NCBI GenBank assembly: GCA_013204395.1 | Contig: JABMNZ010000017.1 | Coordinates: 2,490-66,489 of the forward strand | Direction of reading: 5' to 3' | Length of the DNA stretch: 64,000 bases | Source: Parcubacteria group bacterium | GTDB lineage: Bacteria > Patescibacteriota > Patescibacteriia > UBA9934 > GWF2-40-263 | Shown here: piece after piece, positions 1 to 64,000 of the stretch | How positions within the stretch are numbered: position 1 is the first letter of the stretch | Layout of the letters: each line of letters starts with the position of its first letter | The notes under the pieces: generated by a model | The model's input: the letters and a program-made list of their open reading frames with translations, nothing else | Database searches by the model: none | Told to the model about the DNA's origin: nothing | Translations under genes and position numbers: made by a program

Positions 1-498
1 ACGCAAGCTGAACAAATATCAGGAATGACTGTTCGTTTTTGGATAGGGATACAGGATCATCTACTTTACAGGATCCAGGGGGCCGGTGCGTTCATTCAAG
101 AGGAGACAAACGACTTGATGCCAGTTGATATCCGTGTTGATTTTTCAGATCACAACCAAGTTGTAGAGATTAATGAGCCTCAAGGAACAACGGCATTCAC
201 TCAGATTCTTACGGATGCCTTTGGTGGTTTACCTGAGGCTGGTGCAAGTTCGTTTGGATCATCGGGGAAAGCAACTAGCGTTTCACTTTCCTCAACGGCC
301 AAACTTCCGGTGACTCAAGTGGAAGTGACAAACGATCCTGATAACGATGGCCTTGATAACTTGCTTGAAAGGTTTTATGGAACGGATATGAATAATCCTG
401 ATACAGATGGTGACGGGATGACTGATGGTGAGGAGGTTCGTTCTGGTATGAATCCACGAGGAAAAGGTTCTTTATTCAGTTTTGGATTAGGTTTTTAA
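1..498 (+). CDS. Partial (5'-truncated) secreted protein with thrombospondin type-3-like Ca-binding repeats
   Basis: The frame is open from window position 1. DxDxDG-type repeats are present: NDPDNDGLDNLLERFYGTDMNNPDTDGDGMTDGEEV. Confidence 0.5.
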   Translation, partial: TQAEQISGMTVRFWIGIQDHLLYRIQGAGAFIQEETNDLMPVDIRVDFSDHNQVVEINEPQGTTAFTQILTDAFGGLPEAGASSFGSSGKATSVSLSSTAKLPVTQVEVTNDPDNDGLDNLLERFYGTDMNNPDTDGDGMTDGEEVRSGMNPRGKGSLFSFGLGF

Positions 499-536
499 CT
501 ATGGCAGGAGGATGGCGACAATCCAAACGAGGGGAC

Positions 537-2264
537 ATGGATGGCCGTCTATTATTTTTTCGTTACGCGATATTTTTGTTTGCAGGGGTGATTATTTTGA
601 AACTCATTTTTATTCAGGGTATCCAACATGGCCTGTACGAGGCACTCGCCAGCGGTCAGCATGAGCTCTATCAGGAGCTCATTCCCGACCGGGGAGTTAT
701 TTATGTCCACGACATGAAAGATGAGACTCTCGTGCCTGTGGCAACCAATCGCAAACTTTCATTTATTTACGCAGATCCTCGACTTGTTGACGAGCCAGGT
801 GATACGGCTGAGGCCTTGGGGGAGCTGTTTGGGTACGATGCCACGTCAACGGCAAGACTTGAAGAAAGACTTGATCAGCCAGAGGACCCGTATGAACCAA
901 TCGAACGTGATGTGGATGAGGACATGCTCGCAAGAATCCTTGAGCTTAATTTGCCAGGCGTTGCCTATATCAGAGAAGCCTCGCGTTTTTACCCTGAACC
1001 AGAGATGAGTGGACATGTGATCGGATTTGTTGGAACCAATGAGGACGGGAGTGAGTCTGGTAGATATGGTGTTGAGGGATACTTCAATGAACTTTTAACG
1101 GGGACTCAAGGAAGTCTGCTTTCAGAGCGAGACATCGCTGGAAGGTTGATAGCGGTGGCAGATCAGTTTTTAGAGCCGGCTGTTGATGGTGCTGATATCG
1201 TTTTGACGATTGATAGAACCATTCAGTATCAAGCCTGTAGCACCCTGAAAAAGGCCGTGGCCAAACATGGTGCAGATGGCGGTTCCGTTGTCATTGTTGA
1301 TCCACAGACCGGAAAGATTCTTGGTATGTGTGGGGCTCCAGATTACGATCCGAATATTTATAATAAAGTTGATTCGATTAGGATTTTTAATAATCCAGCT
1401 ATTTTTCAGGCCTATGAGCCTGGGTCAATTTTTAAACCTATAACCATGGCGGCGGCTGTGGATGCTGGTGCTGTGACACCAACAACAACATTTACAGATA
1501 CAGGAACGGCGATGGTAGATGGGTGGCCAAGGCCAATTGGAAACGCAGAGGGAAAAGTTTATGGGCTTGTAGATATGACAAAAGTTTTGGAAGATTCCAT
1601 TAACACTGGAATGATTTTTTCTATGCGAGCTACTGGCATGGATACTTTTGTGGAGTATGTTAAAGCGTTCGGGTTTGGAGAGTTGACCGGAATTGAGTTG
1701 GAGACGGAGGTTACGGGAACGATTGATTCGCTAGATATTGGTTCAGAGATTTACGCCGCAACAGCTTCCTTCGGCCAAGGAATCACAGTAACACCACTTC
1801 AGATAGCTATGGCTTATGCCGCTATAGCAAATGGTGGAGTGCTCAAGAGACCGCAAATTATTGATGAGATTCGTCACAGTGACGGAACGGTTGAAGAGAG
1901 ACCAAGTGTAGACATTTCCCAGGTGATTGATCCCAAGACGGCTCGTACCCTCTCTGCTATGCTTGTCTCAGTGATTGAGCACGGGCATGGTAAGCACGCG
2001 GGTGTGCCTGGATATTATATCGCCGGGAAGACTGGTACGGCTCAGGTGGCTAGGGCTGAAAGTCTTGGGTATGACGAAGACAACACCATTGGTTCATTTG
2101 CAGGGTTTGGGCCTGTTGAGGATCCAAAGTTCGCCATGGTGGTCCGGATCGATAATCCAAAAGATGTCGTATGGGCGGAGTCTACCGCCGCACCACTGTT
2201 TGGTGAGCTGGCTGAGTTTCTTTTACAGTATTTTGAAGTTCCCCCCGTACGGGCAATTGAATGA
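537..2264 (+). CDS. Penicillin-binding protein 2/FtsI-type peptidoglycan D,D-transpeptidase
   Basis: N-terminal TM segment, then SxxK (GSIFKP), SxN (SINTG) and KTG (AGKTGTAQV) motifs. The ATG at 537 has a GAGGGG Shine-Dalgarno; the ORF is open from 501. Confidence 0.85.
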   Translation: MDGRLLFFRYAIFLFAGVIILKLIFIQGIQHGLYEALASGQHELYQELIPDRGVIYVHDMKDETLVPVATNRKLSFIYADPRLVDEPGDTAEALGELFGYDATSTARLEERLDQPEDPYEPIERDVDEDMLARILELNLPGVAYIREASRFYPEPEMSGHVIGFVGTNEDGSESGRYGVEGYFNELLTGTQGSLLSERDIAGRLIAVADQFLEPAVDGADIVLTIDRTIQYQACSTLKKAVAKHGADGGSVVIVDPQTGKILGMCGAPDYDPNIYNKVDSIRIFNNPAIFQAYEPGSIFKPITMAAAVDAGAVTPTTTFTDTGTAMVDGWPRPIGNAEGKVYGLVDMTKVLEDSINTGMIFSMRATGMDTFVEYVKAFGFGELTGIELETEVTGTIDSLDIGSEIYAATASFGQGITVTPLQIAMAYAAIANGGVLKRPQIIDEIRHSDGTVEERPSVDISQVIDPKTARTLSAMLVSVIEHGHGKHAGVPGYYIAGKTGTAQVARAESLGYDEDNTIGSFAGFGPVEDPKFAMVVRIDNPKDVVWAESTAAPLFGELAEFLLQYFEVPPVRAIE

Positions 2265-2971
2265 ATTTATTCTCTCTCAAAGAGGTCTCTCGAGACTATT
2301 TGAATGGCGAGGTTGTAACGAGCGCATTGCGTGGGGTTTCTGTTGAAGTTAAGAAAGGGGAGTTTTTAGCCATCATGGGGCCGTCTGGATCAGGGAAGTC
2401 AACGCTGATGCACATACTTGGTTTCCTGGATTCACACACAGGAGGCACGTATCTATTTGATGGCAGGGATGTGGCTGGAATGACTGATGATGAACTAGCA
2501 AAACTTAGACAGGATCAAGTTGGCTTTGTCTTCCAGGCGTTTAACTTGTTGTCTAAGTCTACGGTGGCGCAGAATGTCATGCTGCCACTTGTCTATGGTG
2601 GGCTTACGGTTAAGGAGCGCCACACCCGTGCGGATAACGCGATCAGTGCCGTCGGGATGGAACATCGACGCAATCACTACTCCAATCAGCTCTCTGGCGG
2701 TGAAAAGCAGCGAGTGGCCATTGCTCGCGCCTTGGTGAACAACCCGTCGGTTATTTTTGCTGATGAACCAACGGGTAATCTGGATACAAAAACAGGAACA
2801 CAAATTCTTGATTTGCTAGCTGAGCTTCATGACGAAGGGCATACGATTGTGATGGTTACTCATGAGGAGGAGGCAGCTGAGTATGCTTCTCGTATTTTAA
2901 AACTCAGAGATGGAAAAATGGAATCAGATACACAAAATGTTAATAGACGTCGGGGAGGGTATAAAAAGTAG
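2261..2971 (+). CDS. ABC transporter ATP-binding protein (FtsE/LolD/MacB family)
   Basis: Walker [13 protein letters not shown] signature [15 protein letters not shown], Walker [12 protein letters not shown]. The start overlaps the stop of the upstream PBP gene. Confidence 0.8.
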
Positions 2972-2973
2972 GT

Positions 2974-4209
2974 ATGCAATATCGTGATTTGTTTACAACA
3001 GCATCCGAATCTCTCTTGCGGACAAAGTCACGCTCACTTTTGACTATACTTGGAATTGTGATTGGAATCGGGGCGGTTATTTTAATGCTGTCTATTGGGC
3101 AAGGGGCAGAGAGATTTATTTTGAATCAAGTCGCAGACCTTGGAGCAGATTTGGTTTTTGTTGAGCCAGCAAGTGGAGATCCAACATCCGGACCACCAAA
3201 CCCATTCATTGAACAAACAGTCACATTAGATGATGTAACTGCAATGGAACGGTCTGGGCTTTTCTCTACAATCTCTGCAACTTTGTTGACCACACTTCCG
3301 GTCACTGTGGGGGAGATTAACGAGTTCACGCAACTTCAAGGAACTGATGAGAATTATTTAGATTTGTTTCCAGGAGATTTACAGTACGGGACTAACTTAG
3401 ACGAATCGGATGTTGAGGGGTATGCCAAAGTAGCTGTTATTGGTTCGGAGATCTCTGAAACATTTTTTGGAGATGCAGACCCGGTTGGCCAGAAAATTAA
3501 AATTAAATCGATGAGCTTCAGGGTTGTGGGGGTCATGGAGGAGCAGGGGTCGAGATTCTTTCAAAACTTAGATAAACAAATATCTATTCCGATAACAACC
3601 ATGCAACGCGATGTAATGGGTGTTGATTCAGTGGCTTGGATTACAGCTAGAGCCATTGGCGATGTGGATGAAGTTAAGGAAGAGTTCCGGTGGTTGATGC
3701 GTGACGCCCATGATCTTGATAACCCAGAAGGAGATCCAAGCAAAGACGATTTTTTCGTAAGCTCACAGGATGACGCCACAGAAATGGTTGGGGTAGTTGG
3801 TGGTGTGCTTACCGTGCTGTTGTCATCCATCGCAGCGATCTCTCTGCTGGTTGGTGGTATCGGTATCATGAACATTATGCTTGTGTCGGTTACAGAGCGC
3901 ACAAGAGAGATTGGTTTGCGTAAGGCTGTGGGCGCGACTTACAAAGAAATCATGCTTCAGTTTTTAGTCGAGAGTGTTTTGCTAACTCTCTTGGGTGGAC
4001 TACTTGGGGTCCTCGGTGGGGTTACAATTTCATATTTGGTTGGTTGGGTTTTGATTGAATATTTTGTTGCAGATTGGACGATTGTAATTCCACCAAACGC
4101 CATAGCCCTGGCGGCAATTGTTTCAACTATTGTTGGTTTAGTCTTTGGGATTTATCCAGCTCGTAACGCGGCAAGGTTGAATCCAATCGATGCACTGAGG
4201 TACGAATAG
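2974..4209 (+). CDS. ABC transporter permease, FtsX/MacB family with periplasmic domain
   Basis: N-terminal TM, a large extracytoplasmic domain, and a C-terminal FtsX-type three- to four-TM bundle (LLVGGIGIMNIMLVSVTERTREIGLRKAVGA). Confidence 0.75.
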   Translation: MQYRDLFTTASESLLRTKSRSLLTILGIVIGIGAVILMLSIGQGAERFILNQVADLGADLVFVEPASGDPTSGPPNPFIEQTVTLDDVTAMERSGLFSTISATLLTTLPVTVGEINEFTQLQGTDENYLDLFPGDLQYGTNLDESDVEGYAKVAVIGSEISETFFGDADPVGQKIKIKSMSFRVVGVMEEQGSRFFQNLDKQISIPITTMQRDVMGVDSVAWITARAIGDVDEVKEEFRWLMRDAHDLDNPEGDPSKDDFFVSSQDDATEMVGVVGGVLTVLLSSIAAISLLVGGIGIMNIMLVSVTERTREIGLRKAVGATYKEIMLQFLVESVLLTLLGGLLGVLGGVTISYLVGWVLIEYFVADWTIVIPPNAIALAAIVSTIVGLVFGIYPARNAARLNPIDALRYE

Positions 4210-4268
4210 TATCTTACGTCTAACACTACAAACATTTTTTTAATAATTTTCAAAAAACCCCCATTTTA

Positions 4269-4300
4269 CGGAAGCTAAGCTTCCGGCCAGTGGAGGTATT
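4269..4300 (+). terminator. Hairpin (ccggaagct-a-agcttccgg) followed by a T-rich tract, downstream of the ABC permease
   Basis: Perfect 9-bp inverted repeat at 4269-4286; the tight 1-nt loop makes this a weak terminator call. Confidence 0.3.
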
Positions 4301-4326
4301 TTTGTTGGGTGTTTTGTCTGTGGAGA

Positions 4327-4355
4327 TTGACAAATAGCACTTTCCGTGCTATTTT
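4327..4355 (+). promoter_or_regulatory. Sigma70-like promoter TTGACA-N17-TATTTT upstream of the GC-rich gene pair
   Basis: -35 TTGACA at 4327-4332 and -10 TATTTT at 4350-4355. AAGGAGG Shine-Dalgarno precedes the GTG start at 4389. Confidence 0.3.
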
Positions 4356-4388
4356 TGCTAGTCCGAAATTCGGAATAAGGAGGCTGCA

Positions 4389-5663
4389 GTGAAGCACCAA
4401 TTCGACGTGAATGGATGGCGATACGGAACAAGTCAGATCGAGGATCTGGCTGACCAGATCCGTGAGCGCGTCTCCGATGAGAATTTTCCCACCGACCAGG
4501 GGGGCAAGGTGTTTGGGCTTTCCATCGCGGACCCGCTCGCAAAGGACGCCTTCAGGGTTCCAAGGTGGATGCCTTTCACGGCACAGACCGATCCGTGTGG
4601 AAGCTGGATCTGGACCAACTCCACTTGGATGGTGCGTAGCAACGCAGCCGACGAGGATTGGGTTGGCCCAGGTGCCGGCGCTCACACGAGCATGACACGA
4701 GGACCGTCATACGTCGCCGAAGCTGCCCGAGAGCTTCTGGGTACCTGTGGTGGTGTTGTGCTTCAGGGCAAATCGGATGGTGTCGGTCTCGTTGTGGACT
4801 TTGGCTGGAGCGAGTTGCTTCAGCGCAATGTCCTGCGCGTCGCCATTGGTATGCCTTCGATGAGTGGTAGCGGACTCAGCTACACAAGCCCCACGTGGGA
4901 CAACGAGGCACGCGTTGGACTCTTCGACGCACACACCGGCGAAGCCATCGTCGATCTGAACACCAACTACTTCGATGTCCAGGCCGTGGTCCGTCCATTC
5001 GTGGACGTGATCGTGCCTCGGCTCATGGAGTGGAGAATCAAGTTCGGGCTTCAGTTCGAGCTCATTGGTTCTCTGAGGGAGGGTGTTGCGGACCTGGTTC
5101 AGGTCCGTCCTAGTCCTGGATCGATCCAGGGACAGGTGGTACAAGCACCTTCAGGCAAGGAACCTCTTGTCACAACCGGCATGGTGAACATGCCTGGCGA
5201 GGTGCTGGCCGAGGTGTACATGGTTCTGGACGGTCACGGTCGCAACCAAGACCCGTTGGAAGTCACGATTATGACTGGTCAAGCTGGACGTCGCATGCCT
5301 ACGGCTGAACATTGGGATCCACTCAAGGAAGCTCTCTGTGGCAAGATCGTCTTCTGGTTGCCGGGCGCACTCCAGAAGTACAGCGGTAGCCTGTTCCAGG
5401 CGGCCGGTGCGTGGCGTCTGGGAGCCGTGGCTCAGATTTCAGCGTGGGCCATTCTCACCAACTCTGCCCACGGGACGTCAACCAACTCGTACCTGAAAAG
5501 CGAGTTGTCCAGAGCCGCTTTTGAGGAAGCGAGGGCTGGTGGTCCACTTCTGTGCATTGGCCGAGAGCTCACAAGGTTGCTCAGACGTGAGTGCAAGGGC
5601 GAAACGCCTCCCGTGCTGCACATCGTCTCCGACGGCTTGGTCGGGCAGGTCTACCGAGGCTAG
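4389..5663 (+). CDS. Hypothetical protein (G+C-rich islet gene 1)
   Basis: 424-aa ORF with GTG start after AAGGAGG. Strong G/C third-position bias unlike the flanking DNA; no recognisable motifs. Confidence 0.55.
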   Translation: MKHQFDVNGWRYGTSQIEDLADQIRERVSDENFPTDQGGKVFGLSIADPLAKDAFRVPRWMPFTAQTDPCGSWIWTNSTWMVRSNAADEDWVGPGAGAHTSMTRGPSYVAEAARELLGTCGGVVLQGKSDGVGLVVDFGWSELLQRNVLRVAIGMPSMSGSGLSYTSPTWDNEARVGLFDAHTGEAIVDLNTNYFDVQAVVRPFVDVIVPRLMEWRIKFGLQFELIGSLREGVADLVQVRPSPGSIQGQVVQAPSGKEPLVTTGMVNMPGEVLAEVYMVLDGHGRNQDPLEVTIMTGQAGRRMPTAEHWDPLKEALCGKIVFWLPGALQKYSGSLFQAAGAWRLGAVAQISAWAILTNSAHGTSTNSYLKSELSRAAFEEARAGGPLLCIGRELTRLLRRECKGETPPVLHIVSDGLVGQVYRG

Positions 5664-5838
5664 CCCACACCAGGCATACACAGCAAACGCGGCTTTTACA
5701 GCCATCCGGCACCCATACGAGGGGTCGGTATTTTGTTTTACCCCCATTTAGGTTGACAAAACGCCTAAACTGGGCTATTATCGTGTCTTGGTTTGAGGCT
5801 TTTCTCATACTCAAGACATCACTTCAAAGGAGGCGTAC

Positions 5839-7710
5839 ATGAACCGCTTTGCCCTGATTCTGGCCCTTGTGGTCGCTGGTTGCAGTCCCCAGATCGAGGA
5901 CGGCCCGCCGTTGGATTCCACGGCGGTGACCGTGAACGTGAACAAGCAGGCCCCGGCCCCGACGTCGGCCCCGCGTCAGGTTCGCGAGCCGGAGATCAAC
6001 GAGGTCTTCTCGAACCCCGAGACGCTCGCTCAGTGGCACGACAGCATGGACGCGGAGATCACCTCCGTTGCCGCCGAGCCCGATCCCCGTGAGATGTTCG
6101 AGGCCATCGCAGCCACGTACACCATCTCCCTGTCCAACCTCGAGCCGTTGTTTGGGAGCAAGGACATCTGGGGGGCTGACTACAACCCCAACGATGAGTA
6201 CACGGATCCTGATCCGGATCCTGTCGCCGAGCTCGATACCCTCGAGCAGGCTGGGTACCTGGAGCGGCAGGACCAGAAGTGGCACGCCGCCCAGATCTAC
6301 ATCGCTCACGGCAACAACGCCGACGCCAACCGCTGCGCCAAGCTCCTCTTCGACGAAGGGAGCTACAAGGTCGCGGCCATGGTGGCTGTGATGACGGGCG
6401 ACATGGACATGATGACCGCGGCCACGACCAAGATGGTCGACGCCCGTTACGTCACCAAGGTCTACGACGTGGTTCGCTACGCGTACGACAACGACAAGAT
6501 CCAGGCCGGGCGACACATTGTCGACACTCACGGATACGACTTGGTCGATGTTCTGGGTGAACAGACAGTGGGTTACCTGGCTCGTACCAGTCAACCGGAC
6601 CTCCTCGCTCCGATCATTGAGTCTTCCCTCGCACTGAGCGGTGGGGACTCGTGGAATGCCGATCAGTACGGGTCCGGCAACCTGGCGGCCGGCATTGTGA
6701 CTCTGGGTCGAACCGATCCTGAGCAAGCACGAGCGTTCGCTGCTCGCTACATCAAGATCCCACACATCAACGTGATGCTGTTGTGGAAGTGTGGTGAGGG
6801 GTGCTACGTGAGCCCCCTGATTGGAACGCTGGAACTGTACCAGCTGATCAAGGGTGATCCTCAGCTCAAGCAGATCTATCTGGACCGCACTCGCGAGTTT
6901 GCACAGGAGGCCTTCCCAGCAATCCACGTGGATGGCGAGGAACGGCCGCGGACCAAGTCGGTCATCCACGGTGTGATCGAGTACGCAGAGTGGAACAACG
7001 GGGAGATGAACGAGAGCTACGTGTTCACCTACCTGATGGCCGTCAAGGCAACTGGCGACCAGGACCTGATCGCTCTGTGGACCGAGATGGTGAACGACTT
7101 CGGTCATCGTCAGGGAGACTACAGTGGCGGGCCCATGGCCTTCGAGCGAGAGATCGGTCGAGGGATCCTGGGTCTGTCCGTGAACCCCACGGCCCCGGAT
7201 CTGGACCTTTCCCAGCAGTACCTGCTCGCGCGTCTCACCGGTGCTTCGGCCCCGGATCTGAGCCCGCTCTGGGACGAGCCTCGTGACAGCAGGCGCTACT
7301 ACAGCCACGACCCACCCAACGCGTCGCTGACTTGGCTGCTCAACATGTTCCTGAATGGGAGTATGGATCAGAACGCACAGGCGGCACTCTTGGCTACGTA
7401 CGAGCTGGTGGCGGAGAACGAGTACAGCACTCCAACTCGGCTGCTGAGCAAGAAGTTCGAAGCAGCCATGAGCGCCCACTACGGCGTTCCGAACACGCTG
7501 AACGCTCTCATGATCAAGCCCGACCGGGCTTTCTACACGAACAAGATAGCTGTCGACGAACGACAGCGTCTGATGCTGCCACCCATCGACCTGTACCCGG
7601 TTACCGAGGACGATGTCCTCGAGATCATCGCGCCGCACCTGCTGCGCATGGAGACCGAGTTGCCGGTCGCACACGCACGCCACATGGCCGCGCATCCGCC
7701 GCGGCCCTGA
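5839..7710 (+). CDS. Hypothetical lipoprotein (G+C-rich islet gene 2)
   Basis: AAGGAGG Shine-Dalgarno, signal peptide with lipobox LVVAGC. The equally long minus-strand ORF 5824..7728 is a GC-shadow ORF. Confidence 0.6.
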   Translation: MNRFALILALVVAGCSPQIEDGPPLDSTAVTVNVNKQAPAPTSAPRQVREPEINEVFSNPETLAQWHDSMDAEITSVAAEPDPREMFEAIAATYTISLSNLEPLFGSKDIWGADYNPNDEYTDPDPDPVAELDTLEQAGYLERQDQKWHAAQIYIAHGNNADANRCAKLLFDEGSYKVAAMVAVMTGDMDMMTAATTKMVDARYVTKVYDVVRYAYDNDKIQAGRHIVDTHGYDLVDVLGEQTVGYLARTSQPDLLAPIIESSLALSGGDSWNADQYGSGNLAAGIVTLGRTDPEQARAFAARYIKIPHINVMLLWKCGEGCYVSPLIGTLELYQLIKGDPQLKQIYLDRTREFAQEAFPAIHVDGEERPRTKSVIHGVIEYAEWNNGEMNESYVFTYLMAVKATGDQDLIALWTEMVNDFGHRQGDYSGGPMAFEREIGRGILGLSVNPTAPDLDLSQQYLLARLTGASAPDLSPLWDEPRDSRRYYSHDPPNASLTWLLNMFLNGSMDQNAQAALLATYELVAENEYSTPTRLLSKKFEAAMSAHYGVPNTLNALMIKPDRAFYTNKIAVDERQRLMLPPIDLYPVTEDDVLEIIAPHLLRMETELPVAHARHMAAHPPRP

Positions 7711-7734
7711 AAAGACGGCGAGGTTCATCCTCGC

Positions 7735-7777
7735 GACCGATCATCCCCCTGGGGCGTGATCGGTCTTTTCTTTTTGG
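7735..7777 (+). terminator. Rho-independent terminator closing the GC-rich islet
   Basis: Stem gaccgatca/tgatcggtc with a 13-nt loop, followed by ttttctttttgg. Confidence 0.6.
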
Positions 7778-7887
7778 TGGTATTATAGGATTAGATTGTG
7801 TTTATCTAGAAAGATGCAACGTTTTGGCTCTGAGAGCGATATAGTTATTGCAAGGTCGAAACATGACTCTTTAGGCGGGGTCAAACT

Positions 7888-7921
7888 GGGCTCGTGGTAA
7901 ACCCCCGAATATCACGAGCCC
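7888..7921 (+). promoter_or_regulatory. 9-bp stem hairpin in the 5' leader of the ECF sigma gene
   Basis: gggctcgtg ... cacgagccc with a 16-nt loop, ending 15 nt before the ATG. Confidence 0.25.
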
Positions 7922-7936
7922 GTAATCTATGTCCTT

Positions 7937-8563
7937 ATGGAAAATGAATTGGAGGTGATTGCACATGCACAAAAAAACCCTGAGATGTTTGGTAGGTTGT
8001 ACGACACGTATTACCAACCCATCTTTGGGTTCATGTATAACCGCACGGGGAATGCTGAGGTTGCAAAGGATTTAACCAGTGAAACATTCTTTCAGGCGTT
8101 AAAAAATCTTCATAAGTACAAGCCAAGAGAGGGTGCCAAGTTTAAATCCTGGTTATTCTCAATAGGCGTGGCTCAGGTGGGGAATTACTATAGAAGTAGA
8201 TCTAAGGTGCTAGAGGTCACAACAGATGAAGCACCAGAGCTAGTGAGTAGAGATGAGTTTCGTCCGGATATTGCCTATAGGATGGGTGAGGACGCCGAAG
8301 AGCTTCATGCTCAGATTGAACAGCTCCATCAAGTCATGAAGCAACTAAACCAAAGACAACAAACCATACTTACATTGAGGTTCTTCTCTCACATGACTGT
8401 CCCTGAGATTTCTTTGACAATGGGAATGAAAGAGGGAACCATTAAGTCTCACATTCACAGAGCTATTAAAAAAATGCAGTCCCTCATGATAGGGGATACT
8501 GCTGTAGATCAAATACAAACGACAACTTCTCATTCTTATGAAACGCGAATCGCTCAAAATTGA
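7937..8563 (+). CDS. RNA polymerase sigma factor, ECF (sigma-70 group 4) family
   Basis: Region 2 (YYQPIFGFMYNRTGNAEVAKDLTSETF) and region 4 HTH (LRFFSHMTVPEISLTMGMKEGTIKSHIHRAIKKM). Confidence 0.85.
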   Translation: MENELEVIAHAQKNPEMFGRLYDTYYQPIFGFMYNRTGNAEVAKDLTSETFFQALKNLHKYKPREGAKFKSWLFSIGVAQVGNYYRSRSKVLEVTTDEAPELVSRDEFRPDIAYRMGEDAEELHAQIEQLHQVMKQLNQRQQTILTLRFFSHMTVPEISLTMGMKEGTIKSHIHRAIKKMQSLMIGDTAVDQIQTTTSHSYETRIAQN

Positions 8564-8969
8564 AGATCTCCTTGAACAAATGGGGAGCCAGGAACACCCC
8601 GGAGATCCTGCACATCGCTACGAGCTTCGTCGTAAACTTTTATGTTCACGTTTCTTTAATGGGTGTGATCGACAAGGACGTTGGGATCGGATGCTTACCT
8701 ACACAGCCCCTCTTTTGGCGGGAGGTATGATGGTCGGTGTTATGGTCGTATTTGCAACGTCATGGCCTCAAGGGGCTTTAGACTCAACAGGAACTATTTC
8801 TTCACACACCATGCCATCGGCCAGTATTGAGCTAGCTGATATTACCGTTGACGTGGGTGACTTTGTTTCAGATGTTCATGCCCCCGTTGTTCGTTTGGCA
8901 GATTTTAATACAAATCCACAGGTGCGATTTCTCCCACTTGCTAACAGGCAGATCGTAAGAACTCGTTAA
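8538..8969 (+). CDS. Putative anti-sigma factor (single-pass membrane protein)
   Basis: Overlaps the 3' end of the ECF sigma gene and has one TM helix (MMVGVMVVFATSW). Called by context only. Confidence 0.45.
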   Translation: MKRESLKIEDLLEQMGSQEHPGDPAHRYELRRKLLCSRFFNGCDRQGRWDRMLTYTAPLLAGGMMVGVMVVFATSWPQGALDSTGTISSHTMPSASIELADITVDVGDFVSDVHAPVVRLADFNTNPQVRFLPLANRQIVRTR

Positions 8970-8977
8970 TGGTAATA

Positions 8978-9005
8978 AAAACAGTCTTGGACTGTTTTTT
9001 GTTTT
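8978..9005. terminator. Bidirectional rho-independent terminator
   Basis: aaaacagtc-ttg-gactgtttt followed by T-runs. Confidence 0.5.
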
Positions 9006-9012
9006 AGTGGAG

Positions 9013-9042
9013 TTGCAAAGCTTTAGAGGGGTTTGGTATAAT
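9013..9042 (+). promoter_or_regulatory. Near-consensus sigma70 promoter (TTGCAA-N18-TATAAT) driving the candidate ncRNA
   Basis: -35 at 9013-9018, -10 TATAAT at 9037-9042. Confidence 0.45.
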
Positions 9043-9048
9043 CTAATT

Positions 9049-9289
9049 GCTCCACGGAACTAATTTGGGCAAACACTTGGCATTAGGCTTGGAACCACTA
9101 CTGCTTTGGCAGAGTGTGAGAGCCTCGCGGTTATCCCTTAGGGGACAAGTTATTCAGAACGTCATATCGGCATTGCTGAATTGAATGTATCTGAGGCGCG
9201 CTGTGCTACAGCACGGGGCCCGACTAGAACCAGCCAAATGTAGGGCTGTGGAGTGATAAAAATACCGAGCAATAGCTCAGTATTTTTTT
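9049..9289 (+). ncRNA. Candidate structured ncRNA of about 240 nt, class unresolved (SRP-RNA-like domain IV motif; 6S or other possible)
   Basis: No ORF of 60 aa or more in a 330-bp gap between convergent genes. It has its own promoter. The 5' end (AUUGCUCCAC) pairs with the 3' end (GUGGAG...GAGCAAU). The internal segment GGCCC-GACU-AGAACCAGCCAAAUG resembles the SRP RNA helix-8 AGCAGCCAAGG region. A T-run lies at 9281-9290. Confidence 0.35.
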
Positions 9290-9305
9290 ATTTGGTTTGT
9301 TGCAA

Positions 9306-9893
9306 TTATATCTTGTCCAAGACTCCTGCATCTAGCAGGGCTTGATGATGCTCAGGGAGATATCTAGCCATGTATTCGATTAGCTTCCCTCGAACACGCC
9401 TGGTATCAAGATCGATTGATTTCGCAAATGCGCTAATGCGATCGTTGGCTTCTTGCTGTTCTTCCATCGATTCAATAAGGAGCTCAATCTCTACAACTGC
9501 ATAACCAAAGTCACAGTTATCTAGATCTATTCTGAGCCCATCCCGAAGATAACTTCGACGAGTTTTTTCTATTTTTGCGAAAGGTTTGTACCCAGCGATC
9601 TCGATTTCTCTCGTTAAATCCATTCCAGGCAATCCAAGTTTGACCGCTATTGATAAATCATCCTCAAGTTCCACATGTGTACGTGAAGACACTTTAGAAT
9701 TCTTGTTCTGACCAATTTTTAGTTCCCACCGATCGTTACGAAGTCTGAGCCACAGACTTTCTAAACCGAGCGTGTAATCTTCTGTGTCATAGTACGTATC
9801 GATGTTTGTTTTTTCATAGTCGAACGTAGCTCCCTTGAGAAGTTTTTCTTCCTGCTCAGGATTTAACAGAAACTTTTGTTCAACTTCAATCAT
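9306..9893 (-). CDS. CYTH-domain protein (class IV adenylyl cyclase/triphosphatase fold)
   Basis: N-terminal EVEQKFLL matches the ExExK signature of CYTH domains; the length fits. Confidence 0.65.
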   Translation of the reverse strand: MIEVEQKFLLNPEQEEKLLKGATFDYEKTNIDTYYDTEDYTLGLESLWLRLRNDRWELKIGQNKNSKVSSRTHVELEDDLSIAVKLGLPGMDLTREIEIAGYKPFAKIEKTRRSYLRDGLRIDLDNCDFGYAVVEIELLIESMEEQQEANDRISAFAKSIDLDTRRVRGKLIEYMARYLPEHHQALLDAGVLDKI

Positions 9894-10116
9894 AGATCTC
9901 CTTTACTAGATGCCCTGTTATCGATACCCTTATGGTACTCATCCTAAGAAAAAAATCGGAATTTAACAACTATGGAAATGGAGCGTGATAAAATTCTTAA
10001 AGGTGCTATCACTATACAGTCTAGATGGTGTTGATGTGATTGTAAAAATGTAGAGCCGTTAGTCAAGTTTATTTCTTAACATTAGCTATTGTCGATCAAT
10101 GTAAAGTGGCGTATCT

Positions 10117-11088
10117 TTGCAGCGAAATAATATTATGCATTTAGCAATTTTAGTCTTTGAACAAGAGGACAATAATCTGCTACCAGGCACAAAGATGCTG
10201 GTTAAGCGGGCAAGGGCAAATAAACACACGGTGAGTGTTTTAAAGGAGCGAGAGGTCTATATTGTGTTTAATGACAATAAACATTCGCTTCATAAAAACG
10301 GAAAACCCATTAAGCATTTTGATGCCGTGATCGTCAGGCCTTCGTTCAAGTCTGATCCTTCCATTCACGCTTCTTTGATTAGACAGTTTGAATTGGAGGG
10401 TCAACTTGTGATCAATACACATTCGGCTGTTCATCGAGCAAAGAACAAGGTTAGAACTCTTCAGCTTTTACATCACTACGATATCCCGATGCCACGGACG
10501 GTAATTATTTTTGATAGTGACGTGTTGGATAAAGTGATGGGAGAGTTTAAATATCCAGTGGTGGTAAAATCCGCTTATGGGGCGGGAGGTTCGGGGGTAT
10601 TCATTGCAGAGACCAAGAGATCTCTCAAGCCGGTTGTTGAACATCTGCTTCGAAAGAGAGAGGGGGTTCGTGAGCCGATCAAGATTCAGGAATACATTGC
10701 AGAATCAAAAGGAAAAGACTTACGACTTTTTGTCGTCGGTAAACGAGTGGTTGCTACCATGCAACGTTCTGCACAAAAAGGAGATTTTCGATCAAACTTT
10801 CATAAGGGAGGATCGGTTAAGGGAGTCGAACCAACTGAGGAAGAACGAGAGATGGCTGTACGGGCGAGTTTGAACTTAGGGCTAGACGTTTCCGGAGTAG
10901 ACATTTTGCGAACAAAAAAAGGACCCGTCATAATTGAAATCAATTCGCAGCCGGGTCTAGAAGGAATTACACAGGCAACTGGTGTTGATGTTGCCGGTGA
11001 GATTGTAGAGTATGTGGAACGACGTGTTCGTCGACGGAAGAAAAAACTAAGAGAGGTTAAAGAAAGAAAGAAGGCTACTGAAGGTTAA
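10117..11088 (+). CDS. RimK-family ATP-grasp ligase
   Basis: ATP-grasp motifs YPVVVKSAYGAGGSGVFIAE and IQEYIAESKGKDLRLFVVG; C-terminal basic tail. Confidence 0.7.
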   Translation: MQRNNIMHLAILVFEQEDNNLLPGTKMLVKRARANKHTVSVLKEREVYIVFNDNKHSLHKNGKPIKHFDAVIVRPSFKSDPSIHASLIRQFELEGQLVINTHSAVHRAKNKVRTLQLLHHYDIPMPRTVIIFDSDVLDKVMGEFKYPVVVKSAYGAGGSGVFIAETKRSLKPVVEHLLRKREGVREPIKIQEYIAESKGKDLRLFVVGKRVVATMQRSAQKGDFRSNFHKGGSVKGVEPTEEEREMAVRASLNLGLDVSGVDILRTKKGPVIIEINSQPGLEGITQATGVDVAGEIVEYVERRVRRRKKKLREVKERKKATEG

Positions 11089-11585
11089 TGCGACTTCCTA
11101 CCAGAAAATCACAGAGTTTAAAGATCCCTCATGACGAGGGTCCTTTATATTTAACTCAGGGAGGCATTGAAAAATTGGAACGGAGACTTAAAAAGATTGA
11201 ATCATTAGAATTGCCAGAGGCTATTGAAGATGTGCGTAGGACTGGGGAATTCGGAGATTTTTCAGAAAATGCTGAGTATCAGGAAGCAAAGTGGCGCATG
11301 AGACGACTCCACAATTCAGTTTTGACCATTAAAGATAAACTAAAGCGTGCGGTATTAATTGAGACCGATAAGGGGGTGGGGGGTGTTCAAATTGGCTCAA
11401 CTGTGGTACTTCAGACAACACAGGGAGATCGTAAGACATTCGAAATAGTGGGTCCAAGTGAAACTGACCCAACCCGCGGACGTCTTTCGTACAGATCACC
11501 ACTTGGCGCAAGCTTGATGGGTCGCGAAGTTGGAGAGTCTGTTGAGGCCGCGTTAATTCACTATACTATCGTAGATATCACCTAG
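11088..11585 (+). CDS. greA: Transcription elongation factor GreA
   Basis: N-terminal coiled coil with acidic tip (EFGDFSENAEYQEAK) and a C-terminal FKBP-like domain. Confidence 0.85.
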   Translation: MRLPTRKSQSLKIPHDEGPLYLTQGGIEKLERRLKKIESLELPEAIEDVRRTGEFGDFSENAEYQEAKWRMRRLHNSVLTIKDKLKRAVLIETDKGVGGVQIGSTVVLQTTQGDRKTFEIVGPSETDPTRGRLSYRSPLGASLMGREVGESVEAALIHYTIVDIT

Positions 11586-11587
11586 CC

Positions 11588-12901
11588 GTGATACGATACA
11601 ACTACATGTCAAGACAAGAATTAGAAGATAAACAGTTTTATGGGCTCGGTATCGCGCCCACGTTACTAGAGCGTCTTGATTCGCTCGGTTTCGTTCACCC
11701 AACACCAATTCAGTACAAGGCCATTCCAATTGCGATGACAGGAGATGATGTTATTGGAATCGCACAAACGGGAACGGGTAAGACTCTTGCTTTTTCCATC
11801 CCACTTCTGCAACAGATTTCTGCAAAAGGAAAAACGGGATTAGTTTTAACGCCAACCCGCGAACTGGCAATTCAAGTAGAGGAAACACTCCGTAAACTTG
11901 CTTCTCCACTTGGACTTCGTACAGCTATCATTATTGGAGGTACTCCACAGCACAAGCAAGTGAAACAGCTAAAGGCACGACCACATGTAATTGTGGCAAC
12001 ACCTGGTCGTCTTATTGATCTCATGAATCAAAAGCATGTTCGACTAGAAAAAGTCGGCGTGCTCGTTTTAGATGAGGCTGATCGCATGCTGGATATGGGG
12101 TTTGCTCCACAGTTGAAAAAGGTCATGGCCATTGTCCCTGCAGATCGGCAGACACTTCTATTTTCAGCAACCATGCCTGAGGAGATTGCAAAGATTGCTC
12201 GCGAATTCATGAAGAAGCCTCTTCGTGTAGAGGTGGCTCCATCTGGAACGGCAGCAGAAAAGGTTGAGCAAGAAGTATATATCGTTCCTCGATCAGAGAA
12301 GATTGATCTACTAGAGAAAATATTGGAGGAGTATAAGGGAACCGTTTTGGTTTTTTCACGAACAAAGCATGGGGCAAAGAATTTGGCGGCAAAAGTTCGA
12401 CAAATGGGACACAGCTCCGCTGAGATTCACGGTAATCGTTCCCAGAACCAACGGCAGATTGCCCTTTCGGGATTCTCGTCAGGAAAATTCCGTGTCCTTA
12501 TTGCTACGGATATCGCGGCTCGTGGAATCGATGTAAAAAATATTGAACTTGTTGTGAACTTTGACCTTCCTGATCAGTTGGAAGATTATGTTCATCGTAT
12601 TGGCCGTACAGGACGAGCAGGATCTACTGGTAAAGCTATCTCGTTTGCCTCACCAGAACAGAAAAAGGATGTTCGTGCCATTGAAAGATTGATTAAAAAG
12701 CAGCTCCCAGTTCTTACAACTGAAGGAGAACCAGTAAAACGAGAGGCTGATACGGGAAAAGAGGAACGATACGGAAGCCCACGAAAACGAGGTGGATCAG
12801 GAGGAAATAGAGGGGGTCGAGGTGGACGAACTGGTGGTGGCTACTCGAAATCTGGATCAAGCGGAGGAGGTCAGCGTAAACGACCAGGAGGACGACGATA
12901 A
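11588..12901 (+). CDS. DEAD-box ATP-dependent RNA helicase with RGG-rich C-terminal tail
   Basis: Q motif, AQTGTGKT, DEAD, SAT and HRIGRTGRAG motifs; Gly/Arg-rich tail. Confidence 0.85.
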   Translation: MIRYNYMSRQELEDKQFYGLGIAPTLLERLDSLGFVHPTPIQYKAIPIAMTGDDVIGIAQTGTGKTLAFSIPLLQQISAKGKTGLVLTPTRELAIQVEETLRKLASPLGLRTAIIIGGTPQHKQVKQLKARPHVIVATPGRLIDLMNQKHVRLEKVGVLVLDEADRMLDMGFAPQLKKVMAIVPADRQTLLFSATMPEEIAKIAREFMKKPLRVEVAPSGTAAEKVEQEVYIVPRSEKIDLLEKILEEYKGTVLVFSRTKHGAKNLAAKVRQMGHSSAEIHGNRSQNQRQIALSGFSSGKFRVLIATDIAARGIDVKNIELVVNFDLPDQLEDYVHRIGRTGRAGSTGKAISFASPEQKKDVRAIERLIKKQLPVLTTEGEPVKREADTGKEERYGSPRKRGGSGGNRGGRGGRTGGGYSKSGSSGGGQRKRPGGRR

Positions 12902-12905
12902 CCGT

Positions 12906-13655
12906 ATGCTTACAAAGGCTCAGGAAAAGTTGATTAAATCTTTGCATAGAAAAAAAGGCCGTGTTGAAAACGGTCTTTGTTTAGTAGAGGGTTTAAAAGT
13001 TATCGGTGTTGCTGCTAGTGCTGTTGAGTATGTATTTACCAAAGATGACTCTCTGATCTTCGATAAGCTTGTCACAACAGATACCCCGCAGGATGCAGCA
13101 GCCGTTGCCCAGATTCCACGATTCACGCCGGAAGAGGTGTTATCGAGTGAAACCATACTTTTACTTGATGGCCTTCAGGACCCTGGCAATGTTGGTGGAA
13201 TTTTTCGCCTGTGTCAGGGGTTCGGTGCGTCGCTTATACTCATAGAATCAGCAGACCCGACGAGTTCAAAAGTTATTCGGGCGTCTGTGGGTTCGATGTT
13301 CTCTGTGCCGTGGGTTACGGTTTCTCGTTCAAAAGTGAGTGGCCTTATTGAGCGTGCTTCTCATGAGGTGCTGCGACTAGAGTCTCCATTGGTGGCGGCC
13401 GGTTCGTACTTTCAAAATGAAGGAGAAGTGGCTGAAGAGTCTGATTCATTTAAAAATAGGGATGTGGGGGGCGTTGAATTGTTCGCAACAAAAAAGCCAG
13501 CCATGTTAATTGTTGGTTCTGAAGGACGGGGGATACAGCTCCCACTGAAGGCTCCATCTATATCGATCGTTCACGACAAAGCTCTGGAATCTTTGAATGT
13601 TGGTCACGCTGTGGCCATAGCCCTGCACGAGAGATACAAAGTAATGAATGGTTAA
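12906..13655 (+). CDS. SpoU/TrmH-family RNA 2'-O-methyltransferase
   Basis: SpoU substrate-binding and methylase domains. The internal ATG at 12906 is chosen because the ORF from 12792 overlaps the helicase. Confidence 0.7.
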   Translation: MLTKAQEKLIKSLHRKKGRVENGLCLVEGLKVIGVAASAVEYVFTKDDSLIFDKLVTTDTPQDAAAVAQIPRFTPEEVLSSETILLLDGLQDPGNVGGIFRLCQGFGASLILIESADPTSSKVIRASVGSMFSVPWVTVSRSKVSGLIERASHEVLRLESPLVAAGSYFQNEGEVAEESDSFKNRDVGGVELFATKKPAMLIVGSEGRGIQLPLKAPSISIVHDKALESLNVGHAVAIALHERYKVMNG

Positions 13656-13993
13656 AGCGGCAGGTGCTGATCCATTTGAGATTCTAGCTTTCCGTACACA
13701 TTTTTATTCTGATACGCAGTCCAAGCGGCACCCTCAAGGGGGCCGTTTTTTGGTCGGTCGTCTACATTGAGTGCAATTACACGCTTGTCACTGATATTGA
13801 ATTGCTGTCTAAGAGAATCTTCAACTTCTGGATGCACGGTCACAATCACATCTGCCAGATCAATTTTATCTTGAACCTCTTTTTGATCTTGAAGCACACC
13901 TCCTGTTTGGATGCTGTAACCTTTGTTTTCTAGGTACTTTTGTAGATGAACACTACGGTTCATGCCAAAATGGCAGAGAATTAATACATGCAT
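13652..13993 (-). CDS. Low-molecular-weight phosphotyrosine phosphatase/ArsC-like protein
   Basis: P-loop C-X5-R-S (LCHFGMNRS) near the N-terminus, typical of the LMW-PTP family. Confidence 0.55.
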   Translation of the reverse strand: MHVLILCHFGMNRSVHLQKYLENKGYSIQTGGVLQDQKEVQDKIDLADVIVTVHPEVEDSLRQQFNISDKRVIALNVDDRPKNGPLEGAAWTAYQNKNVYGKLESQMDQHLPL

Positions 13994-14052
13994 ATGGGTA
14001 AGTATATCAGAGCTTGACTTGGTAGGCTCATTAACCTAACCTCCGGACGTCG

Positions 14053-15570
14053 TTGAGCAATTCGATGCGACTGTGGAGGTGTACGATGGCCGACTTTCGG
14101 CAACTTGTGACGGGTGAATCTGTGCACGATTGGATCGCCCGACGCGTCGGGGAGATTCTCTCGGGTGCGGGAACAGCATTTGAGTGCGTGGCCGCGGTGG
14201 GCATGGACCCTGAGTTGACCAGTGTCTACTTCGAGGTGAGTGAAACACGCCCCAAGGGTGATGTTCAGCTTCTCTCGGGTGGAGCAGGTCTCTCGGTCAG
14301 CTTGGGCAAAGATCCCAGCAAGCTCTTTCCCGAGGACATCATCAGCCTGTTTGGTGGCGTGACCCTCAAGGATCAGGCGCTGGACTGCAAGCAAGTGGTC
14401 TTTCGGCTGCCGCTGCAGCACATCGATCCGCAGTTCGCCGCCATGGGGGTGCAAGGGGCACTTCTTCGTGGGGATGAACTGCAGACCAAGGTCACGAACC
14501 TCGGAATCGAAAGGGTCATCTTCTTCGCAGAAGAGGATCAGTTCCCGGCGATCGAGAAGGGGTTGGAACTCGCGCGCGCAGCCAACGTCAGTCGCTGGCT
14601 GAGCGCCATGCCCCCGAACCTTCTCAACGTGACGGCTTTTGCAACCTTGGTTGCCAGCCGCTTCGCAGAGATGGGTTTGGAGGTCTTTGCACCCAGCGCG
14701 GACGAGTACACCAAGATGGGTCTGCTCAAGGGTGTGGCTGCCGGCAACGGTGGGCACTTCCGCGTGCTGGCCGTGCGTATTGATCCGCTCAGCGAACCGA
14801 CCGAGAAGGTGATCGCCTACGTGGGCAAGACGCTGGTATTCGATGCCGGCGGCTTGAACATCAAGGGGGCACACGCACGTGGCATGAAGGGTGACATGGG
14901 TGGAGGTGCCAGCATCTTCGGCTCGGCCAGCTACCTGGCACAACACCGTGAGCTCCTCACGCGTTCGGTGGTTTTTGTCTGGACTATCACCGAGAACGTG
15001 ATTGGGCCCGACGCCTACCGACCTGACGACGTCCTCACCGCCTTCAACGGGGTGACGGTCGAGATCGACAACACGGATGCAGAAGGACGCTTGGCTCTGG
15101 CTGACGCCATGGCCTGGATCTGCACGAAGGTGGAGGTGACGCAGTTGGTGCCGGTGTGTACCCTCACAGGAGCGGCAGTGGTCGCCTTCGGGTCCGCGGC
15201 GTCTGCCCTGCACTTGAAGGACAGCCGTCGCCGTCTGGATGAAGTCGGCCGCTTGGAACGTCTCTCCTTTGACTCTGGTGACTCGGTGAACATCATCCAT
15301 CATCACCCGCACGCTGCGGCAATCCTTGCGTCGCACATCGCCGACATCAAGAACGCTGGTGGAGGCAACAAGAACGGTGGCTCCTCACAGGGCTTCGCCT
15401 TCCTCCTGAACTTCGCACCCAACGGTGTGGACGTCATGGAGCTGGACATTGCCGGCAAGGCGGGTCTCGACTTCGCGGGAGGAAACGGCCTGCAGGCTGG
15501 AACGAGTCTTCCGGCTGCCGTCTGGTTCGTCATCGCGATCGAGGGCACTTACGAGGTACCCGTCCAGTAG
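14053..15570 (+). CDS. M17 leucyl aminopeptidase family protein (G+C-rich islet gene 3, second copy)
   Basis: M17 signature NTDAEGRL plus VFDAGGLNIKG and GDMGGGA metal-binding motifs. Strong GC3 bias; the minus-strand 451-aa ORF is a shadow. Confidence 0.75.
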   Translation: MSNSMRLWRCTMADFRQLVTGESVHDWIARRVGEILSGAGTAFECVAAVGMDPELTSVYFEVSETRPKGDVQLLSGGAGLSVSLGKDPSKLFPEDIISLFGGVTLKDQALDCKQVVFRLPLQHIDPQFAAMGVQGALLRGDELQTKVTNLGIERVIFFAEEDQFPAIEKGLELARAANVSRWLSAMPPNLLNVTAFATLVASRFAEMGLEVFAPSADEYTKMGLLKGVAAGNGGHFRVLAVRIDPLSEPTEKVIAYVGKTLVFDAGGLNIKGAHARGMKGDMGGGASIFGSASYLAQHRELLTRSVVFVWTITENVIGPDAYRPDDVLTAFNGVTVEIDNTDAEGRLALADAMAWICTKVEVTQLVPVCTLTGAAVVAFGSAASALHLKDSRRRLDEVGRLERLSFDSGDSVNIIHHHPHAAAILASHIADIKNAGGGNKNGGSSQGFAFLLNFAPNGVDVMELDIAGKAGLDFAGGNGLQAGTSLPAAVWFVIAIEGTYEVPVQ

Positions 15571-15590
15571 ACACGAGCCCATTCGGGCAT

Positions 15591-15620
15591 CCCACTTTGC
15601 ATCCGTGCAAGTGGGTTTTT
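15591..15620 (+). terminator. Rho-independent terminator
   Basis: cccacttTgca-tccg-tgcaagtggg followed by ttttt. Confidence 0.5.
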
Positions 15621-15684
15621 AATTTGTCTTCAGCTGAGTCATCTAATCAATGAAGTCTTTTCGATTGCGAGATTCTCACGTATA

Positions 15685-16452
15685 GTGCTTTTATCTATGA
15701 CATTCATTTACATACTCGTAACCACGTTAGTGATATCCCTCCTATCTCTTGTTGGGATTCTAAGCTTGGTGATTTTTAAAAAACACTTTCATGAGGGCCT
15801 GTTAACACTGGTAGCTCTTTCAGCGGGAGCCATGCTTGGAAACGCTTTTTTTCATCTTCTACCCGAGGCGTTGGAACTAACAGAGTCAGGGCCTGTTGAT
15901 GTGTTCGGGGTGATGTTGCTTGTGGTGGGATCGTTTGTTGTTTCATTTTTGTTCGAGCAATTTTTTTCATGGCACCATTGTCATAACTCTGAGACCTGTG
16001 AGGTAGCAGAAAAGCCCTACGCACATCTTGTTCTCTACTCAGATGGCTTGCATAACTTTATTGATGGACTTGTTATCGCCGCTGCTTACATGGTCACCCC
16101 CGCTCTGGGGCTTAGCACAGCTATTGCCATTGCCTTACATGAGGTCCCTCAGGAGCTTGGGGATTACGCCGTTTTAGTTCACGGTGGGTTTTCCAAAGCA
16201 AGGGCAGCTCTTCTTAACTGGGTTACATCGTTGACGGTTGTTGCCGGTGGTATTGTTGGCTACTTTCTTGTGGGTCAAGTGGATTGGGCTGTACCCGTAC
16301 TTCTTCCAATCGCCGCTGGTGGATTTTTGTATATTGCCGCAGCAGACTTACTTCCAGAGCTGAAGCACAGTGAGAATCCAACGAAGATTCCTCTCCACAT
16401 CCTGGTCTTTCTTACAGGACTTGCGATCATGATAGTCTCAGCCTTAATTTAG
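15685..16452 (+). CDS. ZIP-family divalent metal (zinc) transporter
   Basis: Multi-TM protein with the HEVPQELGDYAVL signature (HExPxExGD). Confidence 0.8.
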   Translation: MLLSMTFIYILVTTLVISLLSLVGILSLVIFKKHFHEGLLTLVALSAGAMLGNAFFHLLPEALELTESGPVDVFGVMLLVVGSFVVSFLFEQFFSWHHCHNSETCEVAEKPYAHLVLYSDGLHNFIDGLVIAAAYMVTPALGLSTAIAIALHEVPQELGDYAVLVHGGFSKARAALLNWVTSLTVVAGGIVGYFLVGQVDWAVPVLLPIAAGGFLYIAAADLLPELKHSENPTKIPLHILVFLTGLAIMIVSALI

Positions 16453-16460
16453 ATGAAAGA

Positions 16461-16490
16461 AAAAAACAACCGATAGGTTGTTTTTTGTTT
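16461..16490. terminator. Bidirectional terminator
   Basis: caacc-gata-ggttg flanked by an A-run and a T-run. Confidence 0.5.
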
Positions 16491-16500
16491 GGGTAGATTA

Positions 16501-16947
16501 TTAGTACTGACGCTGAAGATCGAAAGTCCTTGTTCCGTTTTCGTCACGGAGGATGACGGCCCATGTTTCACCAGAGCCCGTATAGGTAGCAGTGTGAAGC
16601 GCCGCATTATCTGTTGGTAAGATTCCCCATCGTCGAGAGATAGTATAAGAACCTTTAGCCATTTCACCTTCAAAGAAGGTTTGTAAATCATCTATAGGGG
16701 TATCAGTATTCCCAAGCACACCTACAGCTAGATCGTTATCAATTATGACGCGAATGGTTGAGTCAGTTGGTAGAGAAATGTCGAGCAGTGCTTCTGCTTC
16801 AGATCGAGTGTGACCACTGGCTTCCATTGTGGTTTCGCCGGTTTTATTTGTGTTTTGTTTAGTGGCCCCATTATCGTTTGCTCCTTTCAAAACAAAGAAG
16901 AATCCTATGATGACTATGACACCGATGATAATAAGTACTTTTTTCAT
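16501..16947 (-). CDS. Hypothetical membrane-anchored or secreted protein
   Basis: N-terminal signal/TM helix (MKKVLIIIGVIVIIGFFFVL); no known motifs. Confidence 0.45.
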   Translation of the reverse strand: MKKVLIIIGVIVIIGFFFVLKGANDNGATKQNTNKTGETTMEASGHTRSEAEALLDISLPTDSTIRVIIDNDLAVGVLGNTDTPIDDLQTFFEGEMAKGSYTISRRWGILPTDNAALHTATYTGSGETWAVILRDENGTRTFDLQRQY

Positions 16948-16951
16948 AGGG

Positions 16952-17857
16952 CTAGAGGTTATCGTTAATTGATTGTACAGAGGCCGTTTGTGCTGCTACG
17001 TCAAAGTCATTGGCGGATTCAATGTGTGTACCATAGGTGTAGTTACCATAAAAAACATCTGAGATGTCATGGATCATTTGGTTCCAATCTTCTCCATAAA
17101 GATCGATAGCGATATCCTCACTTGTAACAGCACGTAGCAATGAATGCTGCTCAACCACGTAGACGGTGTTCATGGTTGGAAACTTCACCATGAGAGTGCC
17201 GGGGTGATAGGTCACGTTTGAGCCGAGTGGGAAGTCTGACATGACGTCAGTTGAAACGATGTGAAGGTCATCGTACCCTTCATACCAGGAGAAAAAGACT
17301 CGTTCGTTTGGAAAGGCATGTCGGTAACCCAAGTTGTCCAAGAAGTACACGGTGCGGCAGGTATGCGTGAAGTCCTCGCCTCCAGGACAGGCGGTCTTGA
17401 TCAGAACAGGGGACACAGCCGTCACTTCAGAGGCTGTCCAATCTGTTGCGTCTACTTCACTTGCTTCTGGGTCAGTAGATGAATCACCGTCAGTTGTTTC
17501 GATCGGAGCCTCGGCAACAGAGATAATTTTACTAGGACCAAGCAGTTCATTTCCAGCACCGTCTGTGCATTTGGCTCGGATGCTGTTTGCAGATCTAAAA
17601 GTTGTGAAGGTATACACCACTTCCCACACATCGGTATCGGCGTTATACGACATAGGAGTCTCGTAGGTACTTGAGATCACAAGAAGACAGGATGTCACTC
17701 CATCAACATCCGTTGCTGTAACAGAAAACGTACTAGGGACATCGTAAGTTGCAGAGAGTGGTGAGACGGCACTCATCTCTGGACCAACTTCGTCGGCAAG
17801 AACGGCGGACAGTGGAGTCAGGAGAATCGCTAAGGAAAGGAGGAGGAATGTTTTCAT
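16952..17857 (-). CDS. Hypothetical secreted protein
   Basis: Cleavable signal peptide (MKTFLLLSLAILLTPLSAVLA); mostly beta, Thr/Ser/Asp-rich. Confidence 0.45.
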   Translation of the reverse strand: MKTFLLLSLAILLTPLSAVLADEVGPEMSAVSPLSATYDVPSTFSVTATDVDGVTSCLLVISSTYETPMSYNADTDVWEVVYTFTTFRSANSIRAKCTDGAGNELLGPSKIISVAEAPIETTDGDSSTDPEASEVDATDWTASEVTAVSPVLIKTACPGGEDFTHTCRTVYFLDNLGYRHAFPNERVFFSWYEGYDDLHIVSTDVMSDFPLGSNVTYHPGTLMVKFPTMNTVYVVEQHSLLRAVTSEDIAIDLYGEDWNQMIHDISDVFYGNYTYGTHIESANDFDVAAQTASVQSINDNL

Positions 17858-17869
17858 AGGTAGGGAGGG

Positions 17870-18361
17870 TTAATTTAGGTAGGAATCAAATCGGATGGAG
17901 TGACAGGTGTATCCGTCCGGGTTTTTTTGTAAGTAATCTTGGTGATGGTCTTCTGCAGGGTAGAACATTGTGAGTGGCTCAAGGGTGGTTACCACAGGAC
18001 CGTCCCAACGCCCAGATGCGTTTACCAGATCAATAAATTGCTGGCCTTCAGCTTTCTCTCTATCATCTTGGTAAAAGATGGCTGATCTGTACGAGGTGCC
18101 ACGGTCATTTCCTTGTTTGTTAAGTGTGGTTGGGTCATGGGCTCGAAAGAAGAAATCAAGTAATTTTTTAAATGAGGTTGTATCAGTATCGTAAGTAATT
18201 TGTACGGCCTCAGCATGATCAGGGTGATTCTCGTAGGTTGGGTGGTCATTGGATCCACCTGTGTATCCAACCTGTGTCTCAATAACTCCAGGTTCATTTC
18301 GGATGAGCTCCTCGATTCCCCAAAAACATCCTCCGGCGAGTACCGTTTGTTTTAGCTTCAT
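17870..18361 (-). CDS. msrA: Peptide methionine sulfoxide reductase MsrA
   Basis: Catalytic GCFWG motif at the N-terminus. Confidence 0.9.
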
Positions 18362-18483
18362 AGTATCTATATGATTTGCAGGTGGACGACTATGTCACAT
18401 AGTATCAAAAATATCGCTATTTGCCTTGTAGCTGAAGGCTTTAGGCCTTTCAGAATTTAGTGTAGTATCTATAAAAAGCAATC

Positions 18484-19482
18484 ATGTTAAGAAAAGCCAA
18501 CAAAAGATCGCCTGAGGAACTGCGAAAACGGTTAGAGGCAGAGACGTTTACAAGAACGTCCATTTCTTTTTATCGCTATGTACGTATTAAAGATCCGGAG
18601 GCACTGAGAGACCAGCTTTATGATCTCTGGGATGATTTGGGAGTGTTGGGACGTATTTATGTGGCTCACGAAGGAATAAACGCTCAATTGAATGTCCCTG
18701 ATCATAACGTGAAGGTTTTCAGGATGGTCGTTGATCAACTGTTGGAATTCAATGGTGTTCCGTTTAAGATTGGTATTCATGAGGACGCACCGTCATTTAT
18801 AAAGTTAACGATAAAAGTACGGGAGTATATTTTGGCAGATGGACTTTTACCGGGGGAGTATGACGTGACTAATGTTGGAAAGCATTTGAGTGCCAGGGAA
18901 TTCAACGACGCTATTGACCAAGGGGCTGTTGTGGTTGATATGCGGAATAACTATGAGAGCGACATCGGTCGCTTTGACGGAGCCCTCTTGCCTGACGTCA
19001 CTACATTTGCAGAGGAATTGCCTGTTGTCAGTGAGATGCTAAGAGGTCAAGAGGATAAAAAGATTTTGTTGTACTGCACGGGAGGAATCAGATGTGAGAA
19101 GGCTAGTGCTTATTTGCGTGAGGGAGGATTCAAAGATGTGAATCAGCTTCATGGAGGAATTATAGATTATAAGCACCAGATAGATAGGGAGGGATTGGAA
19201 TCAAAGTTTAAAGGAAGAAATTTTGTGTTCGATGGGCGTAGCGCAGAGCCAATTACCGATGATGTGCTTGGTGTGTGTTACCAATGTAGTGCTCCTTCAA
19301 GCACTCATGCGAATTGCAAGAATACAACATGTAATATTTTATTTATTCAGTGCGATGCCTGTAAAGATACATTCAACAGGTCTTGTTCTGGCGAGTGTCG
19401 TGATATTTCCTTCTTGCCCATTGAAGAACAAGAGAAGCTGCGTAAAGGGGTGAAGGTGTTTGGAAGAATTGTGGCGAGGTAG
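18484..19482 (+). CDS. trhO: Rhodanese-domain tRNA uridine(34) hydroxylase TrhO (UPF0176) with Cys-rich C-terminal extension
   Basis: GRIYVAHEGINAQ N-terminal signature, rhodanese catalytic Cys (LYCTGGIRCE), plus a C-terminal cluster of eight or more Cys. Confidence 0.75.
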   Translation: MLRKANKRSPEELRKRLEAETFTRTSISFYRYVRIKDPEALRDQLYDLWDDLGVLGRIYVAHEGINAQLNVPDHNVKVFRMVVDQLLEFNGVPFKIGIHEDAPSFIKLTIKVREYILADGLLPGEYDVTNVGKHLSAREFNDAIDQGAVVVDMRNNYESDIGRFDGALLPDVTTFAEELPVVSEMLRGQEDKKILLYCTGGIRCEKASAYLREGGFKDVNQLHGGIIDYKHQIDREGLESKFKGRNFVFDGRSAEPITDDVLGVCYQCSAPSSTHANCKNTTCNILFIQCDACKDTFNRSCSGECRDISFLPIEEQEKLRKGVKVFGRIVAR

Positions 19483-19498
19483 CCGTTGGTACTCTCGG

Positions 19499-19528
19499 GC
19501 ATATACGATGTATAATAATCGTATATGC
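19499..19528. promoter_or_regulatory. 30-bp palindromic operator (11-bp arms, TATAATA-containing spacer) overlapping the transporter start codon
   Basis: gcatatacgat-gtataata-atcgtatatgc; the ATG at 19525 lies inside the right arm. Confidence 0.4.
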
Positions 19529-20772
19529 TGGCACATCTTCGTCGTTTTTATACTATTCTTGGTCCGGGACTTTTATTCGCTGGAGCGGCGATTGGAGTCT
19601 CCCATCTTGTGCAGTCTACGAGGGCGGGGGCCGAGTTTGGGTTCGCTCTCATCCTGTTTGTCATTTTGGCAAACATTTTTAAATATCCATTTTTTGAATT
19701 CGGATCTAGGTATACAGCCGCGACGGGGAAGAGTTTGATTGAGGGTTATAAGTCCCTGGGTCGTTTCGCCCTACCTCTTTTCGGAATCTTTACTCTTGCG
19801 ACAATGTTTATCATTGCCGCTACAGTCACAATCGTTACTTCAGGTCTCGCCATCCAGGTGACAGGATTAGATCTCCCAATCATGTATTGGAACATGATTG
19901 TTGTGGCGCTCGTTACAGGGATTTTGATGATAGGGAAGTTTAAGTGGCTCGAGAGTTTTTTGAAAATTATCGTACTGTCATTGGCTGGGATCACGATGGT
20001 TGCTCTGGTGTTTGCTCTTGTAAATGGTATGCAGGGACAAGCAAACTTTGTTGGGCCAGCCGTTTTATCAACAGCTGGTGTGACGTTTTTAATTGCCCTC
20101 ATGGGTTGGATGCCAGCTCCAATCGAGATAAGTATTTGGCATAGTGTTTGGGCAACAGAGGAAAGGCATGGGGGACATAAGGTTTCCAAAAAAGATTCTA
20201 GCCTTGATTTTAATATTGGCTACATTGGAACAGCCATCTTTGCCCTAGTCTTTTTAGTGTTGGGAGCGTTTGTGTTGTATGGGACCGGGGAAGTGTTTGC
20301 TGATTCTGCCGCTGGTTTCGCCGGACAGTTGATCGACATGTATACCAATGCCTTGGGCGACTGGGCTTGGTGGGTTATCGCTATTACTGCACAGGTGACA
20401 ATGTTCTCAACCACACTCACGGTCTTTGACGCCTACCCACGAGTCATGAATAAATTAGTTCGAGTCAGTAGTGGGTCGACGAAGTATGAGGGGCGTGTGG
20501 GGTACATCATTTGGCTCCTATTTCTTGGGGTTGGCTCACTACTAATTCTAGCGACCTTGGTGAATAACATGAAAGCCCTCGTGACGTTTGCGACCGTTAT
20601 GAGCTTCCTCACGGGGCCATTATTTGCCTATCTCAACTATAGAGTTGTCACAAAAGGGGACATGCCAGAAAACATGCGCCCAGCTCCATGGCTGCGCGCA
20701 TTAAGTGTGCTTGGATTGGTCTTCCTTGTGAGCTTTAGTATTTTCTATATTGGCTGGGTGTTTTTCTTATAG
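19525..20772 (+). CDS. Nramp/MntH-like divalent metal transporter (about 11 TM)
   Basis: N-terminal LGPGLLFAGAAIG...STRAGAEFGF resembles the Nramp GPG...AGAQFG region. Membrane topology fits; confidence moderate. Confidence 0.5.
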   Translation: MLAHLRRFYTILGPGLLFAGAAIGVSHLVQSTRAGAEFGFALILFVILANIFKYPFFEFGSRYTAATGKSLIEGYKSLGRFALPLFGIFTLATMFIIAATVTIVTSGLAIQVTGLDLPIMYWNMIVVALVTGILMIGKFKWLESFLKIIVLSLAGITMVALVFALVNGMQGQANFVGPAVLSTAGVTFLIALMGWMPAPIEISIWHSVWATEERHGGHKVSKKDSSLDFNIGYIGTAIFALVFLVLGAFVLYGTGEVFADSAAGFAGQLIDMYTNALGDWAWWVIAITAQVTMFSTTLTVFDAYPRVMNKLVRVSSGSTKYEGRVGYIIWLLFLGVGSLLILATLVNNMKALVTFATVMSFLTGPLFAYLNYRVVTKGDMPENMRPAPWLRALSVLGLVFLVSFSIFYIGWVFFL

Positions 20773-20800
20773 TTTGGGCTTACTAAAAGAAGTAATAAAA

Positions 20801-20825
20801 TAACCGATAAGCGGTTATTTTTGTT
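20801..20825. terminator. Bidirectional terminator
   Basis: taaccg-ataag-cggtta followed by tttttg. Confidence 0.5.
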
Positions 20826-20835
20826 TGGGTAAAGT

Positions 20836-21036
20836 TTACAAAATTTGCATTGAGGCACCGGTAATAATCATGATGACACCAACGACCCCGATGAACTGTT
20901 CAAGACGCATGTCTTCAAAAACTTTTTTGTCAATCTTATGATCGTGTAGAACTCGGTGATGAACCCTAAGGACGGTGAAGGCTATGAGTAGTTCGCCAGA
21001 CGTATGTAAAAGAAAGCCGATAGTCGAGAGTTGCAT
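20836..21036 (-). CDS. Small hypothetical membrane protein
   Basis: 66 aa with two predicted TM helices; no other support. Confidence 0.3.
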   Translation of the reverse strand: MQLSTIGFLLHTSGELLIAFTVLRVHHRVLHDHKIDKKVFEDMRLEQFIGVVGVIMIITGASMQIL

Positions 21037-21123
21037 AGAAGGTTTATTCGGTAGATTACGATCTTTAATGAATAGTATACCAGGTATTTACGCTAATCTA
21101 CTCTTATTATCTCTAGGTGGGGA

Positions 21124-22620
21124 TTGATAATATATCTGAAATCTGGTACAACCTGCCCTGTTATGGCACAAACAAATGTAGTTGTACGGTTTGATGATGT
21201 GACCTTTGGTTACACCAAGGAAAATCCTCTTTTGAATGAGGCTAGTTTTTCTGTACGCGAAGACGCAAAGTTTACCCTCATGGGTCAAAACGGCGCTGGA
21301 AAGAGTACGTTGTTTAAACTTATTACTGGTGAGTTCAAAGCAGATAAAGGAAAGATTCATCTTTCACCCTCAGCAACGACGGCAACGGCAAAGCAGGTAA
21401 TGGCACGCGAGCATTTGTCTGAAACCGTGCTGGAATACTTTGCCCATGTTTTCGATACGGTTCCTTATAATATCGACAAACAGATCGCTGATATTTTAGA
21501 TGTTGTTAATCTGTCAGCTCCTCTTGATAAGAAGATTGAAGATTTCTCTGGTGGCCAGCAGGCACGACTTCTCCTGGCCTACGCTTTGATACAAGCTCCA
21601 GACATCTTGCTTCTTGATGAGCCTACAAACAATCTTGATCGTGATGGGATTGATCACCTAACAGCTTTCCTCATCATGTATCCAAAAACCGTTCTGGTTA
21701 TTTCCCATGATGCAGATTTCCTAAATAGTTTTACTGAGGGGGTTCTTCATTTAGATGTCTATACGGGGAAGGTGGAGCGTTACGATGGAAACTACTCAGA
21801 TGTCGTAGAGGAGATTGCCGCGCGTGTAGAGCGTGACCGTGCAAAGAACGCACGTCTTTTGAAAACAATCCAAGACAGAAAAGATAAAGTAAACTTTTTC
21901 GCACACAAGGGAGGTAAGATGCGTAAGCTTGCAAGTAAGCTTAAGGATGAGGTTGCTGAGGCTGAGGAGAACATGGTCGGGGTTAGGCGGGATGATCGAA
22001 CGATTAATGATTTCACTATTCCAGTTCAAGTGTTTAAGGAGCCGATGGTGGAGATAACGGGTGTGAAGGTTATCCTGAATCATGAACCACACCATGCCGA
22101 TATAAACCTCGTGCTTAGGCGTAAACAACACTTACTCATCGAGGGACCCAACGGAATTGGAAAGAGTACGCTGCTGCGGACACTGGCCAGTGGACAGTCT
22201 GAAGATGCAAAGATTTTTCCTGGAGTGAAGGTCGGATATTACAAACAAGATTTTTCCGGACTTGATTTTAGCGAGACGGCCTATAACTCACTTGCGTCGA
22301 TGATGGATCAGCCTGACAATGAGGTAATTCGCCGCACAGGAGCGCAATTCCTCCTAAATGGAGACGTGCTGGCTACAAAGGTGGGGGCGTTGTCTGAGGG
22401 GCAAAAAGGATTGTTGAGCTTTGCACGATTCGTATTGCAAGAACCTGGACTACTCATATTTGATGAGCCAACAAATCATATCAACTTCCGTCACTTGCCA
22501 GTGATCGCTCGAGCGATCGATAAGTATGAGGGATGCATGATCATGGTGAGTCACGCCCATGAGTTTGTCTCACAAATGAAGTTTGACACGACCCTCGATC
22601 TGTCGAAACTCATAAAGTAA
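21124..22620 (+). CDS. ABC-F family ATPase (tandem ABC domains, no TMD)
   Basis: Two Walker A sites (GQNGAGKST, GPNGIGKST) and two signatures (LSGGQQARL, LSEGQKGLL) with an inter-domain linker. The start may be the internal ATG at 21163. Confidence 0.8.
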   Translation: MIIYLKSGTTCPVMAQTNVVVRFDDVTFGYTKENPLLNEASFSVREDAKFTLMGQNGAGKSTLFKLITGEFKADKGKIHLSPSATTATAKQVMAREHLSETVLEYFAHVFDTVPYNIDKQIADILDVVNLSAPLDKKIEDFSGGQQARLLLAYALIQAPDILLLDEPTNNLDRDGIDHLTAFLIMYPKTVLVISHDADFLNSFTEGVLHLDVYTGKVERYDGNYSDVVEEIAARVERDRAKNARLLKTIQDRKDKVNFFAHKGGKMRKLASKLKDEVAEAEENMVGVRRDDRTINDFTIPVQVFKEPMVEITGVKVILNHEPHHADINLVLRRKQHLLIEGPNGIGKSTLLRTLASGQSEDAKIFPGVKVGYYKQDFSGLDFSETAYNSLASMMDQPDNEVIRRTGAQFLLNGDVLATKVGALSEGQKGLLSFARFVLQEPGLLIFDEPTNHINFRHLPVIARAIDKYEGCMIMVSHAHEFVSQMKFDTTLDLSKLIK

Positions 22621-22637
22621 TCAATCAATTTAAAAAA

Positions 22638-22670
22638 CACCCTCGGTATGTCCGGGGGTGTTTTGATTTT
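22638..22670. terminator. Bidirectional terminator between convergent genes
   Basis: cacccTcgg-tatgt-ccgggggtg followed by ttttgatttt. Confidence 0.5.
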
Positions 22671-23442
22671 AGGCTGCCAGTGGTAATTGGTCTTGTTCGA
22701 CTTCGTGAAGTGATAATCCAAGCTCTTCGGAATGTTTTTTTAAGAATTGAGCAGCAAAGGTATCAGCATACCGTTCTGGTTCAGAGGCTCTATATTCTTC
22801 TTCTTGAACACGGATAAGATCCTCAACAGTTTGCATTTCCTTAAAACGAGGGTGGGCAGCTAGCTTTGGATGGTCGTTAAGAACAGCTTCAAGCGAGGTT
22901 ACGTTTCTTAAATCTCCAGTGAGCCCTGTCGGAGAAACGTTTGGAATTGGCAAGGTGTTGAGTATTGCCGATCGATGGAAAGCCATTTCATCCGGTGCAT
23001 CCCAACCACTGAGATCTGGGTCTCTTTGATAATTAGAGACGAAATCTAGAACGTGTCCCATTTCGTGAGCGAGGATAAAAAGCTCAAGTAATTCTGGAGT
23101 CATTGCTGACGGATCTATACCAAGCGCTTCTGCATTGATTGCTACAGATGCTTTTCTAATTTCAAGAAGTGGTGCATACGACTCAGCTCCACCCTCTGCC
23201 ACATGAATGAACGGGATGATAACCCCTTCTTCAAGTTCTTGATCAAGAGTGTAGAAACCACCGGCATCATAGGCATCCTCTGGTTTGAAAGTTCTCATTT
23301 GAGTCTCAGACAACTCAGGATTCTCTCTTACGATAATTTCAAATAAACGCCGGACTTCAGGCCTAAGTTCTGTTTCGATCGTTGGCTCGGCCTCGACAAG
23401 GTGTAGAGCTCCAGGATCTCTTTCAGGTAAGGCTTTTTCCAT
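22669..23442 (-). CDS. Putative zinc metalloprotease (HExxH)
   Basis: ILAHEMGHVLDF; no other recognisable family features. Confidence 0.45.
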   Translation of the reverse strand: MEKALPERDPGALHLVEAEPTIETELRPEVRRLFEIIVRENPELSETQMRTFKPEDAYDAGGFYTLDQELEEGVIIPFIHVAEGGAESYAPLLEIRKASVAINAEALGIDPSAMTPELLELFILAHEMGHVLDFVSNYQRDPDLSGWDAPDEMAFHRSAILNTLPIPNVSPTGLTGDLRNVTSLEAVLNDHPKLAAHPRFKEMQTVEDLIRVQEEEYRASEPERYADTFAAQFLKKHSEELGLSLHEVEQDQLPLAA

Positions 23443-23520
23443 AAGTATTGTTTTTAACAGTCAGATAATAGCATAGCCCTTTAAGCAAAAACACCCTTAC
23501 GGGTGTTTTGAATTGCTTTG

Positions 23521-24030
23521 TTAATCTTTGAACCACTCGATATCATCTAGATCCTTCGGTGGCTTTGGTGCAGCAGCGAATTTTCTCTCTGGTGCCACAT
23601 AACTTTCAGCTCGTGGCTTAGGGGTACTTGTTGAGCGTGATGGAGATATTGGTGCCGCAGGAGCACTCTTGCCCAGTATGGCGAGGATACGATCAAGCTT
23701 TGTATTGATCTCATCGATTTCTCGTTTCATGCTTGGTGCTGATGGGCGGCTCTCAAATGATGGTCTGTCATTGGAGCGCTTAAAGGCTGGTCGATCTCCG
23801 AACGATGGCTTTGAGGGTGATGGTCCGTTTGTTCTAAAACATGTGCTGCAAAGCACAGGCTTTCTGCCATTTGGTTTAAATGGAACAGAACATGGATCTC
23901 CACACTCGTTGCATCGAGCTTTGAAGCTTTCTTTTTTCCCGCCAAAACCAGCATTCCAAGAAGGTGAACCCCCATGGGTACTTCCCGGTCGTTTCTTTGG
24001 GCCTCCAAAACTTTTCTTAAATACTTTCAT
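23521..24030 (-). CDS. Hypothetical basic Pro/Ser-rich protein with CxxC...CxxC zinc ribbon
   Basis: CNECGDPCSVPFKPNGRKPVLCSTCF; low-complexity basic N- and C-terminal regions. Confidence 0.45.
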   Translation of the reverse strand: MKVFKKSFGGPKKRPGSTHGGSPSWNAGFGGKKESFKARCNECGDPCSVPFKPNGRKPVLCSTCFRTNGPSPSKPSFGDRPAFKRSNDRPSFESRPSAPSMKREIDEINTKLDRILAILGKSAPAAPISPSRSTSTPKPRAESYVAPERKFAAAPKPPKDLDDIEWFKD

Positions 24031-24105
24031 AATATATACGTTTGTATTGACAGTTGGAGAGACTACGCCTGAAACGTGGGAATGTCAAGGAACATTGGGC
24101 TCTCT

Positions 24106-25005
24106 TTAATGAATGGCAGAAAAGCTGGCGGTATAAGAACACCCATTGCTTCCTGTAATGGTAACGTATCCTTCAACCAAATTCTCCCCGGTCCCATAGA
24201 ACTCGTAATCTGCGTTGAAGGTGTCATATTCGTAATCAAGCATGATATCCCCATCATTGTCTAATGGTATTCCAACTTCTGTTGAACCTGAGGTTTGTGA
24301 ATAGATATTTGGATTTTCGTTCGATTGAAAGAGCAGACTATCATTTCCCATTTCAACATAGATATCTCCAGACGGGTCCCCGGTATCAAAATCATGTTCA
24401 ACATCCATGTCCATGGAAGAAGGGAGTCCAGGAAAGTCGGCTGCACCATCCTCGCAGTCTGATTCCACATCATCATAAGTCATAGCATAGGTGCCATTAC
24501 TTAAATCTTGTCTTTCATTGTCAAGGAGTTCCGCCTCAATCAATTCCATGTGAAAGGATTGAACACCGCCACCGCCACCTGCTGAGCTGTGGTAGACAGA
24601 GCCATCGATCACATCGGAATCTACAGCGGTAAATTCAAAATAGGCCGTCGCTCCTCCTTGTGTTCGAGGGGTGGTTCGATAGAAGTAGGGGACCATACCC
24701 GATAAGTTGTTGAAAAATAATCGTTGTCCATCGGCTTCAAGAACAACATACTGTGAGTCAGGGTCTGAGTAGATATACGCGGATCCGAGATTTCCAATAT
24801 CTAACTTAAATGACCAGCGTCCGGATGTTGGAACTCCTGTGATCGACGGAAGGTCTGAAACGATGTCCCCCTCTTCAATATCAGGTCCGACATCGGGTCC
24901 GGTGACGCTGTACCCGGCAAAAGCCACTGCACCGAAGAGGAAGACTACAATCAAAATGATCAGGATCTTCCTTATTTTTTTATGAGGAGTAGAAGTCTCT
25001 GGCAT
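24106..25005 (-). CDS. Hypothetical membrane-anchored extracytoplasmic protein
   Basis: N-terminal TM (ILIILIVVFLFGAVAFAGY); acidic, beta-rich ectodomain. Confidence 0.45.
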   Translation of the reverse strand: MPETSTPHKKIRKILIILIVVFLFGAVAFAGYSVTGPDVGPDIEEGDIVSDLPSITGVPTSGRWSFKLDIGNLGSAYIYSDPDSQYVVLEADGQRLFFNNLSGMVPYFYRTTPRTQGGATAYFEFTAVDSDVIDGSVYHSSAGGGGGVQSFHMELIEAELLDNERQDLSNGTYAMTYDDVESDCEDGAADFPGLPSSMDMDVEHDFDTGDPSGDIYVEMGNDSLLFQSNENPNIYSQTSGSTEVGIPLDNDGDIMLDYEYDTFNADYEFYGTGENLVEGYVTITGSNGCSYTASFSAIH

Positions 25006-25025
25006 AAGAGTTTGGTTAGGTGTAT

Positions 25026-26834
25026 TTATGGCTGAAGTTGTGATCGGAGTAAGTCAATCTCTTCTTGGGCAAGAATCCAAAGTTTTTCCAGTGAAGTAAG
25101 TTTATCATTTAACTCAGAAAGACGCTGGGCCCTATGAGGGGAGTAATCCGTTGGGTTGTCAAAGAAGAACTTCAGGATTTCACTTTTTTCTATATCAAGG
25201 TCCTTTATTTGTTTGTTTGCTCTTTCTTGAGACCGTTGATGTTCTTTGATGCGAGCATGTAACTCAACCCGCTCAAGTGAACCAAGAGTATCTGGTTGGT
25301 TGTCACTGGTCGAATCTTCAAGGAGTGACGATTCCATGAGGGAGGTGAGGTCGTCGACATAATCCTCATAAGAGCCCATTGACCGTCTTAAGGTCCCTCC
25401 TCTTATCTCGTATACTTTATCTACAAGCGTGTTGATAAAGGTTCTGGCATGGGAGATCACTACCACAGTCCCCTTATATTCTTTGAGGGCAACTGCAAGT
25501 GCATCCGCTGTCTCAACGTCTAAGTGGTTGGTTGGCTCATCTAGAAGCAATACATTGTGCTCGTGCAGTAAGACTCCAGCCAGGCAGAGACGAGCACGCT
25601 CACCCCCGCTTAACACACTTGTAGATTTGTCTAAGTCATCATTTCTAAACAGAAAGTTCCCAGCCATCATCAGGAGTCGTTCGCTTGAGGCATTGCCTGG
25701 TGCCATGGCAGTTAGATACTGAAGAACTGTTTCAGTTCCTTTTAGAGTGGTCTCGGTGTGCTGGTCGTAATATCCAATATCTGCTTTATGCCACCACTTG
25801 AAGGATCCGTTTAAGTGAGGGATGTGCCCGGCTAGAGTTTTTAGAAGGGTTGATTTTCCACGACCGTTCTCACCAGCGATGACAACCTTTTCTCCACGAA
25901 TGATTTCTATATCTATATTTTCCACAACCACATGTTCAGCGTAACCAATGGAGAGTCCTTGTGCACGGACGGCTGTGCCGGCGGTAAATCGTGGGGAGGG
26001 GATAGAGATACGTGTCGTCGCCAGGGCTGAATCGATTTTTGAGATCTTATTCCTGAGAGTGGCGATGTGTTTAACTTTGCTTTGAGCACGTGAGGCCATG
26101 CTTGCCTTAAATCGAAAACGATCGACGAATTTTTGCTGATGAGCAATTTCCTTTGATAGTTTCTTGTTACTTCGTCGATCAAAATCTAACTGTTGCTGTT
26201 TAAACTCCAGGTACTCCTGAACGCCCCCCTTATAGCTTGTGAGAGAACCACGTTCGATTTCAAAAGTATGCGTACAGGTATTCTGCAGGAATGTTCTGTC
26301 ATGAGCTGCCAGAAGAAACGCTCCACTGTAGTTTTGAAGAAATCGTTCAAGCAGCAAGAGTGTCTGAAGATCAAGGTAGTTTACTGGCTCGTCCAAGAAA
26401 AGAATATTTGGATCAGCCAACAGCATGGCGACAAGTTTGACGCGCATGCGGTACCCACCAGAGAGGTGAGTTGGGGGTTGGTCAAGATGTTGTGCATGCA
26501 AACCAAATTGAGAAGCCTGCTTTCTTATCGTCCATTCAGGCTTATCCGTTCTTGATTCAAGATATTCGAGCGTTGTGATTTCAGAGGGCAGTAGCTCGTG
26601 TTGTTCTACGACACCGACCTTGGCTTGGGGGTAGAACTGCACTTCGCCACCATCGGCATTCTCCGATCCCATCAAAATTTTAAGGAGGGTTGATTTTCCA
26701 GCCCCGTTGCGACCTATGAGAGCAATCTTTTGTTTTTCTGTAATTAAAAAAGACAGGTCCTCTAATACAACCTGCAAGCCGTAGGCTTTTCTGATTTTAC
26801 GCCCTTCAATAAGTGGATGCGCCATATTGCTCAA
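25026..26834 (-). CDS. ABC-F family ATPase (second paralog) with C-terminal coiled-coil
   Basis: Walker A GRNGAGKST and GENGRGKST; signatures LSGGYRMRV and LSGGERARL. Confidence 0.8.
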   Translation of the reverse strand: MSNMAHPLIEGRKIRKAYGLQVVLEDLSFLITEKQKIALIGRNGAGKSTLLKILMGSENADGGEVQFYPQAKVGVVEQHELLPSEITTLEYLESRTDKPEWTIRKQASQFGLHAQHLDQPPTHLSGGYRMRVKLVAMLLADPNILFLDEPVNYLDLQTLLLLERFLQNYSGAFLLAAHDRTFLQNTCTHTFEIERGSLTSYKGGVQEYLEFKQQQLDFDRRSNKKLSKEIAHQQKFVDRFRFKASMASRAQSKVKHIATLRNKISKIDSALATTRISIPSPRFTAGTAVRAQGLSIGYAEHVVVENIDIEIIRGEKVVIAGENGRGKSTLLKTLAGHIPHLNGSFKWWHKADIGYYDQHTETTLKGTETVLQYLTAMAPGNASSERLLMMAGNFLFRNDDLDKSTSVLSGGERARLCLAGVLLHEHNVLLLDEPTNHLDVETADALAVALKEYKGTVVVISHARTFINTLVDKVYEIRGGTLRRSMGSYEDYVDDLTSLMESSLLEDSTSDNQPDTLGSLERVELHARIKEHQRSQERANKQIKDLDIEKSEILKFFFDNPTDYSPHRAQRLSELNDKLTSLEKLWILAQEEIDLLRSQLQP

Positions 26835-26870
26835 AAGTCTATCATAGTTCTCGTTTAACGAAAGAGATTG

Positions 26871-26910
26871 GCAAACAAAAAACCATCCGTTTAACGGGAT
26901 GGCTTTTTAG
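26871..26910 (-). terminator. Terminator downstream of csp
   Basis: Minus strand: ccatcccgtt-aaacggatgg followed by ttttttgtttg. Confidence 0.5.
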
Positions 26911-26914
26911 ACAA

Positions 26915-27112
26915 TTAGGCGCGCTGTACATTTGTAGCACGAGGTCCCTTGTCAGAGTCCTCAGTGTCAAATGTGACAGTGTCACCCTCTCGAAGTTCGT
27001 CAAATGTTACATCAACGAGCTCAGATGAGTGGAAGAACAAGTCCTTCTCTTCACCTTCGATCCCGATGAAACCGAACCCCTTGTCAGTCAATCGTTTGAT
27101 TGTACCTGTCAT
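26915..27112 (-). CDS. Cold-shock protein (CspA family)
   Basis: RNP1 KGFGFI and RNP2-like FFHSS motifs; 65 aa. Confidence 0.9.
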   Translation of the reverse strand: MTGTIKRLTDKGFGFIGIEGEEKDLFFHSSELVDVTFDELREGDTVTFDTEDSDKGPRATNVQRA

Positions 27113-27510
27113 AGGTGTATGTATAGTGAGTTATCCGCAAATTCCGACTCTGTTGGAAATTCGACGGATCTCCACGCTGTTGAGTACGTTTTGCACGGCG
27201 AAACAATACCCCATATTGCAAATTTTGTCAATGGCCTGATGGGGATAGCTAAATGCTTTATAATTGGGGGTATAGACCCATAGGCTGAACGTTACTATGC
27301 TTAGGGTAAAGGTATGGATTTGCATGATGTAAAAAAGCTCCGAGTTTAATCGGAGCTTTTTGTTATTTTAGCGGGGCTGGCTTCTTTTTGTCTTTCTTTG
27401 GTTTCTTTACCTCTTTTCTTGAGTCTTTGCCTTTGGCCATATGGTGAATGTTAATAATGTTACTTCTATAATATCACTAAGTATTGATTGTGTGGAGATG
27501 GTTAGAGTTA

Positions 27511-28440
27511 TTATCGCAATTTAAGCGACGAGACAAACAATCCCTCGTGTTTAGTGTTTGGGAGAAGGCAGTACCCGTTCTTCATTGGTTTACCCGTAAG
27601 AGGGGAGGTGACTGGCAAAAGCTTTAGCTTTGGGAATTCCGTTAGCAACCAATCGATCATTTGTTCGTTCTCCTCAGGGGCAAGAGTACAGGTTGAATAG
27701 ACTAGGCGGCCACCTGGCTTAAGGCATGGCACAGCCGCTCGCAAGAGAGATCGTTGTAGTTTTGCATGCGCAACAATATTTCGTTCAGACCAAAAATGAA
27801 AACTGCGTGGGGCATTTAAATCGATGCGCCCTTCTGCAGAACAGGGGACGTCAGCAAGGATGGCGTCAAAAGTGCCATGAAGACTCTTGCATACACGTAG
27901 AGCATCTCCTTCGATTTGTTCTACAAAATCTGATCCCTGTAGGTTTAGGGTGTATTGAAGTTTTTGAAACCTTACCGTGTCTTTTTCAATGGCAAGCAAT
28001 CGACCTTTCCCTTGCATCATGTTTGCCATCTGACTTGTCTTGCTGCCAGGGGCGGCACATAGATCAAGAACAGTTTCACCAGGTTTTGGATCAAGGATAA
28101 CTGGTGGAACCATCGATGAAAGTCCTTGGACATAGATATGCCCGTCAGTACATAGGGGAAGTGCGAGGACTTCTTTGCTGGAGAGTTTCTTCGCAATAAA
28201 AGCGTGGGGAATAGTTTTCACACGTTCGTAGACAATGTTGTGATCCCTCAAGAAGTTCATAATGTCTTCGTCTGTGGCTTTTTTTGTATTGACTCTAAAA
28301 GTGGTCGCGCGTGTCATTTTAAAACTAGCCAAGATCGATTCAGAGCCTTGTCTACCGAATTGGTTTACTAAACGGTCAGTGAATGCCGTTGGGAGCGAAT
28401 GTTTACGCATGTCATTATTTCGTGAGTCTGATTGAATCAT
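27511..28440 (-). CDS. RsmB/RsmF (NOL1/NOP2/Sun) family RNA m5C methyltransferase
   Basis: DLCAAPGSKT (SAM motif I), ADVPCSAEG (motif IV), YSTCTL (motif VI catalytic Cys). Confidence 0.75.
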   Translation of the reverse strand: MIQSDSRNNDMRKHSLPTAFTDRLVNQFGRQGSESILASFKMTRATTFRVNTKKATDEDIMNFLRDHNIVYERVKTIPHAFIAKKLSSKEVLALPLCTDGHIYVQGLSSMVPPVILDPKPGETVLDLCAAPGSKTSQMANMMQGKGRLLAIEKDTVRFQKLQYTLNLQGSDFVEQIEGDALRVCKSLHGTFDAILADVPCSAEGRIDLNAPRSFHFWSERNIVAHAKLQRSLLRAAVPCLKPGGRLVYSTCTLAPEENEQMIDWLLTEFPKLKLLPVTSPLTGKPMKNGYCLLPNTKHEGLFVSSLKLR

Positions 28441-29167
28441 TCATGTGGTGAGATCCAACGGAAGTCCGTTTTAGCTCAAAGAGCAGAGCACCACAACCAA
28501 GTTGGTCACCCAGTCTATGGGCTAGTGCTCTGATGTACGTACCACTAGTGACCTTGAGTGTGAGGGTCGCCGTGAGGAAATATTCGTCGACACTCTCAAG
28601 TCTATTCCAAGATTGAATAACTTCTTTTTGCCTAAAGTCTTTTTTAACAAGATCAATCCGTTCAAATATATTGTTCTTAATATCCTTGAGAGGGTATGTG
28701 GACACTAAGACATCACTCTGCTCCAACACGGTCATGAGCTTGTTTGGAATCTCGATCTCGTCTAGTCGACCCTCACGTGCCCACAAGAGTAATGGTTTGC
28801 CACCCACTTTATAGGAACAGTAAGGGGGGAAGGGAAGAAGATGTTCTCCTGTAAGCTGAGATAGAGCGGTGAGAATTTGTTCTTCTTTAACGTCTTTGCC
28901 TCGTTTAATAATTCCAAGACTATCGTAGGTATCAGACGATAATCCAAAAAGAATCGTGGCTTCGTAAACTTTATCTAACTTCTGATATTCAGGTTTCTTG
29001 AATCGATCTTCATCAGACAAAAAAACAATAACCCCCTCAGCCATTGGATCAAGTCGACCTGTGTAGGTGATCTGACTATCCACCAGCTCTGGATGAGTTG
29101 CTTTAATCTTGTCTATGCACTCAAGCGGAGTCCACCCAAGAGGTTTGTAGATATTGAGGATTGCCAT
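28415..29167 (-). CDS. truB: tRNA pseudouridine(55) synthase TruB
   Basis: Catalytic GRLDPMAEGV motif. The internal ATG start (MAILNIYKP) is chosen so it does not overlap the upstream gene. Confidence 0.8.
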   Translation of the reverse strand: MAILNIYKPLGWTPLECIDKIKATHPELVDSQITYTGRLDPMAEGVIVFLSDEDRFKKPEYQKLDKVYEATILFGLSSDTYDSLGIIKRGKDVKEEQILTALSQLTGEHLLPFPPYCSYKVGGKPLLLWAREGRLDEIEIPNKLMTVLEQSDVLVSTYPLKDIKNNIFERIDLVKKDFRQKEVIQSWNRLESVDEYFLTATLTLKVTSGTYIRALAHRLGDQLGCGALLFELKRTSVGSHHMNDSIRLTK

Positions 29168-29177
29168 GTATTTGTAT

Positions 29178-29828
29178 CTAGGCCTCACTGGGGATCCACT
29201 TTTTATGCTTTGACATGATTTCATCAAATAAATCTGACTGCAAAAACGTCCCAAGCCAAAGATGAACGTTTTTATACGGCGATGACCCTAGCCAGTCAGG
29301 TTCTACAGAAGCAAATTGTCGAACAAAGGGGAGTAGGGCCGCATCGACAAACCGCATATGATCGCCAGATAAAAACGTGCTATGAGAAAGAAGGTCATCA
29401 AGCTTCTTTATAAATACCTCACCGAGTTGTCTGTAATGTTCCTGGTTATTTTCAGGGTGACTGTTGTGATACTTATACTTGTCTAAGTGCATTTTGAATG
29501 TTGAGTCGTTTTCGTTGATCAAGTCCATGTTGGCCTCGTCCAACCAGGAGTCAGGATCATTTTTTGTCAGAGCCCACTTCATGATCTCGAGGCTTTCGTC
29601 GATAACGTATCCATCCGGAAGAACAAGCACAGGCACTGTTCCCTTGGGAGAGAATTCAATCATTGAAGATGGCTTATCCTTTAGCTCTACTTCTCGTAAC
29701 TCAACAGTCTGGCCACTTATTGCAAGAGCAAGCCTGGCACGCATGGCATAAGGGCATCTGCGAAATGAGTAGAGTATTGGAAGAGTGCCTTTCATGTGGT
29801 CGTAAATATAGATGGGGTCGTTATTCAA
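29178..29828 (-). CDS. Glutathione S-transferase-like (thioredoxin-fold N-terminal domain) protein
   Basis: N-terminal GST fold with YSFRRCPYAMRARLAL and conserved cis-Pro region TVPVLV; helical C-terminal domain. Confidence 0.55.
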   Translation of the reverse strand: MNNDPIYIYDHMKGTLPILYSFRRCPYAMRARLALAISGQTVELREVELKDKPSSMIEFSPKGTVPVLVLPDGYVIDESLEIMKWALTKNDPDSWLDEANMDLINENDSTFKMHLDKYKYHNSHPENNQEHYRQLGEVFIKKLDDLLSHSTFLSGDHMRFVDAALLPFVRQFASVEPDWLGSSPYKNVHLWLGTFLQSDLFDEIMSKHKKWIPSEA

Positions 29829-30408
29829 TCAAACAACCCAGAGCTCTCATTGCTTCGACAAGTTTGGCGGCGATTTCTTCTGGACGATCAAGTTTACCAA
29901 GAAGTGTTGTCTTTCCTTCCGTTGCCGCTACTTTGAAATCATCTGATAAGAAAAACTCTTGAGTTACGTCAAAAAGATCAGCGATGATTTTTACTCCTGC
30001 ATGGTTGCCACGTCTGATAGTCTCAAGCATGCTTATTTTTGCAAGATCTATGAGATCATCATCTTGCAGATCTTCTTTTGAGAGCTCGTATAAATCAAAG
30101 GCTTGTTGAACAGCATTGGCCGCACGCTTTTCTAGGCCACTAGCAATAGATCCTTTTGCCGCTTCTCTTGTTTCTGGCAAGGCAAGAAATTCTTTCCTTG
30201 TTTGTTCATCTAAAGCATCGAGTAAATCTACGACGTCGTGGACTTTTCCGTTTCTCACAGCAGCCGTGAGAAATTCAGCTTCGGTTCTCTTTAGCTCTGC
30301 ATTAAGTCTTCTGGCTTCGTTAAATTTTCCCTTGCCTAAGGCTTCTGTCATTGCCCGCACCTGCCCTTCTTTGACCTCGGGGGCTTCTGGACCTGAGTCA
30401 CTGTACAT
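29821..30408 (-). CDS. Hypothetical protein
   Basis: ORF only; helical, acidic. Confidence 0.35.
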   Translation of the reverse strand: MYSDSGPEAPEVKEGQVRAMTEALGKGKFNEARRLNAELKRTEAEFLTAAVRNGKVHDVVDLLDALDEQTRKEFLALPETREAAKGSIASGLEKRAANAVQQAFDLYELSKEDLQDDDLIDLAKISMLETIRRGNHAGVKIIADLFDVTQEFFLSDDFKVAATEGKTTLLGKLDRPEEIAAKLVEAMRALGCLIE

Positions 30409-30443
30409 ATCAATTGTTCTTTATTTCAATAATTAGTTCACTT

Positions 30444-30602
30444 TTATGGAGACACCCTATCAATCAATGGGGATTGCTGGAAGCCTGGGACTGGTGGTTT
30501 TGGTGGGAAGGAATCTAGTGTTCCTTTGTTACAGCCAGCACCAAGAAGGATCAGGCAGAATATAACTGTTAGTAGAACCGAGTTGTTCATTAGATATTTC
30601 AT
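30444..30602 (-). CDS. Possible small lipoprotein (52 aa), not in the ORF track
   Basis: MKYLMNNSVLLTVIFCLILLGAGC, a signal peptide plus lipobox. No clear Shine-Dalgarno. Confidence 0.3.
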   Translation of the reverse strand: MKYLMNNSVLLTVIFCLILLGAGCNKGTLDSFPPKPPVPGFQQSPLIDRVSP

Positions 30603-30655
30603 GTCAGAATGTTGTCATATATAAAAAGAGACTGCTGGAAACGGTCGCTTTTTTA

Positions 30656-31255
30656 ATGATAGTAGATCAAGAGATTGCCAGTAAGCATTTGATAGCCATG
30701 GAGCCGGTGCTGAGACAAATTGAAACGCTACAACATCTAGGAAATAAACTTTCAGGTCTCAGTAGTGTCATGACCATCGACCTCAAGAGCCTATTCCCAG
30801 AAATTGAACGGGTCGAAACAGCTAAGATAGCTATTGTCCCGCCACAGAATAGACTTGTCACATTGAATGATACAAAAGAACTGGTAAAAGAAACCCTCGA
30901 TAAAGTTAAACATTCAGCAGTTGAAGGAGTAATATCTATTTTTATAGATCCAGATAAAAGGGAGGTGTTTCGTTATCCACGGTCAGAGAACAGCTACTTC
31001 TTTAAATCAGATTCACGGATACTTCTTTTACTGTCTTTGTCCTATCAGTACACGGAGACTTATAAACTCTCCGATCGTGCAGGCTATTCTACAAATCGAT
31101 CAGTTACGACAACAATTCAAAAAATTCGAAAACAAATTTCAAAATCATTAGATGTTGATGACGACATTATCGAAGGAAGTGCGCATATAGGATACCGAAT
31201 TTCTCCAAAATTTAGGATACTACTTGTAACCGATTTTAAGGAATACGGTGCATAA
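30656..31255 (+). CDS. Putative winged-helix (OmpR/PhoB C-terminal-like) DNA-binding protein
   Basis: C-terminal TIQKIRKQISKSL...IIEGSAHIGYRIS resembles the Trans_reg_C wing (..vrGvGYrl). No receiver domain. Confidence 0.4.
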   Translation: MIVDQEIASKHLIAMEPVLRQIETLQHLGNKLSGLSSVMTIDLKSLFPEIERVETAKIAIVPPQNRLVTLNDTKELVKETLDKVKHSAVEGVISIFIDPDKREVFRYPRSENSYFFKSDSRILLLLSLSYQYTETYKLSDRAGYSTNRSVTTTIQKIRKQISKSLDVDDDIIEGSAHIGYRISPKFRILLVTDFKEYGA

Positions 31256-31286
31256 ACTTTTTTTTTGTTATCCACAGCCCGAGAAT

Positions 31287-31311
31287 ACCGCTAAGAACAG
31301 CGGTTTTTTTA
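31287..31311 (+). terminator. Rho-independent terminator
   Basis: accgct-aagaac-agcggt followed by ttttttt. Confidence 0.55.
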
Positions 31312-31323
31312 TTATCCATCTGC

Positions 31324-32667
31324 ATGATGATCTATATACGGTGCATCAGCCTTTTTGATGTAATTGAAATAGGTAATTCATTAAAAAAAGACATTATGCA
31401 ACAAGATATCAAGATCCAATACGTTCCGATCACAAGTCTTAAATCAGCCGAATATAACCCTCGCTCCTGGGACGATTCAGCTAAAGAAAAGCTCAAAGCG
31501 AGCATTAAGCAACACGGTTTTTGCGATCCTGTGATCGTGAATAGTTCACTGGAGCGGAAGAATATCATCGTTGGTGGTCACTTTAGTACTGAATGCGCGA
31601 AGGAGCTTGGTTTTACAGAAGTTCCTGTCGTTTACGTTGAGTTAACACTAGAGCAAGAGAAGGCTCTCAACTTAAGATTAAATCGTGTTTCTGGAAGTTG
31701 GGATTTTGAACTCTTGAAAGAATTCGATATTGATCTTCTTCTTGATGTCGGGTTTGACGACACAGATCTTTCCAATATTTGGGACGATATTCTGTCGATC
31801 GAAGACGATGACTTTGATGTTGAAGGAGCTGTAGATGAAATAAAAGAACCAACAACTAAACTTGGTGATCATTATCAGCTTGGAAATCACAGGCTTCACT
31901 GCGCGGACTCGACAGATTTGGAGTCTGTGAAACGACTTGTAGGTGATCAGAAAATTGACATGGTTTTTTGTGACCCTGTCTACAATATTGGATTCAGTTA
32001 TAAAGACGGACTGACGACGAAAGGAAAATATGGAGGTAAAGCAAATGACACGAAATCAGATGAGGATTATCGGAACTTCATCAAAGCTTCGATGGAGAAC
32101 GCTCTGTCTGTAGCAAAACCTGATGCTCATGTCTTCTATTGGTGCGATCAGAAATACATTGGGCTTATGCAGTCGCTGTATGCAGAACTTGGCGTTGCGA
32201 ATAAGCGTGTGTGTATGTGGATCAAGAATAATTTCAACATGACACCTCACATCGCTTTCAACAAAGCGTACGAGCCATGTGTGTATGGAACGATCGGGTC
32301 GCCTTATCTTAATCCTGACGTCACAAACATTCATGAAATCGTGAATAAGGAGGTTGCTTCTGGGAATCGGTGCCTTTCAGACATTATCGACTTATTCGAT
32401 ATTTGGCTCGCTAAACGAGATAACGGAAATGAGTACGAGCATCCGACGCAAAAGCCGTTAACGCTTTGTGAGAAGCCCTTGAGGCGTTGTACGAAGCCAG
32501 GGGACAACGTCCTAGACTCTTTCGGTGGTGGCGGTAGTGTGTTGTTGAGCTGTGAGCAGATGAAGCGGAAGGCATTTTTGATAGATATAGATCCGATTTT
32601 CTGTGATGTGATAATTCGCAGGTTCGAGGAGATGACCGGAATCAAGGCTATTAAAATTAACGACTAA
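31324..32667 (+). CDS. ParB-like nuclease N-terminal domain fused to N4/N6 DNA methyltransferase (phage/plasmid-type orphan MTase)
   Basis: ParB-N region (DPVIVNS...IIVGGH) followed by motif IV DPVY and motif I FGGGGS in a beta-class MTase. The true start may be the ATG at 31396. Confidence 0.7.
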   Translation: MMIYIRCISLFDVIEIGNSLKKDIMQQDIKIQYVPITSLKSAEYNPRSWDDSAKEKLKASIKQHGFCDPVIVNSSLERKNIIVGGHFSTECAKELGFTEVPVVYVELTLEQEKALNLRLNRVSGSWDFELLKEFDIDLLLDVGFDDTDLSNIWDDILSIEDDDFDVEGAVDEIKEPTTKLGDHYQLGNHRLHCADSTDLESVKRLVGDQKIDMVFCDPVYNIGFSYKDGLTTKGKYGGKANDTKSDEDYRNFIKASMENALSVAKPDAHVFYWCDQKYIGLMQSLYAELGVANKRVCMWIKNNFNMTPHIAFNKAYEPCVYGTIGSPYLNPDVTNIHEIVNKEVASGNRCLSDIIDLFDIWLAKRDNGNEYEHPTQKPLTLCEKPLRRCTKPGDNVLDSFGGGGSVLLSCEQMKRKAFLIDIDPIFCDVIIRRFEEMTGIKAIKIND

Positions 32668-32670
32668 ACT

Positions 32671-33423
32671 ATGGATATCAAAACCGGAGATATTATCAGG
32701 CTTGGAGATCACTATCTTTTCTGCGGAGATTCAACAAAACGAGAGAGTGTAGAAAAGCTACTGAAGGACAGAGAGATCGATTTAATCCTGACAGATCCTC
32801 CGTACGGAGTGGCCTACGTTGAAAGTAAGGAAGGTTTTACACAAACGATCGCAAAACCGAAAATCATTAAAGGTGACGAGATTCAAACGGAGGCGAATTA
32901 TCGGAGCTTCACTTGTGCGTGGCTCACGCAGGCTCAGCCTTTCATGGCAAACAAAAACTCTGTCTACATCTTCAACTCGGACAAGATGGTCTTTGCTCTG
33001 CGTGAAGGTTTCCTGCAGGCTGGATTCAGATTCACACAACTCCTTATTTGGGCAAAGACTCACGCGGTGGTGGGGAGGATGGATTACTTGCCTCAGCACG
33101 AACTAATTATGTACGGCTGGTATGGCACGCATAAGTTCCATAAGTCTAAAGATAAATCCGTACTCATATATCCAAAACCAAACAAATCGAAATGGCATCC
33201 TACAATGAAACCTATTGGTTTACTTCGGAGGATGATTCTGAATAGCTCAAAGGTGGGTGACACGGTTTACGATCCCTTTGGAGGGAGCGGATCAACCCTT
33301 TTGGCATGCGAGCATACGAACCGTAGGTGCGTCATGATAGAGATCGATTTAGAGTATTGCCAAACGATCGTGATGCTTTGGGAGATGTTTACTAAGCAGA
33401 AAGCAGAAAAGGTCTATGAATGA
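32671..33423 (+). CDS. N4/N6 DNA methyltransferase (beta class)
   Basis: Motif IV DPPYG, then motif I DPFGGSGST; C-terminal ..IEID.. region. Confidence 0.75.
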   Translation: MDIKTGDIIRLGDHYLFCGDSTKRESVEKLLKDREIDLILTDPPYGVAYVESKEGFTQTIAKPKIIKGDEIQTEANYRSFTCAWLTQAQPFMANKNSVYIFNSDKMVFALREGFLQAGFRFTQLLIWAKTHAVVGRMDYLPQHELIMYGWYGTHKFHKSKDKSVLIYPKPNKSKWHPTMKPIGLLRRMILNSSKVGDTVYDPFGGSGSTLLACEHTNRRCVMIEIDLEYCQTIVMLWEMFTKQKAEKVYE

Positions 33424-33865
33424 ACATATCCCATCACCGTATCCTGCGGTGGCAGAACGACAGGATAAGCAAAAAGAGCTTGTTATTGAACAGCTAAAGA
33501 AAACGCCGATCATTCAGATTGTGTGCGAGAAGGTTGGAATATCACGCGCGACATTCTACAGATGGAAACAAGACGACCTGGTATTCGCAGATGCACTTGA
33601 ACATGCAATCTTTATGGGCGTTGAGCTTGTAAACGACATGGCAGAGTCACAGTTATTGTCGGCGATTCGTGATCAGAATATGACAGCCATTATCTTCTGG
33701 CTGAAGCATCGACACCGATCATACGGGACACGCGTTTCGTTGGATGCCAATCTAAACGTAAACAGAAGCTTGAGTACAGAGGAGCAAGAGACAATCAAGA
33801 AGGCTTTAAGTCTCGCGAAATTAATTCCTGAAAGCATTGCGTATGACGAACAAGAAACTGAGTGA
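33416..33865 (+). CDS. Putative terminase small subunit (HTH protein)
   Basis: HTH (VGISRATFYRWKQ) immediately upstream of and overlapping the terminase large subunit gene. Confidence 0.45.
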   Translation: MNEHIPSPYPAVAERQDKQKELVIEQLKKTPIIQIVCEKVGISRATFYRWKQDDLVFADALEHAIFMGVELVNDMAESQLLSAIRDQNMTAIIFWLKHRHRSYGTRVSLDANLNVNRSLSTEEQETIKKALSLAKLIPESIAYDEQETE

Positions 33866-35330
33866 TCAGATACTGCAGGACAAAGGTATCCGTACAGGGC
33901 TGACAACGGGAAGTCATATGTGGTTCTTTCATACCTATATCAGCGATTATGTGCAGTATCCGACGGCGCCATTTCAGAGACAGTTCTTTGATATCACCGA
34001 AGACACCTCAACCAAGCTCGTCGTCTTAACAGCGTTTCGTGGATCGGCGAAGTCTACAATATTCACTATGTCGTATCCGATTTGGGCGATTCTTGGAAAA
34101 CAGCAGAAGAAATTCGTTTTGATTTTGTCGCAGACTCAGTCGCAGGTAAAAATGCATCTTGCAAACTTAAAGCGTGAGCTTGAGTCAAATAGATTGTTGC
34201 GCCAAGACCTGGGACCATTCGAAGAGCAAGATGAGGAATGGAGTTCTGGAACGATTGTACTTCCGAAGTATGGAGCACGCATCACCGCGCTCTCTATGGA
34301 GCAAGGAGTTCGAGGATTGCGCCACGGGTCGCATCGTCCCGATATTATCATCTGTGACGACATCGATGACATATCATCTGTAAAGACAAAAGATTCACGG
34401 GATAAAGTGTGTAACTGGTTTTTGGGCGATGTCGTCCCAGCAGGAGACACGGATACGCGCATTATTGTTGTTGGTAACTTGTTGCACGAGGATTCGCTGA
34501 TGATGAGGTTGAAAAATCAAATTGAATCAGATCAACTGGATGGATCGTTCTTTTCGTTTCCCATTGTAGATGAGATAGATAAGCCTATCTGGCCAGGAAA
34601 ATTTAGGAAGCCAGAAGATCTCTTGAATCTGAAGAGGAAAATCGGGAACGAGGTCGTATGGCAACGGGAGTATATGCTTCGCATAATATCCAATACAGAT
34701 CGCGTAGTGCATCCCGAATGGATTCAATTTTATGACGAGTTACCAAAGCTCGCTGGAAATGTTGAACTGCGAGGGATCTATAGCGGGGTGGATCTGGCTA
34801 TCTCTGAAAAGACATCAGCTGATTACACCGCGATAGTCACTGTTGCCGTTTACGTTGTCGACAAGGAAGTTAAAATCTACGTCTTCCCAAACCCAGTGAA
34901 TCAACGACTGACATTTCCGAAAACTGTAGAACGCATAAAGATGCTTTACGACAACATCCATGAGAGTAATAGTAGAAACAAGATCTATATTGAGGATGTT
35001 GGATATCAGAAAGCCCTCATACAGCAACTTGAAATGGAGCGCTTGCCCGTTGAAGGCGTCGGGGTTGGCGGTACAGACAAAAGATCCCGCATCGCGCTCA
35101 CAAGCCCACATATCGAGTCTGGAAAGGTTTTATTCCCCAAGAAGGGGTGTAAAGATCTGATCATGCAGTTAGTCGATTTTGGTGCGGAAAAAAATGACGA
35201 TTTGGCTGATGCATTTTCCATGGTAATTAATAAGGCTGTCACAATAAAATACTGCACATTCGGAATCTGGGACTTGAATCAGGATGTAGGACCCATGATT
35301 GTTGGAGACATTATGAATAGAAGGTTCTAG
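33837..35330 (+). CDS. Phage terminase large subunit
   Basis: Terminase Walker A (AFRGSAKST), Walker B (IIICDDIDD), C-terminal RNaseH-like nuclease (GVDLAISEKTSADYTAIV). Confidence 0.75.
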   Translation: MRMTNKKLSDQILQDKGIRTGLTTGSHMWFFHTYISDYVQYPTAPFQRQFFDITEDTSTKLVVLTAFRGSAKSTIFTMSYPIWAILGKQQKKFVLILSQTQSQVKMHLANLKRELESNRLLRQDLGPFEEQDEEWSSGTIVLPKYGARITALSMEQGVRGLRHGSHRPDIIICDDIDDISSVKTKDSRDKVCNWFLGDVVPAGDTDTRIIVVGNLLHEDSLMMRLKNQIESDQLDGSFFSFPIVDEIDKPIWPGKFRKPEDLLNLKRKIGNEVVWQREYMLRIISNTDRVVHPEWIQFYDELPKLAGNVELRGIYSGVDLAISEKTSADYTAIVTVAVYVVDKEVKIYVFPNPVNQRLTFPKTVERIKMLYDNIHESNSRNKIYIEDVGYQKALIQQLEMERLPVEGVGVGGTDKRSRIALTSPHIESGKVLFPKKGCKDLIMQLVDFGAEKNDDLADAFSMVINKAVTIKYCTFGIWDLNQDVGPMIVGDIMNRRF

Positions 35331-35383
35331 CAACCTACCTAAAATGTAGGGCCTAGACTTACCCCACCGTAGCGGTATGTTGT

Positions 35384-36679
35384 GTGCATATGGAAGGTCT
35401 CGAAACAACTGCACTACATTACGTCTTATACGCGCGAAAATCGTCCGAAGCAGAGGAGAGACAGGCTTTGTCGATAGAGTCGCAGGTTAAGGAGATTTCA
35501 GCCTTTGCAGAGCAACAGGGGCTCACAATCGTGGAGATAAAGAGAGAAAGCCATTCCGCAAAGGATACAGGGCAGAGGAAGGTGTTTAACTCCATGATCC
35601 AAGGTCTTAGAGACGGCAAGTACCAGGGAATCGTCACATGGGCACCAGACAGGTTGAGTCGCAACGCAGGCGATCTTGGAGCGCTGGTTGACCTTATGGA
35701 CAGCAAGAAGCTTCAACAGATCAGAACACCAAGCCAGATGTTCACCAACTCTCCGAGCGACAAATTCCTGCTCATGATCCTGTGCTCGCAGGCCAAGCTC
35801 GAGAATGATAATAAGAGTGTGAATGTGAAGCGCGGACTACGTGCCAAGTGCGAGTTGGGTGTGCGTCCAGGCGTTGCGCCGCTTGGGTATCTTAACAATC
35901 CAAATCAGACAAAGGGACAAAGGAAGATAAATCTAGATCCAGAACGCGCGCATGTCATAAAAGAAATGTTCGAGCTAGTTGCAGAGCATGGATACAGTGG
36001 GCGCGACTTGTTCGTGTGGATCAATAAGGAAACGGGAATGCGTACACGTGGTGGAAAGAAGGTGTCGCTAAGTTCGATCTACCGCATGCTAAACACGCCG
36101 TTTTACTACGGTGAGTTTGAGTACCCACGAGGTGGGGGAGTATGGTACAAGGGCGACCACGATCCGTTAATATCAAAAGAGTTATTCGAGAAAGTACAGA
36201 AGCATTTAGACATACCGACTCGCGAAAAGAAAAGGTCTCACACGTTCAACTACACAAGGCTCATACGTTGCGGGGACTGCGGGTCGTTTGTGTCTGCTGA
36301 TCAAAAAATTAAGACATTAAAGTCTGGTGAGCAAAAGCATTACATCTATTACAGATGCTCTCGTGGTCGCGATCGTTTCTGCGCTCAGCCTCCGATCACA
36401 GAGGATGATCTTGTCGGCGAGATGTACAAAGTCTTCGATCAAATTAAGCTGGATGAAAAGAAACTCACACAAAATCTCAAGCGTGAGTTTCTTAAATACC
36501 GAAACTTCATGAGGGATGTATTCGGAGCAGAAGTTGCGCGTCAAAGCGATGACAAGCTGAATGTGAATGCGTACGCGCAGTACTTGCTCAAGACAGGATC
36601 GCGCGAGGAAAAGCGGGAGTTGCTTAAAAGCCTAGAAACTAAGCTCGTTCTTCAGAGTAGATGTCTAAATATCCCTTGA
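35384..36679 (+). CDS. Large serine recombinase (phage integrase-type)
   Basis: Resolvase catalytic domain with YARKSS catalytic Ser, a recombinase domain, a C-terminal zinc ribbon (CGDCGS...YYRCS) and coiled-coil. Confidence 0.8.
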   Translation: MHMEGLETTALHYVLYARKSSEAEERQALSIESQVKEISAFAEQQGLTIVEIKRESHSAKDTGQRKVFNSMIQGLRDGKYQGIVTWAPDRLSRNAGDLGALVDLMDSKKLQQIRTPSQMFTNSPSDKFLLMILCSQAKLENDNKSVNVKRGLRAKCELGVRPGVAPLGYLNNPNQTKGQRKINLDPERAHVIKEMFELVAEHGYSGRDLFVWINKETGMRTRGGKKVSLSSIYRMLNTPFYYGEFEYPRGGGVWYKGDHDPLISKELFEKVQKHLDIPTREKKRSHTFNYTRLIRCGDCGSFVSADQKIKTLKSGEQKHYIYYRCSRGRDRFCAQPPITEDDLVGEMYKVFDQIKLDEKKLTQNLKREFLKYRNFMRDVFGAEVARQSDDKLNVNAYAQYLLKTGSREEKRELLKSLETKLVLQSRCLNIP

Positions 36680-36778
36680 AAACAGCTTGTTTTAGAGGTA
36701 TGGTGGTTGACAGAAGTCCATTTTTCTGCTACATTTAGCCGTTGTTCTTTACTATCTATCAAGTTCCAATATCTCTTG

Positions 36779-36822
36779 AGAGTGGCGTTTTGCAGTTAGT
36801 GCAGACTTCAAAACGCCACTCT
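36779..36822. repeat. Perfect 14-bp inverted repeat with 16-nt spacer between recombinase and DGR target
   Basis: agagtggcgttttg ... caaaacgccactct. Confidence 0.4.
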
Positions 36823-36902
36823 TAATGAACAAAGGCAGGTTTCCGTGAGCGCATAGGGTGCGAACGGTGGCTAGTCGGAGTTGGCACAAGGAGGCAGGTC
36901 TT

Positions 36903-37730
36903 ATGGCCGGTCCCGATCCTGACCAGAACGCTGAGTTCTGGCGTCGTTTTCGCCGCTTCGGCGGCACCGATCCTACCATGAAGGAGCTCCTCGGAGACGA
37001 TGAGCTCATGGAGTGGTGGATCACGTCGCTCAACGAGCGACGCAACTCCAACCCGTTCGAGATCTCTGTGAAGGAGTCCCTCGATCGTCTGCGAGCCGCC
37101 TACGACGACACCTTCTGTCCGCTGGGCGCGAAGGAGCCGACGTCTTCGGAGCTCACTCACCTCGAGCGTATGGCGCCCAACTGGCCCAAGGGCAAAGACG
37201 CCTTCCGCAGCTTCCAGGTGCGGCCGGCGGCCTTCGGCGAGGGTCGCGATGGGGTCATCAATACCTTCGAGGCGACCTGCGCGAGCGTCAAGCTCATCCA
37301 CGACCCCAAGTTCTGGCGATGGGAGTTGCTCCTCTCGGGAGCGCATCCGTACCAGGGCGAGGACGTGGAACGCCTGCGACTACTGGGCGGCAACGAGCGC
37401 CACACTCCGGGGGTCTGCTGGGTCACCTTCAATCTGTCGGAGGGTCGGCAGCGCGCCGATGTCACGTCCGTGCGAAGCGGTCGGTCACTCTCGGACGCCG
37501 GGATCTTCGCTGCGCGGATGTTCCCGGATCGCGCCAAGGCGATCGACTACGAGAAGAAGCCGGCTTGGTTCTGTGCTGGCTACGAGTTGAACGTCCCCGA
37601 GCGCGCTGATGAGCCGTGGCAGTACGTGCCCTGCGTGCACCGCAACGTGCGCTACGGCACGGTGCCCCTGCGCGCCCACTGGCGCGGCGATGCCAACTCG
37701 CGCTACTCGGTGCCCTCCGTCGGGGAGTAG
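36903..37730 (+). CDS. DGR target protein carrying the C-terminal variable repeat (VR); G+C-rich islet gene 4
   Basis: AAGGAGG Shine-Dalgarno 8 nt before the ATG at 36903; the ORF is open from 36858. Its last ~130 nt match the downstream template repeat except at template adenines. Confidence 0.7.
   Translation: MAGPDPDQNAEFWRRFRRFGGTDPTMKELLGDDELMEWWITSLNERRNSNPFEISVKESLDRLRAAYDDTFCPLGAKEPTSSELTHLERMAPNWPKGKDAFRSFQVRPAAFGEGRDGVINTFEATCASVKLIHDPKFWRWELLLSGAHPYQGEDVERLRLLGGNERHTPGVCWVTFNLSEGRQRADVTSVRSGRSLSDAGIFAARMFPDRAKAIDYEKKPAWFCAGYELNVPERADEPWQYVPCVHRNVRYGTVPLRAHWRGDANSRYSVPSVGE
37592..37724 (+). repeat. DGR variable repeat (VR)
   Basis: About 133 nt, matching 38161-38293 with roughly 18 mismatches, all at positions where the other copy has A. 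Confidence 0.8.
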
Positions 37731-37862
37731 GCACTGGGAACTTGAACGCTTTGCGCTCGGAGGTTCTTGGGACTTGTCTCTTGACCCTTCGTTCGCGAAG
37801 CGAACTCGCCACGAAAAAGCGCACGCGCTCTACGTGGCACTGCGGCATCTGGAAAACGCTCA

Positions 37863-37897
37863 ATAGAAGAGTGTCACTCCCAGGTGCCGCTCTTCTA
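37863..37897 (+). terminator. Hairpin downstream of the DGR target gene
   Basis: atagaagag ... ctcttctat (9-bp stem, 17-nt loop) followed by tttcaa. Confidence 0.3.
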
Positions 37898-38160
37898 TTT
37901 CAACAATCTTTGATAAACTAGTAGTGGAAAGTAGGTCAGTGAGCCCGTGTTTAAGAATACTGGTCACCGAAATCTCTTGTTTCCCAATATACCGGCAGAG
38001 TTTCATTGTTCACGGATAATGAAAGTGTACGGTGGGACTAACAAGCACTCCGCATTTCATCTTGGAATCAACCTTCAGTGAAGGAGTGAGTTCCGCATAA
38101 AATTCAGAAGTCGGATGCGTCTGACTTTGGTGTCATGGAAGGGTGAAGTGTAAAGTGAGG

Positions 38161-38293
38161 CGTCCCCGAGAACGATAATGAGCCGTGGCAGAACGTGCCC
38201 TGCGTGAACCGCAACGTGAACAACGGCACGGTGAACCTGAACGCCAACTGGCGCAGCAATGCCAACTCGAACTACTCGGTGCCCTCCGTCGGG
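38161..38293 (+). repeat. DGR template repeat (TR)
   Basis: Non-coding copy of the VR that is enriched in AAC triplets; every VR/TR difference maps to a TR adenine. Confidence 0.8.
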
Positions 38294-38339
38294 AGTTCTT
38301 GTGTAGCAAAGAAGCGCTCTATCGCGCTTCTTTGTCTTC

Positions 38340-38714
38340 CTAGTTCTTTTTGAGATCCTCCTGAGTGCGTTTGATCCAGCCACCTAGCATCTTTCCTGTT
38401 TCAATAAGTCTGGACTCAATGTGGAGATATTGATTGTTCCCAATGCACTTGCAGTCCTTGGATAGTCGTACAAGGAGTTTAGTAAGATCAAGTTTTGCGC
38501 TTGCTTGTTGCAGAGTCGTTAGCTTCTCCTGGTCTTTGGTACTTGCGCTGGCGGTAAGGACCAATTCAAGCACCGTCAGAGCATGAAGCGAGACGCGTTC
38601 ACCCAAAGTGTATCGTTGTACTTTTGGAAACTTTACTATGATCTCATTCCACTCAGCATAAATATCGTATAGCGTATGAGCAATTGGGATATCACCAGGA
38701 CCGCCTCTGAGCAA
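38340..38714 (-). CDS. avd: Avd-like DGR accessory protein (four-helix-bundle, 23S-rRNA-IVS protein family)
   Basis: Family-typical segments (VKFPKVQRYTLGERVSLHAL ... GKMLGGWIKR). TTG start. Lies between TR and RT on the opposite strand. Confidence 0.7.
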   Translation of the reverse strand: MLRGGPGDIPIAHTLYDIYAEWNEIIVKFPKVQRYTLGERVSLHALTVLELVLTASASTKDQEKLTTLQQASAKLDLTKLLVRLSKDCKCIGNNQYLHIESRLIETGKMLGGWIKRTQEDLKKN

Positions 38715-38733
38715 CTTTCGATCTTTCCTAATA

Positions 38734-39735
38734 ATGCGGGGGGGGGGGAGAAATAGGCGTCCTCATAGGTTGGATAGTTATGATTTGTTTTCACGGATCA
38801 CTTCAATAGAAAACCTTTTTATCGCATGGGAACGTTTTCGTAAAGGTAAGCGAAGTCGCCAAGACGTAATGTTATTTGAACGCCATCTTGAAGACAACTT
38901 GTTTGCCCTACAAGCCGAACTTGCCTCAGGTGCTTACCAGCATAGTCCCTACGAGCGATTTACCATCCACGACCCAAAACAACGTACTATTCACAAGGCC
39001 GATGTAAAAGATCGCGTTGTCCATCAAGCCATTGTGAATGTTATCGAGCCCTTATTTGAGAAGCGATTCATTTATGACAGTTATTCATGCCGTGTAGGAA
39101 AAGGTACGCATGCGGCGGTGAAGAGGCTGAGGACGTTCTTGCTCAGAGATAGTATCAACAATATAAAAACAGTCTACGCTCTCAAATGTGACATTCAAAA
39201 GTTTTTCGCGAGTGTGAATCATCGAAAGCTTCTTCATCTTCTTGAAAGACACATTCACGATCCCGAAACCATGAAGCTGCTTACTGGTGTCATTGAAAGC
39301 TTTTCTGTTTCGCCTGGCGTGGGAATACCTCTGGGCAATCTCACAAGTCAATTATTCGCAAACGTGTACCTTCATGAGTTGGATTGGTTCGCGAAGCAAG
39401 AACTAAAAGTGCACCACTACGTTCGGTACTGTGACGATTTTGTGTTGCTCGCAGAATCCCAGGAAGAATGTGATGTATTCACTGAACGAATTGAGATGTT
39501 TCTTAAAAGTCATCTCCACATGCATCTGCATCCAAACAAAGTACACGTGAGGACCTGGAGGCAGGGTGTAGATTTTCTCGGATATATATTGTTACCACAC
39601 ACGACCATTTTACGACCGTCTACAAAGAAAAGGATGATCCGCAAAATCAACAAGGACAATGCAAGTTCGTACCTTGGTTTGTGTCAGCACGCAAACGCCT
39701 TTGATCTTGAACGAATGTTAAAGAACCTAGTTTGA
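38734..39735 (+). CDS. DGR reverse transcriptase
   Basis: RT motifs including the DGR-characteristic IPLGNLTSQLFANVYLHELD and catalytic YCDDFVLL. The ATG at 38734 is followed by a G11 tract; TTG at 38770 or 38785 are alternative starts. Confidence 0.85.
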   Translation: MRGGGRNRRPHRLDSYDLFSRITSIENLFIAWERFRKGKRSRQDVMLFERHLEDNLFALQAELASGAYQHSPYERFTIHDPKQRTIHKADVKDRVVHQAIVNVIEPLFEKRFIYDSYSCRVGKGTHAAVKRLRTFLLRDSINNIKTVYALKCDIQKFFASVNHRKLLHLLERHIHDPETMKLLTGVIESFSVSPGVGIPLGNLTSQLFANVYLHELDWFAKQELKVHHYVRYCDDFVLLAESQEECDVFTERIEMFLKSHLHMHLHPNKVHVRTWRQGVDFLGYILLPHTTILRPSTKKRMIRKINKDNASSYLGLCQHANAFDLERMLKNLV

Positions 39736-40137
39736 TACCGATTCTCGCATTCCTATATTTCCGTAGTCTTCCCCCCGGGACTTCTCTGTTGCACATGATT
39801 CTCTACCTTGACAGCCTGCTCTTTTGCGACAGGATTCGGTTTGGATTCCTTGACCCTAGGTTTCTTTTTTGATGAGTCTATGGGGCTACTTGGTTTTTGG
39901 GAAGCTATCGATCGTGGAAGCTGGATAGAAATTCTGCTTAGATTTTTTAGGGTAATCAGAAATTATTTCAGAACAAACTCGTTGACTGATTGCTACTGAT
40001 AAAATATCTGCAATTTGAATATGAGTTCGCATACTTGTATATGCATGATTGGATCATTATTATTCTTTTGAACTGTTTGGAGAGTTTATCAAACTAAAAA
40101 TAATTGACTTATATTAATGGTTTTGGGATTCCAATGA

Positions 40138-41115
40138 TCAACCCTTGATAATACCTTTTTTTGCGAATCGTTCTAAAAGTTGTTTGGCTAGAAAAATCGC
40201 ATAATCAATATCTTGATCTTCTGTCATTTCAAAATAACTAATATCTTGATTCCAATGCTCCATACTTTTCTCAACATATTGAACTTGTTTTTCAGGATCG
40301 TTTACGTCTTTAGGTTTAGTCCTCGTCATGTCCATGCGTACTTTCGATTTATAGATATGAATTGCAACAACATTTACATTTCCAATTTTGTAACCAATAT
40401 ATTGTTTTGTAGGTGCTTCTTCAAAACGAGAATCTAAAGATAGTAACTTATCTCGCAAAGAATCAAATAAATCGTGAGAGTTATTCCAATCAGATTTGAA
40501 ATGATCAGCTACGGTGTAGGTTTTCACCTCACGACTAACCTTACTCACAGTTTCATCTTTTGTAACTGTCTTTATTGATTCTGCTGTATGGATGGCTTTG
40601 ATCGGATTGTATGAAAATAAGCTGTTCTCATATTTTCGAACCTCCCACAATTCGATCGGTAAATCCTTGAAGTTTATTGCCTCGCGCTGATGTGTCGTGA
40701 AGCTGTGGGCAAGGAATAGAACACGTGATTGTGACCAATCTATATCGTCGCGTTTTAGACTGCCTTGCATCTGCTCGTTATACTCTAGGATAAAATCTGC
40801 CTTGTTATTGAGCATAAGTGCGAGGTATGCAAAACCTTGGTCTACTACACTAAAACTTTTGTCACGCTTGTACTCAATAATCACAAAAGCACTCGTCTCT
40901 GTATCGAATGCTAGCGTATCTATCCGGAGATTATTTAGTTGAAATTCTGTCGCAACGAACTTTAGGTTAAATACGGTTTCAATATTATTCTCCGTCAATT
41001 CTTGCAGATCTTTTTCAAGTCCAATCTTCAGCTCTCGGACAGTTTCTAAATTATTCTTTGATTGTTTAAATACAGGCATAGTATTCACATTATTGCAGAA
41101 AATACACTTACCCAC
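40138..41115 (-). CDS. Putative PD-(D/E)XK-fold nuclease-like protein
   Basis: N-terminal RIDTLAFDTETSAFVIIEYKRD matches a D...E.K nuclease core; C-terminal domain unknown. Confidence 0.4.
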   Translation of the reverse strand: MGKCIFCNNVNTMPVFKQSKNNLETVRELKIGLEKDLQELTENNIETVFNLKFVATEFQLNNLRIDTLAFDTETSAFVIIEYKRDKSFSVVDQGFAYLALMLNNKADFILEYNEQMQGSLKRDDIDWSQSRVLFLAHSFTTHQREAINFKDLPIELWEVRKYENSLFSYNPIKAIHTAESIKTVTKDETVSKVSREVKTYTVADHFKSDWNNSHDLFDSLRDKLLSLDSRFEEAPTKQYIGYKIGNVNVVAIHIYKSKVRMDMTRTKPKDVNDPEKQVQYVEKSMEHWNQDISYFEMTEDQDIDYAIFLAKQLLERFAKKGIIKG

Positions 41116-41172
41116 AATGTGAAGTAACTAAAAACTCCTTATCAAAAGGAGTTTTTAGTCTGCGTGTAAAGT

Positions 41173-41748
41173 CTAAAATCCAAGACTTATCTTAGCTTCT
41201 TTGCTTCCAAAAAGTGATAGATCGCCAACGATCAAAGAAAATCCCTCAGCATCAGCTGGAACTTCGTACACATCTGCAAAGGTGAACGGTAAGTTTGGAT
41301 TGAGGTTTTCTAAAATAAAAAGCTGTTCAGCACCTAGGTTCTTAAAACTGCTTGATGAATTTGTAAATTCACGACCCTTATTATCGACAAGTTTTAGATT
41401 CGACGTCGACTTCATGTCACTTCCTAGATTTTCAACAGTTGCGTTTATGACAATAAATTTTCCTTGAGTCGTCTCTGATCCACCAAAGGCTCCAGAAAGT
41501 GATGTTTTAGAATAGGCGTCTGTGACAACCCATTTTACTTCTCCTACCGTTACTTCATCGTTCAATGAATAACTCACCGTTGCTTCGCTTTTGTTTGAGT
41601 CTCCTGATGAGCCTGTATTAGAAGTTGGACTGCTATCACCACCAATTGCACCGATGAAAATAAAGAAGATTATCACCGCACCGATACCAGTGAGAATCTT
41701 GTGTTTTGCGAACCAGTTTTTACTGGAGTCTCTTGAATCTTTGCTCAT
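41173..41748 (-). CDS. DUF4352-like membrane-anchored extracytoplasmic protein
   Basis: N-terminal TM, Ser/Gly linker, then a beta-sandwich domain resembling DUF4352 (FIVINATVENLGSD...). Confidence 0.45.
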   Translation of the reverse strand: MSKDSRDSSKNWFAKHKILTGIGAVIIFFIFIGAIGGDSSPTSNTGSSGDSNKSEATVSYSLNDEVTVGEVKWVVTDAYSKTSLSGAFGGSETTQGKFIVINATVENLGSDMKSTSNLKLVDNKGREFTNSSSSFKNLGAEQLFILENLNPNLPFTFADVYEVPADAEGFSLIVGDLSLFGSKEAKISLGF

Positions 41749-41854
41749 ATTTTTGCGTAGGGATTAATTGATATTGCTCAGGAACACAAAAGGCCTCCCT
41801 GAACTGACGGCAACAATCTTTCGAAAGCTACCCCGAGCCCTTGCGGAACTCGAC

Positions 41855-41902
41855 CCTACGCAAATAGATGTCAGCCAAGAAGGCCGTCAATATTTGCGTA
41901 GG
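41855..41902. repeat. 12-bp inverted repeat with 24-nt spacer
   Basis: cctacgcaaata ... tatttgcgtagg. Confidence 0.3.
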
Positions 41903-42256
41903 TGTTGCCATGCTCACAGGACGTGAGTTTAGGCAATTTGTATTGATATAGTAGCTTACAATCTTATTACCGTAAAGATATTCTGTGTACTGAAAGTTAA
42001 AAACAGGGAATGGGATTCGAACCGAGATTCTTCTCTCACCTTAGGGACGAAACAGGATTTTGGACAAAATGACCGACGGTGGGACTCGAACTTTTTCCGA
42101 ACCGAAAGCGACGAACAAGACGACGACGCACTCGAGTCTCGAACTTGAGCCGTGTGCGTTTTAAGTAACAAAGACGGGTAAAACAAAAGCACTCGACCGA
42201 AGTCGAGGCTCTGTGCAATCTGACGGACATGGGTCGCGTCAGAACTTTTTTGCTTT

Positions 42257-42331
42257 TGGCTCGGGGGGAGGGATTCGAACCCTCGACCCATTGGTTAACA
42301 GCCAATTGCTCTGCCGCTGAGCTACCCCCGA
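42257..42331 (-). tRNA. tRNA-Asn (anticodon GTT)
   Basis: Minus-strand cloverleaf with acceptor UCGGGGG/CCCCCGA, D-arm GCUCAGCGGCAGAGC, anticodon loop CUGUUAA, T-arm GAGGG-UUCGAAU-CCCUC, discriminator G and encoded CCA. Confidence 0.85.
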
Positions 42332-42543
42332 TTGTAAACGGCTCAATATCGGTGACCTTTCAACTTCTCGCTCCGCTCTTCAGTCGAAGACCGTTTTAGG
42401 TCATCTCCTTCAGTGCTCGCTCGGGCGTTGAAATCTCATCCAATATTGAACCGTTTACTGAATTCTCTAAGAGAACGAGACGAGTATAGCAAGGGGATTG
42501 GTCCTGTGCAAGACCTTCTGGGGAGAAATGATATACTTCTTTC

Positions 42544-43653
42544 ATGATCTCATTTGTGAAAAATTTTCTGCGTTTTCGCGCACTTAAGCGACTTTATGCT
42601 CGTCATGAGAGGTTGATGGTTCCTGGCATGCTTTTGATTGGTGTGTTGGTCGACGTGCTCACTTTTAGGACGATTAGCGTGAGTACAGCTTTCATTGTTC
42701 TGGGAGTGTATGCCGTTATAGCCGGTGTCATGATTGCCCTGATGCATTGGTATGACTCGGGGAAGAGGTTGATCGAGAAACCAACCGCTCTTGGGTATGT
42801 CCGCCTTGTTGCTCCTCTTATTGTTCAATTCACATTTGGTGCACTGCTGAGCGCGTCACTTATCTTCTATTGGTTCTCCGGCGCGTTTACTGTTTCATGG
42901 CCATTGATTTTGGCTCTGATAATTCTAATCGGTGCCAACGATGTTTTTCGAGAGCATTACCTTAAGCCCATAGTGCAGTTGAGTGTTTACTACTTCATTC
43001 TTTTCTCAGTTCTCTCGGTCGCGCTTCCGTTTGTTTACAATTCTGTTAGCCCATGGGCGTTTGGATCAGCTGGACTTGGAAGTCTATTATTGGTTGCGGT
43101 GTATGTCGCAATACTTTTTCGCCTGCGACCGGATCTCCGTCACTTACAACCACACCCAGCTATCCCGATCATGATCATTTTTGCAGTCATGAACGGCTTG
43201 TACTTTTTCAATGTCATTCCACCAATCCCACTTTCTCTGACAGACACAGGCATCTATCATTCTGTTGAACGTTCAGGTGGTGGTTATACGGTTCTTGCCG
43301 AGCAAGAATCTCTACTTGAGCAAATACTGCCAGGGCAGACGATTCACGCATATGCAGGTGAGCGCGTGTATGTGTATGCATCGATCTTTGCTCCAGTTGA
43401 TTTAGACACAACCGTTGTGCATCACTGGCAACACTATATAGATGGAGAAGGGTGGGTGAGTATCAATGCATCTTCATACGGAATTAGTGGTGGCCGCGCG
43501 GACGGTTACAGAGGCTATTCATATCTAACTGGCCACAGCCCCGGAAAGTGGCGAGTAGATGTCGAGACTGTCCGTGGGCAGGTGATCGGAAGAATAAGGT
43601 TCTCAATCGAAGAGACAGACGAGCCTGTTATAGTCAAAAATCTTACAAAGTAA
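42544..43653 (+). CDS. Polytopic membrane protein with C-terminal beta-domain (DUF2914-like)
   Basis: About 7 TM helices, then a soluble C-terminal domain (GKWRVDVETVRGQVIGRIRF). Confidence 0.45.
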   Translation: MISFVKNFLRFRALKRLYARHERLMVPGMLLIGVLVDVLTFRTISVSTAFIVLGVYAVIAGVMIALMHWYDSGKRLIEKPTALGYVRLVAPLIVQFTFGALLSASLIFYWFSGAFTVSWPLILALIILIGANDVFREHYLKPIVQLSVYYFILFSVLSVALPFVYNSVSPWAFGSAGLGSLLLVAVYVAILFRLRPDLRHLQPHPAIPIMIIFAVMNGLYFFNVIPPIPLSLTDTGIYHSVERSGGGYTVLAEQESLLEQILPGQTIHAYAGERVYVYASIFAPVDLDTTVVHHWQHYIDGEGWVSINASSYGISGGRADGYRGYSYLTGHSPGKWRVDVETVRGQVIGRIRFSIEETDEPVIVKNLTK

Positions 43654-43656
43654 AAA

Positions 43657-43709
43657 GACTCCCGAGGGGGGAGTCAGTGGAACACCGCTTCGTCGCGGTG
43701 TTTTCTATC
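43657..43709. terminator. Two back-to-back hairpin terminators serving convergent genes
   Basis: gactccc-gaggg-gggagtc (minus-strand T-run) and acaccgc-ttcgtc-gcggtgt followed by tttct (plus strand). Confidence 0.5.
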
Positions 43710-44874
43710 TGATCTCACGGAGGTTGCCGCCCCAGTGATGGGTCAGGCAGATCCAGGCGAGATCCTCGATCCAGCTAATGATCTGCAGTCGACCATTGTG
43801 TTGCATCCGACCGAACCCACCGTTTACCGGAAGCGGGATGGTGTCGGTGACGATGAGCTTGGAGATCGGACACCCAGCAGCGGTGAATCGCTCCTCAGCC
43901 TCTCCACAGAGAACGGCATGTGTTGCCGCACCCCATACATCTGCCGCTTCGTTGCCAGCAAGTGCCTTCAGCTCGTCCGTTCCACGAAGTACACGGGCGA
44001 ACTTCATCATTGAGCCAGCGGTGGCAATCTCGTCGTCGAACATGACGGCGATTCTTCCTCGAACCAGTCGAGGGTCGCCAACAATGCCGACGATCTTGGT
44101 CTCTGTTGCACTCAGACGTCGTTTGAGTGCCGTGACGTCAGGGAACGTGAGCCCCATCTCAAGCTCGATTGCACCACGTGCTGTATCAAAGCGCTTGCGT
44201 GCACTGTCGTCTGGGAAGACGAGACACAATCGTTCCGGATCCGGCACCAAAGAGATGACGTGCTTGAGCACGCGCCGAGTGAGGTACACAGGAGTGACCT
44301 GCCCAGGTCTTCCGACCATGGAGATCTGCTCGCTGTGCGGATCGACGCAGATCCACCGGTGCAGTCCAACGGCTCCACATGCTGCTTCTACCAGCGCCAT
44401 CAGCATGGGCGGCATGGTCAGCTCGGTGTCACCCTCGTCCTTGTCAGAGCGACACAGTGGGAAATAGCCGGTGATGAGCGTGATGCGAGCGGCGTGACGA
44501 CCTCCGACATACGAGAGCGTCCAGAAAAGGTCCATGAGCATCTGGTCCGTTCCGGGACCTGTGGTGATGACCATGACGTCGTGCTCGCGGACATGACGAC
44601 CACCGAGCCTTACGAACGTCTCTTTGCTGGGACGACGACTGAAGTCCGGGGTAGCGATGTCTACGGGCGTCAGTCTCTCGCCGGGTCGACGTCCGCGCTC
44701 TTCAATGAGCCTTGCGACGCTTTCTACCACGGGCTGAAAACTCGGAGTTCCAGGTACCAGGGAAAGTCCACCAACCCTGTTGAAGGGGGGGGCGCTTCCA
44801 TCTCTTGTACGCGCGGAGCCAAACGGACTCATCGCTCGACAGGCCCAGGATTCCTGTTGCCCGCTTGATTGCAT
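43705..44874 (-). CDS. Ribose-phosphate pyrophosphokinase (PRPP synthetase)-like protein; G+C-rich islet gene 5
   Basis: Prs-like N-terminal region (LSLVPGTPSF ... RLGGRHVREHDVMVITT), VDPHSEQI and the PRPP-binding loop MFDDEIATAGS. Strong GC3 bias. A C8/G8 tract sits in the N-terminal region, so the start is uncertain. Confidence 0.6.
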   Translation of the reverse strand: MQSSGQQESWACRAMSPFGSARTRDGSAPPFNRVGGLSLVPGTPSFQPVVESVARLIEERGRRPGERLTPVDIATPDFSRRPSKETFVRLGGRHVREHDVMVITTGPGTDQMLMDLFWTLSYVGGRHAARITLITGYFPLCRSDKDEGDTELTMPPMLMALVEAACGAVGLHRWICVDPHSEQISMVGRPGQVTPVYLTRRVLKHVISLVPDPERLCLVFPDDSARKRFDTARGAIELEMGLTFPDVTALKRRLSATETKIVGIVGDPRLVRGRIAVMFDDEIATAGSMMKFARVLRGTDELKALAGNEAADVWGAATHAVLCGEAEERFTAAGCPISKLIVTDTIPLPVNGGFGRMQHNGRLQIISWIEDLAWICLTHHWGGNLREIR

Positions 44875-45077
44875 CTTTCAAGTGGGCTGGTATTCCATCG
44901 CGGCCAAAGGGCAGTCCGGTCATCGGGTCGTCTCCATCCTCATTATTGAGGAGCGAGTTAACCTAAGCAAAAAACAGCCCTATGTCAAGGCTGTTTTATC
45001 TGTTGGATTTTGGATTCCAGGTGTCTCGAGGTTGTTACATTCTGTGTGCCCAGGCTTCCTTTCTGTCTACTTCTTGT

Positions 45078-46187
45078 TCACGCCGCTGTCTCTCTTGATA
45101 GGGAAGGTAGTCCATACTCACCAATTCTATCAGTTTGCTCGATCTGTTCCCAGGGAGCTGCACTGTTTGTGAAGTGTCCGTGTGTACAATTTTCTTGATA
45201 GTGAGGGCTGCGCAGATCAAGCAGATCGATAATTGCTAGCGGACGAAAATCATATTTTGATAGAAGGTGATCGAGTGAGTTGTCGTCTTGATCTACAGCA
45301 CTCACCATGAGGGGCTCAGCACGGCCAATGGCATAGGCAACTGAAACGAGCACTTCCTCTGCAGCTCCGGAGGCGACAATTTGCTTTGCAACATAACGTG
45401 CCATGTAGGCGGCAGAGCGATCTACCTTGGTTGCATCTTTTCCAGAAAAGGCACCGCCACCATGGGGAATGACACCCCCATAGGTATCAACCATGATCTT
45501 TCTACCCGTAAGACCAGCGTCTGCTTCAAAACCACCGACAACGAAACTGCCTGATGGATTTATAATTAGATTCTTTGGTGGAGCAAGTCGATAGTGAGAA
45601 AGTACTGGGATAACTACATGCTTGACCAAGTCAGAACGGATTTGGTTAATACTGACATCCTCATCGTGTTGAACGCTGAGTAGAATTGTTTCTACCTGAC
45701 CGTCACGAACAGTGGCTTGGCTTTTTCCATCGGGTCGTAGCCATGGGATTATATTGTCATGCCTAACGCTATCCAGACGTCGTGTGAGGGCATGGGCAAC
45801 AGCTGTGGCGATCGGAAGTAATTCTGGTGTTTGGTTACATGCATAGCCATACATGATTCCTTGATCACCAGCACCACCATCATTTATACCAGCTGAAATT
45901 TCAGGAGACTGTTTCACAACTCGTTCAATCACATCGATTGGATCCTTATGTCCTATGTCGCTATAAACTTTTAGTGCCAGTGCAGTAAGATCCACTTCTG
46001 CGTTTGAAGTTATCTCACCACCGATAACCAACATGCCATGTGAGCCAAACGTTTCAACTGCAACTCTAGACTTAGGGTCCTGTGCTAGGTGGGCGTCAAG
46101 AATTGCGTCTGAGATTTGGTCACATACTTTGTCAGGGTGACCAGAGGTAACAGACTCGCATGTATAGACTGAGGGTAGGGTACTCAT
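45078..46187 (-). CDS. metK: S-adenosylmethionine synthetase
   Basis: ESVTSGHPDKVCDQISDAILDAHL N-terminal signature and GGGAFSGKD P-loop. Confidence 0.9.
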   Translation of the reverse strand: MSTLPSVYTCESVTSGHPDKVCDQISDAILDAHLAQDPKSRVAVETFGSHGMLVIGGEITSNAEVDLTALALKVYSDIGHKDPIDVIERVVKQSPEISAGINDGGAGDQGIMYGYACNQTPELLPIATAVAHALTRRLDSVRHDNIIPWLRPDGKSQATVRDGQVETILLSVQHDEDVSINQIRSDLVKHVVIPVLSHYRLAPPKNLIINPSGSFVVGGFEADAGLTGRKIMVDTYGGVIPHGGGAFSGKDATKVDRSAAYMARYVAKQIVASGAAEEVLVSVAYAIGRAEPLMVSAVDQDDNSLDHLLSKYDFRPLAIIDLLDLRSPHYQENCTHGHFTNSAAPWEQIEQTDRIGEYGLPSLSRETAA

Positions 46188-46515
46188 AGAGTTCTATGTT
46201 TAAAATAAAACGACATCTCGCAGGAGATGTTCATAAAGAATTATCGTTCCCGCTAAGGCCACGTAAAAACTCTTTCGAGTCACGTGGCAGGGCTGGATGG
46301 CGCACCCTTCGACAAGCTCATGGCCTGTCGGGGTTGCGGGTGGGTCATAGAGCCAGAACTCTCACCACACTCTTGATAGTTAAATTGTGAATGAAGAATA
46401 ACAGAAGTATTTTTGATTTACAATGGCATATCTGTGGATGAGTATTCGTTGCACCCTGCTCATCTCCTTTATTTGATACAATGATCCTATACATTCATTC
46501 AAACAAGAAAAAAAT

Positions 46516-46722
46516 ATGAAAAAAGTTCTTTTGGTAATGATTATGGTCGTCGCAGCGCTTGGCGCAGTGGTATTGTGGTCGGCGGTGGGAGTTTGGGATG
46601 TTGTGGATACAGGGCTTGGTGATGGAGCGAAAGAGGGCACCTCTTCCATAGAGATCCCTACAGTCAACCCAACAGAAAATACGAATCCAATCAGAGAAAG
46701 TTATACAAACCCGTTTGAATAA
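46516..46722 (+). CDS. Small predicted secreted/membrane peptide
   Basis: Signal/TM helix MKKVLLVMIMVVAALGAVVLWSAVG; overlaps the next gene start. Confidence 0.3.
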   Translation: MKKVLLVMIMVVAALGAVVLWSAVGVWDVVDTGLGDGAKEGTSSIEIPTVNPTENTNPIRESYTNPFE

Positions 46723-48025
46723 AACTATGCGATATTTACCAATACTATTTATTACTCTAGGGCTGTCTTTATCATTTACCGCATATGCTGGGATAGATGA
46801 CATTGTTTTCCCAATTGACGCACTTGGTAGTTGTGAAAGTGAAGATGCTTGTTTTACTTATTGTGAGGATCCTGACAATTGGGATGCTTGCATTGCTTTT
46901 GCAGAAGAAAATGATTTGTTAGAGGAGAGTGAAGTTGAGGAGTATCACAAGATGGAGGCGTTGCTAGCGGAAGGTGGCCCAGGGGGTTGTTCTTCTGATG
47001 CTGAATGCGAAGCTTTTTGCACCGATGTCACTAACATGTCTGAATGCATCGCGTTTGCAGAGATTCATGACATGATGGACGATGGTGAACTTCATGAGGC
47101 TAAACAGGTTTTAGCGGCTCTTGATGCTGGATACCAAATGCCTGGTGGCTGTTCAAATGAGGTGAGCTGCGACGCGTATTGCAGCGATCCGTCTCACATG
47201 GATGAGTGTCTAACATTTGCGGAGGCTGCTGGGTTTATGAGTTCAGAGGAGATTGAAGAGATGCGTACAATGAAAGATGTGATGCTCTCGGGAGATACAC
47301 CCGGTGGATGTACTGATAGAGATAGTTGTGAGGAATATTGTGAAGATCCAGTAAACATGGATGAGTGCGTTGATTTTGCTATTCGTTCAGGATTCATGAC
47401 AGTAGGGGAGGCGGAGATGATGAAAGAACATGGCATGAGGGATCGTGGTGATTATGTCGGTCCTGGTGGATGTGTTGGAGATACGGAATGTAAAATATAC
47501 TGCAATCAACAGGAAAACATGGAGGAGTGCGCAGAATTTTTTGGAGATGATTTTACAGAACACGATGGAGGAGATGATGATTACCAGTCGCAGGGATATG
47601 AATTACATGGTGATGAAGATTCATTTGTTGGGCCTGGTGGATGTGTTGGAAAGGATGAGTGTAGTGTCTATTGTTTTGACCCAGTCAATATAGAGGAGTG
47701 CATGTTGTTTGCTGGGGGTATGATGTCTGGTGATGATTACGGTGAGCATGGTGATTCCGTTCTAAAAATAGGTGAGGATACAAAAGATGAATGGCACATG
47801 GACGTGGAGCTAGAGATTCATGAAGGGGAAATAATGTTAGGAGACGATCATGAAAAGTATTATGATTTGTCAGATATTGATATTGATCTTGACGCGGCAA
47901 TGGATCAGCTTAATGATTTCTATGATGGTCATTCATCAAATGATGCTGATGAATATGATAAGTATGATGACTATGAGGAGGATGATCGCGGGAACAATGA
48001 TGAAGACACACATGACGATAATTAA
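46715..48025 (+). CDS. Secreted cysteine-rich tandem-repeat protein with poly-acidic C-terminal tail
   Basis: Signal peptide, then six repeats of about 45 aa with the pattern PGGC-x5-C-x3-C-x7/8-EC-x-FA. The last ~130 aa are D/E/Y-rich low complexity. Confidence 0.6.
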   Translation: MNKTMRYLPILFITLGLSLSFTAYAGIDDIVFPIDALGSCESEDACFTYCEDPDNWDACIAFAEENDLLEESEVEEYHKMEALLAEGGPGGCSSDAECEAFCTDVTNMSECIAFAEIHDMMDDGELHEAKQVLAALDAGYQMPGGCSNEVSCDAYCSDPSHMDECLTFAEAAGFMSSEEIEEMRTMKDVMLSGDTPGGCTDRDSCEEYCEDPVNMDECVDFAIRSGFMTVGEAEMMKEHGMRDRGDYVGPGGCVGDTECKIYCNQQENMEECAEFFGDDFTEHDGGDDDYQSQGYELHGDEDSFVGPGGCVGKDECSVYCFDPVNIEECMLFAGGMMSGDDYGEHGDSVLKIGEDTKDEWHMDVELEIHEGEIMLGDDHEKYYDLSDIDIDLDAAMDQLNDFYDGHSSNDADEYDKYDDYEEDDRGNNDEDTHDDN

Positions 48026-48048
48026 CCTTATGGAAAGATAGGGGTTAT

Positions 48049-48618
48049 ATGAAAAGGATATTGTTTATTACTTCGTTGATTATCGCACTTCCAGTTGCTT
48101 GGTACTTAATAGCACCAGTCTTTATTTCAACAGAGGTTGATGATGTTTCTCCGTTAACGGCCGTGGTTGATGTAGAAGAAAACAAACCTGAGTTTGATGA
48201 TGCCATGGACGACATGAATCAAGATGAACATGATTCTTTTGATGTCGCGGTTCAAGAAGTCCGGGAGATGGTTGTGGAAATAGAAGATCCTATGGACATG
48301 GAGAAGGGGCCGGAATTAATCGCGAGTGGTCTTTTTTTGCCACGGGCACATGAGGTCGAGGGGATTGCTTTGGTGATAGATACGGGTGAGGAAACAATTT
48401 TGCGCTTTGAGGATTTTGAAACGATCAATGGTCCCAATCTTCACATCTATCTCTCAAGCGACTTGGGGATTTCAGACGCTATCGATCTTGGTGAAATCAG
48501 GGCAACGAAAGGAAATGTGAACTATGAATTACCAGATGGGGTAGACTTAGAGAGATATAATAATGTCCTCGTCTGGTGTGAGCCATTTAAAGTGTTATTT
48601 AGTTACGTTGAATTATAG
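48049..48618 (+). CDS. DM13-domain protein (membrane-anchored, acidic linker)
   Basis: N-terminal TM; C-terminal DM13-like segment (NGPNLHIYLSSDLG ... VLVWCEPFKVLFSYVEL). Confidence 0.5.
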   Translation: MKRILFITSLIIALPVAWYLIAPVFISTEVDDVSPLTAVVDVEENKPEFDDAMDDMNQDEHDSFDVAVQEVREMVVEIEDPMDMEKGPELIASGLFLPRAHEVEGIALVIDTGEETILRFEDFETINGPNLHIYLSSDLGISDAIDLGEIRATKGNVNYELPDGVDLERYNNVLVWCEPFKVLFSYVEL

Positions 48619-48632
48619 TTGCTAGAGTTTAT

Positions 48633-49030
48633 ATGACCGATGAGCAAGACTGGGAAAAAAACTGACCCCGGAGCAATTCAAGGTTCTTAGAGAGAAGGGG
48701 ACGGAGCCACCGTTCAGCGGTGAGTTTTTAGATAACAACGCTGAAGGTATGTATCATTGTGCTGGTTGTGGTGCAGTTCTTTTTAAGAGCGATGGTAAGT
48801 ATGAATCAAATGCACCTGGTCTTGTTGGGTGGCCCAGCTTCTCGGAGGTGGCAAAAGATGGTGCAGTTGAGCTTCGAGATGATGATTCATTTGGCATGCA
48901 TCGCACTGAAGTTATTTGCAAGAACTGTGGAGGTCATTTAGGTCATTTATTTGACGATCAGGAATCAAAAACGGGAAAACACTTCTGTATTAATTCTTGT
49001 GCACTCGGGTTTAAAAAACAAGACGTATGA
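48633..49030 (+). pseudogene. msrB: Methionine-R-sulfoxide reductase MsrB interrupted by a -1 frameshift in an A7 tract, or a homopolymer sequencing error
   Basis: Frame 0 (MTDEQDWEKN*) stops at 48663. Frame +2 from 48662 continues LTPEQFKVLREKGTEPPFSGEF...CAGCG...CKNCGGHLGHLFDD (SelR with 2 CxxC). One extra A at 48655-48661 would restore WEKKLTPEQ. Confidence 0.65.
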
Positions 49031-49263
49031 TCGAATTATATCAAAAGGAAGATTGCCCATTTTGTGCAAAAGTGCGCAGAAAGCTCGATGACCTTCAGTT
49101 AGATTGGATTTCACGCACTAGTCCTAAGGGGTCTCCACAGCGAGAGTTTCTTCTCAAGATTGGCGGGAAAGAAATGGTGCCATTCTTAGTTGATCAAGAT
49201 CATGGAACATCGATGTATGAGTCAGATGACATCATTGAGTATCTTGAAAAGACTTACGGTTAA
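49027..49263 (+). CDS. Glutaredoxin
   Basis: CPFC active site, thioredoxin fold, 78 aa. Confidence 0.75.
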   Translation: MIELYQKEDCPFCAKVRRKLDDLQLDWISRTSPKGSPQREFLLKIGGKEMVPFLVDQDHGTSMYESDDIIEYLEKTYG

Positions 49264-49266
49264 CCT

Positions 49267-50265
49267 ATGATCAATTACATTATTATTGTCTTTGTGGCTT
49301 TTGCTGGATTCATGTTGTCCAGTTATCTCTTCCACAAGAAACGCGAGAAAAAAGAACATTTTGTTTGTCCACTAAGGGGACATTGTGCCGAAGTGATTCA
49401 GAGTGATTTTTCCAGATTCATGGGAGTGCCCGTGGAGAATTTAGGAATGCTTTATTACGCGTGTATTGCGATAGGGTATGGCATGTTTCTTGCTTTTCCG
49501 TCTGTCTTCAGTTGGTTAGCGGTTCTGCTCCTTGTTGCGTCTGCGTTGGCATTCTTCTTTTCTATTTACCTTACGTTTATTCAGCTGGTAAGCATAAGGA
49601 AGCTTTGTACTTGGTGTTTGCTCTCCGCGATGTTTTGTACCGTTATCTTTTTCTCTGCTCTCCATTCTTCTCTAGATATGGTCGAGCCGCTGTTGGTTCA
49701 GTATCGTTCGTTCATTATTGCAGCCCATGTATTATTTATGGGAATGGGCCTGGGAGCAGCAACTCTTACAGATGTGTTGTTTTTCAAATTTTTGAAAGAC
49801 CTTCATGTTTCAGAGAAAGAGGCTGATGTACTTTCAACCGTGAGTGAGTTTATTTGGTTTGCTTTAGGATTTATCTTGTTAACAGGTCTAGCTCTTACGA
49901 TCCCTGAGGCCGGTACCTACCTGCAGACTCCAAAGTTTCTTGCAAAGCTTCTGGTTGTTGGTGTCATTATTGTGAACGGGGGATTTCTCACTCTTTATAT
50001 TGCTCCAAAGTTAGTAAAGATTTCATTTGGTCAGGAACATGACCATAGGCCTGGGGAGATGGTTCGGGCAAGGAAGCTAGCATTTATTCTCGGGCCAATA
50101 TCTATTGTCTCTTGGTACAGCGCCTTTCTACTTGGGATGATCCCAGCAAATGTTCCGTATACTTTTTTTCAAATCTTAGGTGTGTACATATCATTGATTA
50201 TAGCGGGTATTGCTTTGGGTTGGGTTACGGAGTGTAAAATTTCTGCAAGGGAGTGTAAGGAATGA
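49267..50265 (+). CDS. Vitamin K epoxide reductase (VKOR)-family membrane protein with extra C-terminal TM domain
   Basis: Loop Cys pair (CPLRGHC) and TM CxxC (CTWC), characteristic of bacterial VKOR (DsbB analog). Confidence 0.6.
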   Translation: MINYIIIVFVAFAGFMLSSYLFHKKREKKEHFVCPLRGHCAEVIQSDFSRFMGVPVENLGMLYYACIAIGYGMFLAFPSVFSWLAVLLLVASALAFFFSIYLTFIQLVSIRKLCTWCLLSAMFCTVIFFSALHSSLDMVEPLLVQYRSFIIAAHVLFMGMGLGAATLTDVLFFKFLKDLHVSEKEADVLSTVSEFIWFALGFILLTGLALTIPEAGTYLQTPKFLAKLLVVGVIIVNGGFLTLYIAPKLVKISFGQEHDHRPGEMVRARKLAFILGPISIVSWYSAFLLGMIPANVPYTFFQILGVYISLIIAGIALGWVTECKISARECKE

Positions 50266-51044
50266 TTATGGAAAACATATTGCCACTAATAATCCCAGCT
50301 TTCATTGCTGGAGCCCTAACGATTCTTGCTCCTTGTACCCTTCCTCTTGTGCCGGCATATCTTGGATTCATAAGCGGTGCCAGTGCAAAAGACATGCAGG
50401 ACCCAACAAAGATGTTGGCGATAAGGAAGCGAGTTTTTATAAACGGAATCTTTTATGTTCTGGGATTCAGTTTTGTGTTTGTCGGTCTTGGTATTTTGTT
50501 TGGTCTTGGTGGTGTTGCATTGGCAAAGTACCAAACCGTCCTCACTAGAATAGGAGGAGGTTTCATTGTTTTCTTTGGCCTGTATTTAATGGGCGTCATG
50601 GACAAGATACCTGGATTAAGACGTCTGCTTTCAACTGAACATCGTTTTCACCTTCCTTCTTCACTTACCCCAGGTACACCACATAGTTCATTTCTTTTCG
50701 GTGCGACTTTCGCATTTGGTTGGACCCCATGTGTGGGACCTATTCTCGGATCGATTCTTTTGCTTGCATCGTCTACATCGACCGCGCTTCAGGGAGCGAT
50801 TCTTCTTTCGGTATTTTCTTTAGGCTTGGCAACCCCCTTTCTTATAATAGCCTATGGGGTTGGGCACGCATCGCACACTATAAAGAAGCTTTCAAAGGTT
50901 TTGCCCTATATATCGTTTATCGGCGGAGCGTTCTTATTAATGCTTGGCGTGTTGTTACTAACAGGTTCACTTGGAATCTGGCTATCCTGGAGTTTCCAAT
51001 TTTTAGAAGTGTTTGATTACGAACGTTTACTTGATTACCTGTAG
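50262..51044 (+). CDS. ccdA: Cytochrome c-type biogenesis/thiol-disulfide transporter CcdA (DsbD beta-domain family)
   Basis: Two conserved TM cysteines in LAPCTLPLVPAYLG and WTPCVGPILGS. Confidence 0.8.
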   Translation: MIMENILPLIIPAFIAGALTILAPCTLPLVPAYLGFISGASAKDMQDPTKMLAIRKRVFINGIFYVLGFSFVFVGLGILFGLGGVALAKYQTVLTRIGGGFIVFFGLYLMGVMDKIPGLRRLLSTEHRFHLPSSLTPGTPHSSFLFGATFAFGWTPCVGPILGSILLLASSTSTALQGAILLSVFSLGLATPFLIIAYGVGHASHTIKKLSKVLPYISFIGGAFLLMLGVLLLTGSLGIWLSWSFQFLEVFDYERLLDYL

Positions 51045-51105
51045 GTTTGTGCCAAAAACATGATTCTAGATTTTTTTTCACGTGCTGTGATATACTGCCG
51101 CAGCT

Positions 51106-51687
51106 ATGAAAAAAACCTTATTTGCCTTACTCGGAACAGTATTATTGATCGGTGGAGGTTGTATTGGAAGGGGTTCTGATCCCACACCTACGGTTGATGT
51201 TGAAATAGATCGCGAGGCGATTTTATTTGAAGCGAAAGAGCAAGGTTTAATTATGAATGACGAAGAGGTTCTTAAAATGGGACAAGTATTAGTTAATGAT
51301 GGGGGAGTCTCTCTTGATGAGGTAGAAGCGTATTTGACTCAAGATTTTACAGATTGGAGTGGAGCAGCTTTAGCTGACGTCACGGGGGGAGGGAGTTACG
51401 GGATAGCGCATGCATCGTACATAAATGGCTCATTTAACATCGTGGCGGACATGGGAAATGTCCCTTCCCCATCAGATGGATACTTCTATGAAGGATGGTT
51501 AGTTCGCCGAGGAAATAATATGTCAGTGATAAGCACTGGTCATGCACAAGTGATCGAAGAAAAGTTAGTGAACGTTTACACCTCCTCAACAAATCTCTCA
51601 GATCATGATTTCTATGTGCTAACACTTGAGCCAGATGATGGAGATCCTGCACCAGCCGAACATATCCTTGAAGGCACACTGCGATAA
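51106..51687 (+). CDS. Hypothetical lipoprotein
   Basis: Signal peptide with lipobox LIGGGC. Confidence 0.45.
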   Translation: MKKTLFALLGTVLLIGGGCIGRGSDPTPTVDVEIDREAILFEAKEQGLIMNDEEVLKMGQVLVNDGGVSLDEVEAYLTQDFTDWSGAALADVTGGGSYGIAHASYINGSFNIVADMGNVPSPSDGYFYEGWLVRRGNNMSVISTGHAQVIEEKLVNVYTSSTNLSDHDFYVLTLEPDDGDPAPAEHILEGTLR

Positions 51688-51727
51688 ACTAAATTGAAGA
51701 AAAACTCCCCGACAGATTGGGGAGTTT

Positions 51728-52894
51728 TTGGTACAATGTGAATATATGGAAGGAACATTACTTGTCTTGCTTCTTATCCTTTTTGTGGGGTTGGTGGTAC
51801 CTGAGCTCTTTAGGAAATTGCGACTCCAATTTGTTACATCTCTCATTTTAGTTGGGGCTTTTTTTGGTCCGCATGGAATGGCTCTAGTACAAACAAACGA
51901 AACCGTTGATTTTTTTGGGTTTCTTGGCCTGACCTTCTTAATGTTCATGTCCGGACTCGAAACCAAAGTTGATGAAATCGAACACGTAGCTGGGCGCGTC
52001 ATCTTAATGGCCATTGTCAACGGTGGAATTCCTGCTCTGGCGGGTTTTTTTATTGCCCAGGCCTATGGATATGGTTTTACGGCATCAATGGTGGTCGCGG
52101 TGATTTTTATAAGTTCATCAATCGCTATTGTTATACCGTCTCTACGTGCAGAGAAATTGTTTAAGAAAGAAGATGGCCAACTGATCGTCTCAGCAGTTGT
52201 TTTGGAAGATGTTATTAGTCTTCTGCTCTTGGGTGTTTTGCTTCAAAGTTATTCTCCGATCACAAGCTTGCCACTACCTCTCTACTTTGCGGTTTTGATT
52301 GCATCTGTTGTGGCAATAAAAATGTTTCTGCCGCGTATTAGCAAAGCAGTATTACAGAAAGGGTTTTTTCCGCATAAGGAGCATGAGGATCAACTCAGGT
52401 TCGTCATTGTGTTGCTAATGGCCGTACTGTTATATTTCAGTGCCTTAGGGGTACATCCTATTGTGGCAGCATTTCTTTTGGGACTTGTTTTATCAAGTGC
52501 TATCACTTCTGAGAAACTCGTCACACAACTCCATACACTTGGATATGGATTGTTTGTTCCCGTCTTCTTTTTTCTCATTGGTACGCAAATGGATTTGGCC
52601 GTGTTTAGAACAATTGAGGGGTCCTTGTCTTTTCTCATCGTCACCATTGTTGTTTACACAGGCACAAAATTCCTGAGCGGTTTTCTTGTTGGGCGATTGG
52701 TTGGAATTAGCAAAGAACACTCAATCATGTTCGGAGTGGCCTCAACAACGCAGCTCACAACGTCTCTGGTTGCCTCGCAGGCGGCCTATAGTCTTGGAAT
52801 TGTAGACATAACTTTTCTGACAACCATGGTGGTTCTTGCGATTGTGACAGCCATCTTTTCTCCTATAATCCTACATTTGCTAGGCCACTCTTGA
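51728..52894 (+). CDS. Cation:proton antiporter (CPA/KefB-type Na+/H+ exchanger family)
   Basis: Ten or more TM helices with Na_H_exchanger-like segments; no cytoplasmic KTN domain. Confidence 0.65.
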   Translation: MVQCEYMEGTLLVLLLILFVGLVVPELFRKLRLQFVTSLILVGAFFGPHGMALVQTNETVDFFGFLGLTFLMFMSGLETKVDEIEHVAGRVILMAIVNGGIPALAGFFIAQAYGYGFTASMVVAVIFISSSIAIVIPSLRAEKLFKKEDGQLIVSAVVLEDVISLLLLGVLLQSYSPITSLPLPLYFAVLIASVVAIKMFLPRISKAVLQKGFFPHKEHEDQLRFVIVLLMAVLLYFSALGVHPIVAAFLLGLVLSSAITSEKLVTQLHTLGYGLFVPVFFFLIGTQMDLAVFRTIEGSLSFLIVTIVVYTGTKFLSGFLVGRLVGISKEHSIMFGVASTTQLTTSLVASQAAYSLGIVDITFLTTMVVLAIVTAIFSPIILHLLGHS

Positions 52895-52914
52895 GGGGAT
52901 ACAATGACGTTATT

Positions 52915-54486
52915 ATGAAACGATTGTGGATAACTGGAGCCTGTCTCCTCTTTTTATTACCGTCAGCTATTCAAGCCGAGGAGGCAGATTTTTTGCTTCC
53001 ACAAGTTCATGCTGTTGAAAGGTCTCTGGTATGTGAGGGTTGGGATGATGGTGGATGCAGAACGATTTTTCTTATTTCAGGAAAGAACTTTCTTAATTCG
53101 AATGGAGATCCTGGTGTAAGGGTTGGTGATGAGTGGGCCGACATTATTCGACAAGCCGACAATTATTTAGTAGCGGTAGCCTCTGAGAGCTCATTTGATC
53201 TGACGCCGTCGATAGCTGTAGATAAAACGCTTCAACGTCCAGTGATGCTGACATCTGACAACACTCTTTCAACCATGTTCGCAGAGAGTGTTGAAGTCGT
53301 TCTTGAATCGATCGGTATTACTGATAAAGGACTTAGGTATGTGACAGCTGGGCCTAAGTATGGAAACCCTGAGCGTGTCTATTATAGGGATACCTACTGG
53401 ACCAGTGGAATGGTGCTCATGATCGAGCCATATATTTTAAGAGACCAGATTGAACTCTTAGCACGTGGCATAGAACCAAATGGCTCTGTTCCAAGCGCAA
53501 TCCCCGTTGATCCAAACGATGCGATGATTCCTTTGTGGATTGATCATCAGGATGCTGGATTGTATTTCATAAGACTTGTTTACGACTATATTGCTTGGAC
53601 TGGAGATGATTCAATTTTGGCAAAGCGCGTAAACGGCAGAACAATCTTCACCGCCATGGAAGATATCGTTTCCTATCTTTCAACCAAAGATCTTGATGGC
53701 AACCATCTTCCTGAAAAACCAGAAGGTTCACTTCAGGACTGGTTGGATTCCATTCCTAGATCAGGTGAAGTCATTTCAAATCAAGCACTGTACTATAGGG
53801 CCCTGCGTGACCTAGTCGAGTTTTCTGAAATATATGGGGAGCCAACGCATGCAAAAGCATTTCATAGGCAATCTCTTTTAGTTCGTTATCAGATCAACAG
53901 CTTGATGTGGAACGAAGACGGAGGGTATTTTTATGAGCGATGCGATGCGGGGGTATGTGAAGATCGAATTACAAACGAATCAGCCCTTACAATTTTGTAT
54001 GACGTAGTTTGGCCAGAGAGACGTGCGGAAATGTTCGAGGCACTAGGCACACTCGAAACTGCACGAAATGATGAGATTCCATATGGTGACTGGGGAACAC
54101 TAAACGCGTGGCCACTGTACGATGGGTTCACGCCTCATGATTATCAAAACGGAACGGACTGGCCGTTCCTAGATGGGATCAACGCAGGGGCAAGGTTGAA
54201 ATACAATAATGATGATTGGTGGTATCCCATGACACGATGGTGGAGATATAATCAAGAAAATAGCAGTAAGACATTGCCTGAGTATGTTTCCCCAGTAGAT
54301 GACGATAGTGGTGACCTGCAGGCGTGGTCTGTGAATCCGATTGTCAGTTTTGTGAAGTATGGGCTGGGTCTCGATCCGACACTAGACGGAACTTTCACAA
54401 CTAAGGGCTCGCCAGCTGGTGATATGCGTCTAGAAAATGTGGCATTGAACGGCACCCGATCATCTATAGATTTTCCAGCAAGGTAA
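52915..54486 (+). CDS. Secreted (alpha/alpha)6-barrel glycoside hydrolase-like protein (GDE_C/GH63-like)
   Basis: Signal peptide; six-hairpin glycosidase-like motifs including HDYQNGTDWPF. The ORF is open from a TTG at 52891. Confidence 0.45.
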   Translation: MKRLWITGACLLFLLPSAIQAEEADFLLPQVHAVERSLVCEGWDDGGCRTIFLISGKNFLNSNGDPGVRVGDEWADIIRQADNYLVAVASESSFDLTPSIAVDKTLQRPVMLTSDNTLSTMFAESVEVVLESIGITDKGLRYVTAGPKYGNPERVYYRDTYWTSGMVLMIEPYILRDQIELLARGIEPNGSVPSAIPVDPNDAMIPLWIDHQDAGLYFIRLVYDYIAWTGDDSILAKRVNGRTIFTAMEDIVSYLSTKDLDGNHLPEKPEGSLQDWLDSIPRSGEVISNQALYYRALRDLVEFSEIYGEPTHAKAFHRQSLLVRYQINSLMWNEDGGYFYERCDAGVCEDRITNESALTILYDVVWPERRAEMFEALGTLETARNDEIPYGDWGTLNAWPLYDGFTPHDYQNGTDWPFLDGINAGARLKYNNDDWWYPMTRWWRYNQENSSKTLPEYVSPVDDDSGDLQAWSVNPIVSFVKYGLGLDPTLDGTFTTKGSPAGDMRLENVALNGTRSSIDFPAR

Positions 54487-54487
54487 T

Positions 54488-55129
54488 ATGACACTATCTG
54501 AATATCACCAAAATTATCAGAATCGATCAGACGACAAGATTGTAAGACGTATGGCAGTTAAGCGTCTTGAGATGGAAGATGTTATTAAAAGAATGTCATT
54601 TGTTCCAGATCATGGACCGGTTAAGATTGGTATTCTTGGTTGTGGCGATCGACGTTTTGTTCAGGCCCACCGTGAGTTATTTGAATCATTACTTTCAAAA
54701 TCAGTTGAACTTACAACGTTTGATATTACAATTGAACATCTTAGTGGAGAAGAGGGGGTGGTCGAGCATGATGTAACTACACCGCTACCAGGAGGCCCGT
54801 TCGATCTGCTCTTGGGTCATGTGTTGCTTAAGTTTATTCCAACAGAGAAGCAATGGAGTGTTATAAAGAATGCATATTCAGCTCTCACTTATGGTGGAAT
54901 CGCAATCTTTGTTCAAGGAAAACAAGAGTTGGAATATTCTGATCGTGTAGAGAACTATCAAGCTCACGATGCTTTTCAATACAAACTAGGTCATCTAAAT
55001 CCAGTGAAGATTGATGACCTGAAAGACAAGTTAACTGATGCTGAGATTGAGTTCAAAAGTTGGGATAGTTTAATTGAGGGGATTGAGGCCGTTCCAATCA
55101 CAGCCAACGTACTAGCTATTAAAAAGTAA
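54488..55129 (+). CDS. Hypothetical protein, possible class I SAM-dependent methyltransferase fold
   Basis: Motif-I-like KIGILGCGDRRF; weak. Confidence 0.35.
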   Translation: MTLSEYHQNYQNRSDDKIVRRMAVKRLEMEDVIKRMSFVPDHGPVKIGILGCGDRRFVQAHRELFESLLSKSVELTTFDITIEHLSGEEGVVEHDVTTPLPGGPFDLLLGHVLLKFIPTEKQWSVIKNAYSALTYGGIAIFVQGKQELEYSDRVENYQAHDAFQYKLGHLNPVKIDDLKDKLTDAEIEFKSWDSLIEGIEAVPITANVLAIKK

Positions 55130-55160
55130 AACCACCTCTTACGAGGCGGTTTTTTCTTCT
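55128..55160. terminator. Bidirectional terminator
   Basis: accacctc-ttac-gaggcggt flanked by an A-run and a T-run. Confidence 0.45.
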
Positions 55161-55330
55161 GCAGCTTTTGCTTTTGCAGCAGCTTTTACGAAACGAATTG
55201 CTTTCTGTTTACGATTCGCAGAGAGAGCTACCTTTCGGTCTATCTTCCATTTGTCCCGCATTTGTTTACGTTTTCCAGGCATAGATATAGTTTATTGACG
55301 CGCGAACTATAACCGATCAGGTCCTTTGGG

Positions 55331-56248
55331 TCAAGCCTTGTCCCCGTGCATAACCTGCTTACAGAGAATCTGAATAGCTTCTAGGCGCTGCATACTTATT
55401 CCTGTTTGTTGATGGACAGTATCTATATTTGTATTTACTAGGTCCCGGCAAAGCATAATATCTGCTTTTGCAAAAATTTCAGATTCTGAAGGTTTGAGAT
55501 CTTTCAAAATGGTGACTGGGTATAAAGCATCTAAATCAACCATTTGAGCAAAAGTACGTTCATGTGGATGGTTCCACCCTATTAGCTTCATGTTCTTGCA
55601 ATGTCCGAACTCTAAAGATTGATCTGTGAAGCGTGCGTTGGTTACGATCCATACCTCGTCAAAGTGAGGACAGAGCCCAACCTTTGATCCATCGACCAAG
55701 TCTAGGAATCGTGCCCATGTGGCCATGGTGTCTTTGATGGTAACAGATGCACCAAAATCATGGCGGAATTTCGCCTCAATGAAAGCAGTGCGTCCGTCCT
55801 TCTCAGCTGTAACGTCAATCTCGTGCTCTATACATGCACCCTTGTAGGTCTCTGGCGTGGCGGTCTTGTATCCGTAAGCAGATAAGATGGATGCAACATA
55901 CTTTTCAAAATTGTATCCAGCAGGACCCATTTTTCTAAGTGCATCACGAAGATCATATCTTGCAGCTGCCCAGGGTTTACGTTTTTCTAGCTCTTCAGAA
56001 ATCATTTTATAGATTTCTCCTGTGTGCATGCGTGGAGTGAGCCCCGATTCTACGGCTTTTAGAATATCTTTAGCTGTTTTTTGATCGACCCCAGTTCTGG
56101 ATATGGATTTTAAAACCCTTGCAGGGTCAAAAGGGGTCAGTTGGCCATTGGACTTCTTGATCATCTTCTTGTGTTGTTTCTTTGTCATAGTGGAATCAGT
56201 ATAGCAATTCTTGTACAATGGGTCTTGTATGGATCTACTCTCGGTCAT
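55331..56248 (-). CDS. ATP-cone domain fused to Mrr-like (restriction endonuclease fold) domain protein
   Basis: N-terminal ATP-cone-like region, then an Mrr_cat-like core (FEKYVASILSAYGY...EIDVTAEKDGRTAFIEAKF). Confidence 0.5.
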   Translation of the reverse strand: MTESRSIQDPLYKNCYTDSTMTKKQHKKMIKKSNGQLTPFDPARVLKSISRTGVDQKTAKDILKAVESGLTPRMHTGEIYKMISEELEKRKPWAAARYDLRDALRKMGPAGYNFEKYVASILSAYGYKTATPETYKGACIEHEIDVTAEKDGRTAFIEAKFRHDFGASVTIKDTMATWARFLDLVDGSKVGLCPHFDEVWIVTNARFTDQSLEFGHCKNMKLIGWNHPHERTFAQMVDLDALYPVTILKDLKPSESEIFAKADIMLCRDLVNTNIDTVHQQTGISMQRLEAIQILCKQVMHGDKA

Positions 56249-56654
56249 TCATCCAGGACAGATACTTTTTGGACTCACGATCGTTTTGTTTGGTTCGGCA
56301 TTTACGCTAAGTTTTTTAATGAGATCAAAGGCGGAAGTAGTGCGTCCATTAACGGGCGTTCTTTTTGTTATTCTGTTCTTATTGATTGGCACGGTGGCTA
56401 TTGAATTCTCCGCAGCCGCAACTCCATCATACACATTTGGAGAGTTTGCCTCATTGTCGGAGGCTTTATCCACACACCGATGGCTTTTGTTTCAATTGCC
56501 AATTCTGCTGACCATCACATCGCTCATGGTTCTATCTGTATACAGAGAACACATTGCCCATAAGCATGCATGGCACTATCGCGCAGCCGTCATTTTTTCC
56601 ATCGCCATTAGTTTTGCCTCTGTCGTAATGATTCTTTTAGAATCGATGATATAG
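56211..56654 (+). CDS. Hypothetical membrane protein
   Basis: Four predicted TM helices. Confidence 0.4.
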   Translation: MYNGSCMDLLSVIHPGQILFGLTIVLFGSAFTLSFLMRSKAEVVRPLTGVLFVILFLLIGTVAIEFSAAATPSYTFGEFASLSEALSTHRWLLFQLPILLTITSLMVLSVYREHIAHKHAWHYRAAVIFSIAISFASVVMILLESMI

Positions 56655-56658
56655 ATTT

Positions 56659-57000
56659 ATGCCACGTCACTTCAATGATCGCATTCATGAGTCACTTGCC
56701 ACCGCCGCTTTGCTAGCCGGGGGAGTTGCTTTGAATGTGGCATGGATCGATAACTTACTGATCACTCGAAGTGAACTTATTGCTTCTTGGATTACCATCA
56801 GTCCAACCATTGGTCCTATCAGTGGTGTCTACCTCGATACCATTGGAGCATTCTTTGTGTCCTATTTATTTTCGGCGGCGATGTGGAGAGGGCGTGATGT
56901 GTCACACTGGCGTTCTCAGGTGTTCTGGTTCTTTTTTACAAGTGTCGTGATCTTTATTTTAATGACCCTTCCATTTGTCTTTGGCTTTGTCATAAGTTGA
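56659..57000 (+). CDS. Hypothetical membrane protein
   Basis: Three predicted TM helices; follows the previous gene with a 4-nt gap. Confidence 0.4.
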   Translation: MPRHFNDRIHESLATAALLAGGVALNVAWIDNLLITRSELIASWITISPTIGPISGVYLDTIGAFFVSYLFSAAMWRGRDVSHWRSQVFWFFFTSVVIFILMTLPFVFGFVIS

Positions 57001-57052
57001 GAAAACTTCTAAAAACCGATAAGGTGCCTTCATAAGGCATTTTTATATTACT

Positions 57053-58546
57053 ATGGATATATCAGTACAAAAGGGAGATTTGATTCAACAGGAATGTGAC
57101 ATGCTTGTCTTGGGTGCGTTTGAAGGCGGTAAAGAACCTTATGGCGCCGCTGGAGAAGTGAATGAGGAACTGAACGGTAGATTGTTTGGATACTGGAAAG
57201 CTGAAAAATTTAAGGCCAAGCAAGGTGAGATTTTTCTTATGCGCACGGATGAAAAGATCCCTGCCAAGAGAGTGCTTGTAGTGGGCTTGGGGAAAAACGA
57301 AGACTTTTGTGTTGATTCTGTGCGACAGGCTGCCGCGACGTCCCTGTCAGTGGCAAAACAAATGCGTTGTAAGAAAGTTGTTTCTGTATTGCATGGTGCT
57401 GGATATGGCGACCTTCAGGCGCGTGACTGTGCTCGTGCAATGGTTGAGGGTGTGCGTTTGGTTGATTATAAATTTGCAAAGTACAAAAAGGACAAATCTA
57501 AAGCTCCTGAGAAATTTGAGATTGTTTCAAAAGATGGGCGGGCGGTAAAAGCGGCACAGCGTGGAGTCGTGGATGGTGAGGCAGCGGCGGCTGGGACAGT
57601 GTTCGCTCGAGATCTTGTGAATACACCTGGTCAAGATATGCATCCAGACACACTTGTTGAGGCAGCCAACCAGATTGCTCATGGCAAAGGATCTATACGT
57701 GTACGTGTTTATAACAAGGAGAAGCTTCAGAAGATGGGTGCGGGCGGGATCCTTGGGGTAGCTCAAGGGTCAGAATGTCCGCCGTACTTAGTCCACATGG
57801 TTTACACACCGAAGAAGCCCTCGAAAAAGAAAGTGGCTCTTGTGGGTAAGGCGGTAACCTTTGATTCAGGAGGCCTTTCACTCAAACCAGCAGGATCAAT
57901 GGAGACCATGAAAATAGATATGGCTGGATCAGCTGTTGTGCTGGGTGTGTTCTCGGTTATTGATCAATGGGCACCAAAGGCAGAGGTGCACGGCATTTTT
58001 GGGGCTGTTGAAAACATGCCGTCAGGAAAAGCGATTAGACCTGGTGATGTTCTTACGGCAATGAACAAGAAAACGATTGAGGTTCTAAACACGGATGCAG
58101 AGGGTCGCCTTACTTTAGCTGATACACTTTCCTTTGCTGTAAAACAAAAGCCTGATTTTATTATCGACCTAGCTACCCTTACTGGGGCTTGTGTCGTTGC
58201 TCTTGGCGAGGAGATTACCGCCGTGATGGGAAACAACCCTGAGCTTTCTCAGAGGATTTTAACAGCTGCATCTGGGGCGGGGGAGAAGATGTGGGAGATG
58301 CCACTTGAAAAGAATTACAGAAAGCTTATTGATTCAGATATCGCTGACTTGAAGAACATTGGTTCCCGTTGGGGTGGTTGCCTAACCGCAGGGTTATTCT
58401 TGCAAGAGTTTGTAGACAAGGTTCCTTGGGCTCACCTAGATATAGCTGGGCCAGCTTATGCCGAGCGCGTAATTGATCCTTATACAAAAAAGGGGGCTAC
58501 AGGTCATGGGGTCCGTACTCTTCTTGAGCTCCTTAGAGAATTATAA
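57053..58546 (+). CDS. pepA: Leucyl aminopeptidase (M17), native-composition copy
   Basis: NTDAEGRL, VTFDSGGLSLKP and DMAGSA motifs. Confidence 0.85.
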   Translation: MDISVQKGDLIQQECDMLVLGAFEGGKEPYGAAGEVNEELNGRLFGYWKAEKFKAKQGEIFLMRTDEKIPAKRVLVVGLGKNEDFCVDSVRQAAATSLSVAKQMRCKKVVSVLHGAGYGDLQARDCARAMVEGVRLVDYKFAKYKKDKSKAPEKFEIVSKDGRAVKAAQRGVVDGEAAAAGTVFARDLVNTPGQDMHPDTLVEAANQIAHGKGSIRVRVYNKEKLQKMGAGGILGVAQGSECPPYLVHMVYTPKKPSKKKVALVGKAVTFDSGGLSLKPAGSMETMKIDMAGSAVVLGVFSVIDQWAPKAEVHGIFGAVENMPSGKAIRPGDVLTAMNKKTIEVLNTDAEGRLTLADTLSFAVKQKPDFIIDLATLTGACVVALGEEITAVMGNNPELSQRILTAASGAGEKMWEMPLEKNYRKLIDSDIADLKNIGSRWGGCLTAGLFLQEFVDKVPWAHLDIAGPAYAERVIDPYTKKGATGHGVRTLLELLREL

Positions 58547-58548
58547 TT

Positions 58549-58827
58549 ATGAGAGAAGCGGATCTGAAGTACAAAAAACTCGTCTTGGTTTGCACCAATG
58601 ATAGGGAAAACGGCAAAGAGTGCTGTAGTCAGAAAGGATCGGTCGATCTTCATCAAAAATTAAAGCAAGCCGTGAAAGCGGTAGATCTTCAGGTTCGAGT
58701 AAGTCGAACGGGATGTCTTGGTAACTGTTTGTCAGGTGCTTCAGTTGTCATTATGCCCGACGATATCTGGCTTGGGGAAGTGACAGAGGACGACATAGAT
58801 GAAATAATCCAGTTAATAACATCTTAA
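58549..58827 (+). CDS. Thioredoxin-like [2Fe-2S] ferredoxin family protein
   Basis: Four Cys in the C..CC ... CLGNC arrangement. Confidence 0.55.
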   Translation: MREADLKYKKLVLVCTNDRENGKECCSQKGSVDLHQKLKQAVKAVDLQVRVSRTGCLGNCLSGASVVIMPDDIWLGEVTEDDIDEIIQLITS

Positions 58828-58835
58828 AAATACCT

Positions 58836-59069
58836 ATGAACATAACTGTCTATTCAACGCCAACTTGTCCATTTTGTAAGCAGACCAAGGCTTTTCTTGA
58901 AGAGAACAAAGTGGAATTTACAGACATTGATGTTTCATCTGATCAAGAGGAGGCACAAAAAATGATCAAGTTATCAGGGCAGATGGGGGTTCCGGTAACG
59001 GATATAGATGGAGAAATAGTGATCGGGTTTGATCGTGACAAAATCTCAGGTCTGTTAGGTCTCAAATAA
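58836..59069 (+). CDS. Glutaredoxin-like protein (NrdH/YruB-like)
   Basis: CPFC active site, 77 aa. Confidence 0.7.
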   Translation: MNITVYSTPTCPFCKQTKAFLEENKVEFTDIDVSSDQEEAQKMIKLSGQMGVPVTDIDGEIVIGFDRDKISGLLGLK

Positions 59070-59074
59070 GAAAA

Positions 59075-59102
59075 AAGACGATCCTAACGGATCGTCTTTT
59101 TG
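59075..59102. terminator. Rho-independent terminator
   Basis: aagacgatcc-taac-ggatcgtctt followed by tttt. Confidence 0.6.
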
Positions 59103-59115
59103 ACTGTGATTAGTT

Positions 59116-59673
59116 TTAAGCTTTTCCAAGTGTGTCCCCACCTTTCTCCCATCCAACGGGACAGAGCTCACCGGTCTGGAGTGCCTGTATAACACGAAGG
59201 GTTTCACTCACAGATCGACCGACACCGAGGTCGTGATAAAGCGCATAACGGAGAACGCCCTCTGGATCGATGATAAATGTTCCTCGTAAGGTAATCCCTT
59301 CATCTTGGATAAGTACTCCGTAGTCGAAGCTCATGTCATGACTCATATCAGAGAAGAGGGGGAAGTTTAGATCGCCAAGTTCCTTAAGCCAGGCCTTATG
59401 TGAGTGCACGGAATCTGTTGACCCGCCAAGCACCTCTGCGTTGAGTTCCTTGAATTCGGCATCACGTTTTGAGAATTCAGTGATCTCCGTTGGGCAGACA
59501 AAAGTGAAGTCAAGAGGGTAAAAGAAGAGGACGAGCCACTTTCCCTTATAGTCTGAGAGTTTAGCGCGGCTAAATTCTCCTCCGGTGATGGCAGTTTCAA
59601 CGTCAAATTCTGGAGCTGGTCGGCCAACCATGGCCAATTGCGGTGTGTGCATTTCTTCGAATGTATCAAGCAT
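59116..59673 (-). CDS. Typical 2-Cys peroxiredoxin (AhpC/TSA family)
   Basis: Peroxidatic Cys in FTFVCPTEI and resolving Cys in GELCPVGW. Confidence 0.85.
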
Positions 59674-59719
59674 AAGTTTGTTTTGTTATGAATGAAAGTC
59701 AAGTACCATAGTAGTTGAT

Positions 59720-60232
59720 ATGGATATGCCGTCAACTAAAAAAGGGTATCGCATGGGGCTTCTGATCGTTGCCCTTGTATTGCTTGGGGCTGGATGTACT
59801 GAACCCACCGGAATTGGTGTTGATATTGGGCAGGAAGCACCAGATTTTGTCACAACAGATTTTGCTGGACAAGGGGTGTCTTTGAGTGATTACATAGGAG
59901 AAAAAGTTCTTTTAGATTTTTGGGCGATGTGGTGTTCATTTTGTGCCAAGGAGATTCCTGAGATTCAAGCACTTCACGAACAGTACCCAGACATGAACGT
60001 TATTGGAGTGCATCGCACGGCAACAGAAAGCTTGGCAGACGCACAATCTTTCATCCAGGAGCTTGGGGTAACATATCAAATGCTGAGTGATGAAGATAAT
60101 TCTATCTACAACACGTTTTCTGGTGGAAGACCGTTCATGCCATTAGCGGTGCTCATTGATGAGCAGGGAATAGTTCAACATCGTCTTATTGGACCTAAAA
60201 CAGAAGAGCAAATTAAACAACTTTTCAAATAG
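59720..60232 (+). CDS. TlpA/ResA-like thiol-disulfide oxidoreductase lipoprotein
   Basis: Lipobox LLGAGC; thioredoxin-fold CxxC (WAMWCSFCAKE). Confidence 0.75.
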   Translation: MDMPSTKKGYRMGLLIVALVLLGAGCTEPTGIGVDIGQEAPDFVTTDFAGQGVSLSDYIGEKVLLDFWAMWCSFCAKEIPEIQALHEQYPDMNVIGVHRTATESLADAQSFIQELGVTYQMLSDEDNSIYNTFSGGRPFMPLAVLIDEQGIVQHRLIGPKTEEQIKQLFK

Positions 60233-60234
60233 AT

Positions 60235-61374
60235 ATGACTGGTCAACAATTCAAAATCGGGTTCATTCTTTTCCTCACCCTGTCGGCAGGTATCATCTAT
60301 TATCAATATCAATTTTATCGAAGTCCCGTGCTGGAACTAAATGATTCAAATGCGGAGTTGTCACAAGGAAGGGGTGGAGCTCCTGACGTGATTTTGGAAA
60401 CAGATGGTGCTCTTCATGTTATTCCACTTGAGGATATTGTTACGGGAAATCCTGTGAAGGACGGCATACCGTCAATTGATGAACCCAAGTATGAATCAGT
60501 TCGTGCGGCAGATCAGTACCTTGATAACTACGGCTTTGGCCTTGCTGTAGAGGTTGGTGGTTTATATCGTTTTTATCCGTACCAGATTCTTGTGTGGCAT
60601 GAGATTGTAAATGATACGTTTGGTGGTGAGGATTTATTGGTTACGTATTGCCCACTGTGCTTCACGGGAATTGTGTTTGAGCGTGAGGTCGCTGGGGAGA
60701 CCGTTGAGTTTGGAACATCTGGTAAGTTGTACGATTCGAATCTTTTAATGTACGACCGGAAAACAGAAACATTGTGGTCTCAGGCGATGGGTAAGGCCGT
60801 TGTTGGGGAGCTTACCGGAGCAAGTTTGACCTCATATCTGTCCCTTACAATTTCTTGGGCAGATTTCAGGAATCAATTTCCTTCTGGACAAGTCCTCTCT
60901 CGAAATACGGGTTACACGCGTGACTACACATCCGACCCCTATGGCCCAAGTGGGTATTATGAAAATGCCTCAATTATGTTTCCCATTTCTCACGAAGACG
61001 GTCGTGCACATCCAAAGTTGGTTATTTATGGGTACAAGGCAGATGGGGCATCAAAGGCCTACGGACTAGATGCGATTAAGGATGTTGGTCTTGTAAACGA
61101 TGTGGTTGGTGGCGATGCTCTGCTTGTTGTTTGGGATTCCACACTAAACGCAGTCAAAGGATTCTCTCGACAGTTGGACGCGGATGTGTTGGAATTTAAG
61201 CATACAGCCGGTTTTTTCACTGATATAGCCACTGGCTCACTTTGGAACGACACTGGTGAGGCGGTGAGTGGTGAGTATCGTGGCAGGCAGTTAGAGGTCG
61301 TTTCTCTTGAAAATTCATTCTGGTTTTCGTGGGCAACCACCTACCCAGAAACAGATTTACTTACTAAGGAATAG
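60235..61374 (+). CDS. DUF3179-family protein (N-terminal TM)
   Basis: LLVTYCPLC ... LWSQAMGKAVVGELTG, resembling DUF3179. Confidence 0.5.
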   Translation: MTGQQFKIGFILFLTLSAGIIYYQYQFYRSPVLELNDSNAELSQGRGGAPDVILETDGALHVIPLEDIVTGNPVKDGIPSIDEPKYESVRAADQYLDNYGFGLAVEVGGLYRFYPYQILVWHEIVNDTFGGEDLLVTYCPLCFTGIVFEREVAGETVEFGTSGKLYDSNLLMYDRKTETLWSQAMGKAVVGELTGASLTSYLSLTISWADFRNQFPSGQVLSRNTGYTRDYTSDPYGPSGYYENASIMFPISHEDGRAHPKLVIYGYKADGASKAYGLDAIKDVGLVNDVVGGDALLVVWDSTLNAVKGFSRQLDADVLEFKHTAGFFTDIATGSLWNDTGEAVSGEYRGRQLEVVSLENSFWFSWATTYPETDLLTKE

Positions 61375-61376
61375 CT

Positions 61377-62114
61377 ATGGAATTTATTATTTTTCTTGCG
61401 ATTGTTTACATCGCATCCACCATACGTGTCATTTACGAGTATCAAAGGGGGGTCGTCTTTTTTCTAGGAAAATTTACAAGAACCTATCAACCTGGACTTA
61501 AGTTTATTCTTTGGCCTCTTCAGACAATTAAGAAGGTGGATATCCGAGTTAAGGCTGTTGATGTTCCAGATCAAGAGGCCATTACCCAAGACAACATTTC
61601 TGCTCGGATCAACGCGGTGATTTATTACAAAGTAAAAGATGCTGGTCGTGCCATCATCGAGGTTGAAAATTATCGACATGCCGTCAGTCAGCTTGCACAG
61701 ACAACCATGCGTAACGTTGTTGGGGAGATGGATTTGGATGAGCTGTTGAGCAAACGTGAACAGGCATCTAAGAAGATTCGTGAAATAGTAGACACTCTTA
61801 CAGACCCATGGGGCATTCAAGTTGAGAACGTTGAGCTTAAGGACATAACGCTTCCAGAAGAGATGAAGCGAACAATGGCCAAGCAGGCTGAGGCTGAGCG
61901 CGAGAGGCGTGCTGTGGTTATTAAGGCCATGGGAGAAGTTGAGTCTGCAGAGAATCTTGCTAAAGCAGCTACAATGCTTGCTCAGGCGCCTGGGGCCCTT
62001 CACCTTAGAACACTTTCAACTTTGAATGATCTTTCATCTGACCAATCAAACACCGTCGTTTTCGCAGTTCCTTTAGAGGTGCTTCGAGCGCTTGAGGGTC
62101 TTGCAAAGAAATAG
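61377..62114 (+). CDS. SPFH/band-7 (stomatin-like) membrane protein
   Basis: N-terminal TM and an SPFH domain (RVIYEYQRGVVFFLGKF ... AERERRA coiled coil). Confidence 0.75.
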   Translation: MEFIIFLAIVYIASTIRVIYEYQRGVVFFLGKFTRTYQPGLKFILWPLQTIKKVDIRVKAVDVPDQEAITQDNISARINAVIYYKVKDAGRAIIEVENYRHAVSQLAQTTMRNVVGEMDLDELLSKREQASKKIREIVDTLTDPWGIQVENVELKDITLPEEMKRTMAKQAEAERERRAVVIKAMGEVESAENLAKAATMLAQAPGALHLRTLSTLNDLSSDQSNTVVFAVPLEVLRALEGLAKK

Positions 62115-62116
62115 CT

Positions 62117-62791
62117 ATGCCAACGCTATACGTAGTAGCAACTCCAATCGGAAACCTTTCTGACATGAGCGAGCGGGCCAAGGCCACGCTCTCTTCTGTT
62201 GGTACGATTCTTTGTGAAGATACTCGTGTCACTGGAAAGTTACTGCACGCGTATAAAATCGACACGCCAATGCTGAGCTATCATCAGCACAGCGGACAAT
62301 CAAAAACAAATAAAGTCTTTGAGCTATTAGAAGAGGGACAAGACTTGGCGCTCGTGACTGACGCTGGCACTCCATCGATCTCTGATCCAGGAGGGAAACT
62401 TGTCGAAGAGTTGGTTGCTCACTTTGGTGATGAGCTAACCATAGTTCCAATTCCTGGTGCCTCTGCTGTGATCAGTGCTTTGTCAGTGTCTGGCTTTCCC
62501 GCTGACGAGTACATCTTTATGGGGTTTGCTCCGCACAAGAAGGGGAGACAAACTTTTTTTGATCGCGTTGCCAGTATTAAATCAACAGTCGTTCTCTACG
62601 AGAGCACGCACAGAATCTTCAAGACACTTGCTGAAATCGATGCACGAAGTCCAGATCGACTCCTTATGGTCGGACGCGAGCTCACAAAAATGTACGAAAC
62701 TCTCTATCGGGGAACCGCCTCTCAAGTGACAGCCGCGCTAGAGTCATCTAGTATTAAAGGCGAATTTGTAATCGTATTACGTTCATTATGA
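62117..62791 (+). CDS. rsmI: 16S rRNA (cytidine1402-2'-O)-methyltransferase RsmI
   Basis: Tetrapyrrole-methylase fold starting LYVVATPIGNLSDMSERA ... ILCEDTR. Confidence 0.85.
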   Translation: MPTLYVVATPIGNLSDMSERAKATLSSVGTILCEDTRVTGKLLHAYKIDTPMLSYHQHSGQSKTNKVFELLEEGQDLALVTDAGTPSISDPGGKLVEELVAHFGDELTIVPIPGASAVISALSVSGFPADEYIFMGFAPHKKGRQTFFDRVASIKSTVVLYESTHRIFKTLAEIDARSPDRLLMVGRELTKMYETLYRGTASQVTAALESSSIKGEFVIVLRSL

Positions 62792-64000
62792 ATCGATTTT
62801 ATATCACCACCACCTTGCCGTATGTAAACGCTAAGCCTCATATCGGGTTTGCTTTGGAGATCATTCAGGCTGATGCGGTTGCACGATATTATCGTGAGCG
62901 CGGGTTTGAAGTGCTGTTTAATACTGGTACAGACGAGCATGGTCAGAAGATTTACGAGAAAGCTATCGAGGAGGGGAAAGATACTCAGGCCTATGTTGAT
63001 GAGTATGCCGCCAAGTTTGACGAGCTTAAAATTTCGCTTGATCTGAGCTACACAAACTTTATCCGCACCAGCGATCCAGATCACAAAAAAGCTGCGCAGG
63101 AATTCTGGAAACGATGTGATGCCAATGGTGACATTTACAAAGATCGCTATCAGGTGAAGTACTGTGTCGGTTGTGAACTTCCTAAGACCGACTCAGAGCT
63201 AGTTAATGGACGTTGCCCTGTACACGTAAATCTAGAGTTGGAGTTGCGTGATGAGGAGAACTATTTTTTCCGCTGGTCAAAGTATCAGCAGCCACTTCTT
63301 GATTTGTACGCTGCCAACCCAGATTTTGTCGTGCCTAGTAATCGCTTAACTGAGATACAAAAGTTTGTTGAAGGTGGATTGAAGGACTTCAGTATCTCTC
63401 GACTCAAAGAAAAGATGCCATGGGGGGTTGGTGTCCCTGGTGATGAGGGTCACGTCATGTACGTTTGGTTTGATGCCTTAGTCAATTATATTTCAACCTT
63501 AGGTTGGCCAAACGAAGACGGAAATTTCTCAGATTACTGGCCGGGAGTGCAGGTTGCAGGAAAGGACAATCTTCGTCAGCAGTCTGCTATGTGGCAGGCC
63601 ATGCTAATGTCCGCTGGCATAAAGCCGTCTAAGCAGGTATTCATTCACGGGTTCATTACATCGGCTGGAGAAAAGATGTCTAAGAGCATGGGTAATGTCA
63701 TCGATCCGTTCTCTGAAGTTGCTGAGTATGGAACAGATGCAGTTCGTTATTATTTGCTGCGCGAGATTCCTTCACATGACGATGGGGACTTCTCTAGAGA
63801 ACGAATGGAACTGCGATATGCAGAGCTCGCTAATCAGCTTGGAAACTTGGTAAGCCGTGTGGGTGCCATGAGTCAGAAATATTTTGATGGGGTATTGAAT
63901 GACGTTGAGGTTGATTGGTCAGCCCAAGAGGCTCAGCTGTATGCGGCAATGAAAGATTATGACTTTAAGCGCTATCTCGATTTGGTTTGGGAAGTTGTAG
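62788..64000 (+). CDS. metG: Methionyl-tRNA synthetase (3'-truncated at window end)
   Basis: LPYVNAKPHIGF (HIGH-class motif), a zinc knuckle (CVGCE ... CPVH) and KMSKS; the ORF runs off the window. Confidence 0.9.
   Translation, partial: MNRFYITTTLPYVNAKPHIGFALEIIQADAVARYYRERGFEVLFNTGTDEHGQKIYEKAIEEGKDTQAYVDEYAAKFDELKISLDLSYTNFIRTSDPDHKKAAQEFWKRCDANGDIYKDRYQVKYCVGCELPKTDSELVNGRCPVHVNLELELRDEENYFFRWSKYQQPLLDLYAANPDFVVPSNRLTEIQKFVEGGLKDFSISRLKEKMPWGVGVPGDEGHVMYVWFDALVNYISTLGWPNEDGNFSDYWPGVQVAGKDNLRQQSAMWQAMLMSAGIKPSKQVFIHGFITSAGEKMSKSMGNVIDPFSEVAEYGTDAVRYYLLREIPSHDDGDFSRERMELRYAELANQLGNLVSRVGAMSQKYFDGVLNDVEVDWSAQEAQLYAAMKDYDFKRYLDLVWEVV

Follow-up and report, generated by a model that had tools for sequence, protein, structure and literature searches.

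The window analysed here is a stretch of 64,000 nt from a Parcubacteria group bacterium. It contains a DGR, recognized by the adenine pattern of its TR and VR, by an RT gene adjoining the TR and by the position of the VR at the 3′ end of the target gene. The core features are as follows.

36858..37730, + strand: DGR target gene of 290 aa, taken from the ORF list, with the VR at its 3′ end
37592..37724, + strand: VR, a gapless 133-nt match to the TR, at the 3′ end of the target ORF
38161..38293, + strand: TR, delimited by its gapless alignment to the VR
38340..38714, - strand: avd ORF as assembled, 124 aa from TTG 38714, matching Pfam bAvd PF22296
38734..39735, + strand: DGR RT, matching RVT_1, with its start at ATG 38734 or TTG 38770

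The TR and VR differ at 18 of 133 positions, and all 18 are adenines in the TR, so the DGR has been active in the past. The VR ends 6 nt upstream of the target stop codon. The 3′ ends of the TR and VR have in common GGTGCCCTCCGTCGGG, which is GC-rich and IMH-like. The target gene found no Pfam or NCBIfam match in profile searches. Its GC content is 0.66, compared with 0.44 in the RT gene, and this bias is present in 30 of 31 loci of the same architecture (B3, see below). No further TR copy, VR copy or second target was found in the 64-kb window. A second GC-rich island at 43705-44874 was considered as another target and rejected, as it is a PRPP-synthetase-like gene.

Direct repeats follow the VR closely.

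37741..37783, + strand: CTTG(G/A) direct repeats just 3′ of the VR, with copies at 37741, 37766, 37773 and 37780

Across 34 loci, the 90 nt after the VR hold a mean of 3.3 CTTG copies, spaced 7-8 nt apart, against 0.55 in shuffled sequences. In the Bordetella phage, IMH-proximal elements for target recognition lie at an analogous position. They are also mentioned in the introduction of PMC5758913.

Gene order and its catalogued architecture

The first-pass annotation had placed an Avd homolog on the minus strand between TR(+) and RT(+), which proved right. By its profile match, the ORF at 38340-38714 is an Avd of the bAvd family (PF22296, E 5.7e-16, 59.4 bits with a cutoff of 40, profile positions 15-106 of 107). 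When avd is extended N-terminally, it also matches NCBIfam DivGenRetAVD NF033474 with E 4.5e-21, at 75.1 bits just below the cutoff of 80. Its homologs in Patescibacteria are annotated as Avd or four-helix-bundle proteins. On the plus strand of 38300-38730, where a competing Avd-like ORF was looked for, no ORF exceeds 52 aa, and the sole tblastn match to Avd is on the minus strand.

The RT ORF matches RVT_1 (E 3e-22), and its translation contains the motif GNLTSQ. Its best NCBIfam match, a group II intron RT, is under the cutoff. More than 100 RT homologs, 42-84% identical, adjoin TR/VR pairs. The gap between TR and RT is 440 bp. The cassette contains no HRDC, MSL or CH1 accessory gene and no further ORF. 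A serine recombinase, a terminase, DUF5655 and DUF4352 are encoded in the flanking ORFs, and the locus adjoins tRNA-Asn in an apparent prophage or island remnant.

That this order departs from the Bordetella phage paradigm, where avd, TR and brt are all co-directional, had been noted at first pass and is anatomically correct. The layout is nonetheless a recognised one. Wu et al. 2018 (NAR 46:11; PMC5758913, Fig. 5) list architecture B3 as “TR-(avd)-RT”, with parentheses for the reverse strand, and it makes up 90% of their CPR set. The locus here is B3: TR, avd and RT agree in order and strand, no other accessory gene is present, the target is upstream and co-directional with TR and RT, the relatives belong to the CPR, and there is no difference in layout. 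This layout is standard in Patescibacteria (CPR) and was catalogued in 2017-2018; it is neither a new subclass nor rare.

The relatives agree with this assignment. A divergent avd|RT pair occurs in 119 of 149 RT relatives, mostly in Patescibacteria genomes, and of the first 48 related loci with a findable avd and TR/VR pair, 36 show the order TR(+)-avd(-)-RT(+). The closest RT relatives come from Patescibacteria MAGs (Uhrbacteria at 73% identity), and the best genome matches are Uhrbacteria, Saccharibacteria and Parcubacteria MAGs.

Because the words promoter, spacer and intergenic are absent from Wu et al. 2018, a leader RNA, a post-TR terminator and a junction repeat are undescribed there. 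Our sequence comparison of about 120 relatives suggests two B3 features of which we found no description. A literature search that combined DGR with phase variation or homopolymer, and with covariation or non-coding RNA, returned nothing relevant, and neither an upstream RNA scaffold nor a phase-variable Avd/RT was found in Rfam or the searchable literature (the CPR DGR survey of Paul et al. 2017 was outside its scope).

Leader RNA and the flanks of the TR

The interval between VR and TR is 436 bp here and uniformly 330-470 nt in relatives. It has no conserved ORF; its stop-free stretches are short, unconserved and inconsistent in strand. The interval and the TR flanks contain the following elements.

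37862..37899, + strand: hairpin after the target gene (AATAGAAGAG / CTCTTCTATT), read from the sequence, just before the promoter-like box
37911..37919, + strand: extended -10-like box TGATAAACT, putative promoter of a TR-containing RNA, from comparative evidence
37926..38160, + strand: conserved structured leader RNA of about 235 nt abutting the TR, from covariation
37941-37949/37959-37965 and 38000-38008/38017-38025, + strand: leader helices in alignment A2
38041-38051 and 38052-38061, + strand: leader strands X and Y, respectively
38107-38112/38123-38128, + strand: leader inner helix in alignment A2
38142..38151, + strand: pre-TR strand GGTGAAGTGT, predicted to pair with leader strand Y, GCATTTCATC
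38292..38302, + strand: TR 3′ boundary segment GGAGT-T-CTTGT, predicted to pair with leader strand X, ACAAG-C-ACTCC
38307..38334, + strand: stem-loop between the TR and the avd stop codon, from fold energy and positional conservation

Transcription of the target gene likely ends at the hairpin of 37862-37899, since aligned relatives carry a GC hairpin and a T-run at the same place. Beyond it, nearly all B3 loci carry a TGnTAnAAT-like box, set back from the conserved 5′ end of the RNA by a short, constant spacing. A promoter and terminator scan, which sought two-hexamer promoters, called neither this box nor the hairpin at 38307-38334, so both readings draw on comparative evidence.

The leader covaries strongly. 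In alignment A2, made of 33 loci, 35 of the 39 predicted pairs show compensatory changes. Paired cells amount to 91.6%, compared with 60% when shuffled and 40-52% when slid, and the covariation score is 0.93, compared with 0.17-0.25 in controls. A covariance model of the leader 3′ domain only (R1) has a single match in the window, at 38033-38153 (53 bits, E 3e-9). R1 matches 100 of the 119 divergent loci and none of 12 co-directional loci. Each matched locus has a single match, invariably on the strand of the RT and just upstream of the TR. Rfam has no match to the leader or the hairpin (36500-40200, E <= 1). A weak Rfam match to RAGATH-12 lies outside the cassette.

Two adjoining strands of the leader are complementary to the two flanks of the TR. 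Strand Y and the pre-TR strand make up the helix of A2 columns 240-251/399-410, where both sides have changed in 11 of 12 pairs. Cognate Y:pre-TR duplexes have a mean of -15.7 kcal/mol, compared with -7.7 kcal/mol for non-cognate ones (p < 5e-5), and the helix is recovered in a single-sequence fold. For strand X and the TR 3′ boundary, compensatory changes were seen as ATGAG:CTCAT (L010), GATGAG:CTCGTC (L007) and ATCGAG:CTCGAT (L078), and duplexes reach 12-18 bp in L049 and L030. Cognate X duplexes have -11.2 kcal/mol, compared with -8.3 kcal/mol for non-cognate ones (p < 5e-5). The X pairing is modest and weaker than the Y helix. Only in 5 of 27 rows does the cognate partner rank first, and the single-sequence fold does not contain this pairing. 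These results suggest that one continuous leader strand (X+Y) pairs with both TR flanks, which would leave the TR looped out of a long helix. When the pre-TR flank was paired instead with the downstream antisense avd, no cognate specificity was found (p = 0.49).

The hairpin 3′ of the TR had been described at first pass as having a 10-11-bp stem and sitting exactly at the TR 3′ boundary and the avd 3′ end. A hairpin is indeed there, with -19.9 kcal/mol (z = -5.2); none of 200 shuffled sequences was as stable. Its stem has 12 bp (11 Watson-Crick and one G-U, closing a 6-nt loop). The hairpin opens 14 nt past the TR, and its last base lies 6 nt short of the avd stop codon (38340-38342). Between TR and avd stop there are 46 nt in the window, against -12 to +52 nt in relatives, which have strong hairpins of differing sequence at the same post-TR position.

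A plus-strand terminator-like hairpin directly follows the TR in 23 of 37 loci, compared with 4.9% of background windows (about 13-fold enrichment), whereas a minus-strand terminator-like signature was seen there in 6 of 37 loci only. In several loci, the hairpin lies inside the 3′ end of the avd coding sequence with canonical T-runs. Many of the 23 passing loci have 7 T in 8; the window hairpin has a weak T-tail and passes a relaxed terminator scan only (8-bp core, 5 T in 8). Avd-binding stem-loops just downstream of the TR, along with upstream/downstream duplexes, were predicted for 207 of 278 DGRs, CPR members included, by Handa et al. (bioRxiv 10.1101/2023.10.23.563531). The hairpin at 38307-38334 may close the DGR RNA as its 3′ stem-loop, act as a plus-strand terminator, or both. 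With the promoter-like box, the structured leader and the post-TR terminator-like hairpins, the TR thus looks like a small RNA gene of its own.

The first-pass annotation had inferred that any TR-RT co-transcript would be antisense to avd. In a model of this kind, a promoter upstream of the TR would drive transcription through avd into RT, the antisense of avd would act as a Bordetella-like spacer, and the hairpin would only bind Avd. The spacer of the Bordetella paradigm is downstream of the TR, as this arrangement would have it, and the predictions of Handa et al. are in line with it. The promoter scan did not identify an independent RT promoter, 14 of 37 B3 loci show neither a T-tail nor another terminator-like signature behind the hairpin, and the T-tail of the window is weak, so read-through into antisense avd and on to RT may occur. 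However, the enrichment of plus-strand terminator-like hairpins after the TR, several of them within avd, speaks against such a transcript, as do the promoter-like box and leader upstream. Moreover, it is the upstream leader that pairs with both TR flanks, the downstream sequence lacks cognate-specific pairing, and the room between TR and avd shrinks to an overlap of 12 nt in some loci. We consider the co-transcript unlikely and favour a separate TR RNA.

Junction of avd and RT

The head-to-head 5′ ends of avd and RT meet at a simple repeat.

38738..38748, either strand: homopolymer tract of 11 G/C at the avd|RT junction, read from the sequence
38715..38766, - strand: probable native 5′ end of avd, from ATG 38766-38764 through the C-tract, from frame analysis

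TTG 38714, given at first pass as the avd start, is the first start codon in the assembled phase, but it is probably not the native one, which would be ATG 38766-38764. With the 11 C of the assembly, the long avd is shifted out of frame by +1; 10 C would put it in frame (MRTPISPPPRIIRKDRK-LLRGGPGD...). Residues E/D-R-K-L-L are conserved upstream of TTG 38714, and the TTG itself is CTG in L007 and L053. L010 has no repeat, and its upstream ATG is in frame. Database Avd homologs with poly-Pro N-termini are also found (P0003, P0004, P0010 and P0015). If avd starts at ATG 38766-38764, the avd and RT ORFs overlap instead of flanking a control region. The divergent control region of about 20-55 bp proposed at first pass (TTG 38714 is 19 bp from ATG 38734 and 55 bp from TTG 38770) is better described as an overlap or abutment of starts with a hypervariable simple repeat.

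A simple repeat occurs at the junction in 62 of the 119 divergent loci. Such tracts number 2.85 per kb in the junction and 0.029 per kb elsewhere, about a 100-fold difference. Tract lengths, which come from short-read consensus assemblies and carry some error, vary between contigs with 100% identical flanks (256-400 bp): 9 G in L078 and 10 G in L079, 8 G in L135 and 9 G in L137, and 10 G in L112 and 9 G in L115. Two of these pairs combine an in-frame and an out-of-frame avd within identical flanks (L137 vs L135, L115 vs L112); L091 is out of frame at 11 G. The polymorphism is seen among relatives and not in the window's own strain, for which an exact-flank scan of metagenome contigs and an exact look-up of the RT product returned no match.

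Decay of the cassette could also leave avd out of frame. The avd start would have been lost by a homopolymer frameshift, this DGR copy would be inactive, and the layout would have no current function. The +1 offset of the long avd ORF at 11 C and the apparent prophage or island remnant next to tRNA-Asn are compatible with decay. Against it, the 18 TR/VR differences, all at TR adenines, imply past activity, avd stays open for 124 codons with full-length similarity to bAvd, and the RT is intact. The same out-of-frame states also recur in many relatives beside in-frame variants with identical flanks, so reversible switching fits better than decay, which we regard as very unlikely.

A further alternative denies the tract a role as a translational switch. 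It would be a promoter-spacing or 5′-UTR element of RT and/or avd, or a mutational hotspot tolerated in non-coding DNA, with avd starting at TTG 38714 and RT at TTG 38770. Across loci, about one third of avd genes are in frame, one third need -1 and one third need +1, and such an equal spread is also expected of a non-coding tract. TTG is found at the 38714 position in the window and in L006, L009, L010 and L031, and automatic annotation often has homologs begin at ML(R/Q)GGPGD. There is also a frame conflict in the window's subgroup. RT from ATG 38734 reads through the G-tract and is in frame at 11 G, and in the closest relatives (L069-L072) RT is, by inspection, also read through the tract, from GTG. 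RT from ATG 38734 needs 11 G and the long avd needs 10, so TTG 38714 or TTG 38770 may be used. On the other hand, the replacement of TTG by CTG in two loci, the residue conservation upstream of it, the in-frame ATG of the repeat-less L010 and the in-frame database homologs with a poly-Pro stretch all argue for translation across the tract. In addition, the stretch from the upstream stop to the avd core lacks a canonical start codon in L007, L013, L017, L049 and L053. A tract without a switching role is somewhat unlikely in our judgement, and a translational switch is the reading carried forward.

Proposed organization and known systems

We think it probable that this CPR-type B3 DGR core is run as separate transcription units for the target, a self-contained TR RNA, and avd/RT. 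First, the target gene would be transcribed and terminated at the hairpin of 37862-37899. Second, a self-contained RNA of about 410 nt would start at the extended -10-like box of 37911-37919 and consist of the structured leader of about 235 nt, the 133-nt TR and the terminal stem-loop at 38307-38334, which would stop transcription and/or bind Avd. In this RNA, the partner of X would be the TR 3′ boundary, and that of Y the sequence immediately 5′ of the TR. With an Sp-like strand upstream of the TR, the downstream DNA would be free to encode avd in the opposite direction. Third, avd and RT would be expressed head-to-head from abutting or overlapping starts, where the length of a slippage-prone repeat (11 G here) would set whether the avd ATG is in frame. 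Avd, and with it hypermutation, could be switched stochastically in this way; avd is one base out of frame in this assembly. The anatomy, its conservation, the covariation of the RNA and the polymorphism in tract length are observed; where the transcripts end, what X and Y do in priming and stopping, and whether expression switches phase are inferred.

More tentatively, throughout the B3 class the RNA scaffold that places the primer and halts cDNA synthesis might have shifted from the downstream to the upstream side of the TR, giving a circularly permuted, self-contained RNA gene that carries a promoter and terminator of its own. A slipped-strand on/off switch of Avd/RT would then make targeted hypermutation phase-variable. 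This broader reading is a real possibility, which we hold with reserve.

The layout alone adds nothing new, and the potential value of the analysis lies in explaining how the layout can work. A covarying upstream leader that brackets the TR in more than 100 loci gives the most abundant DGR class of “microbial dark matter” a concrete RNA model that experiments can test. It suggests that DGR RNA can be permuted, which could be useful for engineering. A hypervariable repeat at the avd|RT junction would let organisms with tiny genomes keep a mutator mostly off and turn it on in a subpopulation.

To our knowledge, a single phage element, with its essential RNA downstream of the TR, is the source of all mechanistic understanding of DGR reverse transcription. 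In that BPP-1 DGR (mtd-avd-TR-brt, architecture B1), avd occupies the VR-TR interval, which is about 436 bp of non-coding DNA here, whereas avd here is downstream of the TR on the opposite strand. BPP-1 also separates TR from RT by about 140 nt of non-coding spacer, which the B3 locus lacks. A downstream Sp of the BPP-1 type was considered for this locus and rejected on account of the antisense avd that fills the TR-RT interval and the pairing result given above.

The BPP-1 DGR RNA, composed of the avd 3′ end, TR and Sp, has been described in the bRT-Avd ribonucleoprotein (Handa et al., bioRxiv 10.1101/2023.10.23.563531). There, as proposed here, two adjacent duplexes bracket the TR, one at the TR 3′ end and the other at the segment just upstream of the TR. 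The Sp duplexes are the template:primer and the “cPRT Stop”, and their topology is the same as that of X and Y. A stem-loop is immediately 3′ of the TR in both RNAs. Templating would begin past the X duplex at G38291; in BPP-1, too, it is a G (TR G117). The bracketing strand here is instead upstream of the TR, so that the RNA would be a circular permutation, with putative priming and stop roles for X and Y. The leader has no sequence similarity to Sp.

The junction resembles SSR contingency loci, known from repeats in divergent Haemophilus fimbrial promoters and from poly-G/C tracts in Neisseria genes. In both, a homopolymer or dinucleotide tract is at a gene 5′ end or a divergent junction, its length differs among otherwise identical sequences (from consensus assemblies alone in the present case), and in-frame and out-of-frame states are both present. 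The difference is in what would be controlled: not a surface antigen or a restriction-modification gene, but a mutagenesis machine, Avd and RT.

Cassette anatomy and layout class

In a gapless alignment, the template repeat (TR) and the variable repeat (VR) of the diversity-generating retroelement (DGR) differ at 18 of 133 positions, and all 18 are adenine in TR. A repeat search revealed no further TR-like copy in the 64-kb window.

Features of the cassette
37592-37724 (+), VR, at the 3′ end of the target-gene ORF 36858-37730 (+)
37741-37783, CTTG(G/A) direct repeats immediately 3′ of VR, with CTTG at 37741, 37766, 37773, and 37780 (spacing 7-8 nt)
37911-37919, extended -10-like box resembling TGnTAnAAT (TGATAAACT), separated from the next element by a short, constant distance
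37926-38160, structured leader RNA with covariation, ~235 nt, directly upstream of TR
38161-38293 (+), TR
38307-38334, hairpin starting 14 nt past TR and ending 6 nt short of the avd stop codon
38340-38714 (-), accessory gene avd, 124 aa from a TTG start, the sole sizeable ORF between TR and RT
38734-39735 (+), reverse transcriptase (RT) gene with an RVT_1 match
38738-38748, 11-G tract at the head-to-head avd|RT junction

The first-pass annotation had placed avd on the minus strand between TR and RT, which is borne out by the ORF map and by the product's match to Pfam bAvd (PF22296, E 5.7e-16, above threshold), while its NCBIfam DivGenRetAVD score is slightly under threshold. Neither ORF listing nor tblastn found a plus-strand Avd-like ORF. 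Avd homologs in Patescibacteria carry the names Avd or four-helix-bundle protein. GC content is 0.66 in the target gene versus 0.45 in avd and 0.44 in RT (38340-39735), and 30 of the 31 related loci compared show the same excess in the target gene (means 0.56 vs 0.37).

Although described initially as non-canonical, the layout departs only from that of the Bordetella phage and equals the catalogued architecture B3, "TR-(avd)-RT" with parentheses for the reverse strand (Wu et al. 2018, PMC5758913). Among genomes in a species-level collection, the RT relatives are overwhelmingly Patescibacteria MAGs, led by Uhrbacteria (73% identity) and followed by Saccharibacteria, Parcubacteria, and others. 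A survey of related loci combined tblastn with the window Avd and a search for repeats with adenine mismatches; TR(+)-avd(-)-RT(+) was found in 36 of the 48 loci with both features detectable, the co-directional cases among them being the most distant relatives. With 80 metagenome loci added, the divergent avd|RT pair occurs in 119 of 149 loci and co-directional avd in 12. Given the B3 entry and the relatives' layouts, the arrangement is therefore a recognised, clade-typical subclass; the observation is confirmed, and the window DGR is a new member of an already known class. In two loci, L048 and L050, TR instead follows RT, giving (avd)-RT-TR, a different solution inside the same RT neighbourhood.

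The DGR sits in a small island (31324-42331) with housekeeping genes on both sides. Bounded by a tRNA-Asn gene (42257-42331), the island also encodes a ParB-methylase, a second methylase, a terminase large subunit (33837-35330), a serine recombinase (35384-36679), a DUF5655 protein, and a DUF4352 protein, and resembles what is left of a prophage or integrative element in a CPR-like chromosome. A weak Rfam RAGATH-12 match (24 bits, E 0.078, gathering score 75) in the AT-rich gap that follows RT (40055-40128) is probably due to chance.

A variable repeat tract at the avd|RT junction

What was annotated earlier as a shared control region of 20-55 bp between avd and RT contains the 11-G tract. Poly-G or (GA)n/(CT)n tracts are present at the junction in 62 of the 119 divergent loci, their density being 2.85 per kb there versus 0.029 per kb in the remainder of these loci (~100-fold enrichment). 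Where the repeat is absent, the start codons of the two genes directly abut (CATATG). Tract length varies between contigs with 100% identical flanks: 9 and 10 G in L078 and L079, 8 and 9 G in L135 and L137, and 10 and 9 G in L112 and L115. This hypervariable repeat is apparently an undescribed feature, and our literature search found no paper linking DGRs with repeat-mediated phase variation. Elsewhere in the 64-kb window, long homopolymers are limited to one 8-G run (44785-44792), inside a GC-rich PRPP-synthetase-like gene.

Past the tract lies a minus-strand ATG (38766-38764), from which reading runs into a stop codon with 11 C and joins the avd frame with 10 C (MRTPISPPPRIIRKDRK-LLRGGPGD...). 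Several points in the compared sequences support this ATG as the native avd start. L007 and L053 have CTG in place of the TTG at 38714, and conservation of the protein sequence extends upstream of this codon; the ATG is in frame in the repeat-free L010; five loci have no alternative avd start codon; poly-Pro N-termini occur among database Avd homologs; and avd is in frame in L137 and L115 but out of frame in their respective same-flank partners, L135 and L112. A caveat is that the reading phases of the tract are spread about evenly among loci. Two database Avd proteins, P0004 and P0005, differ only in their N-termini (MTPPPRLNREERTLL... vs MNSDTPPRLNREERTLL...), as would be expected from a tract-length change at one locus.

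A further caveat concerns the window subgroup, in which RT read from ATG 38734 keeps its frame with 11 G but the long avd with 10; with both starts in use, no single tract length would put both genes in frame. Use of both would also create a 33-bp head-to-head overlap that includes the tract. Parcubacteria-like loci (e.g., L017, ~4024-4044, and L091) have a conserved 21-nt head-to-head overlap, ATGAAAATTCAATTGAGCCAT, which is translated as MKIQLSH in RT and, from the opposite strand, as MAQLNFH in Avd; the start codon of each gene reads as His in the other.

The post-TR hairpin and the extent of the transcript

The annotated hairpin after TR is real (folding stability z = -5.2 against shuffles), and relatives have strong hairpins of unrelated sequence at the same position. 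Within the 90 nt that follow TR, 23 of 37 B3 loci have a stem plus T-run resembling a plus-strand terminator, versus 4.9% of background windows; the corresponding minus-strand signature, which would serve avd, is seen in only 6 of 37. Where the TR-avd gap is small, the terminator-like hairpin overlaps the 3′ end of the avd coding sequence. For 207 of 278 DGRs, "Avd-binding" stem-loops were predicted directly 3′ of TR (Handa et al., bioRxiv 10.1101/2023.10.23.563531), and the window hairpin may serve as both terminator and Avd-binding stem-loop.

The proposed TR-RT co-transcript would indeed run antisense to avd. Such read-through is compatible with the window hairpin, whose T-tail is weak and which a terminator scan did not call, but it is not favoured given the signature in 23 of the B3 loci. 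Taken together with the stem-loop evidence, the terminator-like hairpins favour a discrete RNA consisting of leader, TR, and stem-loop.

A predicted leader RNA that brackets TR

The VR-TR interval is uniform in B3 loci (330-470 nt; 436 nt in the window) and contains no ORF conserved among them, although its DNA is conserved. Its elements come in the order of CTTG(G/A) repeats, a hairpin, the -10-like box, and the leader reaching TR. After VR, CTTG occurs 3.3 times per 90 nt versus 0.55 expected (~6-fold enrichment, 34 loci); the repeats are not seen after TR, and could mark the retrohoming target. The hairpin, often with a T-run, lies at the target-gene end and probably terminates transcription of that gene.

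In an alignment of 33 loci, the leader consensus structure has 39 pairs, of which 35 show compensatory changes. Alignment cells are paired at 91.6% versus 60% in column shuffles and 40-52% with slid partners, and the covariation score is 0.93 versus 0.17-0.25 in controls. R1, a covariance model built from the leader 3′ domain, matches 100 of the 119 divergent-pair loci and none of the 12 co-directional loci, exactly once per locus; every match is on the same strand as RT and shortly precedes TR (38033-38153 in the window). The misses fall mostly on contigs that are truncated and on L048 and L050, the (avd)-RT-TR variants. No Rfam family matches the leader.

Two adjacent leader strands pair with the TR flanks. 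Y (38052-38061) pairs with 38142-38151, 9 nt ahead of TR, in a 10-12-bp helix with strong covariation (cognate -15.7 vs non-cognate -7.7 kcal/mol). X (38041-38051, ACAAG-C-ACTCC), immediately 5′ of Y, pairs with the TR 3′ boundary (38292-38302, GGAGT-T-CTTGT); relatives have compensatory variants (ATGAG:CTCAT, GATGAG:CTCGTC, ATCGAG:CTCGAT), and duplexes reach 11-18 bp in AT-rich loci. The X helix is cognate-specific but weaker than Y (-11.2 vs -8.3 kcal/mol, p < 5e-5). No cognate-specific pairing was seen between the 40 nt upstream of TR and the 100 nt downstream (antisense avd; p = 0.49). With X and Y pairing to its two flanks, TR would thus form a loop emerging from a helix for which a single uninterrupted leader strand provides one side. 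An upstream structured leader bracketing TR is apparently an undescribed feature.

The comparative work gives a specific, testable model of how the B3 class functions, in which we infer the roles of the upstream leader and the junction repeat from sequence. In B3 elements, the spacer function would be located upstream of TR, with putative priming and stop roles, and avd could then occupy the DNA after TR in either direction. The bracketing topology matches that of the Bordetella ribonucleoprotein, but the strand that brackets TR is located downstream of it in Bordetella and upstream in B3.

Follow-up and report, generated by a model that had tools for sequence, protein, structure and literature searches.

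Our analysis indicates that a run of 11 G residues at the 5′ junction of the divergent avd and RT genes of a DGR is a genuine, evolutionarily maintained simple-sequence repeat, one that recurs at the same place in many related systems and changes its length in some of them. The run lies in a Parcubacteria/Uhrbacteria-like MAG, within a stretch of 64 kb that was analyzed as a whole and is referred to here as the window. On the avd strand it reads as C11. It is the sole G/C run longer than 8 nt in the window: the counts of G runs drop from 10 at length 6 to one G8 and one G11, and in 100 dinucleotide-preserving shuffles of the window the mean expectation for a run of this type was 0.03 (1 observed), with at least one such run in 2 of the 100 shuffles. 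With 11 residues it is above the instability threshold for contingency repeats, which is a G/C run of ~7 to 8 or longer. The ATG, the single C and the G11 that a previous, sequence-only reading of this DNA had described as the beginning of the RT ORF are exactly where they had been placed (ATG at 38734 to 38736, C at 38737, directly followed by the run), and the junction reads cctaataATGcGGGGGGGGGGGagaaataggcgtcctcataggTTGgatagttatgatTTG. Likewise, the two in-frame TTG codons downstream could be read from the sequence, and the divergence of avd (minus strand) and RT (plus strand) was confirmed by ORFs and profile matches. The longest ORFs of the two genes stand head to head and are 19 nt apart.

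The element around the run is a bona fide, complete DGR (Table 1). VR and TR form a 133-nt repeat with 86% identity, in which 18 of 18 mismatches are at TR adenines, and both RT and Avd are present. IPLGNLTSQ is readable in the translation of the RT ORF and corresponds to the DGR-type [I/L]GxxxSQ motif; the closest RT homologues are Patescibacteria DGR-type RTs with an adjacent bAvd gene. The layout is target-TR-(avd)-RT, with avd inverted between TR and RT. A B3 architecture was found in 90% of the CPR DGR set of Wu et al. 2018 (PMC5758913), and by our reading of the layout, the DGR in the window appears to fit this type. It shares with the DGR of Bordetella phage BPP-1 and with B3-type CPR DGRs an RT with the LGxxxSQ motif, an Avd, an adenine-specific TR/VR pair and a VR at the 3′ end of the target gene. 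Unlike in the window, avd, TR and brt of BPP-1 are on one strand in this order, with a structured spacer of 140 nt and no homopolymer. The avd gene of the window has a TTG start at 38714, 23 nt downstream of the C run and preceded by AGGAAAG (38729 to 38723), and a TTG at +23 from the run is kept in the subclade to which the window belongs.

Table 1. Features of the DGR and of the avd/RT junction, in positions of the window
Feature	Position	Strand	Basis or remark
Variable repeat (VR)	37592..37724	+	3′ end of target gene ORF 36858-37730
Template repeat (TR)	38161..38293	+	Repeat comparison
avd accessory gene	38340..38714	-	Pfam PF22296 bAvd, E=5.7e-16, 59.4 bits (cut-off 40)
RT ORF, 333 aa	38734..39735	+	RVT_1 E=3.2e-22; LGNLTSQ hallmark motif
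G11 homopolymer	38738..38748	+	Sequence; homologous G7-G16 runs in 38/109 related loci
agaaATA	38749..38755 (ATA 38753-38755)	+	Probable relic of ancestral RT start
Antisense ATG	38764..38766	-	Complement of conserved RT His codon CAT; in frame with avd only at G10 or G13
Alternative in-frame TTGs	38770-38772, 38785-38787	+	Could give residual RT if run slips

Two placements of the run had been considered in the sequence-only reading, namely inside the RT ORF, where it would encode a poly-Gly N-terminus, or in the spacer between the divergent start sites. For the window the former is the better supported of the two, whereas the latter describes most other relatives. The best-supported RT start is ATG 38734-38736, from which the run would be read as codons 2 to 5, Arg-Gly-Gly-Gly. 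An alignment with close homologs, which had been suggested as a check, revealed an ATG (window) or a GTG (L081, L082, L001) in the RT frame, 1 nt ahead of the run, and L063 and L004 have ATG-TGT-C-G12, also in frame. Altogether, this upstream type of start is in frame in 9 of 9 assemblies (the window, L081/83/84, L082/86, L001, L063 and L004). In L001, no other canonical start is in frame ahead of residue 46, L063 and L004 have none between the run and the conserved N-terminus, and in L081 the sole other in-frame start is a TTG inside the conserved N-terminal segment. The two TTGs of the window are not conserved as starts; relatives have TCA/TCT and TTA at these positions. When the four closest lineages (69 to 88% nucleotide identity) were aligned, there were no indels from the avd TTG to the RT core, synonymous-type change started only at DLFSRITSIENL, and the linker after the run was poorly conserved at the protein level. 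The NCBI call of the RT has 288 amino acids and starts at Met46, and therefore it omits 45 N-terminal residues including the conserved N-terminus. Since SD-like motifs are found in just 9 of the 45 genes of the window genome, the missing Shine-Dalgarno sequence before ATG 38734 is normal here. As for the ATA codon behind the run, L163 and L164 have an RT start of the form G(n)-agaa-ATG, 4 nt after the run, and in the window subclade a 1-nt deletion in the linker puts the ATA codon out of frame.

That the run is maintained is suggested by its distribution. A total of 175 related loci were gathered, and the counts were taken from the first 162, anchored on the conserved RT N-terminus, of which 109 are non-redundant. 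A G run of at least 7 residues (range, 7 to 16) is present no more than 120 nt upstream of the RT core in 38 of these 109 loci, in all 38 cases as G on the RT-sense strand, and C runs are missing from these 120 nt in all 109. G runs occur in the same loci at a background rate of 0.0019 per 120 nt, which corresponds to an enrichment of ~180-fold. Another 9 of the 109 loci have (GA)n or (CT)n in the same 120-nt stretch, and a run or an equivalent repeat is found upstream of the RT in about 40% of the related systems. In a neighbor-joining tree of RT sequences, three large clades of Patescibacteria have kept the repeat throughout, and one clade, DPANN and other outgroups are without it; in the repeat-free clade, the start codons of avd and RT are just 10 to 20 nt apart. 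The RT strand carries (CT)n in four lineages, and L006 and L028, both with (CT)n, branch among Saccharibacteria that have a G run. The relatives of this DGR found in a scan of viral contigs (up to 44% identity, canonical gene order) are without a repeat upstream of the RT. In most relatives a clear RT ATG lies 4 to 36 nt downstream of the run, and the avd TTG is 8 to 23 nt away on the other strand; an example from another clade is ATGaaaattcaattgagcCAT (L108 and L142). In a limited search of the literature on simple-sequence repeats, homopolymers and phase variation in Patescibacteria or DGRs, nothing turned up on a repeat at the avd/RT junction.

Slipped-strand mispairing had been expected from the length of the run, and for relatives this expectation is supported indirectly: the length differs by one G in three related lineages with no mismatches over 2.2 to 5.7 kb. 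In these three pairs of contigs, which come from different samples, the one G is the sole difference (L151 versus L150, G9 versus G8, 3147 bp aligned; L093 versus L092, G10 versus G9, 5661 bp; L126 versus L129, G10 versus G9, 2212 bp). L108 and L015 (G11TAA versus G13) differ at the run only, over 3126 bp aligned. Furthermore, L006 has (CT)7 and L028 has (CT)11 with 95.6% identity, and the A7 runs of the same loci are invariant. The run thus appears to be hypermutable in relatives, although these are consensus assemblies and the differences of ±1 could partly be homopolymer errors. In a further pair, L148 and L151, which otherwise have no mismatches in 1564 bp, a deletion of 36 to 37 nt in L148 abuts the run, and the beginning of the N-terminal region of avd is lost with it. 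In contrast, no length variation was seen among the consensus assemblies of the lineage of the window: G11 is found in each of L081, L083 and L084 (three samples, 100% identical), and G9 in both L082 and L086. A look-up of the exact protein of the NCBI RT call returned no second assembly of the window's own strain. The difference between G11 and G9TT, found between lineages, is a substitution that preserves the spacing. A uniform tract length together with a conserved Gly stretch had been named beforehand as evidence against a switch, and at the consensus level part of this picture is indeed seen, with G11 in three sister assemblies, R-G-G-G or R-G-G-V encoded, and spacing and frame kept in four lineages. 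The stability of the consensus in the window lineage would fit a stably translated element equally well.

In our model, G11 would keep the RT that is initiated at ATG 38734 in frame (ON state). Slipped-strand mispairing that adds or removes one G would end this frame, with a stop after 7 codons at G12 and after 24 codons at G10 according to the frame table, and at most the unconserved internal TTG starts would remain. The output of RT, and hence the adenine mutagenesis of the target, would then cease or fall strongly until another slip brings the frame back. Of the explanations considered for the window this one has the best support, and we consider the chances to be even that the run is translated at the RT N-terminus and that one-base slips would switch RT, and with it DGR mutagenesis, off and on. 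The phase variation of the DGR that had been put forward from the sequence is mechanistically plausible in the form of such a frameshift switch, but there is no OFF allele among the subclade assemblies, and the in-frame TTGs at 38770 and 38785 speak against it insofar as they could bypass the run. Moreover, the run is outside the RT ORF in most relatives, and therefore its role across the family cannot be RT frameshifting alone.

It is imaginable, but in our view rather doubtful, that across Patescibacteria a hypermutable repeat, either poly-G or (GA)n/(CT)n, is kept at the avd/RT junction as a three-phase toggle which would make targeted hypermutation stochastically phase-variable. In this view, avd and RT overlap the repeat with their 5′ ends, each on its own strand. 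The RT start would be in frame in one phase, an antisense ATG would be in the frame of avd in another, and in the third neither would be. In the window, G11 would be the phase with the RT in frame, and G10 or G13 would be the phase of the avd ATG. Indeed, the frame table has the minus-strand ATG at 38766 in frame with avd at G10, and a minus-strand GTG at 38794 is in frame with avd at G9 or G12. Family-wide, the phase that puts the upstream ATG in frame with avd is no commoner than 1/3.

The antisense ATG has counterparts in many relatives. A few codons after its start, the RT has a conserved His codon (CAT) whose complement on the avd strand reads ATG, as seen in L108/L142 (ATGaaaattcaattgagcCAT), L151 (GTGagcCAT), L087 (ATGtgtcgtCAT) and L032 (ATGcttcgcCAT). 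With this arrangement the start codons would overlap head to head, and in some lineages avd would be extended at its N-terminus by a segment that contains the repeat. Beyond the run, a canonical avd start is lacking in about 15 of 40 lineages. A translation of the run as poly-Pro in avd, starting from the antisense ATG, was considered and rejected as a general rule: it is in frame in ~10 of the 40 lineages and in 5 of the 15 without a canonical avd start, which is the 1/3 expected by chance, and every member of the window subclade is out of that frame. It does fit some lineages (L151, L032, L087 and L088). Of the pairs that differ by one G, L151 (G9) is in frame and L150 (G8) is out, which toggles the sole canonical avd start, and L092 (G9) is in frame and L093 (G10) is out, which toggles the sole canonical RT start. 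A separate observation concerns positions 38706 to 38733, from the avd TTG to the run, where the variation is mainly at third codon positions of the RT frame (SNFRS...) as well as of the avd frame (...RKERKL). Such a pattern hints at translation of the segment on one strand, for which no canonical start would account at the observed run length.

Apart from a frameshift switch, the run may be a fixed N-terminal leader of the RT (a short Gly linker) or an element that tolerates changes in length, with slippage being incidental and removed by selection. The in-frame state of all nine subclade assemblies, the identical length in the three sister samples and the lack of indels between the avd TTG and the RT core in the four lineages are all in line with such a leader. 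In Bordetella, the N-terminal extension of bRT contacts Avd in the structure (10.1101/2023.10.23.563531), and a leader is plausible for this reason. Nevertheless, we regard it as rather unlikely, because the run is also kept where it is not translated in the RT frame and the RT ATG follows 4 to 36 nt downstream, because it is swapped for (GA)n or (CT)n in other lineages, because a Gly linker needs no pure homopolymer (GGG makes up 21% of the Gly codons here), and because conservation of the linker after the run is poor at the protein level. The position of the run between the two starts in most relatives may point instead to a noncoding cis element, that is, a promoter spacer or a 5′ untranslated region shared by avd and RT, whose length tunes transcription or the fate of the mRNA. 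The ±1 polymorphisms fall in lineages with the run between the starts, and the short distance between the starts in lineages without a repeat agrees with such an element as well. On the other hand, the sole conserved RT start of the window subclade precedes the run. We looked for a sigma-70 promoter next to the run and discarded it, with 0 sigma-70-like hexamer pairs in 37700-39100 on both strands versus 1.3 expected, where the consensus may differ from the promoters of Patescibacteria. A structured RNA element around the run was discarded, too, as the RNA folds no more stably than shuffled sequences on both strands (z = +1.06 and +1.73). Hence, we assign a low probability to a noncoding role.

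That the polypurine run serves as a Shine-Dalgarno-like or ribosome-standby site for RT translation would explain why it is G on the RT-sense strand in every one of the 38 loci, and the G(n)-AGAA-ATG of L163 and L164 and the (GA)5-N5-ATG of L032 have the appearance of such a site. However, SD-like motifs are scarce in the window genome (see above), the ATG is 13 to 36 nt from the run in most loci, the RT strand carries (CT)n in four lineages, and in the window the run is downstream of the start, all of which makes this function very improbable. It had also been considered that the homopolymer is an error of sequencing or assembly. Some contigs of relatives do end in the run with implausible low-complexity sequence (G25 in L005, and L165), but the run was found at the same contig-internal site in dozens of independent assemblies from different projects, including G11 in three samples of the sister lineage. 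We therefore reject an artefact as the origin of the G11 and consider it extremely improbable. As a side observation, the contigs of L005 (start, G25), L040 (start) and L165 (positions 1 to 130) stop at the run, where the sequence is G25 or a low-complexity scramble of G and C; in relatives, assemblies break at the run and artefactual sequence arises there.

The mechanism suggested here for the window would be classical homopolymer phase variation, and the element under its control would be a DGR of the type common in CPR. Poly-G/C contingency loci with translational phase variation include the poly-G genes of Campylobacter jejuni and lgt and pilC of Neisseria. As in the loci of Campylobacter and Neisseria, a G/C run of ~8 to 13 nt is located in the first codons of an ORF and one-base slips shift the frame, and as in those loci the length differs between otherwise identical genomes, which here was seen in relatives. 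Unlike in those loci, the gene concerned encodes the polymerase of a targeted hypermutation system and not a surface or modification enzyme, the host belongs to the Patescibacteria, and no ON/OFF polymorphism was seen among the assemblies of the window lineage. Repeats can also be located in promoters, as is the case for the (TA)n of hifA/hifB in Haemophilus, the poly-C of the fim genes in Bordetella, and porA and opc of Neisseria. The run at the avd/RT junction resembles repeats of the hifA/hifB type in that it lies between divergent genes of one functional unit and changes in its length could affect both. In contrast to hifA/hifB, fim and porA/opc, no recognizable −35 and −10 elements flank the run, and in the window it is inside the RT ORF.

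To our knowledge, the control of DGR mutagenesis is largely unexplored outside a few model systems. If the model is true, slippage would be a simple check on the DGR, with most cells in one state and rare slip variants in the other. The cost of hypermutation would be limited while the capacity is kept, and this would apply to a large share of the DGRs of Patescibacteria. For annotation it means that gene callers mis-start these RT and avd genes and that assemblies tend to break at the run.

The surroundings of the DGR deserve mention as well. A ParB-N6/N4 methylase fusion (31324-32667), a terminase large subunit (33837-35330) and a large serine recombinase (35384-36679) are directly upstream of the DGR target gene, and because of these neighbors, the terminase and the recombinase among them, the DGR may sit on an integrated phage-like element. 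An inverted repeat with 21-nt arms (90% complementary) at 36776-36825 is just upstream of the target gene, and another with 16-nt arms (88% complementary) is found at 37862-37899, ~130 nt downstream of VR; in model DGRs, a hairpin comes after VR. Furthermore, the window has islands with 58 to 62% GC in a genome of ~44% GC (5000-7900, 14000-15600, 36900-37900 and 43700-44900), which contain an unknown ORF (~630 amino acids, both strands open), an M17 aminopeptidase, the DGR target gene and a prs-like gene. These islands are possibly acquired genes.

Two other slippage-prone runs that had been pointed out in the window are present as described. A G8 at 44785-44792 is near the N-terminus of the minus-strand prs-like ORF (43705-44874), where it reads as C8 on the coding strand at about codons 28 to 30, in frame; the ORF has weak matches to Pribosyltran_N and Pribosyl_synth. 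An A7 at 48655-48661 breaks msrB, as it separates the ATG at 48640 from the SelR/MsrB domain (48647-49000), which is out of frame. The frame of the SelR domain has no start of its own, and with A6 the frame of ATG 48640 would be fused to the domain (MSKTGKKLTPEQF). It may be that the frameshift is genuine, that a second gene is controlled by slippage here, or that the homopolymer contains an error.
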